A stretch of 64,000 bases of DNA, counting the filler, from an uncultured Methanosarcinales archaeon (GTDB lineage: Archaea > Nanobdellota > Nanobdellia > Woesearchaeales > CAYXTQ01): NCBI GenBank assembly GCA_964608065.1. It is 4 parts of 4 records of this genome, joined end to end, with 100 filler letters (N's around TTAATTAATTAA, not from the genome) between each part and the next. Parts side by side here need not be neighbours in the genome. Positions count along the whole stretch, not along the records: positions 59,385 to 64,000 come from CAZSMA010000096.1; 3 more parts are not named here. The stretch is one strand, 5' to 3'. Below the pieces are notes generated by a model that ran no database searches, was not told the DNA's origin, and saw only the letters and a program-made list of their open reading frames with translations. Numbering within the stretch: the stretch's first letter is position 1; each line of letters begins with the position of its first letter. This document shows positions 1 through 64,000 of this stretch, piece after piece. The translations under genes were made by a program, and so were the position numbers.

Positions 1-148
1 TTTTGAATTATTATTCATAACCTATAATGAATATATATTCATAACTACTATATAAATATATCGTTTTAAAAAATAAAAATTTAAAAAAATAATAATAATC
101 AAGAAGTCATAGAAATCCAAATTGGATTTCTAGGATACCGGAAATGCA

Positions 149-595
149 TCAAGCATTTCCCAGTATAATTTCAACAACTTTAATCTTAAAGTTCAGATTC
201 TTCCCAGCCAAAGGATGGTTCAGATCAATAATAATCTCTTTTTCATTAACTTCCGTTATTCTTGCTGGAACTTGTTTTCCATCAGGTGTTGCTAAACCTA
301 ATATCATTCCTGCTTTAGGTTCTTGTCCTGGTGGAAGTTTATCCATAGGAACTTTCTGGGTTAATTGAGGATTTGGCTGACCATAAGCTTCTTCTGGTTT
401 TAATTTTATATCTTTTTCTTCACCTTTCTCCATTCCAATAACAGCCCCATCAAAACCTTTTATCAATTGTCCTGCACCTACTTCAAACTCTAAAGGATGA
501 GAATGCTCTCCATGTTTAGAACTATCAAAAACAGTTCCATCATCTAATGTTCCAGTATACTCAACCTTAACATTATCTCCTTTCTTGATGCTCAT
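149..595 (-). CDS. slyD: FKBP-type peptidyl-prolyl cis-trans isomerase (SlyD-like)
   Basis: VKVEYTGTLDDGTVFDSS, GAGQLIKGF, PEEAYG and IDLNHPLAGKNLNF motifs. Confidence 0.93.
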   Translation of the reverse strand: MSIKKGDNVKVEYTGTLDDGTVFDSSKHGEHSHPLEFEVGAGQLIKGFDGAVIGMEKGEEKDIKLKPEEAYGQPNPQLTQKVPMDKLPPGQEPKAGMILGLATPDGKQVPARITEVNEKEIIIDLNHPLAGKNLNFKIKVVEIILGNA

Positions 596-734
596 ATTAT
601 CAACTCCATTTAATGTTGCAATTCATTAATATTATTTAAGACTTTTTATTATTGTTATTAACTCCTTATTGAGTACGAAATCATCGTCGATAAATGAAAA
701 AGTATATATACCCTAAAACAATCCCGTCATTGTT

Positions 735-799
735 CTACAAAAACAATAAGATGGGTGATTCTTAGGAATCACTGGTGATAGACTTCTTATTGTTGTAGA
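735..799. other. Intergenic long stem-loop
   Basis: tctacaa..acaataaga pairs with tcttattgt-tgtaga and encloses a gtgattc-ttag-gaatcac hairpin, between divergent genes. Confidence 0.5.
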
Positions 800-840
800 T
801 AAGTAAACTTTTTATAACCAGAAATCTTTCTAAATACTAT

Positions 841-1023
841 ATGAAGCAAACTAATCTTATAATCATAGGATTTATATCATTAGTTGTAGGAGTAATTATG
901 CTGTTGGTTGTTCCTTACAACATTCTAAAAAGTAAAATTCCAGGATTCATATTTTTAATACTAGGAACTTTTTTAATAATTGTAGAGATAGTTACTTACC
1001 ATAAGTCTATGTTAGAAAAATAA
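841..1023 (+). CDS. Small membrane protein (2 TM)
   Basis: 60-aa ORF with two hydrophobic segments; TATA-like element upstream. Confidence 0.6.
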   Translation: MKQTNLIIIGFISLVVGVIMLLVVPYNILKSKIPGFIFLILGTFLIIVEIVTYHKSMLEK

Positions 1024-1047
1024 AAAAATAAAAAAAAAAAATAAAAT

Positions 1048-1419
1048 TTATTGCGGATTCTGTGCAAGACTCAAAACATCCTTTAGTGCTACTACTATTG
1101 CAGCTGGAATGACAAATGCCATTATCTGTTCAAATATTCCAACCAAATAAGCTCCGATTCCAAAAGCTTCTAAACTTGCTAAAGAACCAGACCCTCCTGC
1201 AAAAGACACTATCACTAAGATTGTTGCAACCAATAGAAACTCTTTGGTTTCTTTACCAGTTACATTTAAGAATCCTACTACTAATCCTAACAATACTAAC
1301 AAAGAAGTTAGCCACATTGCTGCAGCCCCTAAGAATGTTGAAAACAATCCTAGAATTATTGCTAGTATTACTCCAACAATAAAGGAGTAATGACCTATTT
1401 TCTTCTCCATTAAAAACAC
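1048..1419 (-). CDS. Hypothetical 4-TM membrane protein
   Basis: Hydrophobic ORF with GLVVGFLNVT..E..EFL motif; probable start at MEKK. Confidence 0.75.
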   Translation of the reverse strand: MFLMEKKIGHYSFIVGVILAIILGLFSTFLGAAAMWLTSLLVLLGLVVGFLNVTGKETKEFLLVATILVIVSFAGGSGSLASLEAFGIGAYLVGIFEQIMAFVIPAAIVVALKDVLSLAQNPQ

Positions 1420-1559
1420 CTTTTTTTTTTTTTTTTTTTTTTGTTTATTTAAGGTCTGAAAACATCCAAACCTATTATAGTGTTTTCACTACTTGTCGTA
1501 TATAAACTTTTCGCAAACAAAGATTTTTAGGATACGAGTATCTTAAAGTGATAAACTAA

Positions 1560-2597
1560 CTAACAAACCTTATCCAAAACAGAATGAGCATCTAAACTTC
1601 CTTCATACTTATCTATATTCTCCCATTTCTTCCCAAACTTTGTCATAAACATAGTTCTTAAATAATTCTTTTCATCATTACTAACCCTAGCAAACTTGTC
1701 AGCACTTATCAAACCATAAGGATAACCTAAGAATATAGGATCTTTACTGTTCTCAACCAACAAACTCAGAACTTCATTTATATCATACTTAACCCTACCA
1801 CCCACATCTAACCTAAAGCAATACTTACTTCTATCATTTAACTTAACAAAATAAACACCTTCAACTAATTTATAGTACCATTTACCATTACCCAGACTAT
1901 TCAGCAAAGCATTTACTGAATTACCTTTTTTAGTTAACAAACTAGTAGTCTTACTCAACCCACAAACTACAACATTATTCTTCAAAGCATTCTCATACAA
2001 CTTATCAAAAAACTTATCCTCATTTGTAACACTAACCTCTAAATCACGATCCATAACCAAAACATCAGCTGAATCCAAAATATTGTTGCAAACCTCAAGC
2101 TCTAAAAATCTCCTAACAACATCTCCAACTTTAGAAATCTTTACCCTATTTTCTCCAGTTCTTAAACTTTTATCAAAACTGTCAAAACTTAGATCTAGTT
2201 TCAAATCATCACCAAAAAACTCAACCTTATACTTAATCCCATCTTCATCCACAGCTTTAACCAAAACAAACAGCTCATATCTTTTACTTTTTATTTTCCT
2301 GTTTTCCTTAAAAACATTATAATAAACCCTTACAAACTGCAGAGAAAAATTACTAGCCTTAATTATCTCAGCATTACCACCATCAACAAAACATATCTTC
2401 TTATCCTTTCCATTAATTTTTATTTTCCATGAAAATTTTCGATTTTCAGGACACAGAAAATCATCCGGATTTTCTAGTGCATTGAAATTTTCTTTATTGA
2501 TTTTAACAGATTTATCACCAACTTCTATAGAATCATCTCCACTAATCTCAACACTACTATTTATTCTATCAATTATTTTATCAATAATCTCTTTCAT
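1560..2597 (-). CDS. nurA: NurA-family DNA double-strand break repair nuclease
   Basis: ICFVDGG, VLVMDRDL, GLSKT and GYPYGLISADKFARVS motifs. Confidence 0.85.
   Translation of the reverse strand: MKEIIDKIIDRINSSVEISGDDSIEVGDKSVKINKENFNALENPDDFLCPENRKFSWKIKINGKDKKICFVDGGNAEIIKASNFSLQFVRVYYNVFKENRKIKSKRYELFVLVKAVDEDGIKYKVEFFGDDLKLDLSFDSFDKSLRTGENRVKISKVGDVVRRFLELEVCNNILDSADVLVMDRDLEVSVTNEDKFFDKLYENALKNNVVVCGLSKTTSLLTKKGNSVNALLNSLGNGKWYYKLVEGVYFVKLNDRSKYCFRLDVGGRVKYDINEVLSLLVENSKDPIFLGYPYGLISADKFARVSNDEKNYLRTMFMTKFGKKWENIDKYEGSLDAHSVLDKVC
2428..2482. repeat. Tandem-hairpin (REP/RPE-like) element inside nurA
   Basis: cat-gaaaatt/ttc/gattttc-aggacac-agaaaatc/atccg/gattttct-agtgcat; same layout as the intergenic copy at 22426-22476. 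Confidence 0.7.
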
Positions 2598-3079
2598 ATT
2601 GATTTCACAAATACTTTAAAAATACCAACCCCTGTTAAACTTACAATCAACACAACAACTCCAGCAATCAAAACACCAATTATTGCAGCTTTGATAAATT
2701 TCTTGAAACTCAAACCAATAAGATAAGAACCTAAAGCTCCAGAATAAACTCCTGAACCAGGTAAAGGTATTCCAATGAACACAGCAACCCCTAATTCTCC
2801 ATACTTATCAACATACTTTTTAATCTTTTTCTGAGTTTTACTAGTCCACCACTGCCAGCATTTATCTATAGCTTTAATCTTTAAAAAAATATGCATAACC
2901 TTATCCAAAAAGAAATATATTATAGGGGCCAATATTATATTAAACACAACACATATCAAAAAAACTAAACTCCAATGCAGATCAGTATTAAATATACCAT
3001 ACGGAATACTAGCTCTAAGCTCTAAGAAAGGCAGTAAAGTCAACCCAATTAATATCAATATTTCATTCATAATTTCCAC
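2594..3079 (-). CDS. COG2426 / small multi-drug export family membrane protein
   Basis: LPFLELRASIP and FIGIPLPGSGVYSG motifs. Confidence 0.85.
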   Translation of the reverse strand: MEIMNEILILIGLTLLPFLELRASIPYGIFNTDLHWSLVFLICVVFNIILAPIIYFFLDKVMHIFLKIKAIDKCWQWWTSKTQKKIKKYVDKYGELGVAVFIGIPLPGSGVYSGALGSYLIGLSFKKFIKAAIIGVLIAGVVVLIVSLTGVGIFKVFVKSI

Positions 3080-3768
3080 CTCTTCTTTACTTTTTCATAA
3101 TCTTCAAGTGTTCCTGTATCAAACCATGCTCCTTTATCTTTATAACCAAATAACTTACCTTCTTTAGCTAATAAAGGAAAAACATCTTTCTCCATCATTG
3201 CCATTTTCTTTCCTTTAACTATATCAAAAACATCTGGCTCTAAGATATAATAACCAGAGCTAATGAAATTAGATGGAGCTTCTTCTTTATTAGGCTTTTC
3301 AACAAACTCAATAATTTTATCATCTTCTAACCTAGCGACACCATAGGCACTTACATCTTCAACAGTTGTCAAACCTATAGTTGCTACTGCCTTATTCTTA
3401 CTATGTAATTTATACATCTTTTTGAAATCTACATTAAATAAGTTATCACCATTTATCATAATAAATGTTTCATTTATTTTATCCATTAAAATTAAAGGAC
3501 CAGCAGTTCCCATTGGCTTTTTCTCTTTAACATATTCAATTTTAACACCAAATTTATCTCCATCTCCAAAGTAATTCTTTATCTTATCTGCCATATAACA
3601 AACACTTAATACTATTTCATTTACTCCAAACTTCTTCAAAACATCTAGAACATGCTCAGTCAATGTCCTACCTTGAACAGGTACCAAAGCCTTAGGTATT
3701 TTGTGAGTCAATGGCCTTAGCCTTGTTCCCTCCCCGCCTGCTAATATTACACTTTTTCTTGGAAACAT
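3067..3768 (-). CDS. Sugar-phosphate nucleotidyltransferase (NTP_transferase family)
   Basis: ILAGGEGTRLRPLT..IPKALVPV, GTAG, NGD, FVEKP and WFDTGT motifs. Confidence 0.92.
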   Translation of the reverse strand: MFPRKSVILAGGEGTRLRPLTHKIPKALVPVQGRTLTEHVLDVLKKFGVNEIVLSVCYMADKIKNYFGDGDKFGVKIEYVKEKKPMGTAGPLILMDKINETFIMINGDNLFNVDFKKMYKLHSKNKAVATIGLTTVEDVSAYGVARLEDDKIIEFVEKPNKEEAPSNFISSGYYILEPDVFDIVKGKKMAMMEKDVFPLLAKEGKLFGYKDKGAWFDTGTLEDYEKVKKRWKL

Positions 3769-3819
3769 ATTATTTAGTTTACACTAATCCTTTATATACT
3801 TTTGTCTTAAAAACATCAA

Positions 3820-3917
3820 TAAATATCTGCGGACTAAAGTCCGTAGTATTTGAGAAAATTGTCAGGAGATATATAATTCATCTGCAAGCTAAAACATGCA
3901 GTATTCTGACAATTTTT
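3820..3917. repeat. Palindromic intergenic element, IS200/IS605-end-like hairpins
   Basis: ctgcggac-taaa-gtccgtag hairpin followed by aaaattgtcag...ctgacaatttt enclosing ctgca...tgcag. Confidence 0.5.
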
Positions 3918-3955
3918 GATAAACTATATAAACCAGTTAGAACTTTCCAATAAAG

Positions 3956-4555
3956 ATGAAATATAGGATTGTAAAATTAATTCACCCTCACAAAACAAAT
4001 AGTAATCTAATAAACATTTCTATATCAAAAATACCTTTTACAAAAAAGGATATGAATATATATGAGACGGTTGATAAATTAAAGAAAAAACAAAAAACAA
4101 TCAATAAAAAAGTTACAAACAAAATTAAATTAATAAAAATAATTAATCTTCATAACAGTACAGGAATTAAAGATAATTCTCAAATAAAATTTATGATTAA
4201 ACAAATAAACTCTGGAAAAGATATTTTATCTCCTAAGGGTTTGCCTAATATAAAATTAGTTAAACAAAAAAAAAAAGAATGGATATTATTTGATGGGCAT
4301 CACTCTCTGCTTGCTTATATGGTTGCAGGAAGAAAATACTTGAATGAAGTGCCACATATAATTGTTGAAAATAAAGATAGATATGTAACTGATAAAGAAA
4401 TTATCGTTTTCTTTGGCAAACATCAGAAAAAGTTAAAAAATTCAAATTGGAGAAAATATGTAATAAACTGGCAAGCATCAGAAGAAAAACAACTTTGTAA
4501 ACGTATTCAAAAAAATATGGGTGAGCTTTTAAAATCAATTATGGCATATCTGTAA
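3956..4555 (+). CDS. Hypothetical protein with ParB/Sulfiredoxin-like motif
   Basis: PNIKLV...WILFDGHHSLLAY resembles the ParB/Srx DGxHR motif. Confidence 0.6.
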   Translation: MKYRIVKLIHPHKTNSNLINISISKIPFTKKDMNIYETVDKLKKKQKTINKKVTNKIKLIKIINLHNSTGIKDNSQIKFMIKQINSGKDILSPKGLPNIKLVKQKKKEWILFDGHHSLLAYMVAGRKYLNEVPHIIVENKDRYVTDKEIIVFFGKHQKKLKNSNWRKYVINWQASEEKQLCKRIQKNMGELLKSIMAYL

Positions 4556-5393
4556 CTAAACCTCTTCCAACAAAACATTTTATTTTCCTAATTCCAAATA
4601 ATGCAAATGCTGTTGCTCTGTGATTTCCATCTTCTATATCATAAGGAGTTATTTTATAGCCCAAACCCAATTTTTTTCTAGTTATCCTATCAGCATTTAC
4701 TCGCCTGGTATTTGGCCCTTTTGCTGTAACAATAATTGGATAAAATCTAAAAATCAGATCTGCGTGCTTTTCTTCTAGGATAAATCTTGACAATGACTTA
4801 TATGGGAGAATATGCTTTATCGGCCATGTGAATTTATGAGTATTTTTTATCAAGTCAATTATTTTCTCCTTAGTATCCAATAGGTTGCCACATGTAGTGA
4901 ATTGATCTATTCCTCCAAGAGAAGGCCAAACTCCCAAATCCTTTACATTAATTGTTTCTATACTCCATTTACATGCATTAAATCTTTTTAGCCTATTATT
5001 GTCCACTATTAAACTATCTAATTTTTTAATAGAATACTTAGAGACTTTTTTATACTCTTTCATATAACTCTTAATGAGCAGCTCTCTTTTTAGTTTAAAT
5101 TTTTTAATTGAATCAAGAGTATCTTCAAATTTATTAGCTAATATAAATGCCTTTTTCAGTGAGATGATTATAGGTTCTTTTCTATTATAAATTAGTCGAG
5201 AATTCTCAATTTTTCTTAATAATATGTTATGGTCCCTTGTTTTTGTTTTTACATAAATATTAGACAAGATATCCTTAAGGTTAAGGGACCTGTCAAACAT
5301 GAGATCTGAATTCATTTTTAATTCTAATAATTGTTTTAATGTCATCTTTAAATGAAAATTTATCTTTATTTCTTTATAAATGTGGTGGTTCAA
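4539..5393 (-). CDS. Hypothetical protein with C-terminal ParB/Sulfiredoxin-like motif
   Basis: YPIIVT...YDIEDGNHRATAFALFGIRKIKCFVG. Confidence 0.65.
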   Translation of the reverse strand: MNHHIYKEIKINFHLKMTLKQLLELKMNSDLMFDRSLNLKDILSNIYVKTKTRDHNILLRKIENSRLIYNRKEPIIISLKKAFILANKFEDTLDSIKKFKLKRELLIKSYMKEYKKVSKYSIKKLDSLIVDNNRLKRFNACKWSIETINVKDLGVWPSLGGIDQFTTCGNLLDTKEKIIDLIKNTHKFTWPIKHILPYKSLSRFILEEKHADLIFRFYPIIVTAKGPNTRRVNADRITRKKLGLGYKITPYDIEDGNHRATAFALFGIRKIKCFVGRGLVTDMP

Positions 5394-5449
5394 TTAATAA
5401 TGATAAAATAAATTTTTAAAGTTTTGGATTATAATATCACCTAATAATT

Positions 5450-7654
5450 TTATTGTTTTTTTCCTAAACTCAGTCTTGCAAGTAAATATGATATTGTTGA
5501 CTCAGCGCCTTGATTTAGATTTATTGAAAACTCACCTATTCCATCATGACATCCTCCAGTGGATTCATCATAAATAGTCTGATTCAAAGAATTTTTTCCC
5601 AAGAACCAATGAAATGCTCTAATTCCGTCCTCCATGTACTTATCTTCTTTTGTTATTTTATTAGCTAATACAAGCGTATGGACCATTGATGCAGTATCCA
5701 CTGGCTGTTGATCAAAATGAGCTTTTTTACCATCCCTAAAATACCACCCATCATGTCCAATAGGAGCATATATTCCTTTTTCAAAAGTAATTGAGATCAA
5801 AAAATCCAAGGTTGATTTTGCAATCTTTAAATATTCTTTATCATGTGTAGCAAGATAGGCATAAAAAAGAGCTTCAGGCAATTTACTATTGGAATAAGTA
5901 AGGTATTCTTCAAACCATTGCCACTTATCAGAGGAATTATCCTTATACAATGAGACTAAATGATTAGTTAATTTCCTAATTTTAGAAATATTTTCAGATA
6001 AGGGTTTTGACTTATTGTAAAAATATAATCCAATAATTATGAATGCAACTGCTCTGGGAGATTTAATGTTTCTAAATACATCTAACGCTTTACAAAATAT
6101 CTCCTCTGCTTTATTCTTCAAATCCACTGGAATTGGTTCTATAGATATTAAATAACCAAGAGCCCATAATGCTCTTCCATGAGCATCGTCACTCCATTGG
6201 CTCAAGTCTATTTTCTTATTATGGTCAACAACATTATACAATCTTCCATCCTTCTGCTGAACATACTCAATAAATTTTAGATATGTATTTATCATCCTTA
6301 GCTTAGAATTATCATTGAAAACATTATAATACCTACTCAAAGCTATCATAGCTCTTGCATTGTCATCAAGTGTATATCCAGAATATTTATCTGGTTGAGT
6401 ATGATTTACAAATTGAATAATTCCAAATTTATCTGTAAGTTTCATAAGGTGATTTAGCTTCAATTTTGGAAATGCTGTTTCATGCTTCTCAGATAATCTA
6501 ATATGCTTACTGAACACTTCTATATAAGATAATGCAACGTTAGGCCAAGTCATATGTCTCGTATATGAATATGCGTTCTTTTCCATACTCTCTTTTAAGC
6601 CTGGACTAGATAATATCTTTATTATTGCATTTGCAAATGACTCAGGATTTCTAAACTCTACTAGTAACCCCCTTTCATGATTTACTATATCCTTAGCATG
6701 CAAAAAAGGTGTTGATATAACTGCTCTGCCAGCACCCATTGCATAACCTAATGTCCCACTTGTAATTTGGTTTGGATTATTGTTAGCACATATATAGATA
6801 TCAGTTGCTTGCAGATATTTTACTATTTCGCTTAATTTAATATATTTATTATAGAATTTTACATTTTTTTTGAGATTTAATTCTTTTACCTTTTTTTCAA
6901 GAAAATTTCTGTATTGCTCTCCTTCCTTTTTTCTAACCACAGGGTGTGTTTCACCTACTATCAAATACAAAATATCAGGATATTTCTCAATAACTTTTGG
7001 TAGAGCATCAATCACATATTCATAACCCTTCCCCTTATTCATCATTCCGAATGATAATAAAACAGTTCTGTTTTTATAGCCCAAATCATTTTTTGTTTTT
7101 AAACTAGATTCAAATTGAACACTTGGTATTCCATGCGGAATAATCTCAATATCAGTCTTTATTTCATAATCATTCCTAAGAATATCTACGCCTTTTTTTG
7201 TCATTACAATAAAATATACTGATTTTTCTGCCAATGACTGAACAACCCTTTTCAATTTATCATTAGGATTCGGCAAAACTGTATGAAATGTGATTATTAC
7301 TGGTTTATTTATAATCTCAAGAAATGCTATTAAATAACTACCATATTCTCCTCCAAAAATACCAAATTCGTGCTGAATATTAACGAGTTTAATTTTATCT
7401 ATTTCATTAATCTTTTTCGCTACTTCTATATATCCATTAATATCACCTTCATCTATTTGGAATATAACATCTTCAGGATAATTATATATATTAGCTATAT
7501 CGTCATTCATTGCAATAATCTTTGACTTTATCGAAGGATAATATTTTCTATCCATTGCTGTAACCAAATCTTTAGTAAAAGTTGCTATACCGCACTCTCT
7601 TGGAGGGAATGTCCCCATATACACTATCCATGATGATTTTTCTTTGCTCTTCAT
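5450..7654 (-). CDS. GT4 glycosyltransferase fused to a C-terminal (alpha/alpha)6 glycosidase-like domain
   Basis: TFPPRECGIATFT, IQHEFGIFGG, KGYEY, QITSGTL; C-terminal GYTLDDNARA, FDQQPVD, NLNQGAESTI. Confidence 0.88.
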   Translation of the reverse strand: MKSKEKSSWIVYMGTFPPRECGIATFTKDLVTAMDRKYYPSIKSKIIAMNDDIANIYNYPEDVIFQIDEGDINGYIEVAKKINEIDKIKLVNIQHEFGIFGGEYGSYLIAFLEIINKPVIITFHTVLPNPNDKLKRVVQSLAEKSVYFIVMTKKGVDILRNDYEIKTDIEIIPHGIPSVQFESSLKTKNDLGYKNRTVLLSFGMMNKGKGYEYVIDALPKVIEKYPDILYLIVGETHPVVRKKEGEQYRNFLEKKVKELNLKKNVKFYNKYIKLSEIVKYLQATDIYICANNNPNQITSGTLGYAMGAGRAVISTPFLHAKDIVNHERGLLVEFRNPESFANAIIKILSSPGLKESMEKNAYSYTRHMTWPNVALSYIEVFSKHIRLSEKHETAFPKLKLNHLMKLTDKFGIIQFVNHTQPDKYSGYTLDDNARAMIALSRYYNVFNDNSKLRMINTYLKFIEYVQQKDGRLYNVVDHNKKIDLSQWSDDAHGRALWALGYLISIEPIPVDLKNKAEEIFCKALDVFRNIKSPRAVAFIIIGLYFYNKSKPLSENISKIRKLTNHLVSLYKDNSSDKWQWFEEYLTYSNSKLPEALFYAYLATHDKEYLKIAKSTLDFLISITFEKGIYAPIGHDGWYFRDGKKAHFDQQPVDTASMVHTLVLANKITKEDKYMEDGIRAFHWFLGKNSLNQTIYDESTGGCHDGIGEFSINLNQGAESTISYLLARLSLGKKQ

Positions 7655-7734
7655 TATATTGATTAGAAAAAAAGAGATATATTATAAATTTATCTATTGA
7701 AAATCATTTTTTTTTCTTTCTTTCTTTGCCCCAT

Positions 7735-8754
7735 CTAAACCTTAGGTTCTCTATAAGGATTTCCTACCTTTGCTATCTTTTTAGGCTTATCAATATCTAA
7801 ACCCATTTTCTTAGCAGTCTTTAGTAATAAACCCCACCCACCAGCCAAAAGACAATAATTCTCAAAATAAGGTGTGGATTTAATTTTAGTTCCATCTATA
7901 ATTTTATATTTATCTATGCCAAATAATTTGCAATTAGTTCTTTCAGAAAATCTTTTGAAATCATCAATAAATTTCTTGAATTTACTTGGCTCAAACAGTA
8001 TTAGGGGATTAGATTCAATAGACTCCTCTATCCCATGTGCTATATGCGTATCAGGAAAAAAAAAAGCACTCTTTCTTGTAATTTCATGAGCCTTCAAAGT
8101 GATTTCCTGTGCAACCCCTGTTGTTCTTCCAACAAAATAAAACATAGAAGCATCTGCCAGAGAATTTAGCATCCTACTTGGAACATTTACATTAATATTC
8201 CGCAGAATATTCTTAGAAGCATCCAAAAGAAATCTCTCTATCTTCTTAAAATCTATTCTTATGCCCTGGTTTCTAGCAATATTTAATATTAAAGAATCAA
8301 GTATTAGCCCTTGTTCAATAACACTCTTAGTAGCGGCAACACCTTTTTCAAAACCACATTGCATAATTATTTTATCCTTACACCTTTTCGCCAAAATTGA
8401 ATCTGGTACTGCTGTTACGGCTATATATTTTACTTTTTTTTTTTTTAAATAGTCTTGTAACAGAATTGTCTCTTTTGTCATACCTGAATTGCTGCATAAA
8501 AAAACATAACTATCAGAAAAATCATTAATATTCAACAAATCAGAAGCAAAATAAACCTCAACCCTATTTTTAATATTAAGCTCAAAAGCCCTGCTTTTAG
8601 CGTTATTGGCAGGAAACAAAACACTACTGCCCATACCTGTAAAAATTATTCTCTCTCTTTTTTTTATCTTTTTTGCTAATCCCTTTGTTAACTCTAAATT
8701 AAAGTTTTTAATAACATCTACACTTTCTATCATCTCTTTTTCTGTTTGAAACAT
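7735..8754 (-). CDS. SIS-domain sugar-phosphate isomerase (GlmS C-terminal-like)
   Basis: FTGMGSS, SNSGMTKET, EKGVAATKS, EITLKAHE and PKKIAKV motifs; no glutaminase domain. Confidence 0.85.
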   Translation of the reverse strand: MFQTEKEMIESVDVIKNFNLELTKGLAKKIKKRERIIFTGMGSSVLFPANNAKSRAFELNIKNRVEVYFASDLLNINDFSDSYVFLCSNSGMTKETILLQDYLKKKKVKYIAVTAVPDSILAKRCKDKIIMQCGFEKGVAATKSVIEQGLILDSLILNIARNQGIRIDFKKIERFLLDASKNILRNINVNVPSRMLNSLADASMFYFVGRTTGVAQEITLKAHEITRKSAFFFPDTHIAHGIEESIESNPLILFEPSKFKKFIDDFKRFSERTNCKLFGIDKYKIIDGTKIKSTPYFENYCLLAGGWGLLLKTAKKMGLDIDKPKKIAKVGNPYREPKV

Positions 8755-8872
8755 TTTTTATTATTATTATCCTTCTTAATTAAAAAGCTATCATTTAAAA
8801 TATATAAAACTTTATGTTTTCGAACCATATTTCATAGAAAGATTTATTTATCATCAAAATTTCTCATTAGCA

Positions 8873-9448
8873 ATGAAAAAGAAAGTATTAGTAATAGTAG
8901 CACACCCTGATGATGAAACAATTTGGATGGGTGGAACACTTCTAAGCAATTGTAATAATTGGGATATTACTATCATAAGTTTGTGTAGAAAAAATGACAA
9001 GGACAGAGCTCCTAAATTCAAAAAAGTTTGCAAACTATTGAAAGCAAAATGTTTTATGTCAGATTTAGAAGATGAACAACTAAATGACATCTCAACAGAA
9101 GAAGTTATTAACCACATTAAAAAATACGCTAATAAAAATTATGATATTATTTTTACTCACGGAAAAAATGGAGAGTATGGCCATAAAAGACACATTGATA
9201 TACACAAAGCTGTTATTAAAATGTTAAAGAAAAAAGAAATCTCAGCAGATTCTTCTTCTTTTTTTTTTTCATACAAAAGAAAGAAAGAAAACTATTATGC
9301 AAACCCAAAATCAGATAGATTTATAATGTTAAACAATAATTACTTTAAAAAAAAAAAGAAAATCATTGAAGATGTCTATGGATTTAATAAGAAATCCTTT
9401 GAATATCTTTGTTGCACAGACAAGGAGGCATTTAAATTAAAAAAATGA
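8873..9448 (+). CDS. PIG-L/LmbE-family deacetylase
   Basis: VAHPDDETIW and THGKNGEYGHKRH motifs. Confidence 0.88.
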   Translation: MKKKVLVIVAHPDDETIWMGGTLLSNCNNWDITIISLCRKNDKDRAPKFKKVCKLLKAKCFMSDLEDEQLNDISTEEVINHIKKYANKNYDIIFTHGKNGEYGHKRHIDIHKAVIKMLKKKEISADSSSFFFSYKRKKENYYANPKSDRFIMLNNNYFKKKKKIIEDVYGFNKKSFEYLCCTDKEAFKLKK

Positions 9449-10584
9449 GATTTTTGGTACTTTACTCCCATCCATTCGAATTTGATGGGCAAAGCTTACA
9501 AGGACATTTACTATATAGGGGAATCTTAAATTCAGGTAATGAAGCAACCCCATGCCACTTTAAGTCAAGTATTCAAAAAACTTTTTTTCTAAAACACCTC
9601 AAATTAGATGTTGCTTTGGGTGCAGGATTCTGGGGAAACGTTCCAGAAATAATTAGAGAACCACTAAAATACGGTGTTAAACCAGTTCCTTGGTTCAATG
9701 CAGATGGCTGGGTAGCAAACTACCAAGATGACTTTAACAAACTTGAGCTAATGTTCACAACAAGCGAGTGGGTAAGACAAATCTATAAAAGGGACGGCAC
9801 AGATATAGGCAAAATAATCCCAATGCACATAGGTATAGACACAGACATGTTTAGACCAATAAATAATCCAGAATATAACAAATCTATAAGAAATGTTTTT
9901 GGAGTAAAAGACAATGAAAAAATGATTCTTACAGTTGGAGGAGATGTAACATCAAAAGGAGCGCAAGAAATGATGAAAGCTCTGGCACAAGTTGATAAGG
10001 AATTTAAAGATTGGAAATATGTTTGTAAATCATGGCCAAGTGAATGTTCACAAAATTGGAGAGAACAAGAACTTGAATTAGCAGAAAGCTTAGGCATAAG
10101 AGATAAAGTTGTTTTTGTAGATGATGAATTTAGTCAAGAGTTTATGGTTCATCTTTTAAATGCTGCAGACATTTATGCTGCACCATCAAGATTAGAGGGC
10201 TATGGGATGGTACAAGTTGAGGCAATGTCCTGTGGCAAACCAGTTATATCGATAAACAAGATGGGCCCATCAGAAACTATAATCCATAATAAGACAGGAT
10301 TTCTTGCTAAAGTTTCTAAAGAAATTCAGCTAAATAACGAATGGGTTTATCCTTCTATGGGTTTTAATAAAAAAGAAAGTATAAAATTTGATGCTCCAAA
10401 AACATTTGCATACAGAGCAGATATTAATGATTTAAGAAAATACACTCTAAAACTTTTAACAGATGAAAGTCTAAGAGAAAAAATAGGAAAACAAGCAAGA
10501 CAACATGTAGTAACTAATCTTGATTATAACTATATCGCAAAAAAAATGGTAAACATAATAAAAGAAAAATTAAATTTAGATTAA
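9445..10584 (+). CDS. GT4 glycosyltransferase
   Basis: GIDTDMF and PSRLEGYGMVQVEAMSCGKPVI motifs; ATGA overlap with the deacetylase gene. Confidence 0.9.
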   Translation: MRFLVLYSHPFEFDGQSLQGHLLYRGILNSGNEATPCHFKSSIQKTFFLKHLKLDVALGAGFWGNVPEIIREPLKYGVKPVPWFNADGWVANYQDDFNKLELMFTTSEWVRQIYKRDGTDIGKIIPMHIGIDTDMFRPINNPEYNKSIRNVFGVKDNEKMILTVGGDVTSKGAQEMMKALAQVDKEFKDWKYVCKSWPSECSQNWREQELELAESLGIRDKVVFVDDEFSQEFMVHLLNAADIYAAPSRLEGYGMVQVEAMSCGKPVISINKMGPSETIIHNKTGFLAKVSKEIQLNNEWVYPSMGFNKKESIKFDAPKTFAYRADINDLRKYTLKLLTDESLREKIGKQARQHVVTNLDYNYIAKKMVNIIKEKLNLD

Positions 10585-11667
10585 TATTTTTCTTTCTTTT
10601 AAAGACTCATACGCCAAAATATATACTCCAGCGCTCCATGCTTGTAATTTTCCATAAGCCCCTTTTGTTAAAGGATCTATCCACTCAGGAAAATTTTCTT
10701 TTATATTCGCTTCAGCAAGTTTTTTAAGTTCATCTTCTGCTTTTTTAAATTTTCTTAATTTGATTAAACTTAAAACATAGAATCCTCCTATAAATGTCCA
10801 TATCCCTCCATTTAGATAATTATAAGGCTTACGCGCATCGCAATCTTCAAAATAATCTTGCCAATTTTTAGTTCCCTTCATTATAGGGGGATAAATTGCC
10901 TTAAGGGCATAAGGAATATTTATTTTCTTTCTATAAATATAATTAATAATTTTTTCTGCATTTTTATTATCAGCTAAATCAAAAACAATTGCTAAAATAT
11001 TGCCTAATGAATCAAACCATTCCCCAATTTCCTTGTACTTATTGTGATTTTTCCATCTGTAAGAAAAATAAAACTCACCATTCCATAGTTTAGTATCTTC
11101 ATTTTCATTAACCATAAATTTCAATCTACCTTTTTCTTTTTGTTTTCCCATCAAAGTTAAAACTTTGTAATACAACGCCTGTGTACTTATTGTATAACCA
11201 TACTTATGAGGAAAAGCATCCTGCCAATCTGTTGTAGGAAGCTGTGTTAACATCCCTTTTTCACCAAAATCTTGGCATTGTAGCCAATTAAATGCTTTTT
11301 GAATTTTTTGTTTATTAAATAACGAATTATCATTATATCTTTTCCTATAGCTAAAATGTCCAATTATATACCACAAACTTGAATCAATTGATGCAAAATC
11401 TACATGTGGTTTTCTTCTACTAAATTTGTCAACACAATTTGGAATCTGCCCTTTTTCACTTTGATTATTTCCAAGAAGAATTAAGCTTTGTTTGAATGTA
11501 TTCTTAAATGATTTATCCTTAATTAAACTTGCTCCAAGAAAACTAATCATACTATCTCTGGCCCATACTGCGTTATAACCGCTTTTGCCTGCAGAAGCAA
11601 ACAAACCATGTTTAGTTGAACACTTCCTTATTGTTTCTTTTGCCTTTTCATAACATTCATCTATCAT
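10576..11667 (-). CDS. GH100-like / amylo-alpha-1,6-glucosidase-like six-hairpin glycosidase
   Basis: YNAVWARDS, GQIP, SIDSSLWYII, YLNGGIW, FPEW and QAWSAG motifs. Confidence 0.8.
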   Translation of the reverse strand: MIDECYEKAKETIRKCSTKHGLFASAGKSGYNAVWARDSMISFLGASLIKDKSFKNTFKQSLILLGNNQSEKGQIPNCVDKFSRRKPHVDFASIDSSLWYIIGHFSYRKRYNDNSLFNKQKIQKAFNWLQCQDFGEKGMLTQLPTTDWQDAFPHKYGYTISTQALYYKVLTLMGKQKEKGRLKFMVNENEDTKLWNGEFYFSYRWKNHNKYKEIGEWFDSLGNILAIVFDLADNKNAEKIINYIYRKKINIPYALKAIYPPIMKGTKNWQDYFEDCDARKPYNYLNGGIWTFIGGFYVLSLIKLRKFKKAEDELKKLAEANIKENFPEWIDPLTKGAYGKLQAWSAGVYILAYESLKERKILI

Positions 11668-11677
11668 TTTTTTTTTT

Positions 11678-12772
11678 TTATTTCTTATTATATAAACTAG
11701 CTTTTGGTTCTTTTTCGCTAATCAATTTATCTAAGAGTTCTTTAAGATCGAGGGAAACAACAGCAATTCTTTTGTCAGCAGCCCCATAGTAAATATAAAG
11801 TCTCTTACCAAAAACAACAGCTCCTGTTGGAAATACAACATTATCTACATTACCTTTTTTCTCCCAATGTTCTTCTGGAGAAAATAAAGGCTCTCTAAGG
11901 TGTCCAATAACTTTTGTAGGATTTTTTTTATCCAACAAAGCAGCTCCTGCTCTGTATATTTTTCCCCTGTCCATATCATCAACAGCATGATAAATCAATA
12001 ACCACCCTTTTGAAGTTTCAATAGGTGGGCACCCTCCTCCAATATTCCTGCTTTCATACCAGTATTTTGATTCTAAAACAACAAAATCACATAATCTTTT
12101 GAGATATTTTTCCCAATAATCCATCGTGAGGTCTGAAAATTTCTTAAAATAAATAACCTGTATATCTGGCAGAATCCTATGCACTAATGCAAATTTTCCA
12201 TTGATTTTTTTTGGAAAAAATAAAGCATCTTTATTCCATAACAAAACATCTTTCCCAGCTATGTCTTTGAAACGTGATTCAAAAAGAAAATACCTTTCTT
12301 TTAATTTAGACCTACAAGCACGAAATAGGTCCTCTGCTTTATCATAGGTTATTTCAGGAGAGATTATTCCTTTCTTTTGAAATGTTTTCAGATCTTTACT
12401 TGTTGCATAGGCTATACGCACATTTTTACCATCATAAGCGATATAAGTGAGATAATATAATCCATCAAGAAAAACTATTCTAGGATCTTCAAGGTTATGT
12501 TCATATTTTGATTCTGGAAATAACAATGGTTCCTTTGCCCTTTCCACAACTTTTAGAGGGCCGTCAAGTTTACAATAACCTATGGTTGAACGTTTGTCTT
12601 TGTTCCAAGCACGATAGAACATATGCACATATTTTCCTTCTCTAATACATGCTGGATTAAATACCCCTTTACTTTCAAATTCTAGTTTAGTAGGGTTTAG
12701 TATAATACCATGTTTTTTAATAAATACCATAACATAATATATTAATCTCACTACTTTATATATTTTTCTCAA
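11678..12772 (-). CDS. GH130-family glycosidase/phosphorylase (PH1107-like)
   Basis: GVFNPA, EDPRI, WNKDALFFP, IGGGCPPIET, LLIYH and NVVFPTGA motifs; probable start at MVFIKK (12730). Confidence 0.9.
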   Translation of the reverse strand: MRKIYKVVRLIYYVMVFIKKHGIILNPTKLEFESKGVFNPACIREGKYVHMFYRAWNKDKRSTIGYCKLDGPLKVVERAKEPLLFPESKYEHNLEDPRIVFLDGLYYLTYIAYDGKNVRIAYATSKDLKTFQKKGIISPEITYDKAEDLFRACRSKLKERYFLFESRFKDIAGKDVLLWNKDALFFPKKINGKFALVHRILPDIQVIYFKKFSDLTMDYWEKYLKRLCDFVVLESKYWYESRNIGGGCPPIETSKGWLLIYHAVDDMDRGKIYRAGAALLDKKNPTKVIGHLREPLFSPEEHWEKKGNVDNVVFPTGAVVFGKRLYIYYGAADKRIAVVSLDLKELLDKLISEKEPKASLYNKK

Positions 12773-13625
12773 TAACTAATCTAACAGACCCTATAACTCC
12801 AGAATCAGCTCCTAATTTGTTTTTAACTACCTTTACATCATCTCTTAGCTCCCTTATAACATTTCTTTTTACTTCTTTATTTAACTTTTTATAATCTAAA
12901 TCAGTGCTAACCCCCCCGCCTAAAACTATTAATTCCGGATTTAAAGCAGTAACTATATTTGCTAAACCAATTCCTAAATACTTGTATGTGTCATTCATAA
13001 CTTTCTTAGCTATTTTATGGTTTGACTTAAAAACCCCTTCTGTTGTATTTAATTTTCCACCTTTTGCTTTATATCTTTTTAGAATATTCTCCCCACTGCA
13101 CCAACTTTCAAAATCTCCTTTTTTACCACACCTGCATTTCATTCCTGAAGGATCAATAATTGTATGTCCAAATTCAGTAGAACCTGATTTACCTCTATAC
13201 AATTTGCCATCAATTATAATTCCAGTTCCAATACCTGTTCCAATTATAACCCCTACCATATTTTTCTTCTTCCAATATATATTCTCAGCTATGGCAAAAC
13301 AATTAGCATCATTCTCTATAACAAACCTTTCTTTAATATTTTTTTTTAAATCTTTCATAATATCAATATTATTTAAATTAGGAATATTAGGGCAATTAAC
13401 TAAAATACCATCTTTTAAATGACCTGCAATACTAATTCCAACTCCAGAAATTCTATAATCTTGTTTTAAGTCTTCTATTAAAGAAAAAATAATTTTCAAA
13501 GTTTTTTTTTCTTTTTTACCCCTTTCTGTTAATATTTTTTCCTTTCTTATTATTTTATATTTATCATTAATAAGAATTCCTGTTATTTTTGTTCCGCCGA
13601 TGTCTAAGCCAATATAATATTTCAT
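12756..13625 (-). CDS. ROK-family sugar kinase
   Basis: IGLDIGGTKI, ENDANCFA, GTGIGTG and EFGH..CRCGKKGDFE motifs. Confidence 0.92.
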   Translation of the reverse strand: MKYYIGLDIGGTKITGILINDKYKIIRKEKILTERGKKEKKTLKIIFSLIEDLKQDYRISGVGISIAGHLKDGILVNCPNIPNLNNIDIMKDLKKNIKERFVIENDANCFAIAENIYWKKKNMVGVIIGTGIGTGIIIDGKLYRGKSGSTEFGHTIIDPSGMKCRCGKKGDFESWCSGENILKRYKAKGGKLNTTEGVFKSNHKIAKKVMNDTYKYLGIGLANIVTALNPELIVLGGGVSTDLDYKKLNKEVKRNVIRELRDDVKVVKNKLGADSGVIGSVRLVIEKNI

Positions 13626-13627
13626 AT

Positions 13628-14800
13628 TTATTTTAAGAAAACCTCTTTATATAAATTCCAAGTTCTAATAAACTCAGCGTGAGGCCATGTCAAAGGTATT
13701 GTGATATAAGCTATGCCTTTCTTAAACATTGGATGCTTCTTTGCATTTCTTATCAAAATCATTCTATCAACTCTTAATATTCCTGCCTCTGTAAAATCTG
13801 TTATATACTCATTAAACTCCTTAACAGTTGATATATGCTCGGGCAACTCATAATTATAAGCAACTTTCAAAACCCAGTTAAGATACTTATCTGCCTTCCC
13901 TTTATTCCTTAATTTTATCCAGTGCCTGCATATCATTAATGTAAAATGAGGCCAAGGCCCCCACCCCCCATTATTCCTTCCTTCATTCTTTGGATATCTG
14001 CATATCCCTCCTAATTCCTTGTTCCACAATTCTTTTTCTATTCTCTCTACAGTTTTCATCACTTTTTCATTGTTTTCATCTAATATATCAAAATAACCAA
14101 CAGCACATTGTGAAGCATCCACATCTACTTTTACAGAGCTTGACTCCATTATCCTTATATTCTTAATAAAACTTTGTACTCTTGAATTCCACATATATCT
14201 CAATATGCTGTTCTTTATCTTTTGTGCAACCTTTCTATAATCATTTTTTTTCCCCAAAAAAATAGCAACATAATTTAACTCCTTCAAAGCCCTCCAGCAA
14301 ACACAATTTGCCCATATTTCCATTCCTTGCTCTGATGGAGGAAATTCATGTATTGAATTTGGAGTAAAAATTAGGTCTATTCCATTAACCATACTTTTTT
14401 TAATATAATCCACAGCCTTTTCTATAATCTTCCAATTCTGCTTTGCAAACTCCAAATCATTACTTGCTTTAACATACTCACAAAATGAATATATTATTAA
14501 CCCTGTTCCATCTATCTGTATTGGTTTATAAGAAGCATCTCTGCCTTTAGTATCATACCTCTGCGGAAAAGCTCCGCTCTTTAACTGCTCACTTAAAACA
14601 AAATTCAAACCATTTCTAGCTTCTTTAAACATTCCAGCAGAAATAAAACCCAATATACAAAAAGCATGATCTCTTGGATAAACATAAGGGTATCTTTCTC
14701 CTTTTGGTGTTGCTAAACAACCACCATTCCTTAACTGACTTTTTTTTAAAACCCCTATACTTTTTTCATACAGTTTCTCAGCTTCCTCTATTTTAATCAT
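13628..14800 (-). CDS. GH15-like glycoside hydrolase
   Basis: YPYVYPRD, QIDGTG, VDAS, GGICRY, LPEH and PLTWPHAEF motifs. Confidence 0.82.
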   Translation of the reverse strand: MIKIEEAEKLYEKSIGVLKKSQLRNGGCLATPKGERYPYVYPRDHAFCILGFISAGMFKEARNGLNFVLSEQLKSGAFPQRYDTKGRDASYKPIQIDGTGLIIYSFCEYVKASNDLEFAKQNWKIIEKAVDYIKKSMVNGIDLIFTPNSIHEFPPSEQGMEIWANCVCWRALKELNYVAIFLGKKNDYRKVAQKIKNSILRYMWNSRVQSFIKNIRIMESSSVKVDVDASQCAVGYFDILDENNEKVMKTVERIEKELWNKELGGICRYPKNEGRNNGGWGPWPHFTLMICRHWIKLRNKGKADKYLNWVLKVAYNYELPEHISTVKEFNEYITDFTEAGILRVDRMILIRNAKKHPMFKKGIAYITIPLTWPHAEFIRTWNLYKEVFLK

Positions 14801-15573
14801 CCTAAAACCTTTTTTACAGCTTTATTCCATCCTACAGGACCAATACCCTTTGCTTTTATATATTTTTCTGAAGAATACCCTTTATCCTTTCTCCTGACTA
14901 AATAACCTTTATCAACATTATTCAACATCTCAAAATCATTCCTTGAATCTCCTAATCCAATTGTCCTTATCCTACCAAACTTCCTCTTAAACAACCGTGA
15001 TAAAATCATAACTGCTTTGCCTTTATCACTTTTTCCCATTAAATGATAATATCTTCCACCTTTTGTATAATTAAGTTTATCCTTTTTTATCAGCCTTAAA
15101 ATATCCTTCTCATCTTTTTTATTCAAAATCTTAAAAGCCTCATCATATTCTCTTTTCTTTGCTAATCTTGCTTCATTTAAACTTAAACCAGTATCTTTTG
15201 CTACATCCTTAATTGACATATCACTAAATCCTATTACATTTTTTTTTATTTTCTTTAAAACATTAACCAATTTCTTATAATCAGTTCCTAATTCAATAAT
15301 ATAATACCTATTATCTTTTTTATTGTATTTAAATTTAAAATCAAAATAATCTTTTGGAATAAATATAGCTCCACCATTCTCAGAAATAAAAGGATCTTTG
15401 TTCCTTAATTTCCTTCTATAAAACTCTATCTCACTCCTTGTTTTACTTGTACATATTATCAAAGGAATTTTATTCTTCTTTAATAACCCCAAAGCAAGTG
15501 TAGCTTTCTTAAAAGAATAAGTATCATGATCTAATAATGTTCCATCCAAATCAGTAAATATTATCTTTTTCAT
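14797..15573 (-). CDS. gpgP: Mannosyl/glucosyl-3-phosphoglycerate phosphatase (HAD-IIB)
   Basis: FTDLDGTLLD, CTSKTRSE, ENGG, KREYDE, GGRYYH, DKGKA and GLGDSRND motifs; adjacent to gpgS. Confidence 0.88.
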   Translation of the reverse strand: MKKIIFTDLDGTLLDHDTYSFKKATLALGLLKKNKIPLIICTSKTRSEIEFYRRKLRNKDPFISENGGAIFIPKDYFDFKFKYNKKDNRYYIIELGTDYKKLVNVLKKIKKNVIGFSDMSIKDVAKDTGLSLNEARLAKKREYDEAFKILNKKDEKDILRLIKKDKLNYTKGGRYYHLMGKSDKGKAVMILSRLFKRKFGRIRTIGLGDSRNDFEMLNNVDKGYLVRRKDKGYSSEKYIKAKGIGPVGWNKAVKKVLG

Positions 15574-15576
15574 TTA

Positions 15577-16587
15577 TCATACATACATCCACTTTGGCTC
15601 TCTTTTAAATTTTTTCCTGTACTCTTTTATTGCAATCATCGGAGGCCTTTGCTTGTCTTTTATTATTTTTTCTTTCAACCCATAACTAACCCTACCGTTT
15701 TCTTTTTTCCTTTCTATAATCCTGTAATTTTTCCTTATATCTTTAACAAGAATCAATTTACCCAAAGTATTAGCCCTCTTAGCAAAAACTCCTAAAATAC
15801 CAAAAGCCATATTACTCAAACTAGCTAAACTCTGATTTCTATGCACCCTTTTAAACAAATCAACTTGTGCTATTACTTTTAAACCAAACTTCTTCTGAAT
15901 ATCAATTAACATCCCGGTCTCAACACCATAGCCAGTGAAAAAAGGAATCCTTTCAAATAACCCCCTAGTTCCAGCATACTCTCCGCTTAAAGGCTGGATG
16001 AAGCCGCTTAACCTTGGAAAATACATATTAAACAAAGGCCTTATCAACAACTCAGTAACTCTTCCACCACCTAAAGGCTCTATTTTTTCTCCAACTCTAA
16101 GGGGTCTTTTGTAAAAAGCCTTAGTAAACATAATATTATTCCTTGTTAACAAAGGCCCTACTAAACCATAAACAAACCTTGGATGCATATTTTTAATGTC
16201 ACCATCCAAAAAAACAATAATATCTCCTTGAGCTAAAAACAAACTTTTCCACAGATTCTCTCCTTTACCTTTAGCTTTTCCATATTTTTTTAAATGTTTT
16301 TCAGAAAAAAAAAAACTTGCTCCAATTTGTTTAACAACACTTTCTGTATTATCAGTACTTCCACTGTCTACAACCAATATTTCATCCAATAACTTGTACT
16401 TCTCCATTAACTCTTCTTTCAGAATAGAAATAATCCTTCCTATGGTTTCTCCTTCATTTAATGTAGGAATAACCAGACTTATTTTCCTACCCTTCTTTAG
16501 CTGAACAAGCCTCTGGATATTAGAAAACTCAGTACATTTAAACTTATATTTTTCAAACCACTCTTCAACATCCATTTTATTACTCAA
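15577..16587 (-). CDS. gpgS: Glucosyl-3-phosphoglycerate synthase (GT81)
   Basis: GKGENLWKS, FLDGD, KAFYKRP, GGGRVTEL, QPLSGEYA, GYGVE and RVHRNQ motifs. Confidence 0.92.
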   Translation of the reverse strand: MSNKMDVEEWFEKYKFKCTEFSNIQRLVQLKKGRKISLVIPTLNEGETIGRIISILKEELMEKYKLLDEILVVDSGSTDNTESVVKQIGASFFFSEKHLKKYGKAKGKGENLWKSLFLAQGDIIVFLDGDIKNMHPRFVYGLVGPLLTRNNIMFTKAFYKRPLRVGEKIEPLGGGRVTELLIRPLFNMYFPRLSGFIQPLSGEYAGTRGLFERIPFFTGYGVETGMLIDIQKKFGLKVIAQVDLFKRVHRNQSLASLSNMAFGILGVFAKRANTLGKLILVKDIRKNYRIIERKKENGRVSYGLKEKIIKDKQRPPMIAIKEYRKKFKREPKWMYV

Positions 16588-16622
16588 TTACCTATATAAT
16601 ACTCATTTAAATATTTTGCTAA

Positions 16623-18347
16623 TTAAGAAATCATTACAGATTTTACCCTTTCCTTAACATATTCATCCTTAACCAAGCCCTTAACTAACTCTTCTATCTT
16701 ATAATACTTCCTCTTAACATTAGCGCAAACTTTTCTTTTTTCAACAAAAGTCTTCTTATATTTCTTCTCAAACCTTTTAACATGGTCTTTAAGAAAAATA
16801 GGAGGACCTGAAACTTTCTTGACCTTACTTAAATCTTTATTATCCACAACAAACCAGAATTTAGCATTCCCTTCTCTTCCCCATTCCCAGCCATAATCCT
16901 TTAGTTTGAACTCATAAAAAATAATTTGATTTTTAATAAACCTAAAAGCCTTCATCAATCTTCCACCAATAACATCAATTTTGCCTTTCATAGGCATAGC
17001 TTCCAGATAAACTAATTTATTCTTACCGCTTTTCCTTTTCAAAAATTCCTTTGTAATTTCTTTCTCAACAAAAAACATTTTACTTGAATTCTTGACAAAT
17101 TTCTTACAATAATCTTTAAACCTTTCAAAATTCTCTTCACTAATAGCTGCAGCAGCATTCCTGTCATTCTGCACAGGATCAACAATAACCAAAGGACTGA
17201 CTACCTTGCTTTCATTCATCTCAAACAGAACATTCTTGTTTTTATAGTAATTGTTAATATCAACTATAACCTTATCATTCCATTTAGCAGCTGTTTTTAC
17301 CAAATTAACAAACCCTTTGTAATAAACAGTCAATATCTCGCAAATATATCCAGAAAATCCTTGTATATAACTCTCAGCACCATAAACTTTAGCAGCTTTG
17401 CAGAATTTCTTAGCCAACCTTATATCATCTAAATATTTCTTATGTTTTAACACCCATTTTGCATGCAACGGACTGACATCAGTTATATTAATAGCTTCTT
17501 CTGCTTTATTTATATTTAGTATAGGAACAATCTCAAACGTATATCCTTTTTCTTTAATCTGAAAATAATCTCTAGAGCCATGCAACCTTATTATCTTCTT
17601 AAACTTTTTTTTCAAATGCTTCTCTAANNNNNNNNNNNNNNNNNNNNNNNNNNNNNNNNNNNNNNNNNNNNNNNNNNNNNNNNNNNNNNNNNNNNNNNNN
17701 NNNNNNNNNNNNNNNNNNNNNNNNNNNTAGAGCCATGCAACCTTATTATCTTCTTAAACTTTTTTTTCAAATGCTTCTCTAACTAATGGCAAAAACCCTT
17801 TATAATAAACAGCCAATATCTCGCAAATATATCCAGAAAATCCTTGTATATAACTCTCAGCACCATAAACTTTAGCAGCTTTGCAGAATTTCTTAGCCAA
17901 CCTTATATCATCTAAATATTTCTTATGTTTTAACACCCATTTTGCATGCAACGGACTGACATCAGTTATATTAATAGCTTCTTCTGCTTTATTTATATTT
18001 AGTATAGGAACAATCTCAAACGTATATCCTTTTTCTTTAATCTGAAAATAATCTCTAGAGCCATGCAACCTTATTATCTTCTTAAACTTTTTTTTCAAAT
18101 GCTTCTCTAAAATATCACTTAATTTATCACTTTTACTCTTATATTTCTGATAATTAAACTTAACAAAAAAATCAACATCAAACTGCTTCAGCCAGGTTCC
18201 TTTTGCCCCACTCCCACCTAACTCAGCTTTTGCACCTTTCAACCCTTTGTTTATCCTATTAAGCATGGAATTAACTGTATTTTTAATCTCTTTTTCCTCC
18301 TCTTTGCTTGGAGTTATTTCGTTTAAGACTTCTTTCAGGAATTTCAT
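16623..18347 (-). CDS. cca: Archaeal class I CCA-adding enzyme, broken in this assembly by an N-gap and a duplicated segment
   Basis: N-part GGSGAKGTWL..DVDFF (start MKFLKEV at 18347); YGAESYIQGFSGY; C-part DPVQNDRNAAAA and GPP; about 300 bp repeated on both sides of the gap at 17628-17727. Confidence 0.88.
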
Positions 18348-18406
18348 AATTAAGAAATTAGTTCTATTTATTATAAAAATGTTTGGATTAAATAAAAATG
18401 TCAAAA

Positions 18407-19558
18407 CTAACCTTTCTCAGACCAATTAAATTTTTTTTCCATTTCAGAAATATATAACTTCTCTTTTATATGAAGACTTTCAAGGAACCTATCATTCAGA
18501 ATGGCCTTACCTCTAGGATACAACTTTTGACTATAGTGTCCCCACCTCCTAATATCCATCCATCTGCCCATACCCATAACGTTATTGTTCATCGCATCTG
18601 GAATAACAACTTTTGTTTTTTGATTATAATCCCCAACCTTATCTTTCATTTGGTGGATATTTACAAGACAAAATTTGGCCTTTCTCACCAATTCACGAAA
18701 ACGAGGATGAATAATTCCAGCTTTTTTACCCTCTTTCAGAAGTTCTGCAATTGGAATCTCAATATTTCTAAGGAAGTTTAACTTATTGTACGCCATCCTA
18801 GAAGTATCTGTTCTTAAATAGCTTTCTGCATGCATGTTTATCTTAAACAGCAAATCATATTCTAATTCAGGATCAACAGGGTCATTTTTAATCAGATTTT
18901 CATATGCATCAACATAATTATCAAGTGTTCCTGCAGTCAACTTTGCACTTAAATCTTGCAATAAATTTGCAGTCTCTTGATATACTCTTGAACTTGGGTC
19001 TGAATACCCTGCAACCTTTCTTGCCTCTTTTAATGCACCTATAGCAATTTCTAAATAACGAGAATAATCTTTTAAGCCTTCTTTTAGATCTCGCAAATGC
19101 TTTTGTAATCTTACTAGCTCTTCATCTGAATTTCCAATATTCCGTATTATTTTAGTTATTGGTTCAATCTCGGAATCATTTCTAGCAAAATATCCTCTTT
19201 TAATAAAAAAACCCGTAAAATATTCTTCAAGTGAACTAATCTTATCAGCGGCTGCACTTATATCACCTTTCTCTAAAAAAGAATAGGCTTTGTTTGCATT
19301 TTCATAATCTTCAACTTTTTCTTTTAAGTGCTCTACCAATGACCTAACATAATCATAACAACCCCACTCTGTTCTTTGACCATAGTGCCTATCAACAAAA
19401 GACCCCTGGTTCTTCAGATTTTCCTTAATTTGTTCTTCTGTTACTTTTGCCTCCAAACTTCCTTCTGAACTAGGAAAAGAAAATAGTTTTAAAGGATCCA
19501 ATACAGATAATCCAGTAATAGTTAAACCTTCTTTCAAAAAACTCCTTCTATTTAACAT
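18407..19558 (-). CDS. Hypothetical protein with twin-arginine-like N-terminus
   Basis: MLNRRSFLKEGLTITGLSVL; 383-aa helical ORF with GGGGGA SD upstream. Confidence 0.7.
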   Translation of the reverse strand: MLNRRSFLKEGLTITGLSVLDPLKLFSFPSSEGSLEAKVTEEQIKENLKNQGSFVDRHYGQRTEWGCYDYVRSLVEHLKEKVEDYENANKAYSFLEKGDISAAADKISSLEEYFTGFFIKRGYFARNDSEIEPITKIIRNIGNSDEELVRLQKHLRDLKEGLKDYSRYLEIAIGALKEARKVAGYSDPSSRVYQETANLLQDLSAKLTAGTLDNYVDAYENLIKNDPVDPELEYDLLFKINMHAESYLRTDTSRMAYNKLNFLRNIEIPIAELLKEGKKAGIIHPRFRELVRKAKFCLVNIHQMKDKVGDYNQKTKVVIPDAMNNNVMGMGRWMDIRRWGHYSQKLYPRGKAILNDRFLESLHIKEKLYISEMEKKFNWSEKG

Positions 19559-19675
19559 TTAATCCCCCAATTAGACCAAATCGCAGCAGAATATAAAAAC
19601 TTTTTGTATTAATTAAAAAGAAAAACACTCCCAGAACCTAAGTTCCAGGAGCATTTTCATTTGATTCCCTTGAGC

Positions 19676-20401
19676 TTAATAACTTCCTGCTAAAGCAGGA
19701 GTCCCATAGTTTGTGTTATACCTATCTTTCAAATTCTGGTATTTATTTTTAAGAGTATCATGCTTATCTCTAAGTGTGTTTTTATTTTCAACTGGTTCAA
19801 CTTTCTTCCTCTGAAAAAACCTGAACAATATATCATTAATTACTCCAATTATAATTCTAGTTGGAACATGTGTAACATAGTTAACATTAACATAATGTAT
19901 TGGAAACAATCCAAATATTTTCTTCATATCTTTACCAAAATCTTTCTTAACACCTTTCTCATAAGTTTCTTTTAACATACTTCCATCTTTCTTATTCTTC
20001 ATTTTCCCAAAATTATCTCTTAAATAAGTAAATCCTTTATAGAATGCAAGATACGGAAATAAAAGCCCTGGATTAAAAGCTAATGTTTTAGCAGCTTTTT
20101 TAACAATTTCATAATATTTAGGAACAACATTCTTAAGAGGTTCTACCATTTTTACAACAGGAACTTTATCAATAGCAGTGTATATTCCAGTTCCAACAAC
20201 ACCCATTACAGCTCCTGTCCAAGCTTCTTTGAAAAACCTTGAAAATTTGAATTTCTCCTTATTCCTCTTTATTTCAATAAGATAGCCAATTGCATTACCT
20301 ATAGCAGTATAAACACTATTCATTCCAACTATACCATGTGTAGCAACCATAACACCAGCTGTAACTGCAGCCCCACCAAGAAACTTCAATATACTCCCTT
20401 T
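19676..20401 (-). CDS. Mpv17/PMP22-like membrane protein (5' truncated by gap)
   Basis: KTLAFNPGLLFPYLAFY...LFPIHYVNVNYVTHVPTRIII resembles the Mpv17/PMP22 C-terminal signature; the frame runs into the N-gap. Confidence 0.55.
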   Translation of the reverse strand, partial: KGSILKFLGGAAVTAGVMVATHGIVGMNSVYTAIGNAIGYLIEIKRNKEKFKFSRFFKEAWTGAVMGVVGTGIYTAIDKVPVVKMVEPLKNVVPKYYEIVKKAAKTLAFNPGLLFPYLAFYKGFTYLRDNFGKMKNKKDGSMLKETYEKGVKKDFGKDMKKIFGLFPIHYVNVNYVTHVPTRIIIGVINDILFRFFQRKKVEPVENKNTLRDKHDTLKNKYQNLKDRYNTNYGTPALAGSY

Positions 20402-20512
20402 NNNNNNNNNNNNNNNNNNNNNNNNNNNNNNNNNNNNNNNNNNNNTTAATTAATTAANNNNNNNNNNNNNNNNNNNNNNNNNNNNNNNNNNNNNNNNNNN
20501 NCCCAACAACGC

Positions 20513-20541
20513 TTAAACGGTTCGCTCGTTGCACTTCGCTC
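20513..20541 (+). repeat. 29-bp direct repeat (left arm of the attC-like element)
   Basis: ttaaacggttcgctcgttgcacttcgctc is identical to 22231-22259 and is preceded by CCCAAC at the contig edge. Confidence 0.9.
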
Positions 20542-20653
20542 ACCCAAATTTTTTCTTACGCAGCCACATTTTTGAAATAATCCTCTATTAAATATTAAAA
20601 ACAATAAAAAGAATTAAAAGTTAAACCCATTGAGATTATATCTAATACTAAAA

Positions 20654-21943
20654 TCATGGTTTTCCTGTCGTTTCTGGTTTACCTTTAATCCCAATCCTTT
20701 CTTTTACTTCTTCTGGAATTTTCTCACTCACAGATGTTGGCACTTCTTCTGGGATGTTTCCTAAAGCATTCTTGTTTTTCAAAGCTTCAACAGATTTCTC
20801 TCTTGCGTTAGTTGATTTTGCCATAGCGCTTTCAATTGCTGATTTTGCTTGTTCTGGAACTTTTGCATACACTTCAGCTAAAACGTCTAGATGATGAGAA
20901 GTTGCTTTTGCTACTAATTGATCAACTGTTGTTGTATCTTTACCAAGACCTTGAGCAATTTGTGAAATTTCATTTCCAAAGTTAGCTAATTTTTCAAATT
21001 CTTCTATCTCATCCTCTACTTCTTCTATTTCATTTTCCTCTGCTTTCTCTTTTGCTCTGTTAAGTCTTGCTTCAGCAGCTTTTGAGTAAATCTCAGCAGC
21101 TTTTTCTGGTTTGTCTTCAGCTAAATTCCTTAATGTATTTCTTTGTTTTTCTAAAGAAGATGATTTTTTCTCTTTAACTTTTTCTTTTACATCATCTGAT
21201 ACTTTATCTTCAATTTCATCTAAATCAGTTATTTGTTCATTAAAATCCTCAGCAACATCTTCAGCTGCTTCAGCATCTTTTTCGGCAAGTTCCTCAGAAA
21301 GTTCTGCCATATCTTCATATTCTTCTAAAGCTTCTTCAACATCCTCACTTTCACCTGCTTCAGCTTTTTCTTTAGCTCTATTTAGCCTGCCTTTTGCTGC
21401 ATTTAAATTTATCTCAGCAGCTTTTTCTGGTTTGTCTTCTGAAAGAGCTCTTAAAGCATTTTTTTGCCCATTCATAGAAGCTTCTTTAGCTTTAATTATA
21501 GCTTCTTTTGCTTGCTCTGGAACTTTCTCTTTTACCTTATCTAGGACAGAAAGATGTTTTGATGTCGCTAATGCAATTAACTCTGTAAGCTTTGATCTAT
21601 CTTCCCTTAAAAGCTTGGCTGTTGTTGCTATTTCATTAGCTTCTTCTATATTATTATCATACTCTTCAGCTAAATCATCAGAATATTCTGGTTTTCCCTT
21701 ATCTGTCATTGCTTTTAATTCAGCCAATCTTTCAGAAGCTATTTGTAAACGTTTTTCTGCTTTTGCTGCTTTGTTAAAAGTCAAAGCTAAACCTATCCTT
21801 TCAAAAGCTTTATCTAAACCGTATAAAGCAGAATCGGGAGTAGTTCCAGCATCTGGAAGTTCTTCTTCTTGAGCAACTACAATGGCAGCTAAAAGTAATA
21901 TCATCAAAACAGATATACTAAATATTTTTTTCATTCTATACAC
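20654..21943 (-). CDS. Secreted DUF5667-domain coiled-coil protein
   Basis: Signal peptide; LPDAGTTPDSALYGLDKAFE...AEKRLQIASERLAE; internal repeat EDKPEKAAEI...RLNRAKEKAE. Confidence 0.82.
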   Translation of the reverse strand: MYRMKKIFSISVLMILLLAAIVVAQEEELPDAGTTPDSALYGLDKAFERIGLALTFNKAAKAEKRLQIASERLAELKAMTDKGKPEYSDDLAEEYDNNIEEANEIATTAKLLREDRSKLTELIALATSKHLSVLDKVKEKVPEQAKEAIIKAKEASMNGQKNALRALSEDKPEKAAEINLNAAKGRLNRAKEKAEAGESEDVEEALEEYEDMAELSEELAEKDAEAAEDVAEDFNEQITDLDEIEDKVSDDVKEKVKEKKSSSLEKQRNTLRNLAEDKPEKAAEIYSKAAEARLNRAKEKAEENEIEEVEDEIEEFEKLANFGNEISQIAQGLGKDTTTVDQLVAKATSHHLDVLAEVYAKVPEQAKSAIESAMAKSTNAREKSVEALKNKNALGNIPEEVPTSVSEKIPEEVKERIGIKGKPETTGKP

Positions 21944-22218
21944 CTCATTTTTATTATTTATTAACTATATTACATATGTTTTAGCTTCTTTTTAAATGTT
22001 TTTATTTTCTTCTCCGAATTGTAGGCAATCTACAGCAAATTCATAGTTGGTACAAGATGTTTTAAATATTTTAGTCTCAAAAATGTGGCTTATATTTCAT
22101 TAAAGTAAGAAAAAACTACGGCGACAACTGGATTTACGGCGGGTTTTCGAACTTCTTCGGAATTTTTTTCAAAAATTCCTCGACCACATTGCATTCTCCT
22201 CGCTACGCTCGTCGGGTC

Positions 22219-22376
22219 ACTTAACAGCGATTAAACGGTTCGCTCGTTGCACTTCGCTCTCCCATATTCATCCAAATTTATAATTCTAGAAAATAAATTT
22301 ACCCTAACCTGCTCGGGCTATGGTCTGCCTAGCTCCGGGTGCCACCCGTGAACATCGCTTAATCGCGATGTTAGTT
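22219..22376 (+). repeat. attC-like imperfect inverted repeat
   Basis: ACTTAAC-AGCGA-TTAAACGGTTCGC pairs with GTGAACATCGCTTAA-TCGCGAT-GTTAGTT, with extrahelical bases. Confidence 0.55.
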
Positions 22377-22425
22377 TCAATTGTGTTTAAGTTCCAATAA
22401 ATCCTTGACGAAGTCAAGACTATAT

Positions 22426-22476
22426 CATAGAAATCAAAGATTTCTAGGATGCCAAAAATCTTCGATTTTTGTGCAT
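22426..22476. repeat. Tandem-hairpin element
   Basis: cat-agaaatc/aaa/gatttct-aggatgc-caaaaatc/ttc/gatttttg-tgcat. Confidence 0.75.
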
Positions 22477-22655
22477 GTGCGAAGCACTGGGGGTCTGAGA
22501 GTTCTTTCTAATGAGCGAATGCGATACATCAAGAACAAGAAGTAAAGGGCAGTTTTCCGTTCAAAGCCGAAGGCTATTCAATAAAGTACATTAAGGGCGT
22601 TTTGAGAAGTATTTAAATAGTAGTCTAATAATGATTTAATAAAAGAGGTTAAAAA

Positions 22656-23360
22656 ATGAAAAGAATTTGCATTTTAATTCTTATTATTCTGATAAATATA
22701 TCTTTAGTTCAGGCTATTTGCGGAGATGGATTCTGTGATTTGAGCGATGAAAATTATGATTTATGTCCAGATGATTGTATTAAAGAAGAGAATTACATTG
22801 ATGATGTAGAGCAACAAAGTAGTGATAGGGGTATTGTGAGTGCTGATGGGAGTAGAATATTGCCAACGAATATGCAACGAGCATACAATGATCTCTTTTT
22901 CATAATACCATTCATCATGGTAATTATCCTCCTGCCATTACTGTTTTTCTTAAACACGAAGATCACCGGTAAAACCCTAAAAGAATATCTCTTGCCGATA
23001 AAATATTATATTTTAGGAGCGATATTAATAGCTATTTCGCAGTATGTAATCGGTTTAAATTATAACATACCCTATTTTCTAAACTTAACTCAGGCTTTAT
23101 GGGCTTTAATGATTGTTTTTTCTTTAATTAAACTAATTAAAACTTATAGAGATTTTAATATTTTAAATGTGCTGATTTTAGGAGTTCTATATTCCATCAT
23201 TATACATGGGTTAAAAGTATCTATCAGATTTTTCTTTTATTTTAAGCCTGTTTGGTACTTATTAGATAGATTTCTATATGGAAGTCTTATAGTTATGATT
23301 ATTGTTTTAATCACTGGCCCTATTTTTATATACTTAAAGAAGAAGGGAGTTAAAATATGA
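22656..23360 (+). CDS. Membrane protein with signal peptide and Cys-rich CGDGxC..E....CPxDC motif
   Basis: GAGG SD, signal peptide, CGDGFCDLSDENYDLCPDDC, about 5 TM helices. Confidence 0.8.
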   Translation: MKRICILILIILINISLVQAICGDGFCDLSDENYDLCPDDCIKEENYIDDVEQQSSDRGIVSADGSRILPTNMQRAYNDLFFIIPFIMVIILLPLLFFLNTKITGKTLKEYLLPIKYYILGAILIAISQYVIGLNYNIPYFLNLTQALWALMIVFSLIKLIKTYRDFNILNVLILGVLYSIIIHGLKVSIRFFFYFKPVWYLLDRFLYGSLIVMIIVLITGPIFIYLKKKGVKI

Positions 23361-25261
23361 AAAAAATAATTTTAATCTTAATTTTAATTTGTTTATCTAG
23401 TTTTGTTCTGGCAGAATTAAAACCATCTTATAACATACAAAAAAAATTAACAGCAGAAGAAATGAAAGATGGACCAAAACTTTATGGAAATTCTGTTTAT
23501 CCTGGTTTTGGTGTTCCATGCACTAAATTTACCTATAAGGTTATGTATCAAGATGAGAAAGGCAGAGCACCAGAATATGTAAGGATTAATTTGAATAACA
23601 AATGGTATGACTTGGAAAAAAAGAGCGGCGATTATAGAACCGGTGCACTTTATACTTACGAATATGTCCCTGCTTCTACTAAATCTAACTTTTTTTATTT
23701 TGAGGCCAGCAATGGTGTGGGAAAATCAAGGGCAGCTATTATTGACAGCCCTGACCAAGGGCCTACGCTTTATTCTGAAAAATTTGACAACAATCAAGTT
23801 ATATTATTGGACAAGGAGGGTAACGAAATCTGGACTTATGATACAGGTTATGACCAAATAGAAGGGGTATCAATCTCAAAAGATGGAAATTATGTTGCTG
23901 TTGTAACCAATCATTATGTCTATCTTTTTTCTAAAGAAAGCAATGACCCTTTATGGAAATTTTGCATGGATTGTGCTGTTCCTGAAATAATCTCTACAAA
24001 TATGGCCGGAGTAGCAATTTCTGCTGATGGCCAATTCATTGCAACCGATTTACAGAACAAGCTTTATTTTTTTAATAGAGAAAGCAATGACCCTTTATGG
24101 ATAAAAGATACAGAATCAAGCGCTCTTGGAATTGATATGTCTGATGATGGAAGCTTAATCGCTTTAGGTGTAGCTAATTTGAATGGAAAAGGAGATAAAA
24201 TCCTGGTTTATGATAAAGAAGGAAATAAGCTTTGGGAATATAGAGCAGAACATCCAGGGTATGACCAGACTGGAAATTTTTATCATCCGGATATGACCCC
24301 TGATGGAAAATATATTGCAGTTTCAACCGGATGTCCAGACAGAAGAGCTTATATTTTTTCTAAAGAAGGCAATATATTGTTCAGAAGCGAGCAACTAACT
24401 TATGACAGCCCCGTTCATAAGTCAGCAATTTCTAATGATGGGAATTTAGCTGCTTATTCTGCAGACCATAACACCGGCAAGGAAATTGTTTTTTTATTTA
24501 ACAGAGAAGGAAAAAAATTATGGAGTTTTTCTTCACAAGATGATGCTACTTCCAGAGGTGTTTCTATTTCTGCAGATGGAAAATATATCGCTGCTGGGAC
24601 TAGCGCAGGCAATATTTATTTATTTTCTAAAGATAGTAATCTGCCTTTATGGAAATTTTCTGATTCAAAAAAGCCGTTGGTTCAAATTGGAGAAGTTAAA
24701 CTAAATTCTGATGGCAGTCTGTTAGCAGCTGCAGGAACTTCAAAGAAGATATATATGTTTTCTAAAGAAAATAATAAACCTTTATGGGAATATGAAGCAA
24801 ACACATGGGTAACGAAGCTTGATTTCAATGGTGAATATCTTGTAGCTGGAACTGGTTTAAGGGAATATGGCGGTGAGGGTGCTCAGGAAGAAAAAGAATT
24901 TACCTGCACAGAAATATTTGAGCCTCCAGCGATGGAAGAAATGGAAGGGGGACAATTTGAGGAAGTAGATTCTATAGGAAAAAGCATTGAACAGCCTTCT
25001 AAAACATTGTGCGGAAACAATCTTTGTGAAAGTCCATTAGAGAATCATGATAATTGTCCGCAAGATTGCTGTCCGCCAACAGGATGTGTGGGAGATTTAA
25101 ATGGCGATATAGATGAAGAAAGTGGGGGTGATGACGAAGAAGACAGAAATGATTTAGGAGAGGAAAAAGAAAAGATAAAAGAGGAGCTAAAATCAGGAGG
25201 GATTGAAGAAAAAGGGTTTTTTGAAAAAATAATAGATTTTTTCAAGGGGTTGTTTGGATGA
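23357..25261 (+). CDS. Secreted WD40/PQQ-like beta-propeller protein
   Basis: Repeated (V/I)SISxDGxY...LF.KE...PLW blades, CGNNLC..ENHDNCPQDC, C-terminal FFEKIIDFFKGLFG; ATGA-coupled. Confidence 0.88.
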   Translation: MKKIILILILICLSSFVLAELKPSYNIQKKLTAEEMKDGPKLYGNSVYPGFGVPCTKFTYKVMYQDEKGRAPEYVRINLNNKWYDLEKKSGDYRTGALYTYEYVPASTKSNFFYFEASNGVGKSRAAIIDSPDQGPTLYSEKFDNNQVILLDKEGNEIWTYDTGYDQIEGVSISKDGNYVAVVTNHYVYLFSKESNDPLWKFCMDCAVPEIISTNMAGVAISADGQFIATDLQNKLYFFNRESNDPLWIKDTESSALGIDMSDDGSLIALGVANLNGKGDKILVYDKEGNKLWEYRAEHPGYDQTGNFYHPDMTPDGKYIAVSTGCPDRRAYIFSKEGNILFRSEQLTYDSPVHKSAISNDGNLAAYSADHNTGKEIVFLFNREGKKLWSFSSQDDATSRGVSISADGKYIAAGTSAGNIYLFSKDSNLPLWKFSDSKKPLVQIGEVKLNSDGSLLAAAGTSKKIYMFSKENNKPLWEYEANTWVTKLDFNGEYLVAGTGLREYGGEGAQEEKEFTCTEIFEPPAMEEMEGGQFEEVDSIGKSIEQPSKTLCGNNLCESPLENHDNCPQDCCPPTGCVGDLNGDIDEESGGDDEEDRNDLGEEKEKIKEELKSGGIEEKGFFEKIIDFFKGLFG

Positions 25262-26847
25262 AAAAAACAATTTTAATATTACTTTTAATCTGTTTATCTA
25301 GCTTTGTTTTTGCAGAAGACTTCTCCAACAATCACTGCCCTAACGGCATCTGTGAGTCTTTTGAAGAAACTGAAGGTAATTGCTGTGAGGATTGCGGCGA
25401 CTGTAATGAAATAACTGTTGAGACTGGAACGATGGATGTAGTTGAACCGGGTGTGATGGACGTAGAGATGGGTGTACTTAATGTTGTTGAAACGGGAGTA
25501 GTAGAGGTGGTTGATAAAGTAGAAGAAGTTGGAATAAAAGAAAAAAAGAAGAGCGTATTTGAAACTATTATTGACTTTTTTAAGAAGCTTTTTGGGGTTG
25601 CTACAGAAGGAAATCAGCCGCAAGAAAGCATTACTTCTCCAGAATTAGACAAAACCCAAGTACAGGAGGTAAAAGAATCACAAACAAGATCAGTAAATAT
25701 TGTTAAAGAATATTCTGATAAGTTAATTGACGAGAACATCAATAAGGATAAAAATGTTATAAAAGATTTTAGTGGAGAATCTGTTTGCGGTGATGGCATC
25801 TGTGATGATGATCTAGCAGAAACCCAAGAAAACTGCCCGCAAGATTGTGGTTATATCGGGGAAGTTATACTGGGGGATGATTTTGAAGAAAATTATGGCA
25901 ATATCATGGCTGAAATGAAAGATATAATTCCAGAAGTTCCTGAAGAAGAAAAGCATCTAGACATAACCGCTTTTATTACTACGTACCCTACTTGTTATTT
26001 TGATGCTGGGGGTAGTCTCGTTAATTATATGGAAGATATCAGTTATGATGAATTCATATGGTACGGGAGACCTCTTAATTTTAAATATGATACTAGATGG
26101 AATACATTAAGAACCGGAGTTGGTGGAGGAGAACTCACATTTGAGTCTTTTTACAATCTTGGATATAAATCTTATGTTGGCAGAACAGAAAAAAATTATC
26201 CCCCTACTCCAGAAAGGCTTCATATGAAGGCAAGTTATAATTTCATCTTTTTTGACACGAATGAAGAAGCGTTAGATTTTATTAAAAGATTAATGAGTGC
26301 AGATATTCCTGTAATGATTAATCTACAGATGGGAAGAACGGGAGATTATCATTTTATAAAAGGATATAACAAAACTCATATATTTATACCACCATATGTG
26401 GATCTTAAAACACACGAAAATATTTTCCCAGATGAAATGCCATTGTTTAATCAAGAAGCATATGAATGGGAAGAAACACAGGTTTTAACTTACGAAGAAT
26501 TTTTTTCTCTTTGGGAAGAAACAGGAGATAATTTTTATTGGTTTGTTAAAAATAGAGAGAGAAAAACAGAACAAGAAATGTTTCAAATCAATAAGAAAGA
26601 TGCAGAAGAAGCTTATGATAATGTACAAAAATTTATAAAAAGCTCTGATTTTGAACCATATACTAGTGATGGAGATTTAATAATTGCTACTGCTTCAGCT
26701 TCAAGATACTTAACCAAACAGGGTTATACAGAACTTGGCAAGAAATACATGGAACTTGCAACTATGTGTAACGAAAAGCAAAATCAGGATATTAATATCT
26801 ACTCTCAAACAGCTGAACTTTACAAGGAAGCAGCAGAATTGTGGTGA
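25258..26847 (+). CDS. Secreted Cys-motif protein with possible papain-like (C39/BtrH_N-like) domain
   Basis: Signal peptide, two Cys motifs, internal VFETIIDFFKKLFG, PTCYF...DIPVMINL...DYHFIKGYN. Confidence 0.7.
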   Translation: MKKTILILLLICLSSFVFAEDFSNNHCPNGICESFEETEGNCCEDCGDCNEITVETGTMDVVEPGVMDVEMGVLNVVETGVVEVVDKVEEVGIKEKKKSVFETIIDFFKKLFGVATEGNQPQESITSPELDKTQVQEVKESQTRSVNIVKEYSDKLIDENINKDKNVIKDFSGESVCGDGICDDDLAETQENCPQDCGYIGEVILGDDFEENYGNIMAEMKDIIPEVPEEEKHLDITAFITTYPTCYFDAGGSLVNYMEDISYDEFIWYGRPLNFKYDTRWNTLRTGVGGGELTFESFYNLGYKSYVGRTEKNYPPTPERLHMKASYNFIFFDTNEEALDFIKRLMSADIPVMINLQMGRTGDYHFIKGYNKTHIFIPPYVDLKTHENIFPDEMPLFNQEAYEWEETQVLTYEEFFSLWEETGDNFYWFVKNRERKTEQEMFQINKKDAEEAYDNVQKFIKSSDFEPYTSDGDLIIATASASRYLTKQGYTELGKKYMELATMCNEKQNQDINIYSQTAELYKEAAELW

Positions 26848-27063
26848 AGATAGAATTAAAAAACTGTTTGTTTCTCAAAACGCCCATTCAAAATATAAAT
26901 TTCTTTTTCGCAGAAAAAGACCATATGTGCGTAGTACTTCAGACCCCCATTTTCTTTTAGAACTTAAACACAACTCCGCGGACGCGGTTTGACCCCACGT
27001 TGTAGGGCCAAAGAATATAACAACAATTTACGCTTTATTAAAATCAATTGAAAGAGAAAGAAT

Positions 27064-27768
27064 TTATCTAACAACAAAACACAACCCTAACTTATGCTTA
27101 TTCTTCTCAATCCTTTGTTTAAGTTTCTTGCCTAATCTAGAACTAAAATTTTTACTCTTCAAAATCTTATCAATATCTGCATAGCACCCTTCTAACTCTT
27201 TCTCATCACATTGCCCAGCATATAATCCTGCAGAAGGAACTTTATTTATTATTTTATCAGGTAATTTCAATTCATTAGCCATAGCAATAACTTCAGTCTT
27301 ATACAAACTTCCAATAACTTCTATGTCACAAGCACCATCTCCATATTTTGTGAAATAACCCAATATTAACTCTGTTTTATTGCTTGTTCCAATAACCAAA
27401 GCATCATTAGAGTTAGCATAATTATACAAAATAACAGCTCTGACTCTTGCTTTAAGATTAATATCTGATAATTTATTCTGCTGCCATGGAACTCTCTTAA
27501 GTTCCTTCAAAAATTTGTTTATTTCAACAATTTTATATTGAATTTTATTTTTTTTTGCAAAATTAACAGCATCATCAACATCTTTTTTCAAAGTACATCC
27601 TTTTTCAGGCATAATCAAAGCAATAACATTATTAGAACCAATAGCTTCTGCAACTAAATAAGCAGATAAAGCAGAGTCTATCCCTCCACTTAGACCAATC
27701 ACAGCTTTTTTAAAACCATTCTTATTAAAATAATTCTTGATTCCTTTTATCAGTTTGTCAGCTTTCAT
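27064..27768 (-). CDS. nadE: NH3-dependent NAD+ synthetase
   Basis: GLSGGIDSA, NLKARVR, GTSNKTE..LGYFTKYGDG and PSAGL motifs. Confidence 0.95.
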   Translation of the reverse strand: MKADKLIKGIKNYFNKNGFKKAVIGLSGGIDSALSAYLVAEAIGSNNVIALIMPEKGCTLKKDVDDAVNFAKKNKIQYKIVEINKFLKELKRVPWQQNKLSDINLKARVRAVILYNYANSNDALVIGTSNKTELILGYFTKYGDGACDIEVIGSLYKTEVIAMANELKLPDKIINKVPSAGLYAGQCDEKELEGCYADIDKILKSKNFSSRLGKKLKQRIEKNKHKLGLCFVVR

Positions 27769-27941
27769 TGCCTTATGAGATTGCTTTAAGGTTTAAGTAT
27801 TTTGTTGTTTTAATCTCAATGATTTCTTAAGAACTTCGTTTAATCCTGATGTTATAATAAAAAAAAAAAGAAAAATATAGTTACATCTAAAATAATCAAA
27901 AAGAAAAATAAAAAAAAAAAAAATTAGAATTCTTTTTTATT

Positions 27942-28145
27942 TTATTCTTTGGATCCTGCTTTATCTACATTAACTGCTTTTGGACCTTTATCTCCTTCCT
28001 CTACATCAAATGTAACTTCATCGTTTTCACTTAAAGTTACGCCTTCCTTCAGTCCTGTTTGATGGACAAAAACTTCTTTTCCATCTTCAGCACTAATGAA
28101 TCCAAATCCTTTCATTACATTAAAAAATTTTACTGTTCCTTTCAT
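27942..28145 (-). CDS. cspA: Cold-shock protein (CSD)
   Basis: KGTVKFFN..KGFGFI..VFVH...GDKGPKAVNV. Confidence 0.95.
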   Translation of the reverse strand: MKGTVKFFNVMKGFGFISAEDGKEVFVHQTGLKEGVTLSENDEVTFDVEEGDKGPKAVNVDKAGSKE

Positions 28146-28212
28146 TTTTGTTTTAATTCCTCCTTACGAATCATTACTATTTACTGTAGGATTATTAAAT
28201 CCTTTTTAAACC

Positions 28213-28266
28213 TGTCGGAAATGCAAAGCATTTCTGAGCATGCTCAAAAACCAAAGGTTTTTGACA
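28213..28266. repeat. Tandem-hairpin element with TGTC...GACA ends
   Basis: tgtcggaaatgc/aaa/gcatttctgagca-tgctcaaaaacc/aaa/ggtttttgaca. Confidence 0.8.
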
Positions 28267-28273
28267 CTTCTAT

Positions 28274-29137
28274 TTAGAACAACCCAATCAAAACAACACC
28301 AATAACCATGATAATAGCTCCAACTAGACACTGCTTGAAATTCTTCTCTTTAAAGAACAAATAACCGAATATAACACTGAATATTGCAGAGGTCCTCTTA
28401 ACAGCAATCACATATGGAACTATAGTCAATGTTATAGCATACAATTGTGTAAGAAGTATCACAGCAAGCAAAAAACCAACTAAAAACAAGCCCTTAAAGT
28501 TCGTTTTAATCTTTTTTAATCTGTCTTTTGATTTAATTATAAGAATAGGATAAAAGATAAGGGATATTATAAAATGAAAAATAAAAGCAAAAAAAATAGG
28601 GCTAGAGTGTAATACTCCAATCTTATCAATATTAGATGTAACAGCAAAAATTATTGCAACAATTAGCATCAAAACAGATCCTTTCTCTTTAAATATTGCT
28701 TTAAATGGAGCAAAAAAACCTTTATGCAATGTCTGTATATTAAGAGTATAAGCTCCTATAACAATAAGAAATATGCCTATAGTCCCTATAAAACTTGGAG
28801 ATTCTCCTAGCATAATTGGTGAAGTTAACAACAAAAACAATGGTGTAAAATTCATAAATGGTACTGTTAGTGACAAAGGACTTACTTTTATTGCCCTCAT
28901 CTGTAAAACATTTGCTATTGATATGAGAACAAGACCTGCTGCTAAAGCAATCCAGAAAGTTGTATCAATCTTTGGAATTTTTACAAAAAATAAAGCTAAT
29001 ATAAGGAAAGGCAAACAAAAAAAAGACTGAGCCCACACAACTATATATTCGTCTACGTTTCGCAATACTTTCTTAGCTGCAACTGCCCTTAGCGCAAAAG
29101 CCAAAGCAGTTACCAAAGATAACACAAACCATAACAT
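28274..29137 (-). CDS. EamA/DMT-family transporter
   Basis: Two 5-TM repeats; SPLSLTVP, LGE and KRTSAIF..LFFKEK motifs. Confidence 0.9.
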   Translation of the reverse strand: MLWFVLSLVTALAFALRAVAAKKVLRNVDEYIVVWAQSFFCLPFLILALFFVKIPKIDTTFWIALAAGLVLISIANVLQMRAIKVSPLSLTVPFMNFTPLFLLLTSPIMLGESPSFIGTIGIFLIVIGAYTLNIQTLHKGFFAPFKAIFKEKGSVLMLIVAIIFAVTSNIDKIGVLHSSPIFFAFIFHFIISLIFYPILIIKSKDRLKKIKTNFKGLFLVGFLLAVILLTQLYAITLTIVPYVIAVKRTSAIFSVIFGYLFFKEKNFKQCLVGAIIMVIGVVLIGLF

Positions 29138-29193
29138 TTTATCATTGTTAAAACAGGTATATTTTTATACTTTACTAAAATAAAATTTCTTCA

Positions 29194-29847
29194 ATGAAAA
29201 AAATTTCAATATTTATAATAATCTTATTAATAATTAATCTGCTAATCTTAATCTATTTAGCTAACTTTAAACTGATGATATACAACAATGACTTTTACAA
29301 TAAAGAATTTAAAAAAAACAATGTCTACAATGAAGTAGAAAACGCAGATATTAAACTAAACGAAATATTATTGTTCTTTAAAGATAAAAAACAACTTGGA
29401 GATGATTTCACTGAAAACGAAAAATCACATTTACAGGATGTAAAAAACTTAATAACAGGTATTAATTACGCTATTTATGGAATATTATTAATAATCATAT
29501 CTCTGATTATGGTTTTACTCTTGATTTACAGAAAAGACTTGCACTCTTTCTTCAAGATAATTGGTTTCAGCTTTATGATAACAGGATTCAGCATATTACT
29601 GATTTCTTTAGTATTATACATATTCGCAGGAAGTTTCTCTGATTTGTTTGTTAAGTTCCACTTAATAGTGTTTCCTTGGGGTAACTGGCAGTTTCCAGAC
29701 ACAAGTATATTGATCAAAATGTTTCCAGAGCAATTCTTCTATAATTTCGCTTATAAATCAGTAGGAAACTCAATTTTTACAGCATTAATCACTACCTTTA
29801 TTGGATTGATTTCTTTCGTCCCAAACAGGAAAATAAAAAACCGATAA
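29194..29847 (+). CDS. TIGR01906/DUF1461 (Lit-like) membrane protein
   Basis: EKSHLQDVK, FVKFHLIVF..GNWQF and LIKMFPEQFF motifs. Confidence 0.85.
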   Translation: MKKISIFIIILLIINLLILIYLANFKLMIYNNDFYNKEFKKNNVYNEVENADIKLNEILLFFKDKKQLGDDFTENEKSHLQDVKNLITGINYAIYGILLIIISLIMVLLLIYRKDLHSFFKIIGFSFMITGFSILLISLVLYIFAGSFSDLFVKFHLIVFPWGNWQFPDTSILIKMFPEQFFYNFAYKSVGNSIFTALITTFIGLISFVPNRKIKNR

Positions 29848-29949
29848 ATTTAAAAATATATCTTTTACCACAATAAAGTTTAAATATGAGTTGTGTATGA
29901 AAGAATAATAACAAATCATAAGTCTATTTAAAAAAAAATAAAAACTGAG

Positions 29950-31203
29950 GTGGTTATTAAAATGAATAAAAGAGGTTTGTTCTTAATATCAATAATGCTT
30001 TTTAGCTTATTTGCAGCTGGATGTACATATTTTCAACCAATAGATGAATCTCCCGATGAGGAAGGCTTTACTTTTGTACCTATTGAAGAGATTCCTGTAG
30101 AAGGAGAAGAATTTAAAGGAGAGGTAATAACTCTTCCTGAAGAAAAACCTACAGAAGTGGTAACAAAAAAAAGTGGCTCTAGCATAGAAGTTATAGAAGG
30201 CGAACTTGTAAAATTAGCTCTTAAAGCTACTGATGCTGATGGAGATCCTTTAACATATACATTCAGCCCTCCATTGAATGACAAAGGGGAATGGCAGACA
30301 GATGAAGGAGATGCTGGTGAATACAAAGCAACTGTAACTGTCTCAGATGGAAAAGCTCAGACAAGCAAAGAAATTCTGATTATAGTTCAAAGTAAGAATA
30401 GAGCACCTGTAATGGAAACAATAGAAGATATAACTGTTAATGAAGGTGAAACTGTTGCATTTAGTGCAGAAGCAATAGACCCAGATGGAGAGAAAGTAAC
30501 TATTGCATACTCTGGATGGATGACTGTTTCAAGCTATAAAACAACATTTGATGATGCAGGAGAATACACTGTCACAGTCACAGCAAGTGATGGTAAAAAT
30601 GTAGCATCTCAGGATATAAAAGTAACTGTAAAAAATGTCAACAGACCACCAATATTACAAAGCATAAATGACCTGTCTATTAAAGAAGGTGAAAAAGTAA
30701 GTATAAATGCTATAGCAGCAGACCCTGACAAAGACAATGTTGTGGTAACTTACTCAGCACCATTAGATGAAAAAGGTGAATGGCAGACCTCTGATGGAGA
30801 TGGAGGCAAGTTCAGAGCAACTGTTACTGCAAGTGATGGCAGCTTAAAAACAGAAAAATCATTCTTTATAATTGTAGAAAGCCTGAATAAAGCACCTGTT
30901 ATAGAAGATGTTACAATAACAGTAACTCCAAGTGATGGTGTGGTTGTAGATGGATTAAATGTTGTAATGACATTAAATGATGAAGATGATTCAAGGACAA
31001 TCACTTTAGACCCAACCACAACAGATGCTGATGGAGATGATATAACAGTCACATATGAAGGATTCATGACTTCAGCAACAAAAGCAATAACATGGGCTGA
31101 TGGCGGTGAAGGAACAGTCACTATAACAGCAACTGATGGAAAACAAACTGTTTCAAAAACAGTTAACATAGAAATCAACAGAGCACCACAGTTCGAGTTC
31201 TAG
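29950..31203 (+). CDS. Surface lipoprotein-like protein with tandem Ig/cadherin-like domains
   Basis: Lipobox-like FAAGC; repeats of ATDADGDPLTY...VTVSDG...NRAP. Confidence 0.85.
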   Translation: MVIKMNKRGLFLISIMLFSLFAAGCTYFQPIDESPDEEGFTFVPIEEIPVEGEEFKGEVITLPEEKPTEVVTKKSGSSIEVIEGELVKLALKATDADGDPLTYTFSPPLNDKGEWQTDEGDAGEYKATVTVSDGKAQTSKEILIIVQSKNRAPVMETIEDITVNEGETVAFSAEAIDPDGEKVTIAYSGWMTVSSYKTTFDDAGEYTVTVTASDGKNVASQDIKVTVKNVNRPPILQSINDLSIKEGEKVSINAIAADPDKDNVVVTYSAPLDEKGEWQTSDGDGGKFRATVTASDGSLKTEKSFFIIVESLNKAPVIEDVTITVTPSDGVVVDGLNVVMTLNDEDDSRTITLDPTTTDADGDDITVTYEGFMTSATKAITWADGGEGTVTITATDGKQTVSKTVNIEINRAPQFEF

Positions 31204-31250
31204 AGTTTTTTTTTATTTTTTCTTTCTTTCTTAAAACCAAAAAATTTATA

Positions 31251-31275
31251 TATACTCCAGTATACCTTAGTATAC
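31251..31275. promoter_or_regulatory. Putative TA operator (tandem TATACNNNAG)
   Basis: tatactccag-tataccttag-tatac between the TATA box and the GGTGA SD of the antitoxin gene. Confidence 0.5.
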
Positions 31276-31286
31276 GGTGATATAAA

Positions 31287-31526
31287 ATGACTGCTACAAC
31301 CATAAAAATCCATGGAGATACTAAAAATCAATTAGACCTATTTAGAGAATATAAGAATGAAAGCTATGATGAAGTAATTAAGAAAATGGTGTTTATAGCT
31401 AAGAATATAGAAAAAGAACCAGAAATTAGTAAACAAACTATTAAAGCTATTGAAAAAGCCAGAGAGAGGATAAAAAAAGGTAAATTCTTAACTGAAGCAG
31501 AAGCTAAGAATAGATTGGGCTTGTAA
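31287..31526 (+). CDS. Antitoxin (RelB-like)
   Basis: TTIKI...ESYDEVI...FLTEAEAKNRLGL, directly upstream of relE. Confidence 0.8.
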   Translation: MTATTIKIHGDTKNQLDLFREYKNESYDEVIKKMVFIAKNIEKEPEISKQTIKAIEKARERIKKGKFLTEAEAKNRLGL

Positions 31527-31533
31527 TTATAAA

Positions 31534-31788
31534 ATGTATGAAGTAATATTTGATGAAGAAGCAATTGATTTTCTAAACAAACTGCCTAATGACATTAAGA
31601 AGAGAATATTCAGTAAGATAACCTCAACTAAGCAGGATCCATTCCATTATTTTGAGAAACTAACTAAGAAAACAGGTTACAAACTTAGAGTAGGAGATTA
31701 TAGGGTAATAGCTGATATCAATAGGAACAATAAAAAGATTGAAGTAACAGTTATTGGCCATAGAAAGAACATATATAAGAAAATATGA
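31534..31788 (+). CDS. relE: RelE/ParE-family toxin
   Basis: YKLRVGDYRVI...IGHRKNIY. Confidence 0.92.
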   Translation: MYEVIFDEEAIDFLNKLPNDIKKRIFSKITSTKQDPFHYFEKLTKKTGYKLRVGDYRVIADINRNNKKIEVTVIGHRKNIYKKI

Positions 31789-31834
31789 ATTTCTAGATTT
31801 CTGAACAAAACACAGCAAGGAGAAGGGGGAAAGG

Positions 31835-31874
31835 TTTAAAAAGCGTAAAGTAATCTCAACTGTTAAAAGGGGTG
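31835..31874 (+). promoter_or_regulatory. Repeated promoter/leader block A, copy 1
   Basis: tttaaaaagcgtaaagtaatctcaactgttaaaaggggtg; about 37/40 identical to 33260-33298. Confidence 0.8.
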
Positions 31875-31937
31875 GGGAGCCCTAAGATTTCTTAGGGAGT
31901 TAATAATAGCAAATTTAAAGAAATTAAATATTTTAGG

Positions 31938-33200
31938 GTGATTATCATGAAAATTATATCAATTGATGCAAATTGGGTTGGTAGTTCTGAACTAGGAAAA
32001 TCTGTTGGTGTTTGGATTAAAACTGATAAAGGTGAATTTGTTGGTTATGCTCCTGAAGGAACTTCTGCAGGCAAATATGAGGCAAAGCTTGTTCTTGTTA
32101 ATGAAGCAGTAAAGAATATACAAGCTCAAATTCCCCATCTTGTTAAAAGTGATCCTTCTGATTTAAAGTCATTAGATAATTATTTAATTGAGCTTGGAGG
32201 ACATCAGATGCAGCGTTTTGGAGGAAATGCTTCTGTTGCATTAAGCTCTGCATGGGCAAAGATGGCTGCTGCTACTAATGGAAAGACAGTTGTAGAATAC
32301 CTTGCTGAATATCTTGGAACACAACCAAAGCTTCCGCTTCCAGCGTTTAACGTAATTAATGGTGGATTTCATGGAGCTCTTGATAAGGGTGGAAAACCGT
32401 ACAACCCTATTCAGGAGATTATGATAGTTCCTGCAGGTGCAGTGTCGTTTGAACAAGATTATGATAACGTAATAACGTTTTTCAAGGAATTAAGGAAAGT
32501 TTCTGGTGAGACTCTTGTTGGGAAAGAAGGTGGTTTTTCTCCTGCAAAACCATTGGAAGCGTCAATAGACATGGTTGCAGAATCCATAGAGAAAGCAGGT
32601 TTCAGGACAGACGATTTCAGGCTGGCTATTGATGCTGCTGCAAGTGAGTTTTATGATGAAACAACAGGATTATACTTACCTGTAAAGAAAGGTAAAGAGC
32701 TTGATGTTGGTGGAATGATCAGCTTTTACAGCGATCTTATAAAAAAATCACCTGTAAAGATATTTTCACTTGAAGATCCTCTAGCAGAGCATGATTTTGA
32801 CGGATTTGCACAATTGAAAAAAGAATTCAAAGAAAAAAAGTACAATGTTATCCTTATTGGTGATGACCTTTATGTTACTCAAAAAGAAAGAGTTAAAACA
32901 GGAGTTGAAAAAGATTCAACTGATGGAGTTTTAATAAAGATAAACCAAAACGGAACAGTCACAGGAACACTGGATACTATTAGATATGGTTTAGATCAAG
33001 GACTACTTCACATGATTTCTCACAGAAGCAAAAGAGTTCCAGGTGATTTAATAAATGCATATCTTGCAGTCGCAGTAGGCCAGATGATTAAGCACGGATC
33101 TTCACGTGGAGAACGTGTTGAGATGTATAATGAACTTTTAAAGTTGGAAAGAGATGCAGAAGGAAAATTGCCTTATGCTAGTAAGGATTTAATAAAATAA
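31938..33200 (+). CDS. eno: Enolase (divergent)
   Basis: LPLPAFNVINGG.H, QE, GKEGGF, IDAAASEFY, SLEDP, GDDL, LIKINQNG, ISHRS and RGERVEMYNELL motifs. Confidence 0.85.
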   Translation: MIIMKIISIDANWVGSSELGKSVGVWIKTDKGEFVGYAPEGTSAGKYEAKLVLVNEAVKNIQAQIPHLVKSDPSDLKSLDNYLIELGGHQMQRFGGNASVALSSAWAKMAAATNGKTVVEYLAEYLGTQPKLPLPAFNVINGGFHGALDKGGKPYNPIQEIMIVPAGAVSFEQDYDNVITFFKELRKVSGETLVGKEGGFSPAKPLEASIDMVAESIEKAGFRTDDFRLAIDAAASEFYDETTGLYLPVKKGKELDVGGMISFYSDLIKKSPVKIFSLEDPLAEHDFDGFAQLKKEFKEKKYNVILIGDDLYVTQKERVKTGVEKDSTDGVLIKINQNGTVTGTLDTIRYGLDQGLLHMISHRSKRVPGDLINAYLAVAVGQMIKHGSSRGERVEMYNELLKLERDAEGKLPYASKDLIK

Positions 33201-33298
33201 TTTTTTCTTTTTTAAAACCGAAAAAAATAAAATATAGAATTGTTGGTTTATAGGTTAAATTTAAAAAGCGTAAAGTATTCTCAACTATAAAAGGGGTG
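33201..33298 (+). repeat. Block B (33201-33254, repeated at 34071-34120) followed by block A, copy 2 (33260-33298)
   Basis: ttttttcttt.ttaaaaccgaaaaa...attgttggtttatagg occurs after both eno and the caspase-like gene. Confidence 0.8.
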
Positions 33299-33330
33299 AA
33301 TAATCACTCCAGTTAATTCTTGGAGTTAAA

Positions 33331-34068
33331 ATGGGCAAACTTAAAAACGGTTCTATAAAAAATCTTGGACGTTTGCCTAATAATATCCCTAATAACAACG
33401 ACATTATAAAAGAAGCAATTTTACTTCAAGGAGAAGATTTTCATTCTGCACTAGGACTTCCTGTAGGTAATATTGAGTTAATGACAGCATTACTAAGACA
33501 GGAAGGGTATAAAACAACAGGCATCAACTGGTACAATCTAGATGTAGATAGTTTTAAAAAAGCAATAGACAAGCGAATAGAAACAATAAAAAAAGTAGAT
33601 AACCCAAGAACTTTGATATATTATTCTGGACATGGAAATATACCTAAAAAAGAAAAACAAGGATTATTAATCAATAAGGGTTTTGATGTGCTTGAACCAC
33701 GACAATTCTACCAAATGATAAATAAGATTACAGGAAAAAAAGCAATATTATTGGATTGTTGCTATGCAGGCTATTTTACAGATTTTATTAAAGAAAATAA
33801 TAATGAACTATCTGACTATGTTGTAATTGCTGCATGTCCAGATGGTAAAATCACAGGAAATGCTCAGCGCGGACATAATGGCTGGATTGGAAACTTTACA
33901 TTCGGTTTTTTTCAGATGCTGGATGAAAATAAAGGTAATCAGATAGATCTTTCTACTGTAGATATCAAATCAGGCACTAAACTTGATAGAATTGTTCATA
34001 GTCTATTATTAAAAAAGAATATTAGCTATGAGGTTGAAAGAATATCAGATACACCTTATCTGCTTTAG
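33331..34068 (+). CDS. Caspase-like (peptidase C14) protease
   Basis: His-Cys dyad motifs LIYYSGHG and LLDCCYAG, plus VIAAC and GNFT. Confidence 0.85.
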   Translation: MGKLKNGSIKNLGRLPNNIPNNNDIIKEAILLQGEDFHSALGLPVGNIELMTALLRQEGYKTTGINWYNLDVDSFKKAIDKRIETIKKVDNPRTLIYYSGHGNIPKKEKQGLLINKGFDVLEPRQFYQMINKITGKKAILLDCCYAGYFTDFIKENNNELSDYVVIAACPDGKITGNAQRGHNGWIGNFTFGFFQMLDENKGNQIDLSTVDIKSGTKLDRIVHSLLLKKNISYEVERISDTPYLL

Positions 34069-34214
34069 TTTTTTTTCTTTCTTAAAACCGAAAAATTAAA
34101 TAGTATTGTTGGTTTATAGGGTGGATTGGGAACTTATTAATTCAATAAAAATATTCTCATAGGAATATTTCTTTCAAAAAGGTTTTTAAACATCAAATAT
34201 TTATATAAAAAAAA

Positions 34215-34327
34215 AAAGAGGTGATAGATGAGAGCTATCCCTCTTGTCTATCATTCTCTTTGATGACTAAAAAGTTATTCAACAAAAATTAAAGAAGCAA
34301 GAGGCAACATCCAAGATGTTGTCCTCT
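34215..34327. other. Two intergenic stem-loops
   Basis: aagagg-tgataga..tctatca-ttctctt and gaggcaacatc/caa/gatgttgtcctc. Confidence 0.45.
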
Positions 34328-34459
34328 CACTCCGCAATTTAACAGAAAACATGAACTAATACCTACCTCTTTTATTACAGGGGTTAGAAAGTAAAATAAC
34401 TATATAAAATTTGCGATTTGAAAAAACTGCTTCTTATTTTGTTGAGGAGGTGATTTTAG

Positions 34460-34873
34460 ATGAAAATAAAGTATATAATAATAACATTGATACTGATAGT
34501 AACGATAGGATGTGTTACCTCACCAACAGGAGAAGTGACATCATGCCCTGGGGTAGAATGTAGACTAACAATGGTAGATGCAACATTTGACTCAAAAGTA
34601 ACTGATGACAATGGTAAGGGGTGCTTGACTGACTGTAATGCGGACGTTTATGTAAAAAATTTAGAACAACAACCTACAAAAGTAAAAGTAATGGCGGATT
34701 GTTATACAGTAAATAAAAGGAACAGGTATTCATCAGAAACATACTGGATGCAACCAGGGGAAGAACACACATTTAAAATCAAAGTTGATGCAGGAATGAC
34801 AGAAGACTGGAAATGTGAAAACTTTGGAATATTCAGTGAAAAAATATATGGATGTGAGTTAGTAGGAAACTAA
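34460..34873 (+). CDS. Secreted/lipoprotein-like Cys-rich Ig-like protein
   Basis: GAGGAGGTGA SD, TIGC lipobox-like signal, 8 Cys. Confidence 0.75.
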   Translation: MKIKYIIITLILIVTIGCVTSPTGEVTSCPGVECRLTMVDATFDSKVTDDNGKGCLTDCNADVYVKNLEQQPTKVKVMADCYTVNKRNRYSSETYWMQPGEEHTFKIKVDAGMTEDWKCENFGIFSEKIYGCELVGN

Positions 34874-35017
34874 ACAAAACTTGTTTTTGCTCGGATTTTC
34901 CGAGCTTTTTTTTTTTAACCACACCCACTTCTTAAACCATAGCACAGATACTGAGGAATAAAATTCCCGGTACCACCTCAGTGGTGGTAGGGTTGGATTG
35001 TGGTGAACAAGAAGAAT

Positions 35018-37672
35018 TCACTTAAGACTTTCTTCAATTATTTTCTTTTCTTTTTCTGTTAATCCATATAAGTTGTAGACTAATTCATCAATTTCTTTAT
35101 CAGTTTTATCTATTTCTTCTCTTAGTTTTGATGTTTCAGAAGTATTTTTATCACCAAGTTCGTTTAGTTTTTTGTTTAATCCGATTATTCTATTAATAAG
35201 GGTTAACATTTTTTCTTGAATTTTGATATCTATATTATTTGGGATAGGTAGTTTGGATACATAATAATTATCTAAATCCATTGTTCTTATAGCATTTGCA
35301 AAAATGTATCTATATGCAAACCAAGATGCCAATTTTGAATTAAATATTGCAAGAATAGTTTCCAAATAATATTTTTTATCAGTAACGATTGTATTTTCTA
35401 TAGTATCTAATGTCAAAATTCCTTCTTTATCTAACATAGACATGATAATGATGTGGTCTTTTGGTTTTGTTACATGTGCAACAATTCTTTGAGATAATAT
35501 TTTGGGTTGCATCAAAAATTGTATTTTTTTATTTTTCTTATTTATTTCATTTAAGTATTCATCAGATGCGCATAAGTAATATCTAGAAATATGGTTACCT
35601 CTAAATATTTTATTCCGTGATTTAGCCTTTGATATAAATTTTTGGAAAGGCAGCCCTCTTGAAGTTTTAGATATCACACCCATATTTATACACTTAGAAG
35701 TAATTTTTTCAAATAAGTTGAATTCTTTACTTTCAGGATGAACAATAATTGTATCTGTTTTGTTAATATATATTTTATCAACCTCAATTTTGTTTGTGTA
35801 ATCAATAGTTTCAATAATATATTTTTTTTTATTTGAGCCTTTTTTAAGAATAAATACTACCTGTTCGAGAAGAACATCTTCGAACGCCTTACTAACATCA
35901 ACTATTTTCATTAAGTCTTTAGAAACTAAATCTCTACACGGTTTCCAAGCTTGACTATAGGCTAACGATTTTGGGACAATTAAACTTAACAAACCCCCTT
36001 TTTTCAATAAATTTATACTTTTTTCAATAAAAATAAGAGCTGTATTTTTGTAGGATTTAGCTGTTTCATAATTTAAACTAATAAATTTTCTCTCATCTTC
36101 ATTTAATTCAGCTCCATACGGGGGGTTCCCTATAATAACATCAAAACTACCTTCTTTAAAATCATCAACCCATTTAAAAGCATTTAATCCAGCAATAGTT
36201 TCATCCTCAATTAAAGAATTCCCAGGCCTTATATGCTCATCAATCTCATCAGGTAATCTTCTTTCTTTTTCAGCTGCTTTTAATAACAAATTTAATTTAG
36301 TTATCTCTACAGCTTTGTTGTCTAAATCAACACCATAAATATTATTTTTTAATATTTCTGTTTTTATTGAGTAGCTACCTTGCTTATCAATTCTATATTG
36401 TTTTGCATCTTCTTTTAAGGAAAGTGCGTTGTCCATGTAATCAAATGCTTTGATTAAAAAACTTCCAGAACCACAAGCAGGATCTAAAATCTTTATTTTG
36501 TTAATATCAACTTTTTTATCTTTTAGTAATTCTCCAACAGTATTTTTAACAATGTAATCAACTATATAAGTTGGTGTATAATAAATTCCTTGTTCTTTTC
36601 TATGCACTTGTCCATTTTTCAGTTTAGCTTTTCCAGATTTTGTTTGTGCTAATATTTTTCCTAAATATTGTTCATACACCTGTCCTAGAACATCAGCATC
36701 TATCCAGTCAAAATTATAAATATATTCCTTATCCTTAGATTCATATAGATAGTACGCTAATTTCTTTATTATTGCTCCGTTTATATCTATTTTATCGCAA
36801 TCATTATCTTTTGCGATTGCAAATAACCCACTATTATAAGTATCATTATATTTCTTAAAAATATCTTTCAGCTTAGGATATGCTTTGTTGTCAGGAAGGC
36901 GTCTTATTTCCTCTAAACTTATATTGTCTGGGTTAATCCCTATATCCTCACATCTTCTGATGAATATTAATCTATCAATAATCCTTTGTATTATCTCATC
37001 CTTCTCATTTATTTCATATTTTTCAGAGTATGTTTTTTCAATATCATTTGCAATTAGACTTCTTATATGCATTAAGTCATCAAGCAAAGTTTTATCAATA
37101 GAAACTCTCTTTTTTAACCTTCCTTCATCTTCTGCTATTTTTAATATCTGGTTTTTTTCAAAACTTTCTTTAGACAATAGCCATAAGTCTTCAAAACGAT
37201 TAATATAATCATCTGGATTATCCAAAACCCTTAATTTCTTCTTTATAATATCTTGCCCTTCAACACAAAATATCTTTAATCTTTCGAAATTTGTTGAGAC
37301 TGCGAAAGGTATTCTTTTAGATAAGGCATAAGAGATAACTTGTTTATCAGCTTCTTTGTCTAAATGTATTCCAACCTTTTTAACTTCTAAAAAGAAGACT
37401 ATCTTATCGTTAATATGAAAAGCATAATCTGCATGACCCTTTTTTTCTCCACGCATAGCTTTTGCTCTTTTAATGAAATCATTTTTAGTCCAACCAAGAA
37501 CACCTATGAATAATTCTTCAATTAATTTTGTCTCTACATCAGCTTCTGATAAATTTTTATAATTTTCATAGTTAGATTTGAAAGTATTAACTAATTCTTT
37601 TATCTTCTTTTTAGCTTCTTCTTTCGTAACCATAAATAAACCCAATTTTAACAAATATTTAAACCTTTCCAC
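35018..37672 (-). CDS. Type IIG single-chain restriction-modification enzyme
   Basis: N-terminal ADY...LEVKK...QVISYA nuclease, GIYYTP, ILDPACGSGSFL, IGNPPY, and C-terminal IDELVYNLYGLTEKE; probable start at MVTKEE. Confidence 0.92.
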   Translation of the reverse strand: MERFKYLLKLGLFMVTKEEAKKKIKELVNTFKSNYENYKNLSEADVETKLIEELFIGVLGWTKNDFIKRAKAMRGEKKGHADYAFHINDKIVFFLEVKKVGIHLDKEADKQVISYALSKRIPFAVSTNFERLKIFCVEGQDIIKKKLRVLDNPDDYINRFEDLWLLSKESFEKNQILKIAEDEGRLKKRVSIDKTLLDDLMHIRSLIANDIEKTYSEKYEINEKDEIIQRIIDRLIFIRRCEDIGINPDNISLEEIRRLPDNKAYPKLKDIFKKYNDTYNSGLFAIAKDNDCDKIDINGAIIKKLAYYLYESKDKEYIYNFDWIDADVLGQVYEQYLGKILAQTKSGKAKLKNGQVHRKEQGIYYTPTYIVDYIVKNTVGELLKDKKVDINKIKILDPACGSGSFLIKAFDYMDNALSLKEDAKQYRIDKQGSYSIKTEILKNNIYGVDLDNKAVEITKLNLLLKAAEKERRLPDEIDEHIRPGNSLIEDETIAGLNAFKWVDDFKEGSFDVIIGNPPYGAELNEDERKFISLNYETAKSYKNTALIFIEKSINLLKKGGLLSLIVPKSLAYSQAWKPCRDLVSKDLMKIVDVSKAFEDVLLEQVVFILKKGSNKKKYIIETIDYTNKIEVDKIYINKTDTIIVHPESKEFNLFEKITSKCINMGVISKTSRGLPFQKFISKAKSRNKIFRGNHISRYYLCASDEYLNEINKKNKKIQFLMQPKILSQRIVAHVTKPKDHIIIMSMLDKEGILTLDTIENTIVTDKKYYLETILAIFNSKLASWFAYRYIFANAIRTMDLDNYYVSKLPIPNNIDIKIQEKMLTLINRIIGLNKKLNELGDKNTSETSKLREEIDKTDKEIDELVYNLYGLTEKEKKIIEESLK

Positions 37673-37790
37673 TAAAACCCCCCAACAACATTGGGTGAAA
37701 ACCGTGTTTGAAGTCCCTGAGGCAAAGCCGAACTGGATACAAAAAATTCCGAAGGGATTTTTAAGTACCTGAGTTGTTGTTGGGGTTTTA
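37673..37790. repeat. Inverted-repeat element enclosing tandem-hairpin modules
   Basis: taaaaccccccaacaaca...tgttgttggggtttta, with internal ggc/aaa/gcc and ggatac-aaaaaattcc/gaa/gggattttt. Confidence 0.7.
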
Positions 37791-37827
37791 AAAACATTTA
37801 TATTATAATTAAAACTTCTATCTAATT

Positions 37828-38484
37828 ATGCCATACACCCTATCCCCATCATCCTTAAACTTACTAAAAGACTGTCCTAGATGTTTCTGGCTTCATCATA
37901 ATAAAAACATAAAGCTGCCAAGAGGAATATTTCCATCTTTACCTTCTGGAATGGATAAAATACTAAAAGAACATTTTGATAAATATATGGAAAAAAACAA
38001 ACTACCACCAGAACTTAAACTAAAAGATGTAAAACTATTTAACAACAAACAACTATTAAAAATATGGAGAAGCAACTTTAAAGGAATACAATACAAAGAA
38101 AACGATAATACATTAAGAGGGGCAGTTGATAATATACTTGTAAAAAAAAAGAAACTTATAGTTTTAGACTATAAAACAAGAGGCTTTCCTTTAAAAGAAG
38201 ACACACATAAACATTACCAGAATCAGTTAGATATATACAATTACCTATTAAGAAAAAACAATTATGAAACAGAAGACTATGCTTATCTTATATTCTATCA
38301 TCCAAAAGAAGTCAACAAAAAAGGAAATGTAGTTTTCAACACAGATTTAGTAAAGATGGATATTAATGTTAAAAATGCAGAAAATATCTGGAAAAAAGCA
38401 ATAAAAGTTCTAGAAGGACCTATTCCAGAACCAGGTGAAGAGTGTGAGTTTTGTAATTGGATTGAGAAGTGTGAAGGGTTGTGA
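37828..38484 (+). CDS. PD-(D/E)xK nuclease, Cas4/RecB-like, stand-alone
   Basis: LSPSSL..CPRCFW, GAVD, VLDYKT, QLDIY and CEFC motifs. Confidence 0.88.
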   Translation: MPYTLSPSSLNLLKDCPRCFWLHHNKNIKLPRGIFPSLPSGMDKILKEHFDKYMEKNKLPPELKLKDVKLFNNKQLLKIWRSNFKGIQYKENDNTLRGAVDNILVKKKKLIVLDYKTRGFPLKEDTHKHYQNQLDIYNYLLRKNNYETEDYAYLIFYHPKEVNKKGNVVFNTDLVKMDINVKNAENIWKKAIKVLEGPIPEPGEECEFCNWIEKCEGL

Positions 38485-38488
38485 TTTA

Positions 38489-39691
38489 TTAGACTTTTAT
38501 TTTACGTATTTCCTCCTTTATTTCTTTAATATATATATCTTCAATTTTTTCTTGTGAATAAAAAAGTACTTTAGGCCATTTTTTTCTTAATTTGGAATAG
38601 TTTTCACTAATTGTAATCTTTCCTATGCTGTAAAATTTATCTTGATCCCCCTCACTTTCCATACTTGCTTTCCATACATCCTCTTTGAGCGCTTCTTTAT
38701 ATTTTTCTATGGTATTGTTTAGTTTTTTTCTTATCTCTTCTCTTTCTTCATTTGTTAATTTAGTTTTAGGTAAAAAAGGACTCAAATGATTCATTAAGGA
38801 TAATATAGTATCTGACCTTGCTTCAAATGAACTTTTAACTGTGCTAATCATCAAGCTTAGAACATTAGTATATTTAATCAGATTATCGTGAAGATTATAC
38901 ATCAAACTGCTAAGTTCGTAATTGTTTTTATTCCATTCATCACGATTTTTATAGTGCTCTTTATCAGAATAATTATTCCTGTCACATAGGGTTGACATTG
39001 TCAGTTCAATATATTTATGGAAACGACCATCTATATTCTCGAAGTCACTTTTAAGTTCTTTTAGATAAAATAACCCTTCTTCTAGGGTATTTAAATTATT
39101 ATTACGAAGCTTTTCTATCAAAGTTTCAGTAATTTTGTATTCATTTTTGTATTGCTTCTTACTCTTTAAAATACTGTGTAATGCAACTATGTTCAATTGT
39201 GAAAAAAACTCAGAAATATATTTTGGATCTCTATCATCTTTCGTTGGCTGAATCTGTCTACGAATAGCATGAAATAGCTCATGAGTTAGTGCATCCAAAA
39301 CCTTTTGATAATCCTCAATGATCTTTTTATTAATTTTTACTGTATTTGTATCATTTATATAAATTCCATCCGTGTCTTTCTCTATTTTTTTTCTTAATAA
39401 TGCGTCATATTTTTTATCATCTTCTCCAAACTCCTTTTTGTGCTCAGTATCAAATCTCTGTTGATTACCTGGAATCTCTAAATCGCCATATTTTTCTTCG
39501 AATTTGTACTCAAAAATGCTTTTCCTGGCTTTTAAAATCTCTACGAATTTTTCTTCATCATCTGAGAATGGTTCTACAATTCCAATTTCAGGAAAAACAA
39601 TTTCCTTACCCTTCTTAATCCTTCTAATAATTTGATCAAAGAAAAATCTACCAAAAGTTTCTAATTCTTTTAACTTATTATCAATTGACAT
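38489..39691 (-). CDS. Hypothetical protein with HExxH zincin motif
   Basis: DGIY...LTHELFHAIR...ISEFFSQL. Confidence 0.65.
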   Translation of the reverse strand: MSIDNKLKELETFGRFFFDQIIRRIKKGKEIVFPEIGIVEPFSDDEEKFVEILKARKSIFEYKFEEKYGDLEIPGNQQRFDTEHKKEFGEDDKKYDALLRKKIEKDTDGIYINDTNTVKINKKIIEDYQKVLDALTHELFHAIRRQIQPTKDDRDPKYISEFFSQLNIVALHSILKSKKQYKNEYKITETLIEKLRNNNLNTLEEGLFYLKELKSDFENIDGRFHKYIELTMSTLCDRNNYSDKEHYKNRDEWNKNNYELSSLMYNLHDNLIKYTNVLSLMISTVKSSFEARSDTILSLMNHLSPFLPKTKLTNEEREEIRKKLNNTIEKYKEALKEDVWKASMESEGDQDKFYSIGKITISENYSKLRKKWPKVLFYSQEKIEDIYIKEIKEEIRKIKV

Positions 39692-40052
39692 TTTATCTCC
39701 CCAAGAACTCTTGGCGTATATACTATACCCCTTTTAACCTTTCANNNNNNNNNNACTCTTTTTCTCCATGACTTTTAAAAAATATTTAACAAAATAAAAT
39801 ATTTTTTTTTTTTTTTTTTTTCTTCTTCCTTCCAACACAACCTATTTAAACCCTTATAGTCTACTCAATTCTCCATATGATAACATACATTGACAAGCCT
39901 TACAATGAAGAACAGGTTAAACATATACTGAATCCATTAGTAAAGAAATGGTNNNNNNNNNNNNNNNNNNNNNNNNNNNNNNNNNNNNNNNNNNNNTTAA
40001 TTAATTAANNNNNNNNNNNNNNNNNNNNNNNNNNNNNNNNNNNNNNNNNNNN

Positions 40053-40485
40053 CGATGTTATTTGATGATAAAAATTTCACTAGCTTTCCTTTTTTTTTTT
40101 TTTTTTGTTTATTGATTTGGTTTTCATTGATTTCTGAGAATGTGTCTCCAACTGGATTGAAAGTGTAAACTTTCTTTTTTGTTTTCATTGCAACACCTAA
40201 TGGGTGGAATGTTCCATCTCCAATATAAAGGAAACATTCAACTTTTTTTTCAATCTTTAAAGCTGAGCTTATATCACAACCTAGAACTTGTCCTTTGTAT
40301 TTTTGCTTTGCTTTTTCTAAGAAAGCTTTTTTATTATTTTTTTCCAGGAAGGATTTTATTTTTGGTAAATGGTCTGAGAATTGTACAGAGCTGATTAATC
40401 CTATTTTATTCGGTAATTTGTTTAATGGAATCTTAGTTAGATTGAGGTTTCCTTTGTATTTTGCTTCTATGAATAGTGTTTTCAT
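40053..40485 (-). CDS. dph2: Diphthamide synthesis protein Dph2 (3' truncated by gap)
   Basis: LFIEAK, SSVQF, GQVLGC and YIGDGTFHP motifs. Confidence 0.9.
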
Positions 40486-40850
40486 TTCTTTTTATAACCG
40501 AATATTTTATTGTATTTATTATGGTCCATGAACTCTAAGATAAATGCTATAATCCTAACTTCATCCCCTATTAAAGTATATAATAATCTCCAGTAGCCAA
40601 CTAATTCAACTCTTAATATTTTATCAGTCCCATATTTTTGTATTGTGCTCTTAGAGATATATTTTCTTGGAATTAAATTCCCGTGAGATGGGTTTGATTT
40701 TATGTTTCTCAGGGCATTATTGATAGAGGACAATAATTGAGAGTATGTTGGCTTTTTCCTTGCAATTTCTCCTTTAGCAACAAATTCCTGTAATTCTTTA
40801 TATTCATGATATGCTTCTTGATCAAATTTAACAATAACTTCTTTATCCAT
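40482..40850 (-). CDS. RelE-like toxin
   Basis: NPSHG..I...RVELVGYWRLLYTL...DHNKYNKIFGY. Confidence 0.7.
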   Translation of the reverse strand: MDKEVIVKFDQEAYHEYKELQEFVAKGEIARKKPTYSQLLSSINNALRNIKSNPSHGNLIPRKYISKSTIQKYGTDKILRVELVGYWRLLYTLIGDEVRIIAFILEFMDHNKYNKIFGYKKK

Positions 40851-41132
40851 TTACATCACAGTAATTCCTTTCTTAAGCTTTAATTTAAGCTTTTCACTAA
40901 TATCTTCTCTATAAATCCAGATTATACCTTCCTTTAATAAAGCTATTTTTCCACTTTTTTCTAGATATAATAGTATTGTGTTTAGAGTTGGTCTCATTAT
41001 TTTTTTTTTTAATCTCCTATCTATCTCATTTTTAGATAAAGGTTCTTTAGTACTTCTAATAATGTTTTCCACATTCAATATTGTATCCAACCTTGGGTAA
41101 TGTAATACTTGTTTTAGCATTTTTAACACCAT
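40851..41132 (-). CDS. Winged-helix protein, putative antitoxin
   Basis: HYPRLDTILNVE...TLNTILLYLEKSGKI; abuts the toxin gene. Confidence 0.7.
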   Translation of the reverse strand: MVLKMLKQVLHYPRLDTILNVENIIRSTKEPLSKNEIDRRLKKKIMRPTLNTILLYLEKSGKIALLKEGIIWIYREDISEKLKLKLKKGITVM

Positions 41133-41139
41133 ATAAGTT

Positions 41140-41153
41140 TATACTATAGTATA
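41140..41153. promoter_or_regulatory. Perfect 14-bp palindrome TATACTATAGTATA, putative operator
   Basis: Lies between the TATA box and the start codon of the wHTH gene. Confidence 0.5.
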
Positions 41154-41186
41154 TATGTATATCATATATAAAGTTTTCGGTTTTTA

Positions 41187-41828
41187 TTAGAGAAGTTCCT
41201 TAACATTATCAAAAGCTATCTTGCTCCATGTTTCAAAGTTTTCAATTATTTCTGGAGTTATTTCTTCTTTTGACATTAACTGTCCTTGTAACTGGTCTGT
41301 TTCTTTGACTTCAATATTAGGGCTAGAGCCTTCTACTAGAAAAACAACTCCAAAATGGACTTTGCCAACATCATTAGAGTCATCATTGATATAACCAATA
41401 ATTTTTAAATCGAAATCATCATTATAAAGCATTTCTTCATTAAACTCTCTTTTCATAGCTTCAACTATGTAGTTTTCATTGTCCAGATCAGCTTTGTCGA
41501 TATGGCCTCCAACACCAATAGAATAATTGTCATGCAGCCTTTGCTCATCTGCTTTTGGAAGTCTTTTGTAGACAAAGATCTTATCTTTATGCTTGAATAC
41601 GATGTAGGGGATAATCTGCTGGAAGCTTGGGTCATCTTCACAAGGTATTTTTTGATCTTCTGATGTTGTTTTTCTTAATAAGAATGTTTTTTTATTGTTG
41701 ATTATATTTTCAAAATCATTATTCTCCTTTTTCATAAAACCATTAAAGAATTTTTCATTGTTTTCTCCGAATAAATCTGTTCTTGACACAACTAAGCATT
41801 TTTGTTCCATTGTTTCACCTTTTGCCAT
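41187..41828 (-). CDS. NUDIX-family phosphoesterase (COG4112-like)
   Basis: EDDPSFQQIIPY, EQRLH..SIGVGGH, REFNEE, INDD..VGKVHFG and ETWS motifs. Confidence 0.88.
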   Translation of the reverse strand: MAKGETMEQKCLVVSRTDLFGENNEKFFNGFMKKENNDFENIINNKKTFLLRKTTSEDQKIPCEDDPSFQQIIPYIVFKHKDKIFVYKRLPKADEQRLHDNYSIGVGGHIDKADLDNENYIVEAMKREFNEEMLYNDDFDLKIIGYINDDSNDVGKVHFGVVFLVEGSSPNIEVKETDQLQGQLMSKEEITPEIIENFETWSKIAFDNVKELL

Positions 41829-42439
41829 ATTAATTCATGTATTTCTTTTTTTGTCATTATTTTTCCGTCTTTAACGCAGTTGACCAGAACCCAATCTTTG
41901 CTTTTGCTTAATTTTTTGTAGATTGCTTCAACTTTTTTTAAGTAAGCAATGTCTTTTTCATGGATGTCTTTCTTTTTTTCCTTTAGGTATTCTCTTTTAT
42001 CTTTTTTTAAGATTAATTGCTGTGCAACATCAATTGGAACATAAAGATAAAAAGTTAAATCAGGCCTGGGCATCTTGTTTTCTTTAAATTCAATGTTTTC
42101 CAGCCATTTAATGAATTTTTGTTGTTCTTTTCTGCTTAATCTTGCTCCCTGGTGTGCTATGTTAGAAGCAATGTATCTGTTTGCAACTACATTACATTTT
42201 CTTAACATATCTAATATTTGTTCTCTTGCTTCTAATCTGTCCCAAGCATACAATAAAGAAGCTGCATAAGGGTTTAGTTTGAGTTCTCCATTAAGATATT
42301 GTCCTATTAATTTTCCAAAAACTGTTTTATAATATTGGGGAAACTCAATCACAGAAGCATTTAATCTTTTAGCTAATAAATTACTTTGAACAGACTTACC
42401 AGAGCCGTCAGAACCTTCTATTACTATTAATTTTTTCAT
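41792..42439 (-). CDS. tmk: Thymidylate kinase
   Basis: IVIEGSDGSGKS, LLYAWDR, NRY..SNIAHQ, PRPDL and DIHE motifs. Confidence 0.92.
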   Translation of the reverse strand: MKKLIVIEGSDGSGKSVQSNLLAKRLNASVIEFPQYYKTVFGKLIGQYLNGELKLNPYAASLLYAWDRLEAREQILDMLRKCNVVANRYIASNIAHQGARLSRKEQQKFIKWLENIEFKENKMPRPDLTFYLYVPIDVAQQLILKKDKREYLKEKKKDIHEKDIAYLKKVEAIYKKLSKSKDWVLVNCVKDGKIMTKKEIHELIWQKVKQWNKNA

Positions 42440-42440
42440 C

Positions 42441-43142
42441 TTACTTTAAATTTTTGTATTTCTCTTTAATCTCAGCAATTTTGCCGCATGTCATCTTTCC
42501 TTCTGTACAATGACCTAGATGATAACAGTTTGGACCTATGTTTCCAAACAATTCTGGAGCTACATTCCTGCATAACTTTAACATTTCATCTGCTAATTCT
42601 CTTATCTCCCATTGTGCTCTTTCACAGCATCTGTGTATAAAGAAGTTCTTCAAAGAACGAGCATTCATTGTGATAATTATTTTTGTTTCAGCTGCATTTG
42701 GTAAAATGAATCTAGCATCTTCATTTGGAGCTATTTTATTTAATTCATCGTATTCTTTTGCTAAGTTTTCCATTATTTTTTCAAACTTTTCTTTTGCTTC
42801 TTTATCATTTTTTATACTTGGTGGAATTATATATTTGAAGTCAGAGCCTTTAACATATCTCTGGCTTTGCTGTGAGTAAGAAGCTATTCTGTGCCTTACT
42901 AACTGATGTGTTAAAGCTCTTGATATACCTTCAACAGCAAAAGTAAAAACAGCATGTTCGGTAGGACTCTCATGTCCCATCTCAACAAGTTTTTTTAATA
43001 ACTCAATGGATTTTTCATGAGTCATTTTTTCAAACAACTCATCAATCTCAGATTTACTATAGCAAAGACGTGCTGCAGTAGCTATCAAATCCTCAGGATC
43101 AGCAGTATGTCTTAATAATTTGACTTTTAGTTTAGTTTCCAT
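42441..43142 (-). CDS. thyX: FAD-dependent thymidylate synthase
   Basis: GHESPTEH, QLVRHRIASYSQQSQRYV, EDARFILP and RAQWEIR motifs. Confidence 0.97.
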   Translation of the reverse strand: METKLKVKLLRHTADPEDLIATAARLCYSKSEIDELFEKMTHEKSIELLKKLVEMGHESPTEHAVFTFAVEGISRALTHQLVRHRIASYSQQSQRYVKGSDFKYIIPPSIKNDKEAKEKFEKIMENLAKEYDELNKIAPNEDARFILPNAAETKIIITMNARSLKNFFIHRCCERAQWEIRELADEMLKLCRNVAPELFGNIGPNCYHLGHCTEGKMTCGKIAEIKEKYKNLK

Positions 43143-43176
43143 AATTCCCCCTATGCTTTAGAATAAGTGTTTATAT

Positions 43177-43701
43177 TTATATTTTATGCTTTATATTATA
43201 ATTGCTGAACTGAAGATGGGTGTTAGGTATTTTTTTTACTGCTTCTTCAAGCATAGAATCTGTATTATGGTGTTTTAACATGATTTCAATAAAATTACCT
43301 ATATCTTTTTCAAACTTATTTTTTGCTGATTCAACTCTTGTCTCATCAAAGCATATAGGACCTGGAAGCTTATCAAACATAAAGTAAGCAGCATCAACGT
43401 TTTTCTCAGTTGCATAATCTAACAAGTACCTTAAAAAAAAAGGGGGCAATAGTCTTTTTTCATAGATATCTATAAAAGCGATTTTAGAGGTAGTATTTTC
43501 CAATAAGCCCAGTATAGATTCATACTTCCCTTCCTCATAGAATACATTCAAATCAACAAGGACTAAGTTGGCGTCTGTTTTTATTTCATTGTCTTGAATT
43601 TTTATTTTTTTTACAGAATAACGTTTATCCAAAAAAGAGAAGTAATCGATAAACCTGTTTTCCTTACTTTCTGATGTAACGACTAATGCAAAATTTCTCA
43701 T
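43177..43701 (-). CDS. Hypothetical protein
   Basis: 174-aa ORF filling the intergenic space, with an upstream TATA-like element. Confidence 0.6.
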   Translation of the reverse strand: MRNFALVVTSESKENRFIDYFSFLDKRYSVKKIKIQDNEIKTDANLVLVDLNVFYEEGKYESILGLLENTTSKIAFIDIYEKRLLPPFFLRYLLDYATEKNVDAAYFMFDKLPGPICFDETRVESAKNKFEKDIGNFIEIMLKHHNTDSMLEEAVKKIPNTHLQFSNYNIKHKI

Positions 43702-43792
43702 AAAAATAGTGAAAGCAAAACTTAATTTATAAACTTTACTACTCTGAAATAGACAAAATCTTTTAAATACAAACTAACATAAAACAATTGTT

Positions 43793-45685
43793 ATGACTGA
43801 GTTAAAGAGAGTATTAAGCTATAAGGTTATTCTGCTGATAGTAATCAATTCTATAATGGGTACTGGTATATTCTTTCTGCCTGCATTAGGGGCTAAGTAT
43901 GCTGGTGCTGCTTCTTTGGTCTCATGGGCTGTATTGTCAATAGTTGCTATATACATTGCAATGTGTTTTGGTGAACTATGTTCAATGTTTCCAACTGCCG
44001 GAGGAACATATGAATTTGCAAAGCATGCTTATGGAAGATTTCCTTCGTTTGTAATAGGGTGGATGACATTGATAGCTGGAAATATAACAATAGCTATGCT
44101 TATAGTTGGAGCAATCTCTTATTTGATTCCTTTTAGAAGCCCTGTTATTGTGATTATTATTTCTGCGATATTCATATTATTGTTTAATATAATCGCTTAC
44201 AGAGGTATGAAGGTCAGTGCTGTGATGCTTGTCACATTTGCATTTATAACATTACTTACATTAGGAGGATTAATAGTTCCTGGTTTAATCAAGTTTAATG
44301 CTTCAAATTTTCAGCCTTTTTTCTATTATCCTAAATTTCTCATATTGTTAGCTATATTCTTTATTGCAGAGACTTTTTTTGGGTGGGAATCTCCCACTTT
44401 CCTGGCAGGAGAGACTAAAAACGGAGAAAAGGTAATGCCTAAAGCTATTATTTACGGCACAATAATCATAGCGATAATATCTTTGATTTTTGTCATAGCT
44501 TCTATAAGCAGTGTTGGGTGGCAGACTTTAGGACAGTCAACAAGTCCTGTTACTGATATTGCAAAAGTACATTATGGCAATATAGGTGAGATGATATTCA
44601 GATTATTAGTATATTTGGCAATAATTGGCAGTGTGGCTGACTGGGTTGTAAGTTCACCAAGATTAGTGCTTTCAATGGCAAAAGACAGATTATTTCTTCC
44701 ACATTTAAGTGAAATTCATCCAAAGTATCATACACCTCACAAAGCTATAATTTTCCAGACAGTAGTAAGCATGATATTTGTATTTATTGGTGTTGGTTCT
44801 TATGTAACATTATTGCATCTACTTGTTCCAATATTATTAGTATTATATTCCCTTGTTTTGATGAGTGTCATCATACTAAGAAATAAAAAACCACATCTGA
44901 AGAGATATTATAAAGCTCCTTTTGGAGAAATAGGTCCTTTTATAGTTACTTTATTTTTTGTTGGTTTAATGATTATATGGTTTATTTTGACAAAGAATGC
45001 ATTAAACATAATAACATTAGGAGCATCATTTTTACTGATGGGTCTGCCTGTTTATTTTTTACTTGAGATGTACTATGACCCTAAAGCTGTAAGAAATACA
45101 AACAATCTATTAGCTAATCTAGTTTTATGGACTGAGAGTATATCATTACCAAAGAAAGTCAGAAAAGAAATCATAAGTTTGTTAGGGAGTATTAAAGGTA
45201 AAAGGGTTTTGGAATTTGGATGCAATGTAGGAACATTGACTATGTGTCTTGCTGAAGAGGTGGGTAAAAAAGGAAGGATTTATGCAACAGATATTTCTGA
45301 GAGTGATATAAAGATTGCAAAAAAAAGATTAAGCAAGAAAGGACATTATCATGTTACTGTATTGCATGATTTAGAGCACCATCACAGAGTTCATCCTAGT
45401 GTGCCAAAAATAGATGCTGTGGTTTCAGTTGGAACTTTAGGATATCTAAGAAATACTAAAAAGATTCTTACAGAGATAAATGAAAGGCTTAAAACTGGAG
45501 CTAAGATATGCTTTGTTGATTATGATAAATTCTTTGATATAATCCCAAATATTGACTGGTTGTCTGATGATACTAAAGTGAAAAAAATATTCAGGGATGC
45601 TGGATTTAATGTTGGTGTTGTAAGAAAGCAAGGGTTTGCATGGAAATATGTTTATGTCTATGGTGTTAAGTTTAAGAATGTTTGA
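43793..45685 (+). CDS. APC amino-acid permease fused to a class I SAM-dependent methyltransferase-like domain
   Basis: IMGTGIFF, ELCSMFPTAGG.Y, FFGWE, HPKYHTP, about 12 TM; C-terminal VLEFGCNVG, YATDIS and LKTGAKI. Confidence 0.88.
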   Translation: MTELKRVLSYKVILLIVINSIMGTGIFFLPALGAKYAGAASLVSWAVLSIVAIYIAMCFGELCSMFPTAGGTYEFAKHAYGRFPSFVIGWMTLIAGNITIAMLIVGAISYLIPFRSPVIVIIISAIFILLFNIIAYRGMKVSAVMLVTFAFITLLTLGGLIVPGLIKFNASNFQPFFYYPKFLILLAIFFIAETFFGWESPTFLAGETKNGEKVMPKAIIYGTIIIAIISLIFVIASISSVGWQTLGQSTSPVTDIAKVHYGNIGEMIFRLLVYLAIIGSVADWVVSSPRLVLSMAKDRLFLPHLSEIHPKYHTPHKAIIFQTVVSMIFVFIGVGSYVTLLHLLVPILLVLYSLVLMSVIILRNKKPHLKRYYKAPFGEIGPFIVTLFFVGLMIIWFILTKNALNIITLGASFLLMGLPVYFLLEMYYDPKAVRNTNNLLANLVLWTESISLPKKVRKEIISLLGSIKGKRVLEFGCNVGTLTMCLAEEVGKKGRIYATDISESDIKIAKKRLSKKGHYHVTVLHDLEHHHRVHPSVPKIDAVVSVGTLGYLRNTKKILTEINERLKTGAKICFVDYDKFFDIIPNIDWLSDDTKVKKIFRDAGFNVGVVRKQGFAWKYVYVYGVKFKNV

Positions 45686-46555
45686 TTATTTATTAAAAAC
45701 ATTCCTGTAACAATAACTTAGAACTCCTTCACACAAGTATCTTACTTTTGTGCTTAATCTAATTCCTCTGTCAAAATTTTTAGAAACGTCTTCGATTTTT
45801 TCTCCAATAACTTCTATATCTTTTTTTCCAAAAACACTAATGGCATTATTAATATGTCTGATTTCATTTGGATTTATTGCCATACACATTGTTGCTATAC
45901 TATCAACTGCTATTGCGTCTTTTCCAGCAATAATTAATCCTGCTTTTATTGGGTCAGATCTGCACTCATCTCTTTGATTGCCAATGATTCCATCAATAAT
46001 GCAAAAATCAGGGTAACGTACTTGTAAAATATCAACTATTGCGTGATTTATCAAGGGATGTATCTTTAATTTATTGATTCTTTTTGGAACACAGCCAAAC
46101 ATATTTTTTATTGATAATGTGACTTGTGCTAAAGAATGAATCTTAAGCTTTGCTGCGCTTATCACATATTCAGATTCTAATAATGTTTTTGCTATCTGTA
46201 TTTTTTTTTGTGCTAAAGGGTTTTTTACTTCTTTTTTCACTATTGTATCTTTATTAAAATTTACAATTTTAGCATTAAACTCTTTAGCTAATTTATTGTA
46301 ACCTAGATCTTCAAAACATTCATCAGTATCAATACCGCTTTCTCCTATTGTAATTTCACAATTTTCTAATCTTTCAATAATTGCTTTACAGACATTAACA
46401 TCTGTTGTGATTCCTTTTTGAGATGGAGCATTAATTGTTAAGTTTGGCTTTATTAGAACTTTTTTGTTTTTAACTTTAAAGTTCAATTTAGACAAACACC
46501 TTTTTGTAGTTTCATATGTTTCTTCTCCTTTTTCTATACACACTGTTTCTTTCAT
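45686..46555 (-). CDS. DUF362-domain Fe-S protein
   Basis: VLIKPNL, ITT, KLKIH...TLSIKNMFG, IIDG and DAIAVD motifs. Confidence 0.88.
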   Translation of the reverse strand: MKETVCIEKGEETYETTKRCLSKLNFKVKNKKVLIKPNLTINAPSQKGITTDVNVCKAIIERLENCEITIGESGIDTDECFEDLGYNKLAKEFNAKIVNFNKDTIVKKEVKNPLAQKKIQIAKTLLESEYVISAAKLKIHSLAQVTLSIKNMFGCVPKRINKLKIHPLINHAIVDILQVRYPDFCIIDGIIGNQRDECRSDPIKAGLIIAGKDAIAVDSIATMCMAINPNEIRHINNAISVFGKKDIEVIGEKIEDVSKNFDRGIRLSTKVRYLCEGVLSYCYRNVFNK

Positions 46556-46620
46556 ATTAAATCAGCTAGAATTAATAACTATATAAAAATTATTGTAATT
46601 TGATTTTAAAATATAAAAAA

Positions 46621-46646
46621 TGCTCGAAAAGCAAAGCTTTTCGGCA
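46621..46646. repeat. Single hairpin module of the repeat family
   Basis: tgctcgaaaagc/aaa/gcttttcggca, similar to the tgctcaaaaacc/aaa/ggtttttgaca half of 28213-28266. Confidence 0.6.
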
Positions 46647-46672
46647 CCAACTAAAGTTGGAAAAAATAAAAA

Positions 46673-46837
46673 TTATTTCTTTTTTCCAGTGTGCGATAGG
46701 AACTTAATTCCGAACAGTAAGAAGACTAATGTCCACCAATTCAGTGTCCAGAATGCCCACCAACCTAAATCTTGGCCTAGGTATAAAACACCTATTATCA
46801 AAGCCACTAATCCACACCATGTAGGACATTTATGCAT
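46673..46837 (-). CDS. 54-aa membrane protein not in the ORF track
   Basis: MHKCPTWCGLVALIIGVLYLGQDLGWWAFWTLNWWTLVFLLFGIKFLSHTGKKK; GAGGTGA SD and TTTAAATA box upstream. Confidence 0.75.
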   Translation of the reverse strand: MHKCPTWCGLVALIIGVLYLGQDLGWWAFWTLNWWTLVFLLFGIKFLSHTGKKK

Positions 46838-46905
46838 AGTATCACCTCGTTTATTTTAATTATATTAAGTTTAATAGAACTATAGATATATTTAAAGTTT
46901 ATGGT

Positions 46906-47103
46906 TTATTTCTTAGGAACAACAATCCACCAGATTATATAAGCTAATATTCCAGGAGCAACTCCTGTGAATAGAACTAAAGCAACAAATATCAATCTTA
47001 CAAGTGTGGGGTCGACATTTAAGTATTCTCCTAGACCTCCACAGACTCCAGCAATCATCCTATTCTTATTGCTTCTGTAGAGTTTTTTAATTGATTTTCC
47101 CAT
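46906..47103 (-). CDS. pspC: PspC-domain protein
   Basis: KKLYRS...[20 protein letters not shown]; start at MGKSIKK. Confidence 0.92.
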
Positions 47104-47110
47104 TTTTTTT

Positions 47111-47710
47111 TTATCTTGCAGAATCAGCTTGTCTTTCAACTTCAAACTTCTTTGCTATTGCGTTTGAAGTGCTGTTTAGGTTAAAGGCAGAAATAATCTC
47201 ATCTGCCAGTGTTTCTTCTATCTTTTTTTTTCTGTTAAAAGAAGAATGATACGCTCCCTGAACCATGTATCTTAATGCGACATCTACCCTTCTCTGAGGG
47301 CTGCATTCAACAGCTTTTGGATAACGGGCTCCACCGTATTCAATTGTGATGAGTTCTTCCCTTGGAGCAGAGTTTTCCAAAGCTTTGACAAAAACTTTTA
47401 TTGGATTTTCCTTTGTTATTGATTCTATTAATCTAAATGTCTTTTCCACTATGTTGTAAGCTGTGTTGGATTTACCTGTTATATGAAAACTTGATTTAAA
47501 ATGTTTTTTACCTTTATGTCCTGAAACCATTATTTTATTTATCAGTCTTTCAACAATAAAGATTTTGCTTTTATGGAATCTTGAACCAGCATATCTTGCT
47601 CCTGTCTTAGGAACAAACTTTGGAGCCAAGGTTATATAATTCTGTAATCCAGGGTCTATTACTTTAATGTCTTTTGTACCCCATCTGTTGAATGCTTTTA
47701 TTTCAATCAT
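47111..47710 (-). CDS. rps7: 30S ribosomal protein S7 (uS7)
   Basis: [23 protein letters not shown] and ERQADSAR motifs. Confidence 0.97.
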
Positions 47711-48144
47711 CTTCTAGCTTTCTCCACTTTTCCTCTTAATAATGCATTTAAGCTTTGATCATTAACTTTTATAACCTGCCATCTAACTCCAGGAATATCG
47801 CCCTTGGCACGACCCATCTTTCCGCCAATACATTCAATAAGAACATCATCGTGCTCATCTATTAGTTTAGTTGCTCCATCTCCTGGAATAAAAGCAGTAA
47901 CTTGTCTGCCATTTTTAATAAGTTGAACCCTGACACATTTTCTCATAGCAGAATTAGGCTGTTTAGCTTCTAATTGTATTTTTTCTAGGACAATGCCCTT
48001 AGCCATTGAAGAACCTTCTAAAGGGTCTGCTTTTTTTCTCAAACCCAGTGCTCTTTTTATGAACCATTTACTGCTCCATCTACTTTGTTTCCTTCTTCTC
48101 TTCAATTTCTTTGCAGAATTCAATCCGCGAGATTTCTTACTCAT
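47707..48144 (-). CDS. rps12: 30S ribosomal protein S12 (uS12)
   Basis: [28 protein letters not shown]. Confidence 0.98.
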
Positions 48145-48187
48145 TTTTTATATTGAGGATTAAGTCTTTATTTTTAAATCTTGTGGT

Positions 48188-48604
48188 TTAAACAACCTTT
48201 ATATTGTCTATATCAAAATATCTTTTGACAATTGATTTAAGATTATTCAGATTCTTAGCTTCTCTTCCTATCAACAATCCTCTTGTTTTAGTATCTGAAC
48301 CTGTAATTGTAACTATTTTATTGTCTTCTTTGATTTCCCTTGCTTTTAAAGGATAAATAAAATTCTGTATAAACTGTAAATGGTTTGAATTAAATTCAAC
48401 TATTTTTATTTTTTTATTAAGAATGTTTTCTATTTTTTTTACATTGATTCCTTTTCTTCCGATTGCTTTTCCAATCTGATTTTCTTCAACTATAAATATA
48501 GTCCTATCTTCATTAACAATGCAGTCCTTTAATTTGCTCTGTGTTAGAGTCTCAAAAAGAGACATATATTTCATTATGTTAATATCATATTTTATCTTTG
48601 TCAT
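48188..48604 (-). CDS. nusA: Archaeal NusA (KH domains)
   Basis: GKAIGRKG.NVK, LIGRE..N; canonical operon position. Confidence 0.93.
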   Translation of the reverse strand: MTKIKYDINIMKYMSLFETLTQSKLKDCIVNEDRTIFIVEENQIGKAIGRKGINVKKIENILNKKIKIVEFNSNHLQFIQNFIYPLKAREIKEDNKIVTITGSDTKTRGLLIGREAKNLNNLKSIVKRYFDIDNIKVV

Positions 48605-48606
48605 TC

Positions 48607-48773
48607 TGTCAAAAACCGCCCATCATGGATGGGTGGAATATTGCTTATCGCAAACGTGTACAGTGGTTTTTGAGCATCCTGAGAAATCTGCTTTGCAGAT
48701 TTCTGGGATACCAAAAATCTTTTGGATTTTTTAGTATGATCAAAAATTTTCATTTTTCGGAAAATTTTTGACA
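48607..48773. repeat. 167-bp multi-hairpin element with TGTCAAAAA/TTTTTGACA termini
   Basis: 9-bp terminal inverted repeats and at least four internal stem-loops; overlaps the last codons of rpl30e. Confidence 0.8.
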
Positions 48774-49040
48774 TTTGATAAGAGATGCTACAGAAATAGA
48801 AAATGGTTTTTTACAAATAACACCTAATTCCTCGTTAGTGTACTTTAAATTAACTAATTTAGCTTTTCCTAATTTAGAATAATAGTTAATATTTTCTTTT
48901 ACATCTTCTGGACAATTTTTAGTAACATAAATTTTTTCTATTTTTCCCAGTTTCAAGTTCTTGATAGTATTCTCTGTTCCGATAATTATTTTTTTCTCTT
49001 CTAATTTTTTTCTTATCTCTCCTGCTATATTCTCAGCCAT
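48750..49040 (-). CDS. rpl30e: 50S ribosomal protein L30e
   Basis: IIGT..TIK, NCP, ELGVICKKPFSIS; operon position. Confidence 0.95.
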   Translation of the reverse strand: MAENIAGEIRKKLEEKKIIIGTENTIKNLKLGKIEKIYVTKNCPEDVKENINYYSKLGKAKLVNLKYTNEELGVICKKPFSISVASLIKCQKFSEK

Positions 49041-49044
49041 TGTT

Positions 49045-50184
49045 TTACTCCTCCTTAGCTATTTTAGTGATTAGTCCTGGAAGTCCTGTACCTACTGGAA
49101 CTGATTGGTTCAGCATTACATTTTCTATAACTGAATTCAGCTTATCTTCTTCTCCAACTATTGCTGCGTTTATTATGTGCTTTATAGGTGTTTCAAAAGA
49201 GGCTCTTGCCAGTACTGAAGCTTTTTCACTTACTACACCATAACGTGTAATACCTCTAACTAACCCTGAAATACTCATAGTATCTGCTGCAAGCATTATA
49301 TGCCTTACATCTACATTAAGCCCCTGGCTTTCTATAACTTTAAACACTTCATTGATTATTGTTTGTCTAGCAGCTTCTATTCCAAGGACATCTGCTATTT
49401 CAAATATATTATTTGTAATTGTTCTTGTAGCATCAACATACTCAAGCTCTAAAACCGCCTTTAGATTAGAACCTGCTGTGATTATGATAAATTCATCTTC
49501 TCTTTTTACAGGCAGAACCTGTGTTATTCCTTTTACTCCTTTGATATATATTCCTTTTATTTTTTCCTTTAACTTATAAAGTTCGTTCAGGCTTTCTTCT
49601 TTTCCTCTGAATTTTATTACTATATTTTCTTTTTTTCTTTTTACATTAATGCCTTTCATACTTGCAGATATTGATTTTAACAATGTGTTTTCTGTAATCT
49701 TAAGTTCCTTAATCTTTTGCTCATTAGGCTTTAATTCTATGTTTGAGTCTGCTATATTTATTGAAATTTCTTTTATTAATTCATTAAGCTTTGTTTCTCT
49801 GATATAAGCTGCAATCTCTCTTATATCTTTACCTTTGCTGTAAGGTTTTTTCAGATATATTTCCATCATTGGTGTTTTTATATTTTTTCTGCCATCCAGG
49901 ATCTCTATAATCCTAGGCAAACCCATTGTGACATTCATCTCTGCAACACCAGCGAAATGGAATGTGTTCAGGGTCATCTGTGTACCTGGCTCTCCAATAG
50001 ACTCTGCGCTTACTAATCCAACAGATTCTCCTGGATCAACTTTAGTGTTATTGTATTCTTCCAGTAACTTGTCTAAGATTCTCTTTAATCTAGCCTGAGG
50101 TATCTGTTTTGGGATATTTGCTTTAACTTCATCCAATAATTTTTTTGGAATCTTTTCTTCGTATTCTTTGAATAGTTTTTCCAT
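49045..50184 (-). CDS. rpoA2: RNA polymerase subunit A'' (Rpo1C)
   Basis: [25 protein letters not shown] and RASFE motifs. Confidence 0.98.
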
Positions 50185-50185
50185 A

Positions 50186-52954
50186 TTATTTCACGCTTTC
50201 AATTATTTCTTTAACATTAATTGTTCCTTTCAGGGATTTTGAAACATCTATCCCATCTTCACCATATTGGAACTGTACTATTTTCCTTGATGCGTCCCTT
50301 ACTGTGTGATCATACTCAATTTTTAAATCCTGCATTGCATTGGCTAATCTTCTGTAGAGGTAACCAGATTTTGGTGTACGTAATGCAGTATCCATCAGGC
50401 TGTCCCTACCTGTAATTGCACCAAAGAAAAATTCCCATGGCTTTAAACCACTTTTGAATCCGTCTTTTATGAAGCCGTGTGCCTCTGGCCCTAAATCACC
50501 TCTCTTGAAATTAGCCAGAGTTCTGTCTTTATAACCTTTTTCTATTCTTTTACCCCTCATAGCCTGCTGTCCAACGCAGGCAGCCATCTGGGCTAAGTTA
50601 AGCAAATTTCCACGAGCACCTGAATCAGCCATTATTATTGTATGGCTTGTCTTATCTGCATGCTCTGCTACTATTGCTCCTGTTTTGTTTCTTGCTTTAT
50701 TAAGAACTTCTAAAATTTTAAGCTCTAATGTTTCTTTGACTGTCTTACCAGGGAATGTTTCTAAATCGCCTTTCTCATAAGATTCAATATAATTTTTTAC
50801 ATCCTCATTTGCTTTGCTCATTACATCTTTAATCATGTTTTTAGCTTCTTCTGGAAGGTCGGTATCAGATATGTTCGTAGTGAATCCTGTTCTTAACAAG
50901 ACCTCTATTCCTAATTTGAACATTTTTTCTAAAAGATCTATTGTCATATCAGGACCATATTTTTTATGTAATTCCCTTAACAATAAACCAGCTTCTTCTC
51001 CAAGACTGTTCTTATCCATAACTCCTTCTAGGATCATACCATTTTTTATTACAAGATTGCTTCCATCACGTGATTTCCCATTAAAATTAAAATCTTCAGG
51101 CAACAACATGCTGAATATCTCTTTTCCATCAATCTCTGATTTTCTTGATAACATTGAAAAATCATTAACTCCTACTTTAAAGAGTATATCTATAGCTTCT
51201 TCCCTTGGGAATTTAAGCTCTTTGGTTAATAAATAATTTCCAGAAATTCCGTCCTGGACACAACCCATAACACTCAGACCATATCTTGGGCTGATAAGCT
51301 GGGTCTGGACTTCCATTAAAATTTCTGCTTCTGCCCTTGATTCCTCTGTTTGTGGAATATGTAAGTTCATCTCATCTCCATCAAAATCAGCATTATAAGG
51401 ATGACAAACTGCAGGATTGAATCTTAATGTTTTTCCTGGCAATACCCTGACTCTGTGGCACATCATGCTCATCCTGTGAAGGCTTGGCTGTCTGTTGAAT
51501 ATAGTTATGTCTCCGTTCATTATATGTCTTTCAACCACATAGCCTGGCTGCAGCTCTTCTATATTTGCTTCTTTTGTTTCATCTGTTATTTTTTTCTTTT
51601 TTCCATCAGGTCTTATTATGTAGTTTGCTCCAGGATATTTTTTTGGTCCGTTTTCAACAAATTTTTTCAAGTATTCAGTATTCCATTCATTTACTTTTTC
51701 AGGAATTGTTAAGTTAGTTGCCATTTCAAATGGAACACCAACTTCATTAAGTTTTAATCTTGGATCAGGACTGATAACTGTTCTAGCAGAGAAATTAGTT
51801 CTTTTACCAGCTAAATTATGTCTAATTCTACCTTCTTTTGATTTTATTCTTTCAGTAATTGTTTTTAATGGCTGACCAGACCTATGACGAGCTGGTGGAA
51901 TCTGAGCAACATTATTATCAAAGAATGTAGTTATGTGATATTGTAATAGATCCCATAAATCTTCGATAATTATTTCAGGAGCTCCTGCGTTAATGTTTTC
52001 AAATAATCTTTGGTTTATTCTTACTATGTCTCCAAGTTTATGAGTAAGGTCATCTTCACTTCTTTCACCAGATTCAAGAGTGATAGAAGGTCTCATTGTA
52101 ACTGGAGGGATAGACATGACTGTTAATACCATCCACTCTGGTCTTGCAAAGTTTTGCTTTAAACCAAAAATTTCAGCGTCTTCATCAGAAAGTTTCTCTA
52201 ACCTTGTCCTTACTTCTATAGGGCTTAGCCTTTTTTCATTTTCTAAGAAAGTAGTTGGCTTTTCTATCTTGACTTTTTGCTGTCTGGTTTTGCAATAAGG
52301 ACATTTATTTGCTGTTTTCAATCCTGAAATAATATCTTTAACCTTTATTCTTCTTGCTTCTACACCCAGTTCTTTTTCAATCTGATTGAGGGTCTCAACA
52401 TAAGCTCCGATTTTGTTTTTTGGAATCAATATTTTTCCACACTCACGGCATGTACATCTTAATAATGTTAATACAACATTGACAAATTTAATATGGACTA
52501 TTGGTCTGGCAAGTTCGATATATCCAAAGTGACCAACACATTCTTTTAGCTTGCTTCCGCATGTCTTACATTTTAATCCTGGATCAATGACTCCTAATCT
52601 TATATCCATTAATCCACCGTCAACAGGATAACCTTCTTTATCATAAAGCTCAGGAGTAACAACTTTAGCAGAAGCCATCTTTTTAATTAATTTAGGACTT
52701 AACATTCCGAAAATAATGCTTTTAACCTGTTTGTAAATTGACTGTTCATAAGGTTCAATTCTTTTTTTATCTTTCTCTGCTTTGTCTTCGTTTTTTTCTT
52801 TAGCTGCTTTAGCTTCTTTTTTTACTGGTTTCTCTTCTTTCCCTTCTTTCTCTTCTACTTCTTTCTTCTTCTCTTCTTTAACTTCTTTTGTAGCTTCTTT
52901 TACTATAGGTTTCTCTTCTTTCTCTTCATTTTTTGTTTTTTCTTTCTTTGCCAT
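50186..52954 (-). CDS. rpoA1: RNA polymerase subunit A' (Rpo1N) with K/E-rich N-terminal extension
   Basis: CKTC..CVGHFG, NRQPSLH and [11 protein letters not shown] motifs. Confidence 0.98.
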
Positions 52955-52965
52955 TTTTTGTTTTA

Positions 52966-54768
52966 TTAGTATTTATTTTTTAAAATCAATTTAGGATATA
53001 TTCCTAAGCTTTTCAATTCATCCAGTAAAAGTTTGAAAGCATAACTCAGTTCTATATTAGTTATAGTTGTATTGTCTCCACAAACAGGGCAGTAGCTTCT
53101 ATCCTTGTATTCATCCCTTATTGCTATAATACCGCAGTTCTCGCATAAAGGTACTACAGTTTTATCTGAATCAAATCTTTCTTTTAATAATAATGATGCT
53201 CCGTGAGCTACAAAAGTATCTTTTTCCATCTCTCCAAGTCTTAAGCCGCCTTCTTTTGCTCTACCTTCTGTTGGCTGTCTTGTAAGCAATTGTATTGGAC
53301 CACGAGCTCTGGAATGTATTTTGTTTGCTACCATATGCTTTAATCTTAAATAATACATATTACCAACGTAAATTCTTGCTTTAAGCTGCTGTCCTGTCAT
53401 ACCATTGTATAATGTTTCAGTTCCATTGTCTCTAAATCCTGCTTCAAGCAATTCTTCTCTTAATTTTTCTTCTGGTTCACTATCAAAAGTTGTTCCATCA
53501 ATATACCTTCCTGATAATGCTCCTACCTTGCCTGCTAATAACTCCAGTAAATGCGCTATAGTCATTCTGCTAGGAATACTATGGGGTGAGAATATAACAT
53601 CAGGTATAATGCCTGTTGCTGAGAAAGGCATGTCTGCTGCACGTACTATCAAACCAACAATACCTTTTTGTCCATGCCTGCTTGTGAATTTATCTCCAAT
53701 TTCAGGAATCCTTTCATCTCTGACTCTTACTTGTACTAGCTTATTGCCTTCATAATTCTCTGTGATTAGAACAAAATCAACAACACCTTTTTCACCATGA
53801 CTTATTGAAACAGAAGACTCTCTTCTTACAGTAGAAGCCAGGCTATATTCATCCAAGCTGCTTAAGAATCTTGGTGGAGAAGTTTTACCGATAATTACAT
53901 TGCCTTCATTAACCCTAGCACCAGGATAGATTATGCCGTCTTCTTCAAGATATTTATAGTCTTTTTCACTTTTATATCCTTTAACATCCTTGTCAGGAAT
54001 ACTGACCTCATCTACTAACCCACCAGAATATCTTAGTTCTTCTGCTATGCTTGGTCTATAATAACAAGAACGGCCCATCCCTCTATCAATAGATCCTTTG
54101 TTGAGGATTATTGCGTCTTCTATGTTATATCCTTCATAACTCATTACAGCTACAACTAAATTCTGACCAGCAGGATGTTTTTCATAATTTGAAATATCAT
54201 GCATTATTGATTTTACAATAGGTACTTGAGGTGTAAACTGCAGGTTAACATCCATATCCATCCTTATAGAAAAGTTGGTGGCATAGAAACCAACAGCTTG
54301 TTTTTGGTTTTTAGAACCTGCGTTTAACCTTGTTGATTGATTAAAATTAGAATATGGGACTAAAGAAGTGATTAAGCCCAACATTGATAATGGAGAAATT
54401 TCCAGATGTGTGTGTTCTGGTGTCAGGTCTTTCTCATAAAATGCAATTAAAGAGTTCTCTTCTTCAGCAGCATCTATATATTCAATAATTCCTTTTTCAA
54501 CCAGATCGTGCCATGCTATTTCATTTTTTTCTAACTGCATGATGTGCTTTTCTGTGAATAAAGGCTTTCCGTTTTTAACAACTATCAATGGTCTTCTTAC
54601 TCTGCCACGATTGCTTTCTACATATACTTCATTATTTTCTTCATCATAACGAATATTAAGATTAGGATCAACAACACCTTTTCTTCTTTCATCTACTACT
54701 GACTTAAAAAAAGTTTTACCATTATCAACATTTCCTATAAATTTTCCGTTTACAAATACTTCTGTCAT
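52966..54768 (-). CDS. rpoB1: RNA polymerase subunit B' (Rpo2C)
   Basis: GYNIED, GDKFTSRHGQKG and GGLRLGEME motifs. Confidence 0.98.
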   Translation of the reverse strand: MTEVFVNGKFIGNVDNGKTFFKSVVDERRKGVVDPNLNIRYDEENNEVYVESNRGRVRRPLIVVKNGKPLFTEKHIMQLEKNEIAWHDLVEKGIIEYIDAAEEENSLIAFYEKDLTPEHTHLEISPLSMLGLITSLVPYSNFNQSTRLNAGSKNQKQAVGFYATNFSIRMDMDVNLQFTPQVPIVKSIMHDISNYEKHPAGQNLVVAVMSYEGYNIEDAIILNKGSIDRGMGRSCYYRPSIAEELRYSGGLVDEVSIPDKDVKGYKSEKDYKYLEEDGIIYPGARVNEGNVIIGKTSPPRFLSSLDEYSLASTVRRESSVSISHGEKGVVDFVLITENYEGNKLVQVRVRDERIPEIGDKFTSRHGQKGIVGLIVRAADMPFSATGIIPDVIFSPHSIPSRMTIAHLLELLAGKVGALSGRYIDGTTFDSEPEEKLREELLEAGFRDNGTETLYNGMTGQQLKARIYVGNMYYLRLKHMVANKIHSRARGPIQLLTRQPTEGRAKEGGLRLGEMEKDTFVAHGASLLLKERFDSDKTVVPLCENCGIIAIRDEYKDRSYCPVCGDNTTITNIELSYAFKLLLDELKSLGIYPKLILKNKY

Positions 54769-54783
54769 TTTTTTTTTTTTTTT

Positions 54784-56271
54784 TTATTTTACAGTTTTTA
54801 ACCCAATATTTTTTAGTTGCTTTATTATTTCATCTTCATTAGAATCTTTACTAATACTTGCTAGTAATGCAAGATTCTTTCTTAAACCAATATTAGTACC
54901 TTCTGGAGTCTCAATCGGACATAATCTTCCTAAATGTGTGCAGTGTAGTTCACGAGCTTCAAAATTTTCCTGAGAAGCTGATAGTGGTGAAACAACACGC
55001 TGAAGATGAGAAAGAGTTTCGAGAAAATTTAATCTTTGAATTCTTTGAGAAATTCCTTTTCTGCCGCCAACCCAAGAACCTGTTGCCATGCTGCTATAGA
55101 TCCTTGATGTTAACAGCTTGTCTCTGATAATAACCTTGATTGATGGGAACTTGCCCCTCTTGACAATCCTTTGGAAATTGTATAGTAAATCTCCGATAAG
55201 AACTTTTAAGTTTACTCTGAATAAATCTGCTAATAAATCACCAGATGTTTTTAATCTTTTATTCATGTAATGATCTTTATCATCTAATCTTTTTTCTCCG
55301 TTAGCCACCATCAAATATTTTTTAACCATCTTGCATAGATTGTAAGATTTGAAGACACGATCTTCTTTTTTTATCCCTAAATGAGGCAGCAAATATTTAT
55401 CTAATATTTCACGCATCCTATCAATCCTTATTTCCTTTGACTGAGTGATGCCTATCTTTTTTGCAATCCAATCCAATGCTTCTTCTTCTGTATTTATATC
55501 AACAAACTCATAAAGATTAATGATGATCTCGTCATATTGTTTTGTTGAACTTACAAATTTCATGATGTCTTCATCTTTTAATAAACCTAAAGCTTTTATT
55601 ACAATCACAATAGGGATTCTTTTGACTCTTGTGAAAGTTAAGTAAAACACTCCATCTTTCATTCTTTCCAAAGTATGTGGAATTTTGAATGAACCTCGTT
55701 CAGAGAATAATTTTCCAGTATAATCTGTAACACCTACTGTTTTTTTTTCAACAAGCATTATATTAGAAGCAAGATCTTCTATGTTGATTAGTACTCTCTC
55801 AGTTCCATTGATTATAAAATATCCCCCCGGGTCATCAGGGTCTTCGCCTTTTTCTATTAATTCTTCTTTGCTTGATTTACTTAAGTGGCAGTATTTGCTT
55901 TTTAACATAATAGGCAAGTTTCCTACTTCAGTTGTTATGGTTTCCCTTTGCACGCCATTAATATGAGAACTAACTTCAATATAGCATGGGGCTGCATAAG
56001 TCATTTTTCTCAGTCTTGCTTCAATTGGGAATATTTTCCTTTTGCTTCCGTCTGCTTCAGTAATCTCCGGCTTTGTTACCCACACCTTATCTAATTTGAT
56101 TTTGAATTCGTCTATGTTATGTGGTATGATTGTTGGCTCTATTTCTTTGTTTTCTTCTATGATATCATGGATCGCTTTTTCTATAAAATTGTTGAAAGAT
56201 TCTATGTCAGTCTCTACAAAACTCTGTTCTTCAAAATATTTCTTGATCAAAGTAGTAGAATATTTACTCAT
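54784..56271 (-). CDS. rpoB2: RNA polymerase subunit B'' (Rpo2N)
   Basis: DPGGYFIINGTE, DDKDHYMNKR and CPIETPEG motifs. Confidence 0.98.
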   Translation of the reverse strand: MSKYSTTLIKKYFEEQSFVETDIESFNNFIEKAIHDIIEENKEIEPTIIPHNIDEFKIKLDKVWVTKPEITEADGSKRKIFPIEARLRKMTYAAPCYIEVSSHINGVQRETITTEVGNLPIMLKSKYCHLSKSSKEELIEKGEDPDDPGGYFIINGTERVLINIEDLASNIMLVEKKTVGVTDYTGKLFSERGSFKIPHTLERMKDGVFYLTFTRVKRIPIVIVIKALGLLKDEDIMKFVSSTKQYDEIIINLYEFVDINTEEEALDWIAKKIGITQSKEIRIDRMREILDKYLLPHLGIKKEDRVFKSYNLCKMVKKYLMVANGEKRLDDKDHYMNKRLKTSGDLLADLFRVNLKVLIGDLLYNFQRIVKRGKFPSIKVIIRDKLLTSRIYSSMATGSWVGGRKGISQRIQRLNFLETLSHLQRVVSPLSASQENFEARELHCTHLGRLCPIETPEGTNIGLRKNLALLASISKDSNEDEIIKQLKNIGLKTVK

Positions 56272-56506
56272 TTACAACCTCTCTATAAAAAACAGCTTCT
56301 CCTGCAGTAGGGCTTTTTCTGATTATTTTGATTATATCTCCCTGCTTAGCATCTAATCCCTTTATTGCAGAATCTTTTTTTAAGATTGTAGGCAATTGTT
56401 TAGAAGATATATTATATAGTTCAAGTAGATTAGTTTTCTCCTTTTCACTTAATTTAACGTGTTTAGGTACTAATATGTGCTTGTTTATGTCAATGCTTTT
56501 TTTCAT
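56264..56506 (-). CDS. rpoH: RNA polymerase subunit H (Rpo5)
   Basis: HILVPKH, QLP.I, RKSPTAG...YR. Confidence 0.97.
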   Translation of the reverse strand: MKKSIDINKHILVPKHVKLSEKEKTNLLELYNISSKQLPTILKKDSAIKGLDAKQGDIIKIIRKSPTAGEAVFYREVVNE

Positions 56507-56543
56507 TGTTTTTTTCTTTTCTTTTCTCTTTTGTTAAATAAAA

Positions 56544-56688
56544 TGGGCCGGACGAGACTTTCTAACCAGTTTTGATCTGATGATTTGAACTCGCGACCAC
56601 TGCATTAAAAGTGCAGTGCTCTGTTGCCCGGGCTTTTGCAGCATCTTTGATGTTGCTTATATTACCCACCAGGCTGAGCTACCGGCCC
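56544..56688 (-). tRNA. tRNA-Lys(TTT) with D-loop intron (56624-56668) and T-loop intron (56558-56583)
   Basis: Spliced: GGGCCGGTAGCTCAGCCTGGCAGAGCACTGCACTTTTAATGCAGTGGTCGCGAGTTCAAATCTCGTCCGGCCCA; BHB with GCCU/GGGC central helix. Confidence 0.92.
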
Positions 56689-56703
56689 TTTAGCATTATT
56701 AAA

Positions 56704-56830
56704 CGCCCTGGCCGGGACTTTCAAAAAACCTCCCTTTTTTTTCGAATAAAGAGAGATCTGGGCTTATTTTTGTTGAACCCGGGTCGAAGCCTCGACAGGG
56801 CTTCATGATAGGCCACTACACTACCAGGGC
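56704..56830 (-). tRNA. tRNA-Asp(GTC) with T-loop intron (56718-56771)
   Basis: GCCCTGG acceptor stem, CTGTCGA anticodon loop, BHB TTCA-ACA / TGAA-AGT. Confidence 0.93.
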
Positions 56831-56843
56831 AATAGGGCTTAAG

Positions 56844-56906
56844 CCAAAATAGTCCCCCATCTAGCTTCAAACGTTTATTTTGGTATTCTTATGGCTAGAA
56901 AAGGAC
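56844..56906 (-). ncRNA. Candidate structured RNA (pseudoknot-capable) upstream of tRNA-Asp
   Basis: 56852-56865 pairs with 56894-56906; loop segment 56876-56883 is complementary to 56844-56851; TATA-like box at 56939-56950. Confidence 0.35.
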
Positions 56907-57016
56907 ATTTTGAGTATTTCGTTTATATTATCTCCTGATTTATAAAGTTTACGGTATTTTGTGTATAAAATTGAAAAATATAAAAGGAATCATGGAGCGC
57001 TCATGATCCCTATAAA

Positions 57017-57225
57017 TCCCCATCCCCGGACTTTCACAGATTGATTGCGAGCGAATAGCGAGCATGTGAGACTTTAGGTCTCACCTTGCGTATCGATTGA
57101 GCGTAACCAATCGTTTTGAACCAGGAACCTTTCGGTAACGACTGACTGTTTATCACAATAGTCAATTTTTGACAAATCAAAACAGCTTCTACAGCCGAAC
57201 GCTCTAGCCATTGAGCTAGATGGGG
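57017..57225 (-). tRNA. tRNA-Tyr(GTA) with canonical 37/38 intron (57137-57188) and T-loop intron (57031-57114)
   Basis: 73-nt spliced cloverleaf CCCCATC...TTCGG-CTGTAGA-CCGAA...CCTGG-TTCAAAT-CCGGG-GATGGGGA. Confidence 0.92.
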
Positions 57226-57366
57226 TTTAAGTTAAAGAATTTTATTCAATTTATAAATGTTATGAAAATTATTGAAAATCATAGAAAGGTTTATAAAGAA
57301 GAAGATTTTATTTTAGTATAATAATAGTAGTAAATTTATTAATAAAAATAAAAAGAGGTTGATAGA

Positions 57367-57861
57367 ATGAGAAAAAAAGGTTCTTTAAACTTATCAATGA
57401 ATGCAATTGTTATTCTGATTTTAGCTATAACCTTACTTGGACTTGGTTTGAGTTTTATGAGAGGATTGTTCAAACAGATGGAAGGTAAAGTAAATGAGGC
57501 TGTAAGCGCACAAGAGCTTTCAAATCCTCCTACAATGGATAATGTTCTAACAACTGCTCCAGGTGATATAACTTTAAGAAAAAGCGAAGTTGGAGAAATC
57601 ATTATTGCTTATATGAGTACTTATGCTGGAGAAGATTCGTGTAGTTTAGATATTGATAATACAGGGGGTGCAGTTGTAGCAGACTTAAAATGGTCTAGCT
57701 CATCAACAAATATGCAACAAGACCAGATTAATAAATGGACTGTTGGTGTTGATAATGTTGATGGTGCTACAACAGGTACTGAATTGCAGACTGCAACTAT
57801 GACATGTACTGTAAGTAGTACAAGCTATACTAAAGATATTATTATAACATTTACAGATTAG
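57367..57861 (+). CDS. Pilin-like protein with class III signal peptide (paralog 1)
   Basis: MRKKG/SLNLSMNAIVILILAI...; GAGGT SD. Confidence 0.8.
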   Translation: MRKKGSLNLSMNAIVILILAITLLGLGLSFMRGLFKQMEGKVNEAVSAQELSNPPTMDNVLTTAPGDITLRKSEVGEIIIAYMSTYAGEDSCSLDIDNTGGAVVADLKWSSSSTNMQQDQINKWTVGVDNVDGATTGTELQTATMTCTVSSTSYTKDIIITFTD

Positions 57862-57870
57862 AGGTGAAAA

Positions 57871-58434
57871 ATGAGAAAAAAAAAAAAAGGATCTTTAAGC
57901 TTATCAATGAATGCAATTGTTATTCTGATATTAGCTATAACCTTGCTTGGACTTGGTTTGAGTTTTATGAGAGGATTGTTCAAACAGATGGAAGTTAAAA
58001 CACAAGCTGCTGTAAGCGCACAAGAGCTTTCAAATCCTCCTACATCTGATAACCCAATAACTACAGCACCTGGCACTATTACATTAAGAGAAAGCGAAAG
58101 AGGCAAGATTTTAATGGCATTTATGAATATGGGACCTGGAACTAAATATTGCCAATTGAATATGGAAGATGGTGATGGTTTGGATATATCTCCTAGTGGT
58201 ACAAGTGGTATCAAAAATATTGTAATATTTAATGCAGGTATATCACAAATGGCACAAGACCAGATAAACACATGGACTCTTTCAGTTGATGGTAGTATAC
58301 CAGGTACTGGTACACAGATTGTTACTGCAAAAGTATGTTGTGATGACACAGGAGCTGATCCAGTAAGTTGTACATCTGCAACAAATGGCGGTGCTGAGTT
58401 CAAAAAAGACATGATGATAACAGTTACTACATAA
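57871..58434 (+). CDS. Pilin-like protein with class III signal peptide (paralog 2)
   Basis: MRKKKKG/SLSLSMNAIVILILAI; N-terminus nearly identical to paralog 1. Confidence 0.8.
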   Translation: MRKKKKGSLSLSMNAIVILILAITLLGLGLSFMRGLFKQMEVKTQAAVSAQELSNPPTSDNPITTAPGTITLRESERGKILMAFMNMGPGTKYCQLNMEDGDGLDISPSGTSGIKNIVIFNAGISQMAQDQINTWTLSVDGSIPGTGTQIVTAKVCCDDTGADPVSCTSATNGGAEFKKDMMITVTT

Positions 58435-58450
58435 TTAAGAGGTGAGTATC

Positions 58451-58663
58451 ATGAAAAAAAAACTTACTCGTGATGAAGAATTTGGAATTATGAAGCTAGT
58501 ACTGGACAAGTTTTTATGGCTTGGATTTGGTATTATGGCATTTGGCCTTTATAAGATGGTCAATGCAGACATTACTAGTGGAATTGCATGGATGATAACA
58601 GGAGCAATAGTTTTGGTATTGTTCATGGTTGTTATTGTCAAGGAATATGAGGTAATAAAATGA
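58451..58663 (+). CDS. Small 2-TM membrane protein
   Basis: MKKKLTRDEEFGIMKLVLDKFLWLG...VKEYE; GAGGTGA SD. Confidence 0.8.
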   Translation: MKKKLTRDEEFGIMKLVLDKFLWLGFGIMAFGLYKMVNADITSGIAWMITGAIVLVLFMVVIVKEYEVIK

Positions 58664-59202
58664 GGGGGGAAAAAGGATCATTAAATCTTTCCTTAAACTT
58701 CCTTGTTATTCTGATTTTAGCTATAGCTATATTAGGCTTGGCTTTGAGTTTCACAAGAGGTGTTTTTTCAGATATGGAAGCTAAGGTTAAAGTGGCAGTA
58801 AGTTCTACAGAATTATCAAATCCTCCTACAAAAGATAATCCAATTACTACGACTCCATTTAAAGTTGAGGTTAAACAAGGAGAAAACACAGAAATTATTG
58901 TTGCATTTATGAATATAGAACCTGAAACTTTAGTATATACTCTAGATGTTACAAACACTGAGGGAGATAGTTGTCAGACAGCAGGAAACTGTGTTGTGCC
59001 AATGCAATTTAGCACAGCTGATTACTCAATGAGAGGTGGACAGATAAATACATGGGCTATGATATTCCATCCTGTAAGAGGTGACAGCCCTACACAATTC
59101 GGAAATTATCTCTATACAGCCAATGTTATATGTGGAGCTGCACAGGGTTGCAGCACAGAATTAAGACGTACTATTGACTTTGAAGTCATAGTTACTACCT
59201 AG
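58660..59202 (+). CDS. Pilin-like protein with class III signal peptide (paralog 3)
   Basis: MRGEKG/SLNLSLNFLVILILAI; shares ELSNPPT.DNPITT.P and QINTW with the other paralogs. Confidence 0.8.
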   Translation: MRGEKGSLNLSLNFLVILILAIAILGLALSFTRGVFSDMEAKVKVAVSSTELSNPPTKDNPITTTPFKVEVKQGENTEIIVAFMNIEPETLVYTLDVTNTEGDSCQTAGNCVVPMQFSTADYSMRGGQINTWAMIFHPVRGDSPTQFGNYLYTANVICGAAQGCSTELRRTIDFEVIVTT

Positions 59203-59211
59203 GGTGATAAT

Positions 59212-59284
59212 ATGAAAAAAAAACTTACACGTGATGAAGAATTTGGAATTATGAAGCTAGTACTGGACAAGTTTTTATGGCTTG
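59212..59284 (+). CDS. Second copy of the small 2-TM protein (truncated by gap)
   Basis: Near-identical DNA to 58451-58523 (MKKKLTRDEEFGIMKLVLDKFLWL). Confidence 0.75.
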
Positions 59285-59384
59285 NNNNNNNNNNNNNNNN
59301 NNNNNNNNNNNNNNNNNNNNNNNNNNNNTTAATTAATTAANNNNNNNNNNNNNNNNNNNNNNNNNNNNNNNNNNNNNNNNNNNN

Positions 59385-59418
59385 CAATAGGTCGGGGGTT
59401 CGAATCCCCTTGAGCCCA
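59385..59418 (+). tRNA. 3' part of a tRNA gene (identity hidden by gap)
   Basis: GGTC-GGGGG-TTCGAAT-CCCCT-TGAGCCC-A: T-arm and acceptor 3' strand. Confidence 0.8.
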
Positions 59419-59485
59419 TTATTTTCCAACATATATTTTCTAAAACCAAAAACAATATAAATGATATTTCCTACTTAAGTTATCG

Positions 59486-60013
59486 ATGAAAAAGCCAGAT
59501 AAGCTTGAAAATCAGCCTTGTCCTATATGTAATAAGAATACTCTTACTTTAATAGAGGAAGGTTATGAGATTCCTTTCTTTGGAAAAGCTTTTCTATTCT
59601 CTATGAACTGCAGCAATTGCAAATATCATAAAGCTGATGTTGAAGCAGCAGAGCAAAAAGAACCTGTTAAATATGAATTAGAGATTGACAATGAAAAAGA
59701 CATGCACATTAGAGTTGTTAAATCGTCTCAAGCTACAGTTAAGATACCTCATATAGCTACAATAGAATCAGGACCAGGGTCTAATGGATATATCACAAAT
59801 GTTGAAGGTATTTTTAACAGAGTAAAGGTTCAGACAGAGCATTTAAGGGATGATGCAGAAGATAAAGCAGACAGGAAAAAAGCAAAGAACAGAGTTAAGA
59901 AAATAATCAATATAATATGGGGTAAAGAAAAGTCTAAATTAATAATTGAAGATCCTTCTGGTAATTCATCTATAATTTCTGATAAAGCAAAGAAAACTGC
60001 TTTGAAAAAGTAA
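59486..60013 (+). CDS. ZPR1-type zinc-finger protein
   Basis: CPIC..IPFFG..CSNC, RVVKS, ITNVEG and IEDPSGNS motifs. Confidence 0.93.
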   Translation: MKKPDKLENQPCPICNKNTLTLIEEGYEIPFFGKAFLFSMNCSNCKYHKADVEAAEQKEPVKYELEIDNEKDMHIRVVKSSQATVKIPHIATIESGPGSNGYITNVEGIFNRVKVQTEHLRDDAEDKADRKKAKNRVKKIINIIWGKEKSKLIIEDPSGNSSIISDKAKKTALKK

Positions 60014-60047
60014 AGTATTTATATTAAAGATAAATAAGCTTTCTTAT

Positions 60048-60800
60048 GTGGTAATAATGGTTAAAATAGGTATAATTGGTGGCTCAGGATTAGAAGATCC
60101 TAAAATATTAAAGGATGCTAAGGAAAAGGAAGTTAAAACACCTTATGGTAATGCTAAAGTCACTGTTGGTAATATTGAGAATATTGATATTGTCTTAATC
60201 TCAAGGCATGGAAAACAACATACAATTACTCCAACACATGTTAACAACAGAGCTAATATTGATGCTTTAAAAAAGGAAAAATGCACTCATATAATTGCAA
60301 CAACTGCTTGCGGAAGTTTAAGAAAAAATATTGGAAGAGGAGATTTGGTGATTCTGGACCAGTTTATTGATTTCACAAGATTAAGGAATTTATCATTCTA
60401 TGATAAGTTTGAGCCTCATAAACCAATCCATGTTTCTATGGCAGAGCCATTTTCCAAGGAATTAAGAGAAATTTTAATTGATACTGCTAAAGAATTGAAA
60501 CTAAAACATCATGGAAAAGGAACTGTAATTACAATTGAAGGTCCAAGGTTTTCAACAAAAGCTGAAAGTAAAATGTTTTCAAGCTGGGGTGCAGATGTAA
60601 TCAATATGAGCATTGCTCCTGAATGTATTTTAGCTAATGAAGCAGAAATACCTTATGCTGTTGTAGCTATGAGCACTGATTATGATTGTTTATTTGATGA
60701 TGTTGAACCTGTAACATGGGAAGAGATATTGAAAGTTTTCAAACAGAATGTAGATAAAGTGACAAGTTTATTGATTAAATCTATTCCTAAAATTCAATAA
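60048..60800 (+). CDS. mtnP: 5'-methylthioadenosine / 5'-deoxyadenosine phosphorylase
   Basis: IGIIGGSG, TPYG, RHG..H, DQFIDFT, IEGPRFSTKAES and STDYD motifs. Confidence 0.93.
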   Translation: MVIMVKIGIIGGSGLEDPKILKDAKEKEVKTPYGNAKVTVGNIENIDIVLISRHGKQHTITPTHVNNRANIDALKKEKCTHIIATTACGSLRKNIGRGDLVILDQFIDFTRLRNLSFYDKFEPHKPIHVSMAEPFSKELREILIDTAKELKLKHHGKGTVITIEGPRFSTKAESKMFSSWGADVINMSIAPECILANEAEIPYAVVAMSTDYDCLFDDVEPVTWEEILKVFKQNVDKVTSLLIKSIPKIQ

Positions 60801-61800
60801 TTACTTTAATAGAATTTTTAGCTTCAGAAACAAGCTTAAAACCTTTTTTTATTTCTTCTAATTTCAATCTGTGTGTTATCATATCTTTGACATTAATTTT
60901 TCTTTTTTTGATTAGTTCAATAGCTTCCTTTAAATCTTTTTCAACAGCTGCATAAGTTGTAGTTAATGTTATTCCTTTCATCCATAGTTCATTGAATGGG
61001 ATTTCAACTTTAGTGTTGGGGTCTGTTGGAGCAAACCATAAAATTGTTCCGCTTTTTTCAACTGAGTTTAATGCTTGTTTTATTGCAGGCAAAGCACCTG
61101 TACATACAATTACTTTGTCTGCTAACTGGTTGATTAATCCTTTAACTTTATTTGGTACATCTTCCTTGGCATTTATTACAAAATCAGCTCCTAATTTTTT
61201 TGCTGATTTTAACCTGAATTCATCAATGTCTGTTGCAATAACTTTTGCACCTTTTAACTTAGCTAATTGGATATGTAATAATCCAGAAATACCGCTTCCA
61301 ATGACTAGGACTGTATCCCCTTTCTTAATATCAGCAATTCTTTGGCCTCTGACAACACATCCTAATGGCTCTATAAAAGTTCCATCTTCAAAATCAATTT
61401 CTTTTGGCAACTTAAAGGTTCCATTTTCTATATTTATTTTTGGAATTCTAATAAATTCAGAAAAACCACCAGGATGAAAATTAGTTTTTTTTAATGTGTC
61501 ACAAGCAATGTGTTTGTCATTTAAGCAGTACTTGCATTTATTGCATGGAACATGGTGTGTGGAAAAAACAATGTCGCCTTTCTTATAACTTTTTACATTT
61601 TTTCCTGTTTCAACAACTTCTCCTGTCATTTCATGACCAAGAACTAAAGGTGCTTTCTTAGCTCTGTACCATTCCATCACATCACTGCCGCAAATACCGC
61701 ATGCTTTAGTTTTTACAAGAATTTCATTATCATTTATTTTAGGTTTTGGAAGTTCTTCTATTCTAATGTCGTTGTTGTTGTAGTAAACTGCTGCTTTCAT
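60787..61800 (-). CDS. Zn-dependent MDR dehydrogenase (sorbitol/threonine DH-like)
   Basis: CGICGSD, LGHE, CNKCKYC...C, EPLGC, GSGISG, and DID (NAD-preferring). Confidence 0.92.
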   Translation of the reverse strand: MKAAVYYNNNDIRIEELPKPKINDNEILVKTKACGICGSDVMEWYRAKKAPLVLGHEMTGEVVETGKNVKSYKKGDIVFSTHHVPCNKCKYCLNDKHIACDTLKKTNFHPGGFSEFIRIPKINIENGTFKLPKEIDFEDGTFIEPLGCVVRGQRIADIKKGDTVLVIGSGISGLLHIQLAKLKGAKVIATDIDEFRLKSAKKLGADFVINAKEDVPNKVKGLINQLADKVIVCTGALPAIKQALNSVEKSGTILWFAPTDPNTKVEIPFNELWMKGITLTTTYAAVEKDLKEAIELIKKRKINVKDMITHRLKLEEIKKGFKLVSEAKNSIKVIIEF

Positions 61801-62063
61801 CTTTTATAGATATACTTTAACCAAATTTTTTTTAAAAAACGAAGAGACAAAATAGATAATATAAATCCAATTGTGGGCACTAAAGCACTAAGCCATGGAT
61901 ACGGAACTTTTATGATCTTTAAGAAGATAACTATAATCAAATAAGTCATAATAGAAATAAGCAATTTTCTTGTAAAACTTGTTTCCCAAGCCTTATCCTT
62001 CTCAACCTTTGTGTTCCTCTCAATTATAGATTTAATTTGTTTATCCATTCTAACCAACATCAA
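61797..62063 (-). CDS. Small 2-TM membrane protein
   Basis: ERN.KVE.DKAWETS.TR, ALVPTIGFILS; ATGA overlap with the dehydrogenase gene. Confidence 0.75.
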   Translation of the reverse strand: MMLVRMDKQIKSIIERNTKVEKDKAWETSFTRKLLISIMTYLIIVIFLKIIKVPYPWLSALVPTIGFILSILSLRFLKKIWLKYIYKR

Positions 62064-62094
62064 AATTCAATTTTAAAATAAAAAAAAAAAAAAA

Positions 62095-62889
62095 TTACTT
62101 TTTCTTTTTGCTTAGCTCTTCATATAACTGATAAGCTTCTTTAACAGTTGCTTTTTCATGGACAACTGCTCTTACAGATTTTATCATTGCTATTGGGTTT
62201 TCTGACTGGAAAATGTTTCTTCCCATGTCAACTCCAACTGCTCCTGCTGTAATAGCATCATGAGCTAATTTTAAAGCATCTTTTTCAGGAATCTTTTTAC
62301 CGCCTGCTATGACTAATGGTACTGGTGTGTTCTCTACCATTTTGTCAAAACCTTCTTCGCAATAATAAGTTTTTACCCATGAAGCTCCTAGTTCAGCTGC
62401 TATTCTGCAGGCTAGTCCTAAGTAACGAGCATCTCTTACCATTTCTTTTCCAACTGCAGTTACTGCTAAGACTGGAATTCCGTATTGTTCACCCTGGTCA
62501 ATTAATTTTGTCAGATTTTTTAGGCCTTGTTTTTCAAATTTAGATCCAACATATATTGAGTATGCAACTCCTGATGCATTTAACCTTACAGCGTCTTCCA
62601 TAGATACTGTGATTTCTTCATTAGAAAGATCTTCTGATAATATGCTGTTGCATCCAGAGACTCTTAATACAATTGGATTGTCAACACCAGGATCAATAGA
62701 TGTTCTTAACGCGCCCCTCGTTAACATCAAACAATCAGCATATGGTGCTAATGGCATTACAGCTTTGTTTAGATTCTTTAAACCAGTTGTTGGTCCTAGA
62801 AAATAACCATGATCTACAGCTAACATAACAGTTTTACCAGTATTTGGTTTTATAATTCTTTTTATTCTATTTGCTTTTCCCCAATCCAT
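62095..62889 (-). CDS. lsrF: LsrF-type 3-hydroxy-5-phosphonooxypentane-2,4-dione thiolase (class I aldolase fold)
   Basis: DWG, TGKTVMLA.DHGYF.GPTTGL, SMEDAVRLN, VGKEMVRD.RY, KTYY, IAGGKK and GVDMGRNIFQS match E. coli LsrF as recalled. Confidence 0.88.
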   Translation of the reverse strand: MDWGKANRIKRIIKPNTGKTVMLAVDHGYFLGPTTGLKNLNKAVMPLAPYADCLMLTRGALRTSIDPGVDNPIVLRVSGCNSILSEDLSNEEITVSMEDAVRLNASGVAYSIYVGSKFEKQGLKNLTKLIDQGEQYGIPVLAVTAVGKEMVRDARYLGLACRIAAELGASWVKTYYCEEGFDKMVENTPVPLVIAGGKKIPEKDALKLAHDAITAGAVGVDMGRNIFQSENPIAMIKSVRAVVHEKATVKEAYQLYEELSKKKK

Positions 62890-62955
62890 TTTTGATTACC
62901 CCCTAATCTTTTATTTAATTGGAAAAGTTATTGAATGTTTATAAAGGTTTCTAAC

Positions 62956-63999
62956 TTATTTAAACAAACTTATAATACCTTTCTTATTAGCTTTAATAAC
63001 CCCTTTTTCAGTTATAATCCCAGAAATATACTTAGCAGGTGTTATATCAAATGCAGGGTTAAGTGCTTTGCTTTGTTTTGGAGAGATTCTTACTTTTTTT
63101 ATTTCATTGTTATCTGTGCCTTGCACTAGGTGTACTTCATCTTCATCTCTTTCTTCTATGGGGATTTTATCTCCATTAATGCATTCTAAGTCAATAGTTG
63201 AAGTTGGAGCTGCAACATAGAATGGAATATTATTTTCTTTAGCTAAAACAGCTTTTTCATAAGTTCCTATTTTATTTGCAACATCACCATTAACAGCTAT
63301 TCTATCTGCTCCTACAATGCAGATATTAATTTCCTTTTTTCTCATATAATAGCCAGCAGCATTGTCAGCTATTATAGCATGAGGAATTTTTTCTTCTGCC
63401 ATTTCAAATGCTGTTAACCTAGCACCCTGTAATCTAGGCCTTGTTTCATCAACAAAAACAAATATTTTCTTGCCAGAATAATGTGCAGTTCTTATTGGAG
63501 CTAAAGCTGTTCCATAATCAACAGTAGCTAATGCTCCTGCATTGCAATGTGTTAGAATTTTGTAATTGTTTTTAATTAATTTATTTCCAAATTCACCAAT
63601 TTTTTTTGTATTTTCAACACTTTTATTAGCATATTGTTGTGCAACTTTATATGGGTCTTTATTATTTTTTATTGCTTTAAACACAAAATCCAACCCATCT
63701 TTTAGATCATAAGCAGTTGGCCTTGTTTCTAATAATATTTTATAGGATTCTTTGATATAATCAAGAAATTTATTTTTATTTCCATTAAATAGCATAGCAG
63801 CTTGAGCTAGGCCAAATGCTGCTGTTGCTCCTATTGCAGGAGCACCTCTTACAATCATTGTTTTGATTGCATAAGCTGTCTCTCCAGTAGTTTTTAAGTC
63901 AACTATCTCAAACTTATGAGGCAGCAAAAGCTGATTAATCATACTGATTATTTTTCCTTTCATCCATACTGTCCTATAATCTTTATTGTTAATTTTCAA
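62956..63999 (-). CDS. mtnA: Methylthioribose-1-phosphate isomerase
   Basis: MIVRGAPAIG, TRPTA, LTHCNAGALATVDYGTAL, DETRPRLQGARLT, GADRI..NGDVANKIGTY and NPAFDITP motifs. Confidence 0.96.
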   Translation of the reverse strand: MKINNKDYRTVWMKGKIISMINQLLLPHKFEIVDLKTTGETAYAIKTMIVRGAPAIGATAAFGLAQAAMLFNGNKNKFLDYIKESYKILLETRPTAYDLKDGLDFVFKAIKNNKDPYKVAQQYANKSVENTKKIGEFGNKLIKNNYKILTHCNAGALATVDYGTALAPIRTAHYSGKKIFVFVDETRPRLQGARLTAFEMAEEKIPHAIIADNAAGYYMRKKEINICIVGADRIAVNGDVANKIGTYEKAVLAKENNIPFYVAAPTSTIDLECINGDKIPIEERDEDEVHLVQGTDNNEIKKVRISPKQSKALNPAFDITPAKYISGIITEKGVIKANKKGIISLFK

Positions 64000-64000
64000 C

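Follow-up and report, generated by a model that had tools for sequence, protein, structure and literature searches.

An LsrF-like enzyme and a zinc dehydrogenase form a conserved gene pair, plausibly serving an oxidative nucleoside salvage route beside mtnA and mtnP in an archaeon

The window, meaning the whole 64,000-nucleotide stretch of DNA analysed here, is archaeal, as seen from its RNA polymerase A'/A'' split, and is syntenic with two Woesearchaeota loci. On one of its contigs lies a cluster of five ORFs:

60048..60800, plus strand: mtnP, 5'-methylthioadenosine / 5'-deoxyadenosine phosphorylase (250 aa; PNP_UDP_1, TIGR01694)
60787..61800, minus strand: Zn-MDR dehydrogenase, polyol/threonine-dehydrogenase type (337 aa; Pfam ADH_N and ADH_zinc_N)
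61797..62063, minus strand: membrane ORF (88 aa; two predicted helices; without family)
62095..62889, minus strand: LsrF-like class I (Schiff-base) enzyme (264 aa; NF006081)
62956..63999, minus strand: mtnA, 5-methylthioribose-1-P / 5-deoxyribose-1-P isomerase (347 aa; IF-2B, TIGR00512)

All five are located where the initial annotation had placed them, with the orientation and the mtnP overlap it described. On the minus strand, mtnA, the LsrF-like gene, the 88-aa ORF and the Zn-MDR gene form an operon-like run, spaced in that order by 66 nt, 31 nt and a 4-nt overlap, and mtnP converges on this run. The 3' ends of mtnP and the MDR gene overlap by 14 nt, with the mtnP TAA at 60798-60800 and the MDR CTA (= TAG) at 60787-60789. 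The mtnA start was called at the edge of the window and may in fact lie a few codons further upstream.

In terms of families, the earlier assignments to MtnP, MtnA, the LsrF family and Zn-MDR hold in Pfam, NCBIfam and PDB matches. The mtnP product scores 151.7 bits with Pfam PNP_UDP_1 and 281 bits with the NCBIfam MTAP model TIGR01694 (cut-off 274.85), and the mtnA product 260 bits with Pfam IF-2B and 394 bits with TIGR00512 (cut-off 279). The ribose-1,5-bisphosphate isomerase model (e2b2) was also tried for the latter and rejected, at 214 bits under a cut-off of 314.

As for the MDR, no NCBIfam equivalog reaches its cut-off, the top model being tdh (191.7 vs 458), and the best PDB matches are the ketose reductase 1e3j, sorbitol DH, ADHs and threonine DH. 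Invariant in 53 orthologues are C37, H56, E57, E144, C86/C89/C92/C100 and D191, along with W44-Y45-R46, H82-H83 and Y283. The zinc set is Cys/His/Glu/Glu, Glu144 standing where a third Cys ligand would be, and His82-His83 presumably maps to Phe93-Thr94 of horse liver ADH. Asp191 follows the second Rossmann strand, and we take it to mark an NAD-type enzyme. Among characterised enzymes, those closest to the MDR act by oxidising secondary alcohols, in polyols, threonine and butanediol. A protein of this sorbitol/threonine/butanediol-dehydrogenase type with an NAD-type Asp suits the oxidation of a CH3-CHOH- group. Its candidate phosphate-binding residues are a guess made from their place in the sequence.

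The LsrF-like protein scores 414.6 bits with NF006081, the model of the thiolase acting on 3-hydroxy-5-phosphonooxypentane-2,4-dione (P-HPD), against a cut-off of 297. It shares 56% identity with E. coli LsrF, which it matches in the PDB (3gkf) with E=1.9e-97. The LsrF-like proteins of MDR-linked loci form a sister clade to the E. coli AI-2 LsrF in the tree, and the window protein thus falls outside the clade of E. coli LsrF. The name “LsrF orthologue” given initially is therefore too strong.

The residue equivalences between the window protein and E. coli LsrF are D26=D57, H27=H58, K173=K203, G196=G226, G197=G227, D221=D251, G223=G253 and R224=R254; catalytic and phosphate-binding roles are assigned to the E. 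coli residues in the active-site text of PMC2728841. D57, H58, K203, G226, G227, D251 and G253 (E. coli numbering) are invariant throughout, in 9/9 sequences of the E. coli clade and 72/72 of the others. M252 is likewise invariant, and R254 is kept in 8/9 of the E. coli clade, the exception being a Lys, and in 72/72 of the others. The two clades can be told apart at only 5 positions. E. coli LsrF has a 31-residue N-terminal extension that the window protein lacks; together with the place of the latter in the sister clade, this means that the same substrate specificity is not guaranteed.

The protein could also be read as a class I fructose-bisphosphate aldolase or an archaeal aromatic amino-acid ADH synthase, with the MDR unrelated. 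It shares the DhnA/DeoC fold family with these, and such labels are common for archaeal DhnA-type proteins (“FbaB-like aldolase” in a section of PMC11442133). The LsrF model exceeds its cut-off, and the archaeal FBA model (130 vs 430) and the ADH synthase model TIGR01949 (185.8 vs 299.45) fall below theirs. PDB scores run from 328.6 bits for E. coli LsrF to 130.6 for MJ0400 and ~78 for T. tenax FBA. Furthermore, Asp251, invariant here, is Ala in the close aldolase homologues that the active-site text of PMC2728841 covers, and we hold this reading to be exceedingly improbable.

We compared 80 related LsrF loci from many bacterial and archaeal phyla (25 archaeal, 54 bacterial). An MDR at least 45% identical adjoins LsrF on the same strand in 54 of the 80, with a gap of at most 500 nt in 44 of those 54. 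A further 8 loci, from Nitrososphaerota, have a more distant MDR (34-38% identical) directly upstream of LsrF, and the next commonest neighbour after the MDR is found in 9 loci only. The pairwise identities of LsrF and MDR correlate (53 pairs, r = 0.64), a value matched by 0 of 500 label shuffles. The LsrF-like gene and the MDR are a conserved, mobile two-gene module, and its recognition is new here. The 88-aa ORF is outside this module: no relative of it was found in the 80 loci. This ORF gave no match in Pfam or NCBIfam, but the family to which it belongs is real and conserved, with 670 representatives at E<=1e-3 and 255 at E<=1e-10; its longer relatives bear unrelated domains.

Both the source names, “putative autoinducer-2 (AI-2) aldolase” and “P-HPD thiolase”, and a 2024 paper that, in the portion concerned, treats lsrF as a quorum-sensing gene in nearly all marine ammonia-oxidising archaea (PMC11442133) point to signal processing, with the archaeon degrading imported or phosphorylated AI-2. 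The gene content argues against this. A Pfam scan of 60 window ORFs, which covered the cluster and, beyond it, ORFs of 90 aa or more outside 52966-56506, found no Aldolase_II, FGGY kinase or ABM domain. As stated in the initial annotation, no lsrK, lsrG, lsrACDB or class II aldolase was found within the window. LsrK, with LsrR, occurs in one of the 80 loci (L072), and LsrG, LsrB, LsrC and LsrD in none. In the tree, E. coli LsrF and this sole lsrK-linked locus share a clade to which the window protein does not belong, and most contexts are housekeeping genes (prs, L25, pth, S6, S18, L9). We consider an AI-2 role very improbable.

These housekeeping neighbours are uninformative on the substrate of the pair. 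Nor does it have a kinase, transporter or regulator as a conserved neighbour in two or more lineages, so an endogenous, universal substrate fits better than a nutrient. No SAM/SAH riboswitch or other Rfam element besides tRNAs was found in 23 bacterial loci.

More telling neighbours are seen in archaea: 7 of 25 loci (L012, L013, L020, L028, L056, L062, L070) have MtnA no further than 7 kb from LsrF, in five gene arrangements including that of the window. L056 and L062 have the order apt, mtnA, lsrF, MDR, mtnP, with mtnP orthologues ~60% identical and at the same position as in the window; L013 and L020 add SAH hydrolase. In the bacterial locus L038, a purine nucleoside phosphorylase and SAH hydrolase are upstream, and in L004 the radical-SAM enzyme QueE comes after the MDR. 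MtnA was not found near LsrF in the other 18 archaeal loci nor in any of the 54 bacterial ones. The neighbourhood search suggested earlier thus recovers the LsrF-MDR pair in 54/80 loci without lsrK/lsrG, but mtnA in only 7/80, all archaeal. In archaea, genes for MtnA, MtnP, Apt and SAH hydrolase are repeatedly met next to the pair. For most carriers the substrate is an extrapolation.

Taken together, the best fit among the explanations is a plausible oxidative route. We give about an even chance that the cluster is an oxidative, CoA-dependent variant of the salvage of 5'-deoxyadenosine and/or MTA, both SAM by-products. MtnP, with a substrate range predicted from its family, would release adenine and 5-deoxy- (or 5-methylthio-) ribose-1-P, and MtnA, judged by its family assignment, would give the ketose, 5-deoxyribulose-1-P. 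The MDR is proposed as an NAD+-dependent 5-deoxyribulose-1-P (or MTRu-1-P) 4-dehydrogenase, which would oxidise the C4 secondary alcohol beside the terminal methyl to yield P-HPD. Finally, the LsrF-like protein is proposed as a CoA-dependent thiolase: Lys173 would form a Schiff base with the carbonyl adjoining CH2-O-P and CoA would accept the acetyl, giving DHAP and acetyl-CoA, as suggested by the 56% identity and the invariant active site. Most carriers of the pair would have their genes for the MtnP and MtnA steps at other loci.

The chemistry put forward with the initial annotation checks out, since oxidation of the C4-OH of 5-deoxyribulose-1-P gives exactly P-HPD, the stated substrate of LsrF. 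The oxidation state of one carbon is the sole difference between the MtnA product and this substrate, and the MDR is the cluster's only oxidoreductase. The reaction text for P-HPD is found in Table 2 of PMC7168661. The RefSeq product name likewise gives this reaction for LsrF. In 2014, Marques is said to have found that E. coli LsrF is a CoA-dependent thiolase, not an aldolase. Families, chemistry and the LsrF-MDR pair speak for the oxidative interpretation as first drawn, while the rarity of the MtnA link, the housekeeping contexts, the negative riboswitch search in the 23 bacterial loci and the sister-clade position of LsrF weigh against it. We found no description of this route in print; by it, SAM-derived nucleoside waste would probably end as DHAP and acetyl-CoA.

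It is possible, though doubtful, that the pair oxidises and then thiolyses another phosphorylated ketose or deoxy-sugar, with MtnA/MtnP serving general scavenging or being incidental. Candidates would be ribulose-1-P from nucleoside ribose (giving glycolyl-CoA), an unknown damage product or, in bacteria, 1-deoxyxylulose-5-P (DXP), for which chemical reasoning indicates that C4 oxidation would also give P-HPD. The few MtnA-linked loci and otherwise uninformative contexts favour this, as do the inosine/guanosine-type purine nucleoside phosphorylase of L038, which is not MtnP, and a PfkB kinase and inositol-1-P synthase nearby in L031. Against it, the isomerases of the window and of L020 are clearly MtnA and not ribose-1,5-bisphosphate isomerase in type, and the lack of a kinase, transporter or regulator conserved in two or more lineages also counts. 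The DXP variant is further opposed by the presence of the module in archaea, which are not known to have the DXP pathway.

Among the closest known systems is the DHAP shunt, or 5-deoxyribose disposal, described, in the parts of PMC6079011 and PMC6302742 concerned, with MtnP or MtnK, MtnA and Ald2, or as DrdK-DrdI-DrdA. The entry enzymes MtnP and MtnA, the substrates 5'-deoxyadenosine and MTA and the product DHAP are common to the shunt, so far as those parts describe it, and the cluster. The shunt has a class II aldolase and none was found in the window, where C-C cleavage would instead follow NAD+-dependent oxidation and use CoA; the C2 product would therefore be acetyl-CoA, with NADH, and not free acetaldehyde.

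The same salvage could also run without sugar oxidation, as a DHAP shunt with a class I in place of a class II aldolase. The LsrF-like protein would cleave 5-deoxyribulose-1-P or MTRu-1-P to DHAP and acetaldehyde or 2-(methylthio)acetaldehyde, reduced by the MDR to ethanol or 2-(methylthio)ethanol. The known shunt does end in an aldolase and an aldehyde, which a Rhodospirillum alcohol dehydrogenase reduces (a passage of PMC6302742). LsrF has the full catalytic set of a class I aldolase, with its Lys, Asp general base and phosphate site (active-site text of PMC2728841), and the DHAP-like head group required by an aldolase of this kind is found on the MtnA products. We nevertheless judge this unlikely: both annotation and description make E. 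coli LsrF a CoA-dependent thiolase and not an aldolase, only 5 positions distinguish its clade from the sister clade, and the polyol/threonine-type MDR with Glu144 and a His-His pocket is unlike typical acetaldehyde reductases. A generic aldehyde reductase is also not expected to stay beside an aldolase in 54/80 loci. Two loci count against the oxidative route: L028 has a class II aldolase-family gene between MDR and MtnA, which would make that route redundant there or point to another role, and L070 has MtnA and LsrF and no MDR.

Returning to the oxidative route, E. coli Lsr AI-2 processing (LsrK, LsrG, LsrF) shares with the cluster its last enzyme family and probably also the intermediate P-HPD and the closing reaction, in which DHAP and acetyl-CoA are formed from it. 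The cluster is without LsrK, LsrG and the transporter, and its P-HPD would come from a dehydrogenase acting on a 5-deoxy-ketose phosphate, unlike the phospho-AI-2 isomerisation of E. coli.

Tdh-Kbl offers an analogy, as shared logic without a claim of membership. There, a Zn-MDR oxidises CH3-CHOH- to a beta-dicarbonyl that the product of the neighbouring gene cleaves with CoA, releasing acetyl-CoA. In E. coli, tdh and kbl adjoin each other, and Tdh is the top-scoring NCBIfam model for the MDR, albeit far under cut-off. Kbl is PLP-dependent, whereas in the cluster the cleavage would fall to a Schiff-base TIM barrel that has a phosphate site.

Lastly, the haloarchaeal non-carboxylating pentose bisphosphate pathway turns a nucleoside-derived ketose-1-phosphate into DHAP and a C2 unit through ribose-1,5-bisphosphate isomerase together with a phosphatase and an aldolase of class II (ribulose-1-P aldolase). 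The proposed route would have in common with it the archaeal nucleoside-derived ketose-1-phosphate and the DHAP and C2 products; it differs in its MtnA-type isomerase and in the class II aldolase, not found in the window. The NCBIfam model for the ribulose-1-P aldolase of the haloarchaeal pathway is NF053831.

The cluster consists of five open reading frames packed tightly into positions 60048-63999, laid out as the initial annotation had described. Its features are as follows.

60048-60800, plus strand: mtnP (MTAP model TIGR01694)
60787-61800, minus strand: MDR, a zinc-dependent medium-chain dehydrogenase (best NCBIfam model threonine dehydrogenase, below cut-off)
61797-62063, minus strand: 88-aa ORF of a conserved family, no Pfam model
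62095-62889, minus strand: LsrF-like gene, 264 aa (NCBIfam NF006081)
62956-63999, minus strand: mtnA (TIGR00512)

On the minus strand the genes are spaced by 66 nt and 31 nt and then overlap by 4 nt, and the convergent mtnP and MDR overlap by 14 nt. In terms of family models, MtnA scores 394 bits against TIGR00512 (cut-off 279), and only 214 bits, under the cut-off of 314, against TIGR00511 for the paralogous ribose-1,5-bisphosphate isomerase (e2b2). MtnP passes TIGR01694 only just, at 281 bits against a cut-off of 274.85, and its relative in the Woesearchaeota locus L056 reaches 323.3 bits. By gene content the window is archaeal, with a split RNA polymerase A'/A'', S7, S12, NusA, an L7Ae-family protein and a G+C content of about 30%. 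Rfam at gathering score returned no family, tRNAs included, in the 64-kb window.

The 88-aa ORF belongs to a family of about 90 aa with 670 representatives at E<=1e-3, which we read as two-helix membrane proteins. It was rejected as a part of the pathway, having no relative in the best 80 of 594 LsrF-related loci and longer relatives with unrelated domains.

The LsrF-like protein reaches 414.6 bits (cut-off 297) with NF006081, the model for the thiolase of 3-hydroxy-5-phosphonooxypentane-2,4-dione (P-HPD), and is 56% identical to E. coli LsrF. It matches E. coli LsrF structures at E = 1.9e-97, the MJ0400 ADH synthase structure at E = 5.7e-37 and Thermoproteus FBP aldolase at about 1e-21. That the protein is itself an FBP aldolase or ADH synthase is very unlikely. 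Both models stay under their cut-offs (185.8 bits against 299.45 for ADH synthase TIGR01949, 130 against 430 for archaeal class I FBP aldolase NF040816), and E. coli LsrF is by far the better structural match.

The active site is retained. The available text of PMC2728841 gives Lys203 of E. coli LsrF as the Schiff base, Asp57 as general base, Asp251 beside the lysine, at a position that is Ala in close aldolase homologues, and a phosphate site of His58, Gly226, Gly227, Gly253 and Arg254. Their window equivalents, K173, D26, D221, H27, G196, G197, G223 and R224, are invariant in 72/72 aligned sequences outside the E. coli clade. Across all 82 aligned LsrF-like sequences, D57, H58, K203, G226, G227, D251 and G253 (E. 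coli numbering) are invariant, and R254 is replaced by Lys in one E. coli-clade sequence.

A quick maximum-likelihood IQ-TREE tree with a single long outgroup separates a 10-row clade (SH-aLRT 99), containing E. coli LsrF and the lsrK-linked locus L072, from a group of 71 rows (SH-aLRT 81) that includes the window. Only five alignment positions tell the two groups apart, among them Gln141 to Ser and Val207 to Cys, the latter four residues past the catalytic lysine. In the alignment the window ORF begins opposite E. coli position 32, and the 31-residue N-terminal extension that forms the domain swap of the E. coli LsrF decamer is absent. ORF lengths are 292-314 aa in the E. coli clade, approximately 257-280 aa in four MDR-linked Nitrososphaerota ORFs listed, and 264 aa in the window. 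Since the catalytic residues are kept and the protein falls in the other tree group, we regard it as closely related to LsrF and equipped with an identical catalytic apparatus, but not as a member of the AI-2 clade. The LsrF family given in the initial annotation stands, although “orthologue” is too strong a word.

The database reading, in which this gene encodes an enzyme of AI-2 (quorum-sensing signal) processing, is very unlikely, considering the tree position and the missing partners. AI-2 processing combines LsrF with lsrK and lsrG, whereas the window and 79 of the best 80 of 594 loci have no lsrK, and lsrG is found in none. Queried by tblastn for E. coli LsrK, R, A, C, D, B and G, the window has no match, and none of its 60 ORFs scanned with Pfam carries a class II aldolase, FGGY kinase or ABM domain, so the absences reported in the initial annotation hold. 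Elsewhere, LsrK and LsrR occur only in L072 (1/80), and LsrG, LsrB, LsrC and LsrD in 0/80 of these best loci by tblastn.

The MDR reaches no NCBIfam equivalog cut-off. Threonine dehydrogenase TIGR00692 gives 191.7 bits and fails its cut-off of 458.35, with identity to E. coli Tdh of approximately 30%. The closest solved structures are NADP-ketose reductase and sorbitol, alcohol, threonine and butanediol dehydrogenases, and source records name close homologues just “L-iditol 2-dehydrogenase” or “zinc-dependent dehydrogenase”. We aligned 53 MDR sequences, from the window and 52 of the 54 loci with a close MDR; L018 and L040 were left out because their matched stretches are short. Invariant in all 53 are C37, H56, E57 and E144 as zinc ligands, C86, C89, C92 and C100 as cysteines of the structural zinc site, the G168-x-G170-x-x-G173 motif with D191, and W44-Y45-R46, H82-H83 and Y283. 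We read residue roles from family knowledge, taking D191 as the NAD-selecting acidic residue and H82-H83 as presumably mapping to the Phe93-Thr94 pocket positions of horse liver ADH. With its zinc sites, GxGxxG and NAD acidic residue, the MDR is of the polyol/threonine-dehydrogenase type. The sequence points to a polar, possibly anionic secondary alcohol as substrate and to NAD+ as cofactor.

We then consider the gene neighborhoods of the best 80 of 594 confirmed LsrF relatives, of which 54 are bacterial, 25 archaeal and one of unassigned domain, from many phyla. An MDR at least 45% identical to that of the window is present in 54/80 (tblastn), always on the same strand as LsrF, with 46 downstream and 8 upstream; the gap is at most 500 nt in 44 of these. 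In a further 8 loci, each from Nitrososphaerota, a possibly orthologous MDR of 34-38% identity immediately precedes LsrF in the same orientation. The remaining 18 have no MDR, and 5 of these have less than 1.5 kb of flank on one side. In terms of the tree, a close MDR accompanies 52/71 rows of the window's group and a distant one 8/71, against 6/10 rows without MDR and 2 lsr-type rows in the E. coli clade. After the MDR, the commonest neighbor among 918 clustered ORFs occurs in 9 of the best 80 of 594 loci only, and recurrent neighbors are mostly housekeeping genes (PRPP synthetase, L25, peptidyl-tRNA hydrolase, S6, S18, L9). Furthermore, pairwise identities of LsrF and MDR are correlated (r = 0.64, 53 pairs; reached by 0/500 shuffles), a pattern to be expected of a unit inherited together. 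Given this frequent co-oriented pairing, the conserved entity is a two-gene LsrF-MDR module, which was out of reach for the initial annotation, and the neighborhood search proposed at the outset returns the expected pair, nearly always free of lsr partners.

Some variations of the module were found. The Nitrososphaerota loci (L009, L010, L017, L025, L032, L035, L037, L055) have their distinct MDR in a conserved housekeeping context. This MDR keeps the HHVPC and PGGFSE motifs without W-Y-R, and forms its own clade in a tree whose sole outgroups are E. coli Tdh and GatD. In two MDR-less loci, L039 (10874-12973) and L064 (4540-6657), LsrF is followed by a bifunctional class II aldolase/short-chain dehydrogenase (834.8 bits, NF006194), and in L051 (10795-12353), also MDR-less, by ribulose-phosphate 3-epimerase and an SDR; these partners may be other module variants. 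In L040 (10889-11867, Nitrospiraceae), the MDR beside LsrF matches as two overlapping pieces, which suggests a frameshift or assembly error.

The fusion search gave 25 longer LsrF forms. Four apparent LsrF+MDR fusions (P0411, P0412, P0414, P0417) and one with a radical-SAM protein (P0410) lack the C-terminal part of the LsrF barrel and were rejected as merged neighbors. Another 13 are LsrF with low-complexity repeat tails. Proteins P0393-P0405, of the MDR-linked type, are extended at the C terminus by 200-290 aa; P0393, P0397 and P0403, whose sequences were read, have a KTYYC motif and repeat tails of this low-complexity kind. In the plasmid collection, the MDR gave a single tblastn match, at 38% identity, and no orthologue. 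At the gathering threshold, Rfam matched tRNAs and nothing else in the 23 bacterial LsrF-MDR loci scanned, of 38 listed; no riboswitch appeared.

To our knowledge, 5'-deoxyadenosine arises from the reaction of every radical-SAM enzyme and inhibits those enzymes. The initial annotation linked the LsrF-MDR pair to its salvage through mtnA. Among the best 80 of 594 loci, 7 have MtnA no more than 7 kb from LsrF; these are 7/25 of the archaeal and 0/54 of the bacterial loci. Counting the window, there are five arrangements. The window, L056 and L062 (Woesearchaeota) have mtnA, lsrF, MDR and then convergent mtnP, with a divergent upstream adenine phosphoribosyltransferase (260.8 bits) in L056 and L062. 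L012 (Aenigmatarchaeota) has mtnA, lsrF and MDR, and L013 and L020 (Altiarchaeota-like) have divergent mtnA, then lsrF, MDR and SAH hydrolase. L028 has lsrF, MDR, a weak class II aldolase-family gene, the only one among the MtnA-linked loci, and then mtnA, and L070 (Thermoplasmata) has mtnA and lsrF with the MDR absent. Single cases with a similar message are L038 (Coriobacteriia), where lsrF-MDR is preceded by SAH hydrolase and a purine nucleoside phosphorylase (343.6 bits), the radical-SAM enzyme QueE after the MDR in L004, and homocysteine S-methyltransferase two genes upstream in L036. These contexts are suggestive of a salvage link, though in a minority of loci.

MtnA yields ketose-1-phosphates, and their head group resembles DHAP, as the phosphate and Schiff-base site of LsrF requires. 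Only the oxidation state of C4 sets 5-deoxyribulose-1-P apart from P-HPD, and the cluster has no oxidoreductase besides the MDR. The available text of PMC7168661 (Table 2) has LsrF moving an acetyl group from P-HPD onto CoA, with DHAP and acetyl-CoA as products, and the RefSeq product name agrees. These points lead us to favor the following order. Its gene content, its family memberships, the conserved pairing, the missing lsr partners and the recurring MtnA context of archaea are observed, whereas we infer the substrate and the two catalytic steps that are new. MtnP would act first and MtnA would give the ketose-1-phosphate; the MDR would then oxidize C4 of 5-deoxyribulose-1-P with NAD+ to P-HPD, and the LsrF-like enzyme would cleave this with CoA to DHAP and acetyl-CoA. 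With 5'-methylthioadenosine (MTA) as input, the acyl product would be methylthioacetyl-CoA. The proposed pathway is assembled from known enzyme families, and its logic resembles that of tdh and kbl, which are neighboring genes in E. coli. It differs from the canonical DHAP shunt, where a class II aldolase (Ald2/DrdA) lies next to mtnA with mtnP or mtnK, by the lack of an Aldolase_II domain among the 60 window ORFs scanned.

We hold oxidative, CoA-dependent salvage to be about evenly poised. The conserved LsrF-MDR module favors it, while the MtnA linkage is restricted to 7/80 loci, all archaeal. Since the other 73 of the best 80 of 594 loci give no hint of the substrate, a different ketose phosphate (ribulose-1-P, DXP in bacteria, or another compound) is kept as a rather unlikely alternative. 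A non-oxidative scheme, in which the LsrF-like enzyme would be an aldolase and the MDR would reduce the aldehyde, would accommodate the same gene context but fits the enzyme types more poorly, and we consider it improbable.

As the initial annotation supposed, the oxidative route appears to be without a known description. A full-text search, with subscription journals and supplements outside its scope, found no literature joining LsrF or P-HPD to 5-deoxyribulose, MtnA or 5'-deoxyadenosine salvage. In its available text, a 2018 review has an aldolase as the sole proposal for the step that follows 5-deoxyribulose-1-P (PMC6302742), and for disposal of 5'-deoxyadenosine only aldolase routes appear there and in that of PMC6079011. 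If true, the oxidative route would keep the two-carbon unit as acetyl-CoA, gain NADH and avoid free acetaldehyde or methylthioacetaldehyde. It would also provide a function for a highly conserved MDR family now known by generic names, and give small-genome DPANN archaea a nucleoside-scavenging source of triose phosphate and acetyl-CoA.

More tentatively, and with somewhat less than even confidence, we propose that the LsrF-MDR pair forms a housekeeping route of wide distribution, which may predate the AI-2 pathway. It would operate in numerous Bacteria and Archaea, most of them uncultured (Nitrospirota, Omnitrophota, Binatota, Thermoplasmatota, DPANN, and the ammonia-oxidizing archaea, whose MDR is divergent), turning universal radical-SAM and polyamine by-products into DHAP, acyl-CoA and NADH. 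The enterobacterial AI-2 pathway would have borrowed its thiolase from this route, and “lsrF” hits now taken as quorum-sensing genes in archaea and environmental bacteria would be misassigned. The available text of a 2024 paper takes lsrF, in nearly all marine ammonia-oxidizing archaea, as a quorum-sensing gene (PMC11442133), and the use of lsrF as an archaeal quorum-sensing marker would then be corrected.

Finally, other observations concern the rest of the window. A diphthamide synthesis protein of the Dph2 family, which we take to be an MTA-producing enzyme, is represented at 39997-41132 (minus strand) by no more than a 162-aa fragment that matches model positions 64-204 of 302, with two small unassigned ORFs directly upstream on the same strand. 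The CCA-adding enzyme at 16623-18404 (minus strand) is apparently split into two ORFs 138 nt apart, the first with the nucleotidyltransferase domain and the start of tRNA_NucTransf2, the second with tRNA_NucTransf2 and the C-terminal domain. At 57367-59202 (plus strand), three tandem paralogous ORFs of 164, 187 and 180 aa have in common a hydrophobic N-terminal segment of almost the same sequence, which we take to be pilin-like; they are accompanied by an interspersed 73-aa membrane ORF, and none has a Pfam match. Lastly, an amino-acid permease at 43793-45685 (plus strand) is fused to a C-terminal SAM-dependent methyltransferase domain.

Follow-up and report, generated by a model that had tools for sequence, protein, structure and literature searches.

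A candidate oxidative exit from 5'-deoxyadenosine salvage, encoded by an lsrF-dehydrogenase gene pair beside mtnA and mtnP

In the system formed by threonine dehydrogenase (Tdh) and 2-amino-3-ketobutyrate CoA ligase (Kbl), a zinc-dependent MDR dehydrogenase (Zn-MDR) converts CH3-CHOH to acetyl by oxidation, and acetyl-CoA is then released by a CoA-dependent lyase, with the oxidation driven by the CoA-dependent cleavage. Escherichia coli LsrF was reportedly shown in an earlier study to perform the CoA-dependent thiolysis of a beta-diketone to DHAP and acetyl-CoA. Within the E. coli lsr operon, as outlined in PMC2728841 and PMC8016206, LsrF (PDB 3GKF) is encoded with LsrK, LsrG, LsrACDB, and LsrR. 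The DHAP shunt for the salvage of 5-deoxyribose is outlined as a sequence of MtnP or DrdK, MtnA/DrdI, and the class II aldolase DrdA/Ald2 (PMC6079011, PMC8102628), while the haloarchaeal non-carboxylating pentose bisphosphate pathway is described with an R15P isomerase, a class II ribulose-1-P aldolase, and a reductase annotated as glycerol-1-phosphate dehydrogenase (PMC9700705).

Components of several of these systems are combined on contig C96 (positions 59385-64000) of the window, a 64,000-nucleotide stretch of DNA from a small-genome archaeon (G000; genome 96.8% complete). The contig carries five intact ORFs, confirming the layout of four co-oriented genes converging on an overlapping mtnP that had been described from the sequence. 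On the minus strand, mtnA (methylthioribose/5-deoxyribose-1-phosphate isomerase, TTG start; 62956-63999; TIGR00512, 394 bits, cut-off 279) is followed after 66 bp by lsrF (62095-62889), after a further 31 bp by a small ORF (61797-62063), and, with a 4-bp overlap, by a Zn-MDR gene (60787-61800), the stop of which overlaps by 14 bp with that of the convergent mtnP (MTA/5'-deoxyadenosine phosphorylase; 60048-60800, plus strand, ATG at 60057; TIGR01694, 281.1 bits, cut-off 274.85). At its other end, mtnA overlaps by 11 bp the stop of hpt (hypoxanthine phosphoribosyltransferase, 3' end at 63989-64000, minus strand), the remainder of which is on contig C103 (TIGR01203, 177.1 bits, cut-off 150). Because the end of C96 and C103 share an exact 55-bp overlap, the same length as at other joins of the assembly, hpt and an adenine deaminase gene (beyond the window on C103; TIGR01178, 610.7 bits, cut-off 472.5) are placed upstream of mtnA on the same strand. 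The small ORF (88 aa) has a hydrophobic C-terminal half (hydropathy up to 2.4) and belongs to no Pfam or NCBIfam family; it was rejected as a core part of the locus, having a homologue in one of 80 related loci and none in the congener G001. Upstream of mtnP, an archaeal ZPR1-related zinc-finger gene (59486-60013, plus strand; TIGR00340, 165.2 bits, cut-off 117.95) adjoins mtnP/apt in several relatives and is regarded as a mere neighbour, with no role proposed. A scan of 59300-64000 found no tRNA. The promoter scan (22 sites, 21.7 in shuffles) and the terminator scan (2 sites, 2.2 in shuffles) were uninformative.

The lsrF product is a Schiff-base TIM-barrel enzyme for which a role as a CoA-dependent thiolase is proposed. 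It was to be distinguished from DhnA and ADH synthase, and both family models and tree place it as a true LsrF: it passes NF006081 (414.6 bits, cut-off 297), fails TIGR01949 (185.8 versus 299.45) and NF040816 (130 versus 430), and falls below the cut-off of all the ADH-synthase, DhnA, and FBP-aldolase models. Sharing 56% identity with E. coli LsrF and lacking the N-terminal ~30 residues of that protein, it keeps D57, H58, K203, Y205, G226, G227, D251, G253, and R254 (E. coli numbering). These include the Schiff-base K203, D57, D251, and the phosphate residues G226, G227, G253, and R254 named in PMC2728841 (K173, D26, D221 and G196, G197, G223, R224 in the protein of the window), although D251 is replaced by Asn in 22 of 87 LsrF sequences. 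In the tree, E. coli LsrF nests in the dehydrogenase-linked family beside the LsrF of the window (support 96/88), and a single dehydrogenase-linked clade without E. coli LsrF is weakly rejected (p-AU 0.043).

The Zn-MDR (337 aa) belongs to an unnamed subfamily and matches no named equivalog (Tdh, GatD, IdnD, IolM), with all 25 listed NCBIfam models below cut-off and Tdh the best among the matches listed (TIGR00692, 191.7 versus 458.35 bits). Residues C37/H56/E57 (catalytic Zn), C86/C89/C92/C100 (structural Zn), E144-P145, and D191 are invariant in 54 of 54 aligned rows, and W44, Y45, R46, and R151 are invariant in the subfamily. Judged also from an alignment to sorbitol dehydrogenase, we take the Glu-Pro pair, the four-Cys Zn site, and the Asp at the NAD position to have their usual meaning, and together with the Cys/His/Glu catalytic Zn they place the protein in the polyol/threonine dehydrogenase branch. 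Among solved structures it is closest to ketose/sorbitol and threonine dehydrogenases, with a moderate lead over ethanol-type ADHs (215 versus 175 bits). The structure model (pLDDT 96.4) and the Foldseek search (TM-scores all between 0.84 and 0.90) bear out the MDR fold and leave the substrate undecided. The subfamily is large: 7,977 of the 8,000 candidates that were scored reach E<=1e-70, though this threshold may admit neighbouring subfamilies.

The lsrF/Zn-MDR arrangement is not a product of chance. Conservation of the linkage had been set as a check on the original prediction, and among 80 related loci lsrF adjoins the Zn-MDR in 66, always on the same strand and in both gene orders, and lies <=300 bp from it in 61; as 11 of the remaining 14 genomes carry a true lsrF elsewhere, the two occur together in 77 of 80. 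Within the host's order (301 genomes), LsrF is found in 20 genomes and the Zn-MDR in 19, all among those 20 and in none of the 281 without LsrF. MtnA is present in 18 of the 20 versus 29 of the 281 others and MtnP in 19 of the 20, counts for which Fisher values overstate since the genomes of one order are not independent. Further, mtnA or mtnP is located within 14 of 19 LsrF regions of <=16 kb, and apt recurs in the lsrF/Zn-MDR loci.

Reading gene content, neighbourhood, and motifs together, the best interpretation is an oxidative exit from 5'-deoxyadenosine salvage through the Zn-MDR and LsrF, which we consider reasonably probable. MtnP would phosphorolyse 5'-deoxyadenosine, a SAM by-product, to adenine and 5-deoxyribose-1-P, and MtnA would convert the latter to 5-deoxyribulose-1-P, both activities known for the families, while the adenine could reach IMP by way of Ade and Hpt, both encoded here, or in relatives by way of Apt. 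The Zn-MDR, as a putative 5-deoxyribulose-1-phosphate 4-dehydrogenase, would then carry out a new reaction in which the C4-OH is oxidized with NAD+ to 3-hydroxy-2,4-pentanedione-5-P, and LsrF would cleave this product with CoA to DHAP and acetyl-CoA, a step known for the E. coli enzyme. The premise that C4 oxidation of 5-deoxyribulose-1-P gives exactly the substrate of E. coli LsrF is chemically correct on paper. Thiolysis would pull the uphill oxidation by the same logic as in Tdh and Kbl, and the pair, taking the place of the class II aldolase, would avoid free acetaldehyde; MTA or adenosine might also enter, leading to methylthioacetyl-CoA or glycolyl-CoA, respectively. The genome has 38 radical-SAM matches and a triosephosphate isomerase.

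Set against the described systems, the proposed route shares with the DHAP shunt, as outlined in PMC6079011 and PMC8102628, the phosphorylase and isomerase entry (TIGR01694 and TIGR00512 both over cut-off), the 5-deoxyribulose-1-P intermediate, the DHAP product, and the gene position downstream of mtnA, but has LsrF and the Zn-MDR in place of a DrdA-type aldolase, with acetyl-CoA and NADH predicted instead of acetaldehyde. The proposed substrate and products of LsrF are those of the E. coli enzyme, yet a dehydrogenase, not an isomerase, would supply the substrate, and the locus lacks the LsrK, LsrG, transporter, and LsrR of the lsr system outlined in PMC2728841 and PMC8016206, as well as LuxS. 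Like the haloarchaeal pathway described in PMC9700705, which proceeds via ribulose-1-P, it would break archaeal nucleosides down to DHAP and include a paired NADH enzyme, but the haloarchaeal route uses an R15P isomerase, and mtnA is the sole MtnA/R15P-isomerase-like match in the genome (tblastn, E<1e-4). The logic of a Zn-MDR and a CoA-dependent lyase proposed here resembles that of Tdh/Kbl, although the dehydrogenase scores well short of the Tdh cut-off, its partner has a TIM barrel and a Schiff-base mechanism where Kbl is a PLP enzyme, and the substrate would be a sugar phosphate.

The original interpretation of the pathway is partly supported: its paper chemistry is right and the genomic tests set for it came out in its favour, with the enzymology a prediction. 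The route had been described as energy-yielding, which is unsupported in the genome because neither acetate kinase (AckA) nor an ADP-forming acetyl-CoA synthetase (ACD) was found there, nor CoaBC, CoaE, or an archaeal dephospho-CoA kinase; the AMP-forming Acs and a ferredoxin oxidoreductase alpha subunit are the sole indications of CoA use in the host. CoaBC is missing in the host and its congener, with none shown in five of the 20 LsrF genomes, and is present in the other 15, versus 12 of the 29 MtnA genomes without LsrF.

The lack of CoA-synthesis genes is accommodated by a non-oxidative reading in which CoA is not needed: LsrF would act as a class I aldolase on 5-deoxyribulose-1-P (or a methylthio or ribulose analogue), giving DHAP and an aldehyde that the MDR reduces to an alcohol. 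Direct aldol cleavage is chemically possible given the class I aldolase type of the LsrF active site (PMC2728841), with its Schiff-base Lys and general-base Asp, and there is a haloarchaeal precedent in the ribulose-1-P aldolase and glycolaldehyde reductase outlined in PMC9700705, though that reductase, annotated as glycerol-1-phosphate dehydrogenase, is from a different family. This reading accounts equally well for the distribution of class II aldolases. Among MtnA genomes of the order, the LsrF pair and the class II aldolase are largely complementary, the order's aldolase occurring in two of the 20 LsrF genomes versus 14 of the 29 MtnA genomes without LsrF, in 11 of these 14 directly beside mtnA, and the pair thus seems to stand in for the DHAP-shunt aldolase. 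Neither system is present in 15 of the 47 MtnA genomes, and a BLAST screen of the mtnA regions of 13 genomes without LsrF or the order's aldolase found no common third enzyme. The window had been described as lacking a class II aldolase, and the DrdA type is missing from the whole genome; the sole protein with the class II aldolase fold, encoded on contig C113, is an AraD-type epimerase that exceeds the cut-off of NF006047 and may have a side activity. MtnB, the dehydratase that follows MtnA in canonical methionine salvage, is likewise missing, the single PF00596 match in the genome scoring 68.6 versus 137.05 on TIGR03328. A general aldehyde reductase would be expected with the class II aldolase too, yet the Zn-MDR tracks LsrF and is absent from all 14 aldolase-only genomes. 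Further, the polyol/threonine-dehydrogenase features and invariant Arg, Tyr, Trp, and His of the MDR are seemingly more than acetaldehyde needs, and E. coli LsrF, a thiolase, branches within the same family. LsrF also does not share the catalytic Tyr of the T. tenax FBP aldolase and MJ0400 (PMC2728841). Taken together, the non-oxidative reading appears unlikely.

The lsrF/Zn-MDR pair is widespread in archaea and bacteria, yet unstudied. Near the Zn-MDR, mtnA or mtnP is found in 12 of the 80 loci, many of them incomplete, comprising 12 of 34 archaeal and 0 of 46 bacterial loci, where the bacterial figures stand without a background MtnA rate for the phyla concerned. This distribution is compatible with the same reactions acting on another 5-substituted or deoxy-pentulose phosphate from a source other than SAM waste, or running in reverse from DHAP, acetyl-CoA, and NADH to a deoxy-sugar phosphate, with the mtnA/mtnP tie confined to these archaea. 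LsrF also occurs in other gene settings (Bacteroidota, Alphaproteobacteria), and a class II aldolase accompanies the pair in 12 of the examined loci, lying within the cluster itself in G023, G266, and L081, and in at least 18 of 50 further genomes picked by the Zn-MDR. Those same genomes, however, encode MtnA in 47 cases and MtnP in 40 of 49, nearly all carriers of the pair within the order are MtnA genomes, and no kinase, transporter, or downstream biosynthetic gene was found to recur beside it across lineages, such that a different substrate or direction is rather improbable.

That LsrF degrades AI-2 as in E. coli, in an incidental neighbourhood, is very improbable from gene content. The curated LsrF model does accept the protein, and such genes are interpreted as AI-2 machinery in PMC10787695 and PMC11442133, but the genome yielded neither LuxS nor an FGGY kinase nor an ABM-fold protein. 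Generic ABC ATPases aside, it has no match to E. coli LsrK, R, B, C, D, or G, nor do loci L025-L123, and LsrK exceeds its cut-off in none of 69 genomes (best 266 versus 528 bits, with control genomes also below and K-12 LsrK scoring 1000.9). The possibility that lsrK or lsrG elsewhere in the genome might explain lsrF is thereby answered.

In a literature search that covered few subscription journals, no description of the LsrF/Zn-MDR route was found. The fuller proposal, that an undescribed oxidative 5'-deoxyadenosine route to DHAP, acetyl-CoA, and NADH operates in many archaeal and bacterial phyla with a new enzyme, that this was the ancestral job of LsrF, and that the AI-2 thiolase was recruited later, is tentative, with a little less than an even chance of holding in all its parts. 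If true, a large unnamed dehydrogenase subfamily would gain a function, lsrF alone would be no sign of AI-2 signalling, contrary to published readings, and a quorum-sensing enzyme would derive from housekeeping metabolism.

Several minor observations concern the two families. No fusion of the Zn-MDR with LsrF or MtnA was found in proteins of 591-2000 aa, which is weak evidence of absence, and two matches in this search were set aside as eukaryotic sorbitol-dehydrogenase repeats. A plasmid collection held no member of the Zn-MDR subfamily (three matches at 38% identity), and no cultured carrier was found. LsrF is encoded with DhaK/DhaL in Bacteroidota and, in Alphaproteobacteria, with FGGY kinases, a glycerol-3-P-dehydrogenase-like enzyme, or an SDR. 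A Cys-rich 70-aa ORF, absent from the host genome, is located near lsrF in relatives (17 matches).

The five genes that the original prediction described at one end of the window are all intact ORFs at their predicted positions: mtnP on the plus strand (60048-60800) and, on the minus strand, a zinc-dependent MDR dehydrogenase gene (mdr; 60787-61800), a small ORF of 88 aa (61797-62063), lsrF (62095-62889), and mtnA (62956-63999). MtnP, LsrF, and MtnA exceed their curated NCBIfam cut-offs; the 337-aa dehydrogenase stays below cut-off for all 25 NCBIfam models displayed, and the 88-aa ORF matches no Pfam or NCBIfam family. The genes lie on contig C96 of the source genome (G000; 1.40 Mb, 31% GC, 96.8% complete), the end of which shares an exact 55-bp overlap with the start of contig C103, a length also found where other contigs of the assembly meet. 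Through this overlap, adenine deaminase (ade) and hpt, each above cut-off, are placed upstream of mtnA on the same strand. The likely transcription unit is ade-hpt-mtnA-lsrF-orf-mdr, facing mtnP, and thus provides for both halves of one nucleoside, base and sugar. Co-transcription is judged from spacing only, and the result of a promoter scan was at chance level. Genome size, ORFs in the window taken to be RNA-polymerase-like, and the labels on related loci together point to a DPANN-type archaeon, probably of the Woesearchaeales.

The absence of lsrK and lsrG noted for the window extends to the genome: E. coli LsrK, R, B, C, D, and G queries had no match in G000, and searches there for LuxS, FGGY kinases, and ABM-fold proteins were likewise negative. 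The sole class II aldolase-fold protein in G000 is AraD-type and located on a separate contig (C113), and a profile built from the class II aldolases of the order recovered no further aldolase. Triosephosphate isomerase is present, as is an aminopropyltransferase-like domain below cut-off, and there are 38 radical-SAM matches in the 1.4 Mb. Contig C18, which has a 55-bp overlap with C113 (the contig with the AraD-type gene), carries eight of the 38.

The MDR and LsrF constitute a real, conserved, and unannotated two-enzyme module. Loci retrieved with the dehydrogenase (the best 80 of 93 by similarity to the query, including a few that are also in the order sample) span archaea and bacteria of many phyla, and the linkage of lsrF to the dehydrogenase seen in G000 is conserved among them: lsrF occurs in 66 of the 80 loci, always co-oriented, and within 300 bp of the dehydrogenase in 61, with both gene orders represented. 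For 11 of the 14 loci without a local lsrF, a true lsrF is found elsewhere in the same genome. Either mtnA or mtnP is present in 12 of the 80 loci, many of which end early, and the split is 12/34 archaeal and 0/46 bacterial. Whole-genome searches, performed for 50 of the 80 loci, identified MtnA in 47 and, with one duplicate excluded, MtnP in 40/49 and LsrK above cut-off in 0/49. A class II aldolase domain was detected in at least 18 of the 50, the search having overlooked a short one visible in locus L059, and shares one cluster with the LsrF/MDR pair in genomes G023 and G266 and locus L081.

Several of these loci carry additional genes. In L090, L091, L094, and L095, a PRK08660 class II aldolase and deoC come after the dehydrogenase, and lsrF either lies at a greater distance or was not found. 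L059:792-1226 and L063:110-565 each hold a short class II aldolase-like ORF that is oriented divergently from lsrF, is missing part of the usual motifs, and is possibly a relic. A 70-aa protein with four conserved cysteines adjoins lsrF in 17 locus matches (e.g., L095:4192-4404, L099:661-882, and L042:8488-8700); it is not found in G000 and belongs to no Pfam or NCBIfam family.

Within the order (301 genomes), a threshold of 1e-40 identified LsrF in 21 genomes, reduced to 20 by exclusion of G119 (37% identity, ADH-synthase-like). The dehydrogenase is present in 19 of the 301 genomes, every one among these 20. MtnP occurs in 19/20 LsrF genomes and MtnA in 18/20, compared to 29 of the 281 remaining genomes. 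The class II aldolase of the order, called at E<1e-50 with alignment A1 (three weaker, longer matches left out), is found in 2/20 LsrF genomes versus 14/29 MtnA genomes lacking LsrF (Fisher p 0.012, overstated, as kin genomes are not independent), and directly adjoins mtnA in 11 of those 14. Unpublished genomes enter these counts, with G132, G207, and G209 in the LsrF set and G182 and G112 in the set that has MtnA but no LsrF; with these excluded, the values are 16/17 for the dehydrogenase, 15/17 for MtnA, and 2/17 versus 14/27 for the aldolase. Fifteen MtnA genomes possess neither LsrF nor the aldolase and may have another exit; by a BLAST screen, 13 mtnA regions inspected (L180-L192, from 11 neither-system genomes plus G271 and G092) had no common third enzyme.

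The dehydrogenase possesses both zinc sites, E144-P145, and D191, along with invariant W44-Y45-R46, H82-H83, R151, and Y283, and among solved structures it best matches ketose, sorbitol, and threonine dehydrogenases, followed at a short distance by ethanol-type enzymes. Given what we take these motifs to mean, it reads as an NAD-linked enzyme specific for one secondary alcohol, probably phosphorylated. LsrF from G000 is 56% identical to E. coli LsrF and retains D57, H58, K203, Y205, G226, G227, D251, G253, and R254 (E. coli numbering), all named as LsrF residues in PMC2728841, where the catalytic tyrosine of related aldolases is noted as missing and LsrF had no in vitro product in 2009. A thiolase reaction for LsrF is cited in a review (PMC8016206) and appears in the E. 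coli annotation.

Salvage by phosphorylase, isomerase, and aldolase is established, according to PMC6079011 and PMC8102628. Gene identities, the MDR/LsrF pairing, the archaeal link to mtnA/mtnP, and the largely complementary distribution of class II aldolase are established here, and, judged from gene content and sequence, the MDR and LsrF most likely replace the aldolase of 5'-deoxyadenosine salvage by oxidation and thiolysis. The MDR would oxidise C4 of 5-deoxyribulose-1-phosphate to the LsrF substrate, and LsrF would cleave the oxidised product to DHAP and acetyl-CoA, a route that we consider reasonably probable. Across the order, the dehydrogenase tracks LsrF and in no case the class II aldolase, a pattern expected of an enzyme that supplies the LsrF substrate. 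That LsrF is instead a plain aldolase, with the MDR acting as a reductase, is unlikely, the best counter-argument being that 0/14 aldolase-only genomes of the order carry the dehydrogenase. Another substrate or direction for the pair is improbable to a similar but slightly greater degree, and a role for LsrF in AI-2 processing, with no LsrK or LsrG match in G000, can be given very little credence.

A tree of LsrF (90 rows, only three from lsr operons, with a distant outgroup) nests E. coli LsrF and five plasmid-record LsrFs inside the dehydrogenase-linked family, sister to LsrF from G000 and its congener (96/88), and places a Bacillus lsr-operon LsrF elsewhere on a long branch. This suggests that AI-2 processing borrowed LsrF from the dehydrogenase-linked pathway. 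A constraint joining the 80 other LsrFs in one clade was rejected, weakly (p-AU 0.043). Asparagine replaces D251 in 22/87 LsrF sequences, forming one clade of the tree.

A targeted literature search, with most subscription journals outside its reach, found no description of the oxidative LsrF/MDR route, and lone lsrF genes are interpreted as AI-2 machinery in PMC10787695 and PMC11442133. If the proposed route is true, one enzyme activity in it is new; the locus contributes the upstream ade and hpt genes, counts across the order, and the absence of CoA-synthesis and acetate-forming enzymes.

The route had also been proposed to be energy-yielding, a claim that lacks support in G000, in which acetate kinase, the ADP-forming synthetase, and, for CoA synthesis, CoaBC and both dephospho-CoA kinases (CoaE and the archaeal enzyme) were not found. 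CoA-using enzymes are nonetheless present (a ferredoxin oxidoreductase alpha subunit and the AMP-forming acetyl-CoA synthetase, Acs), such that the cell seems to consume CoA without making it, or the CoA genes are unassembled; the presence of Acs and the oxidoreductase without CoA-synthesis genes suggests CoA uptake from outside. CoaBC occurs in 15/20 LsrF genomes versus 12/29 MtnA genomes without LsrF, and is missing from G000 and its congener. On contig C8 of G000, an AMP-binding, ACP, and acyltransferase-like gene is broken into two overlapping ORFs (L203:1399-3742).

Other settings of lsrF include dhaK-dhaL followed by lsrF in Parabacteroides and Aureibacter (L153 and L154), with no lsrK or lsrG within the stretch, and an FGGY kinase and sugar ABC transporter in Sagittula and Shinella (L157 and L158), alongside either a glycerol-3-phosphate-dehydrogenase-like enzyme and class II aldolase or a 651-aa SDR; the latter two are possibly other oxidise-then-thiolyse sugar pathways. 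In the window, the start of C96 (59385-59417) resembles the 3' half of a tRNA gene with a T-arm-like hairpin, cut such that ARAGORN makes no call. Positions 57367-59285 hold three paralogous ORFs, with what is presumably a class III signal-peptide-like N-terminus of archaeal pilin type, and a 73-aa membrane ORF, the start of which recurs at 59213 just before the gap.
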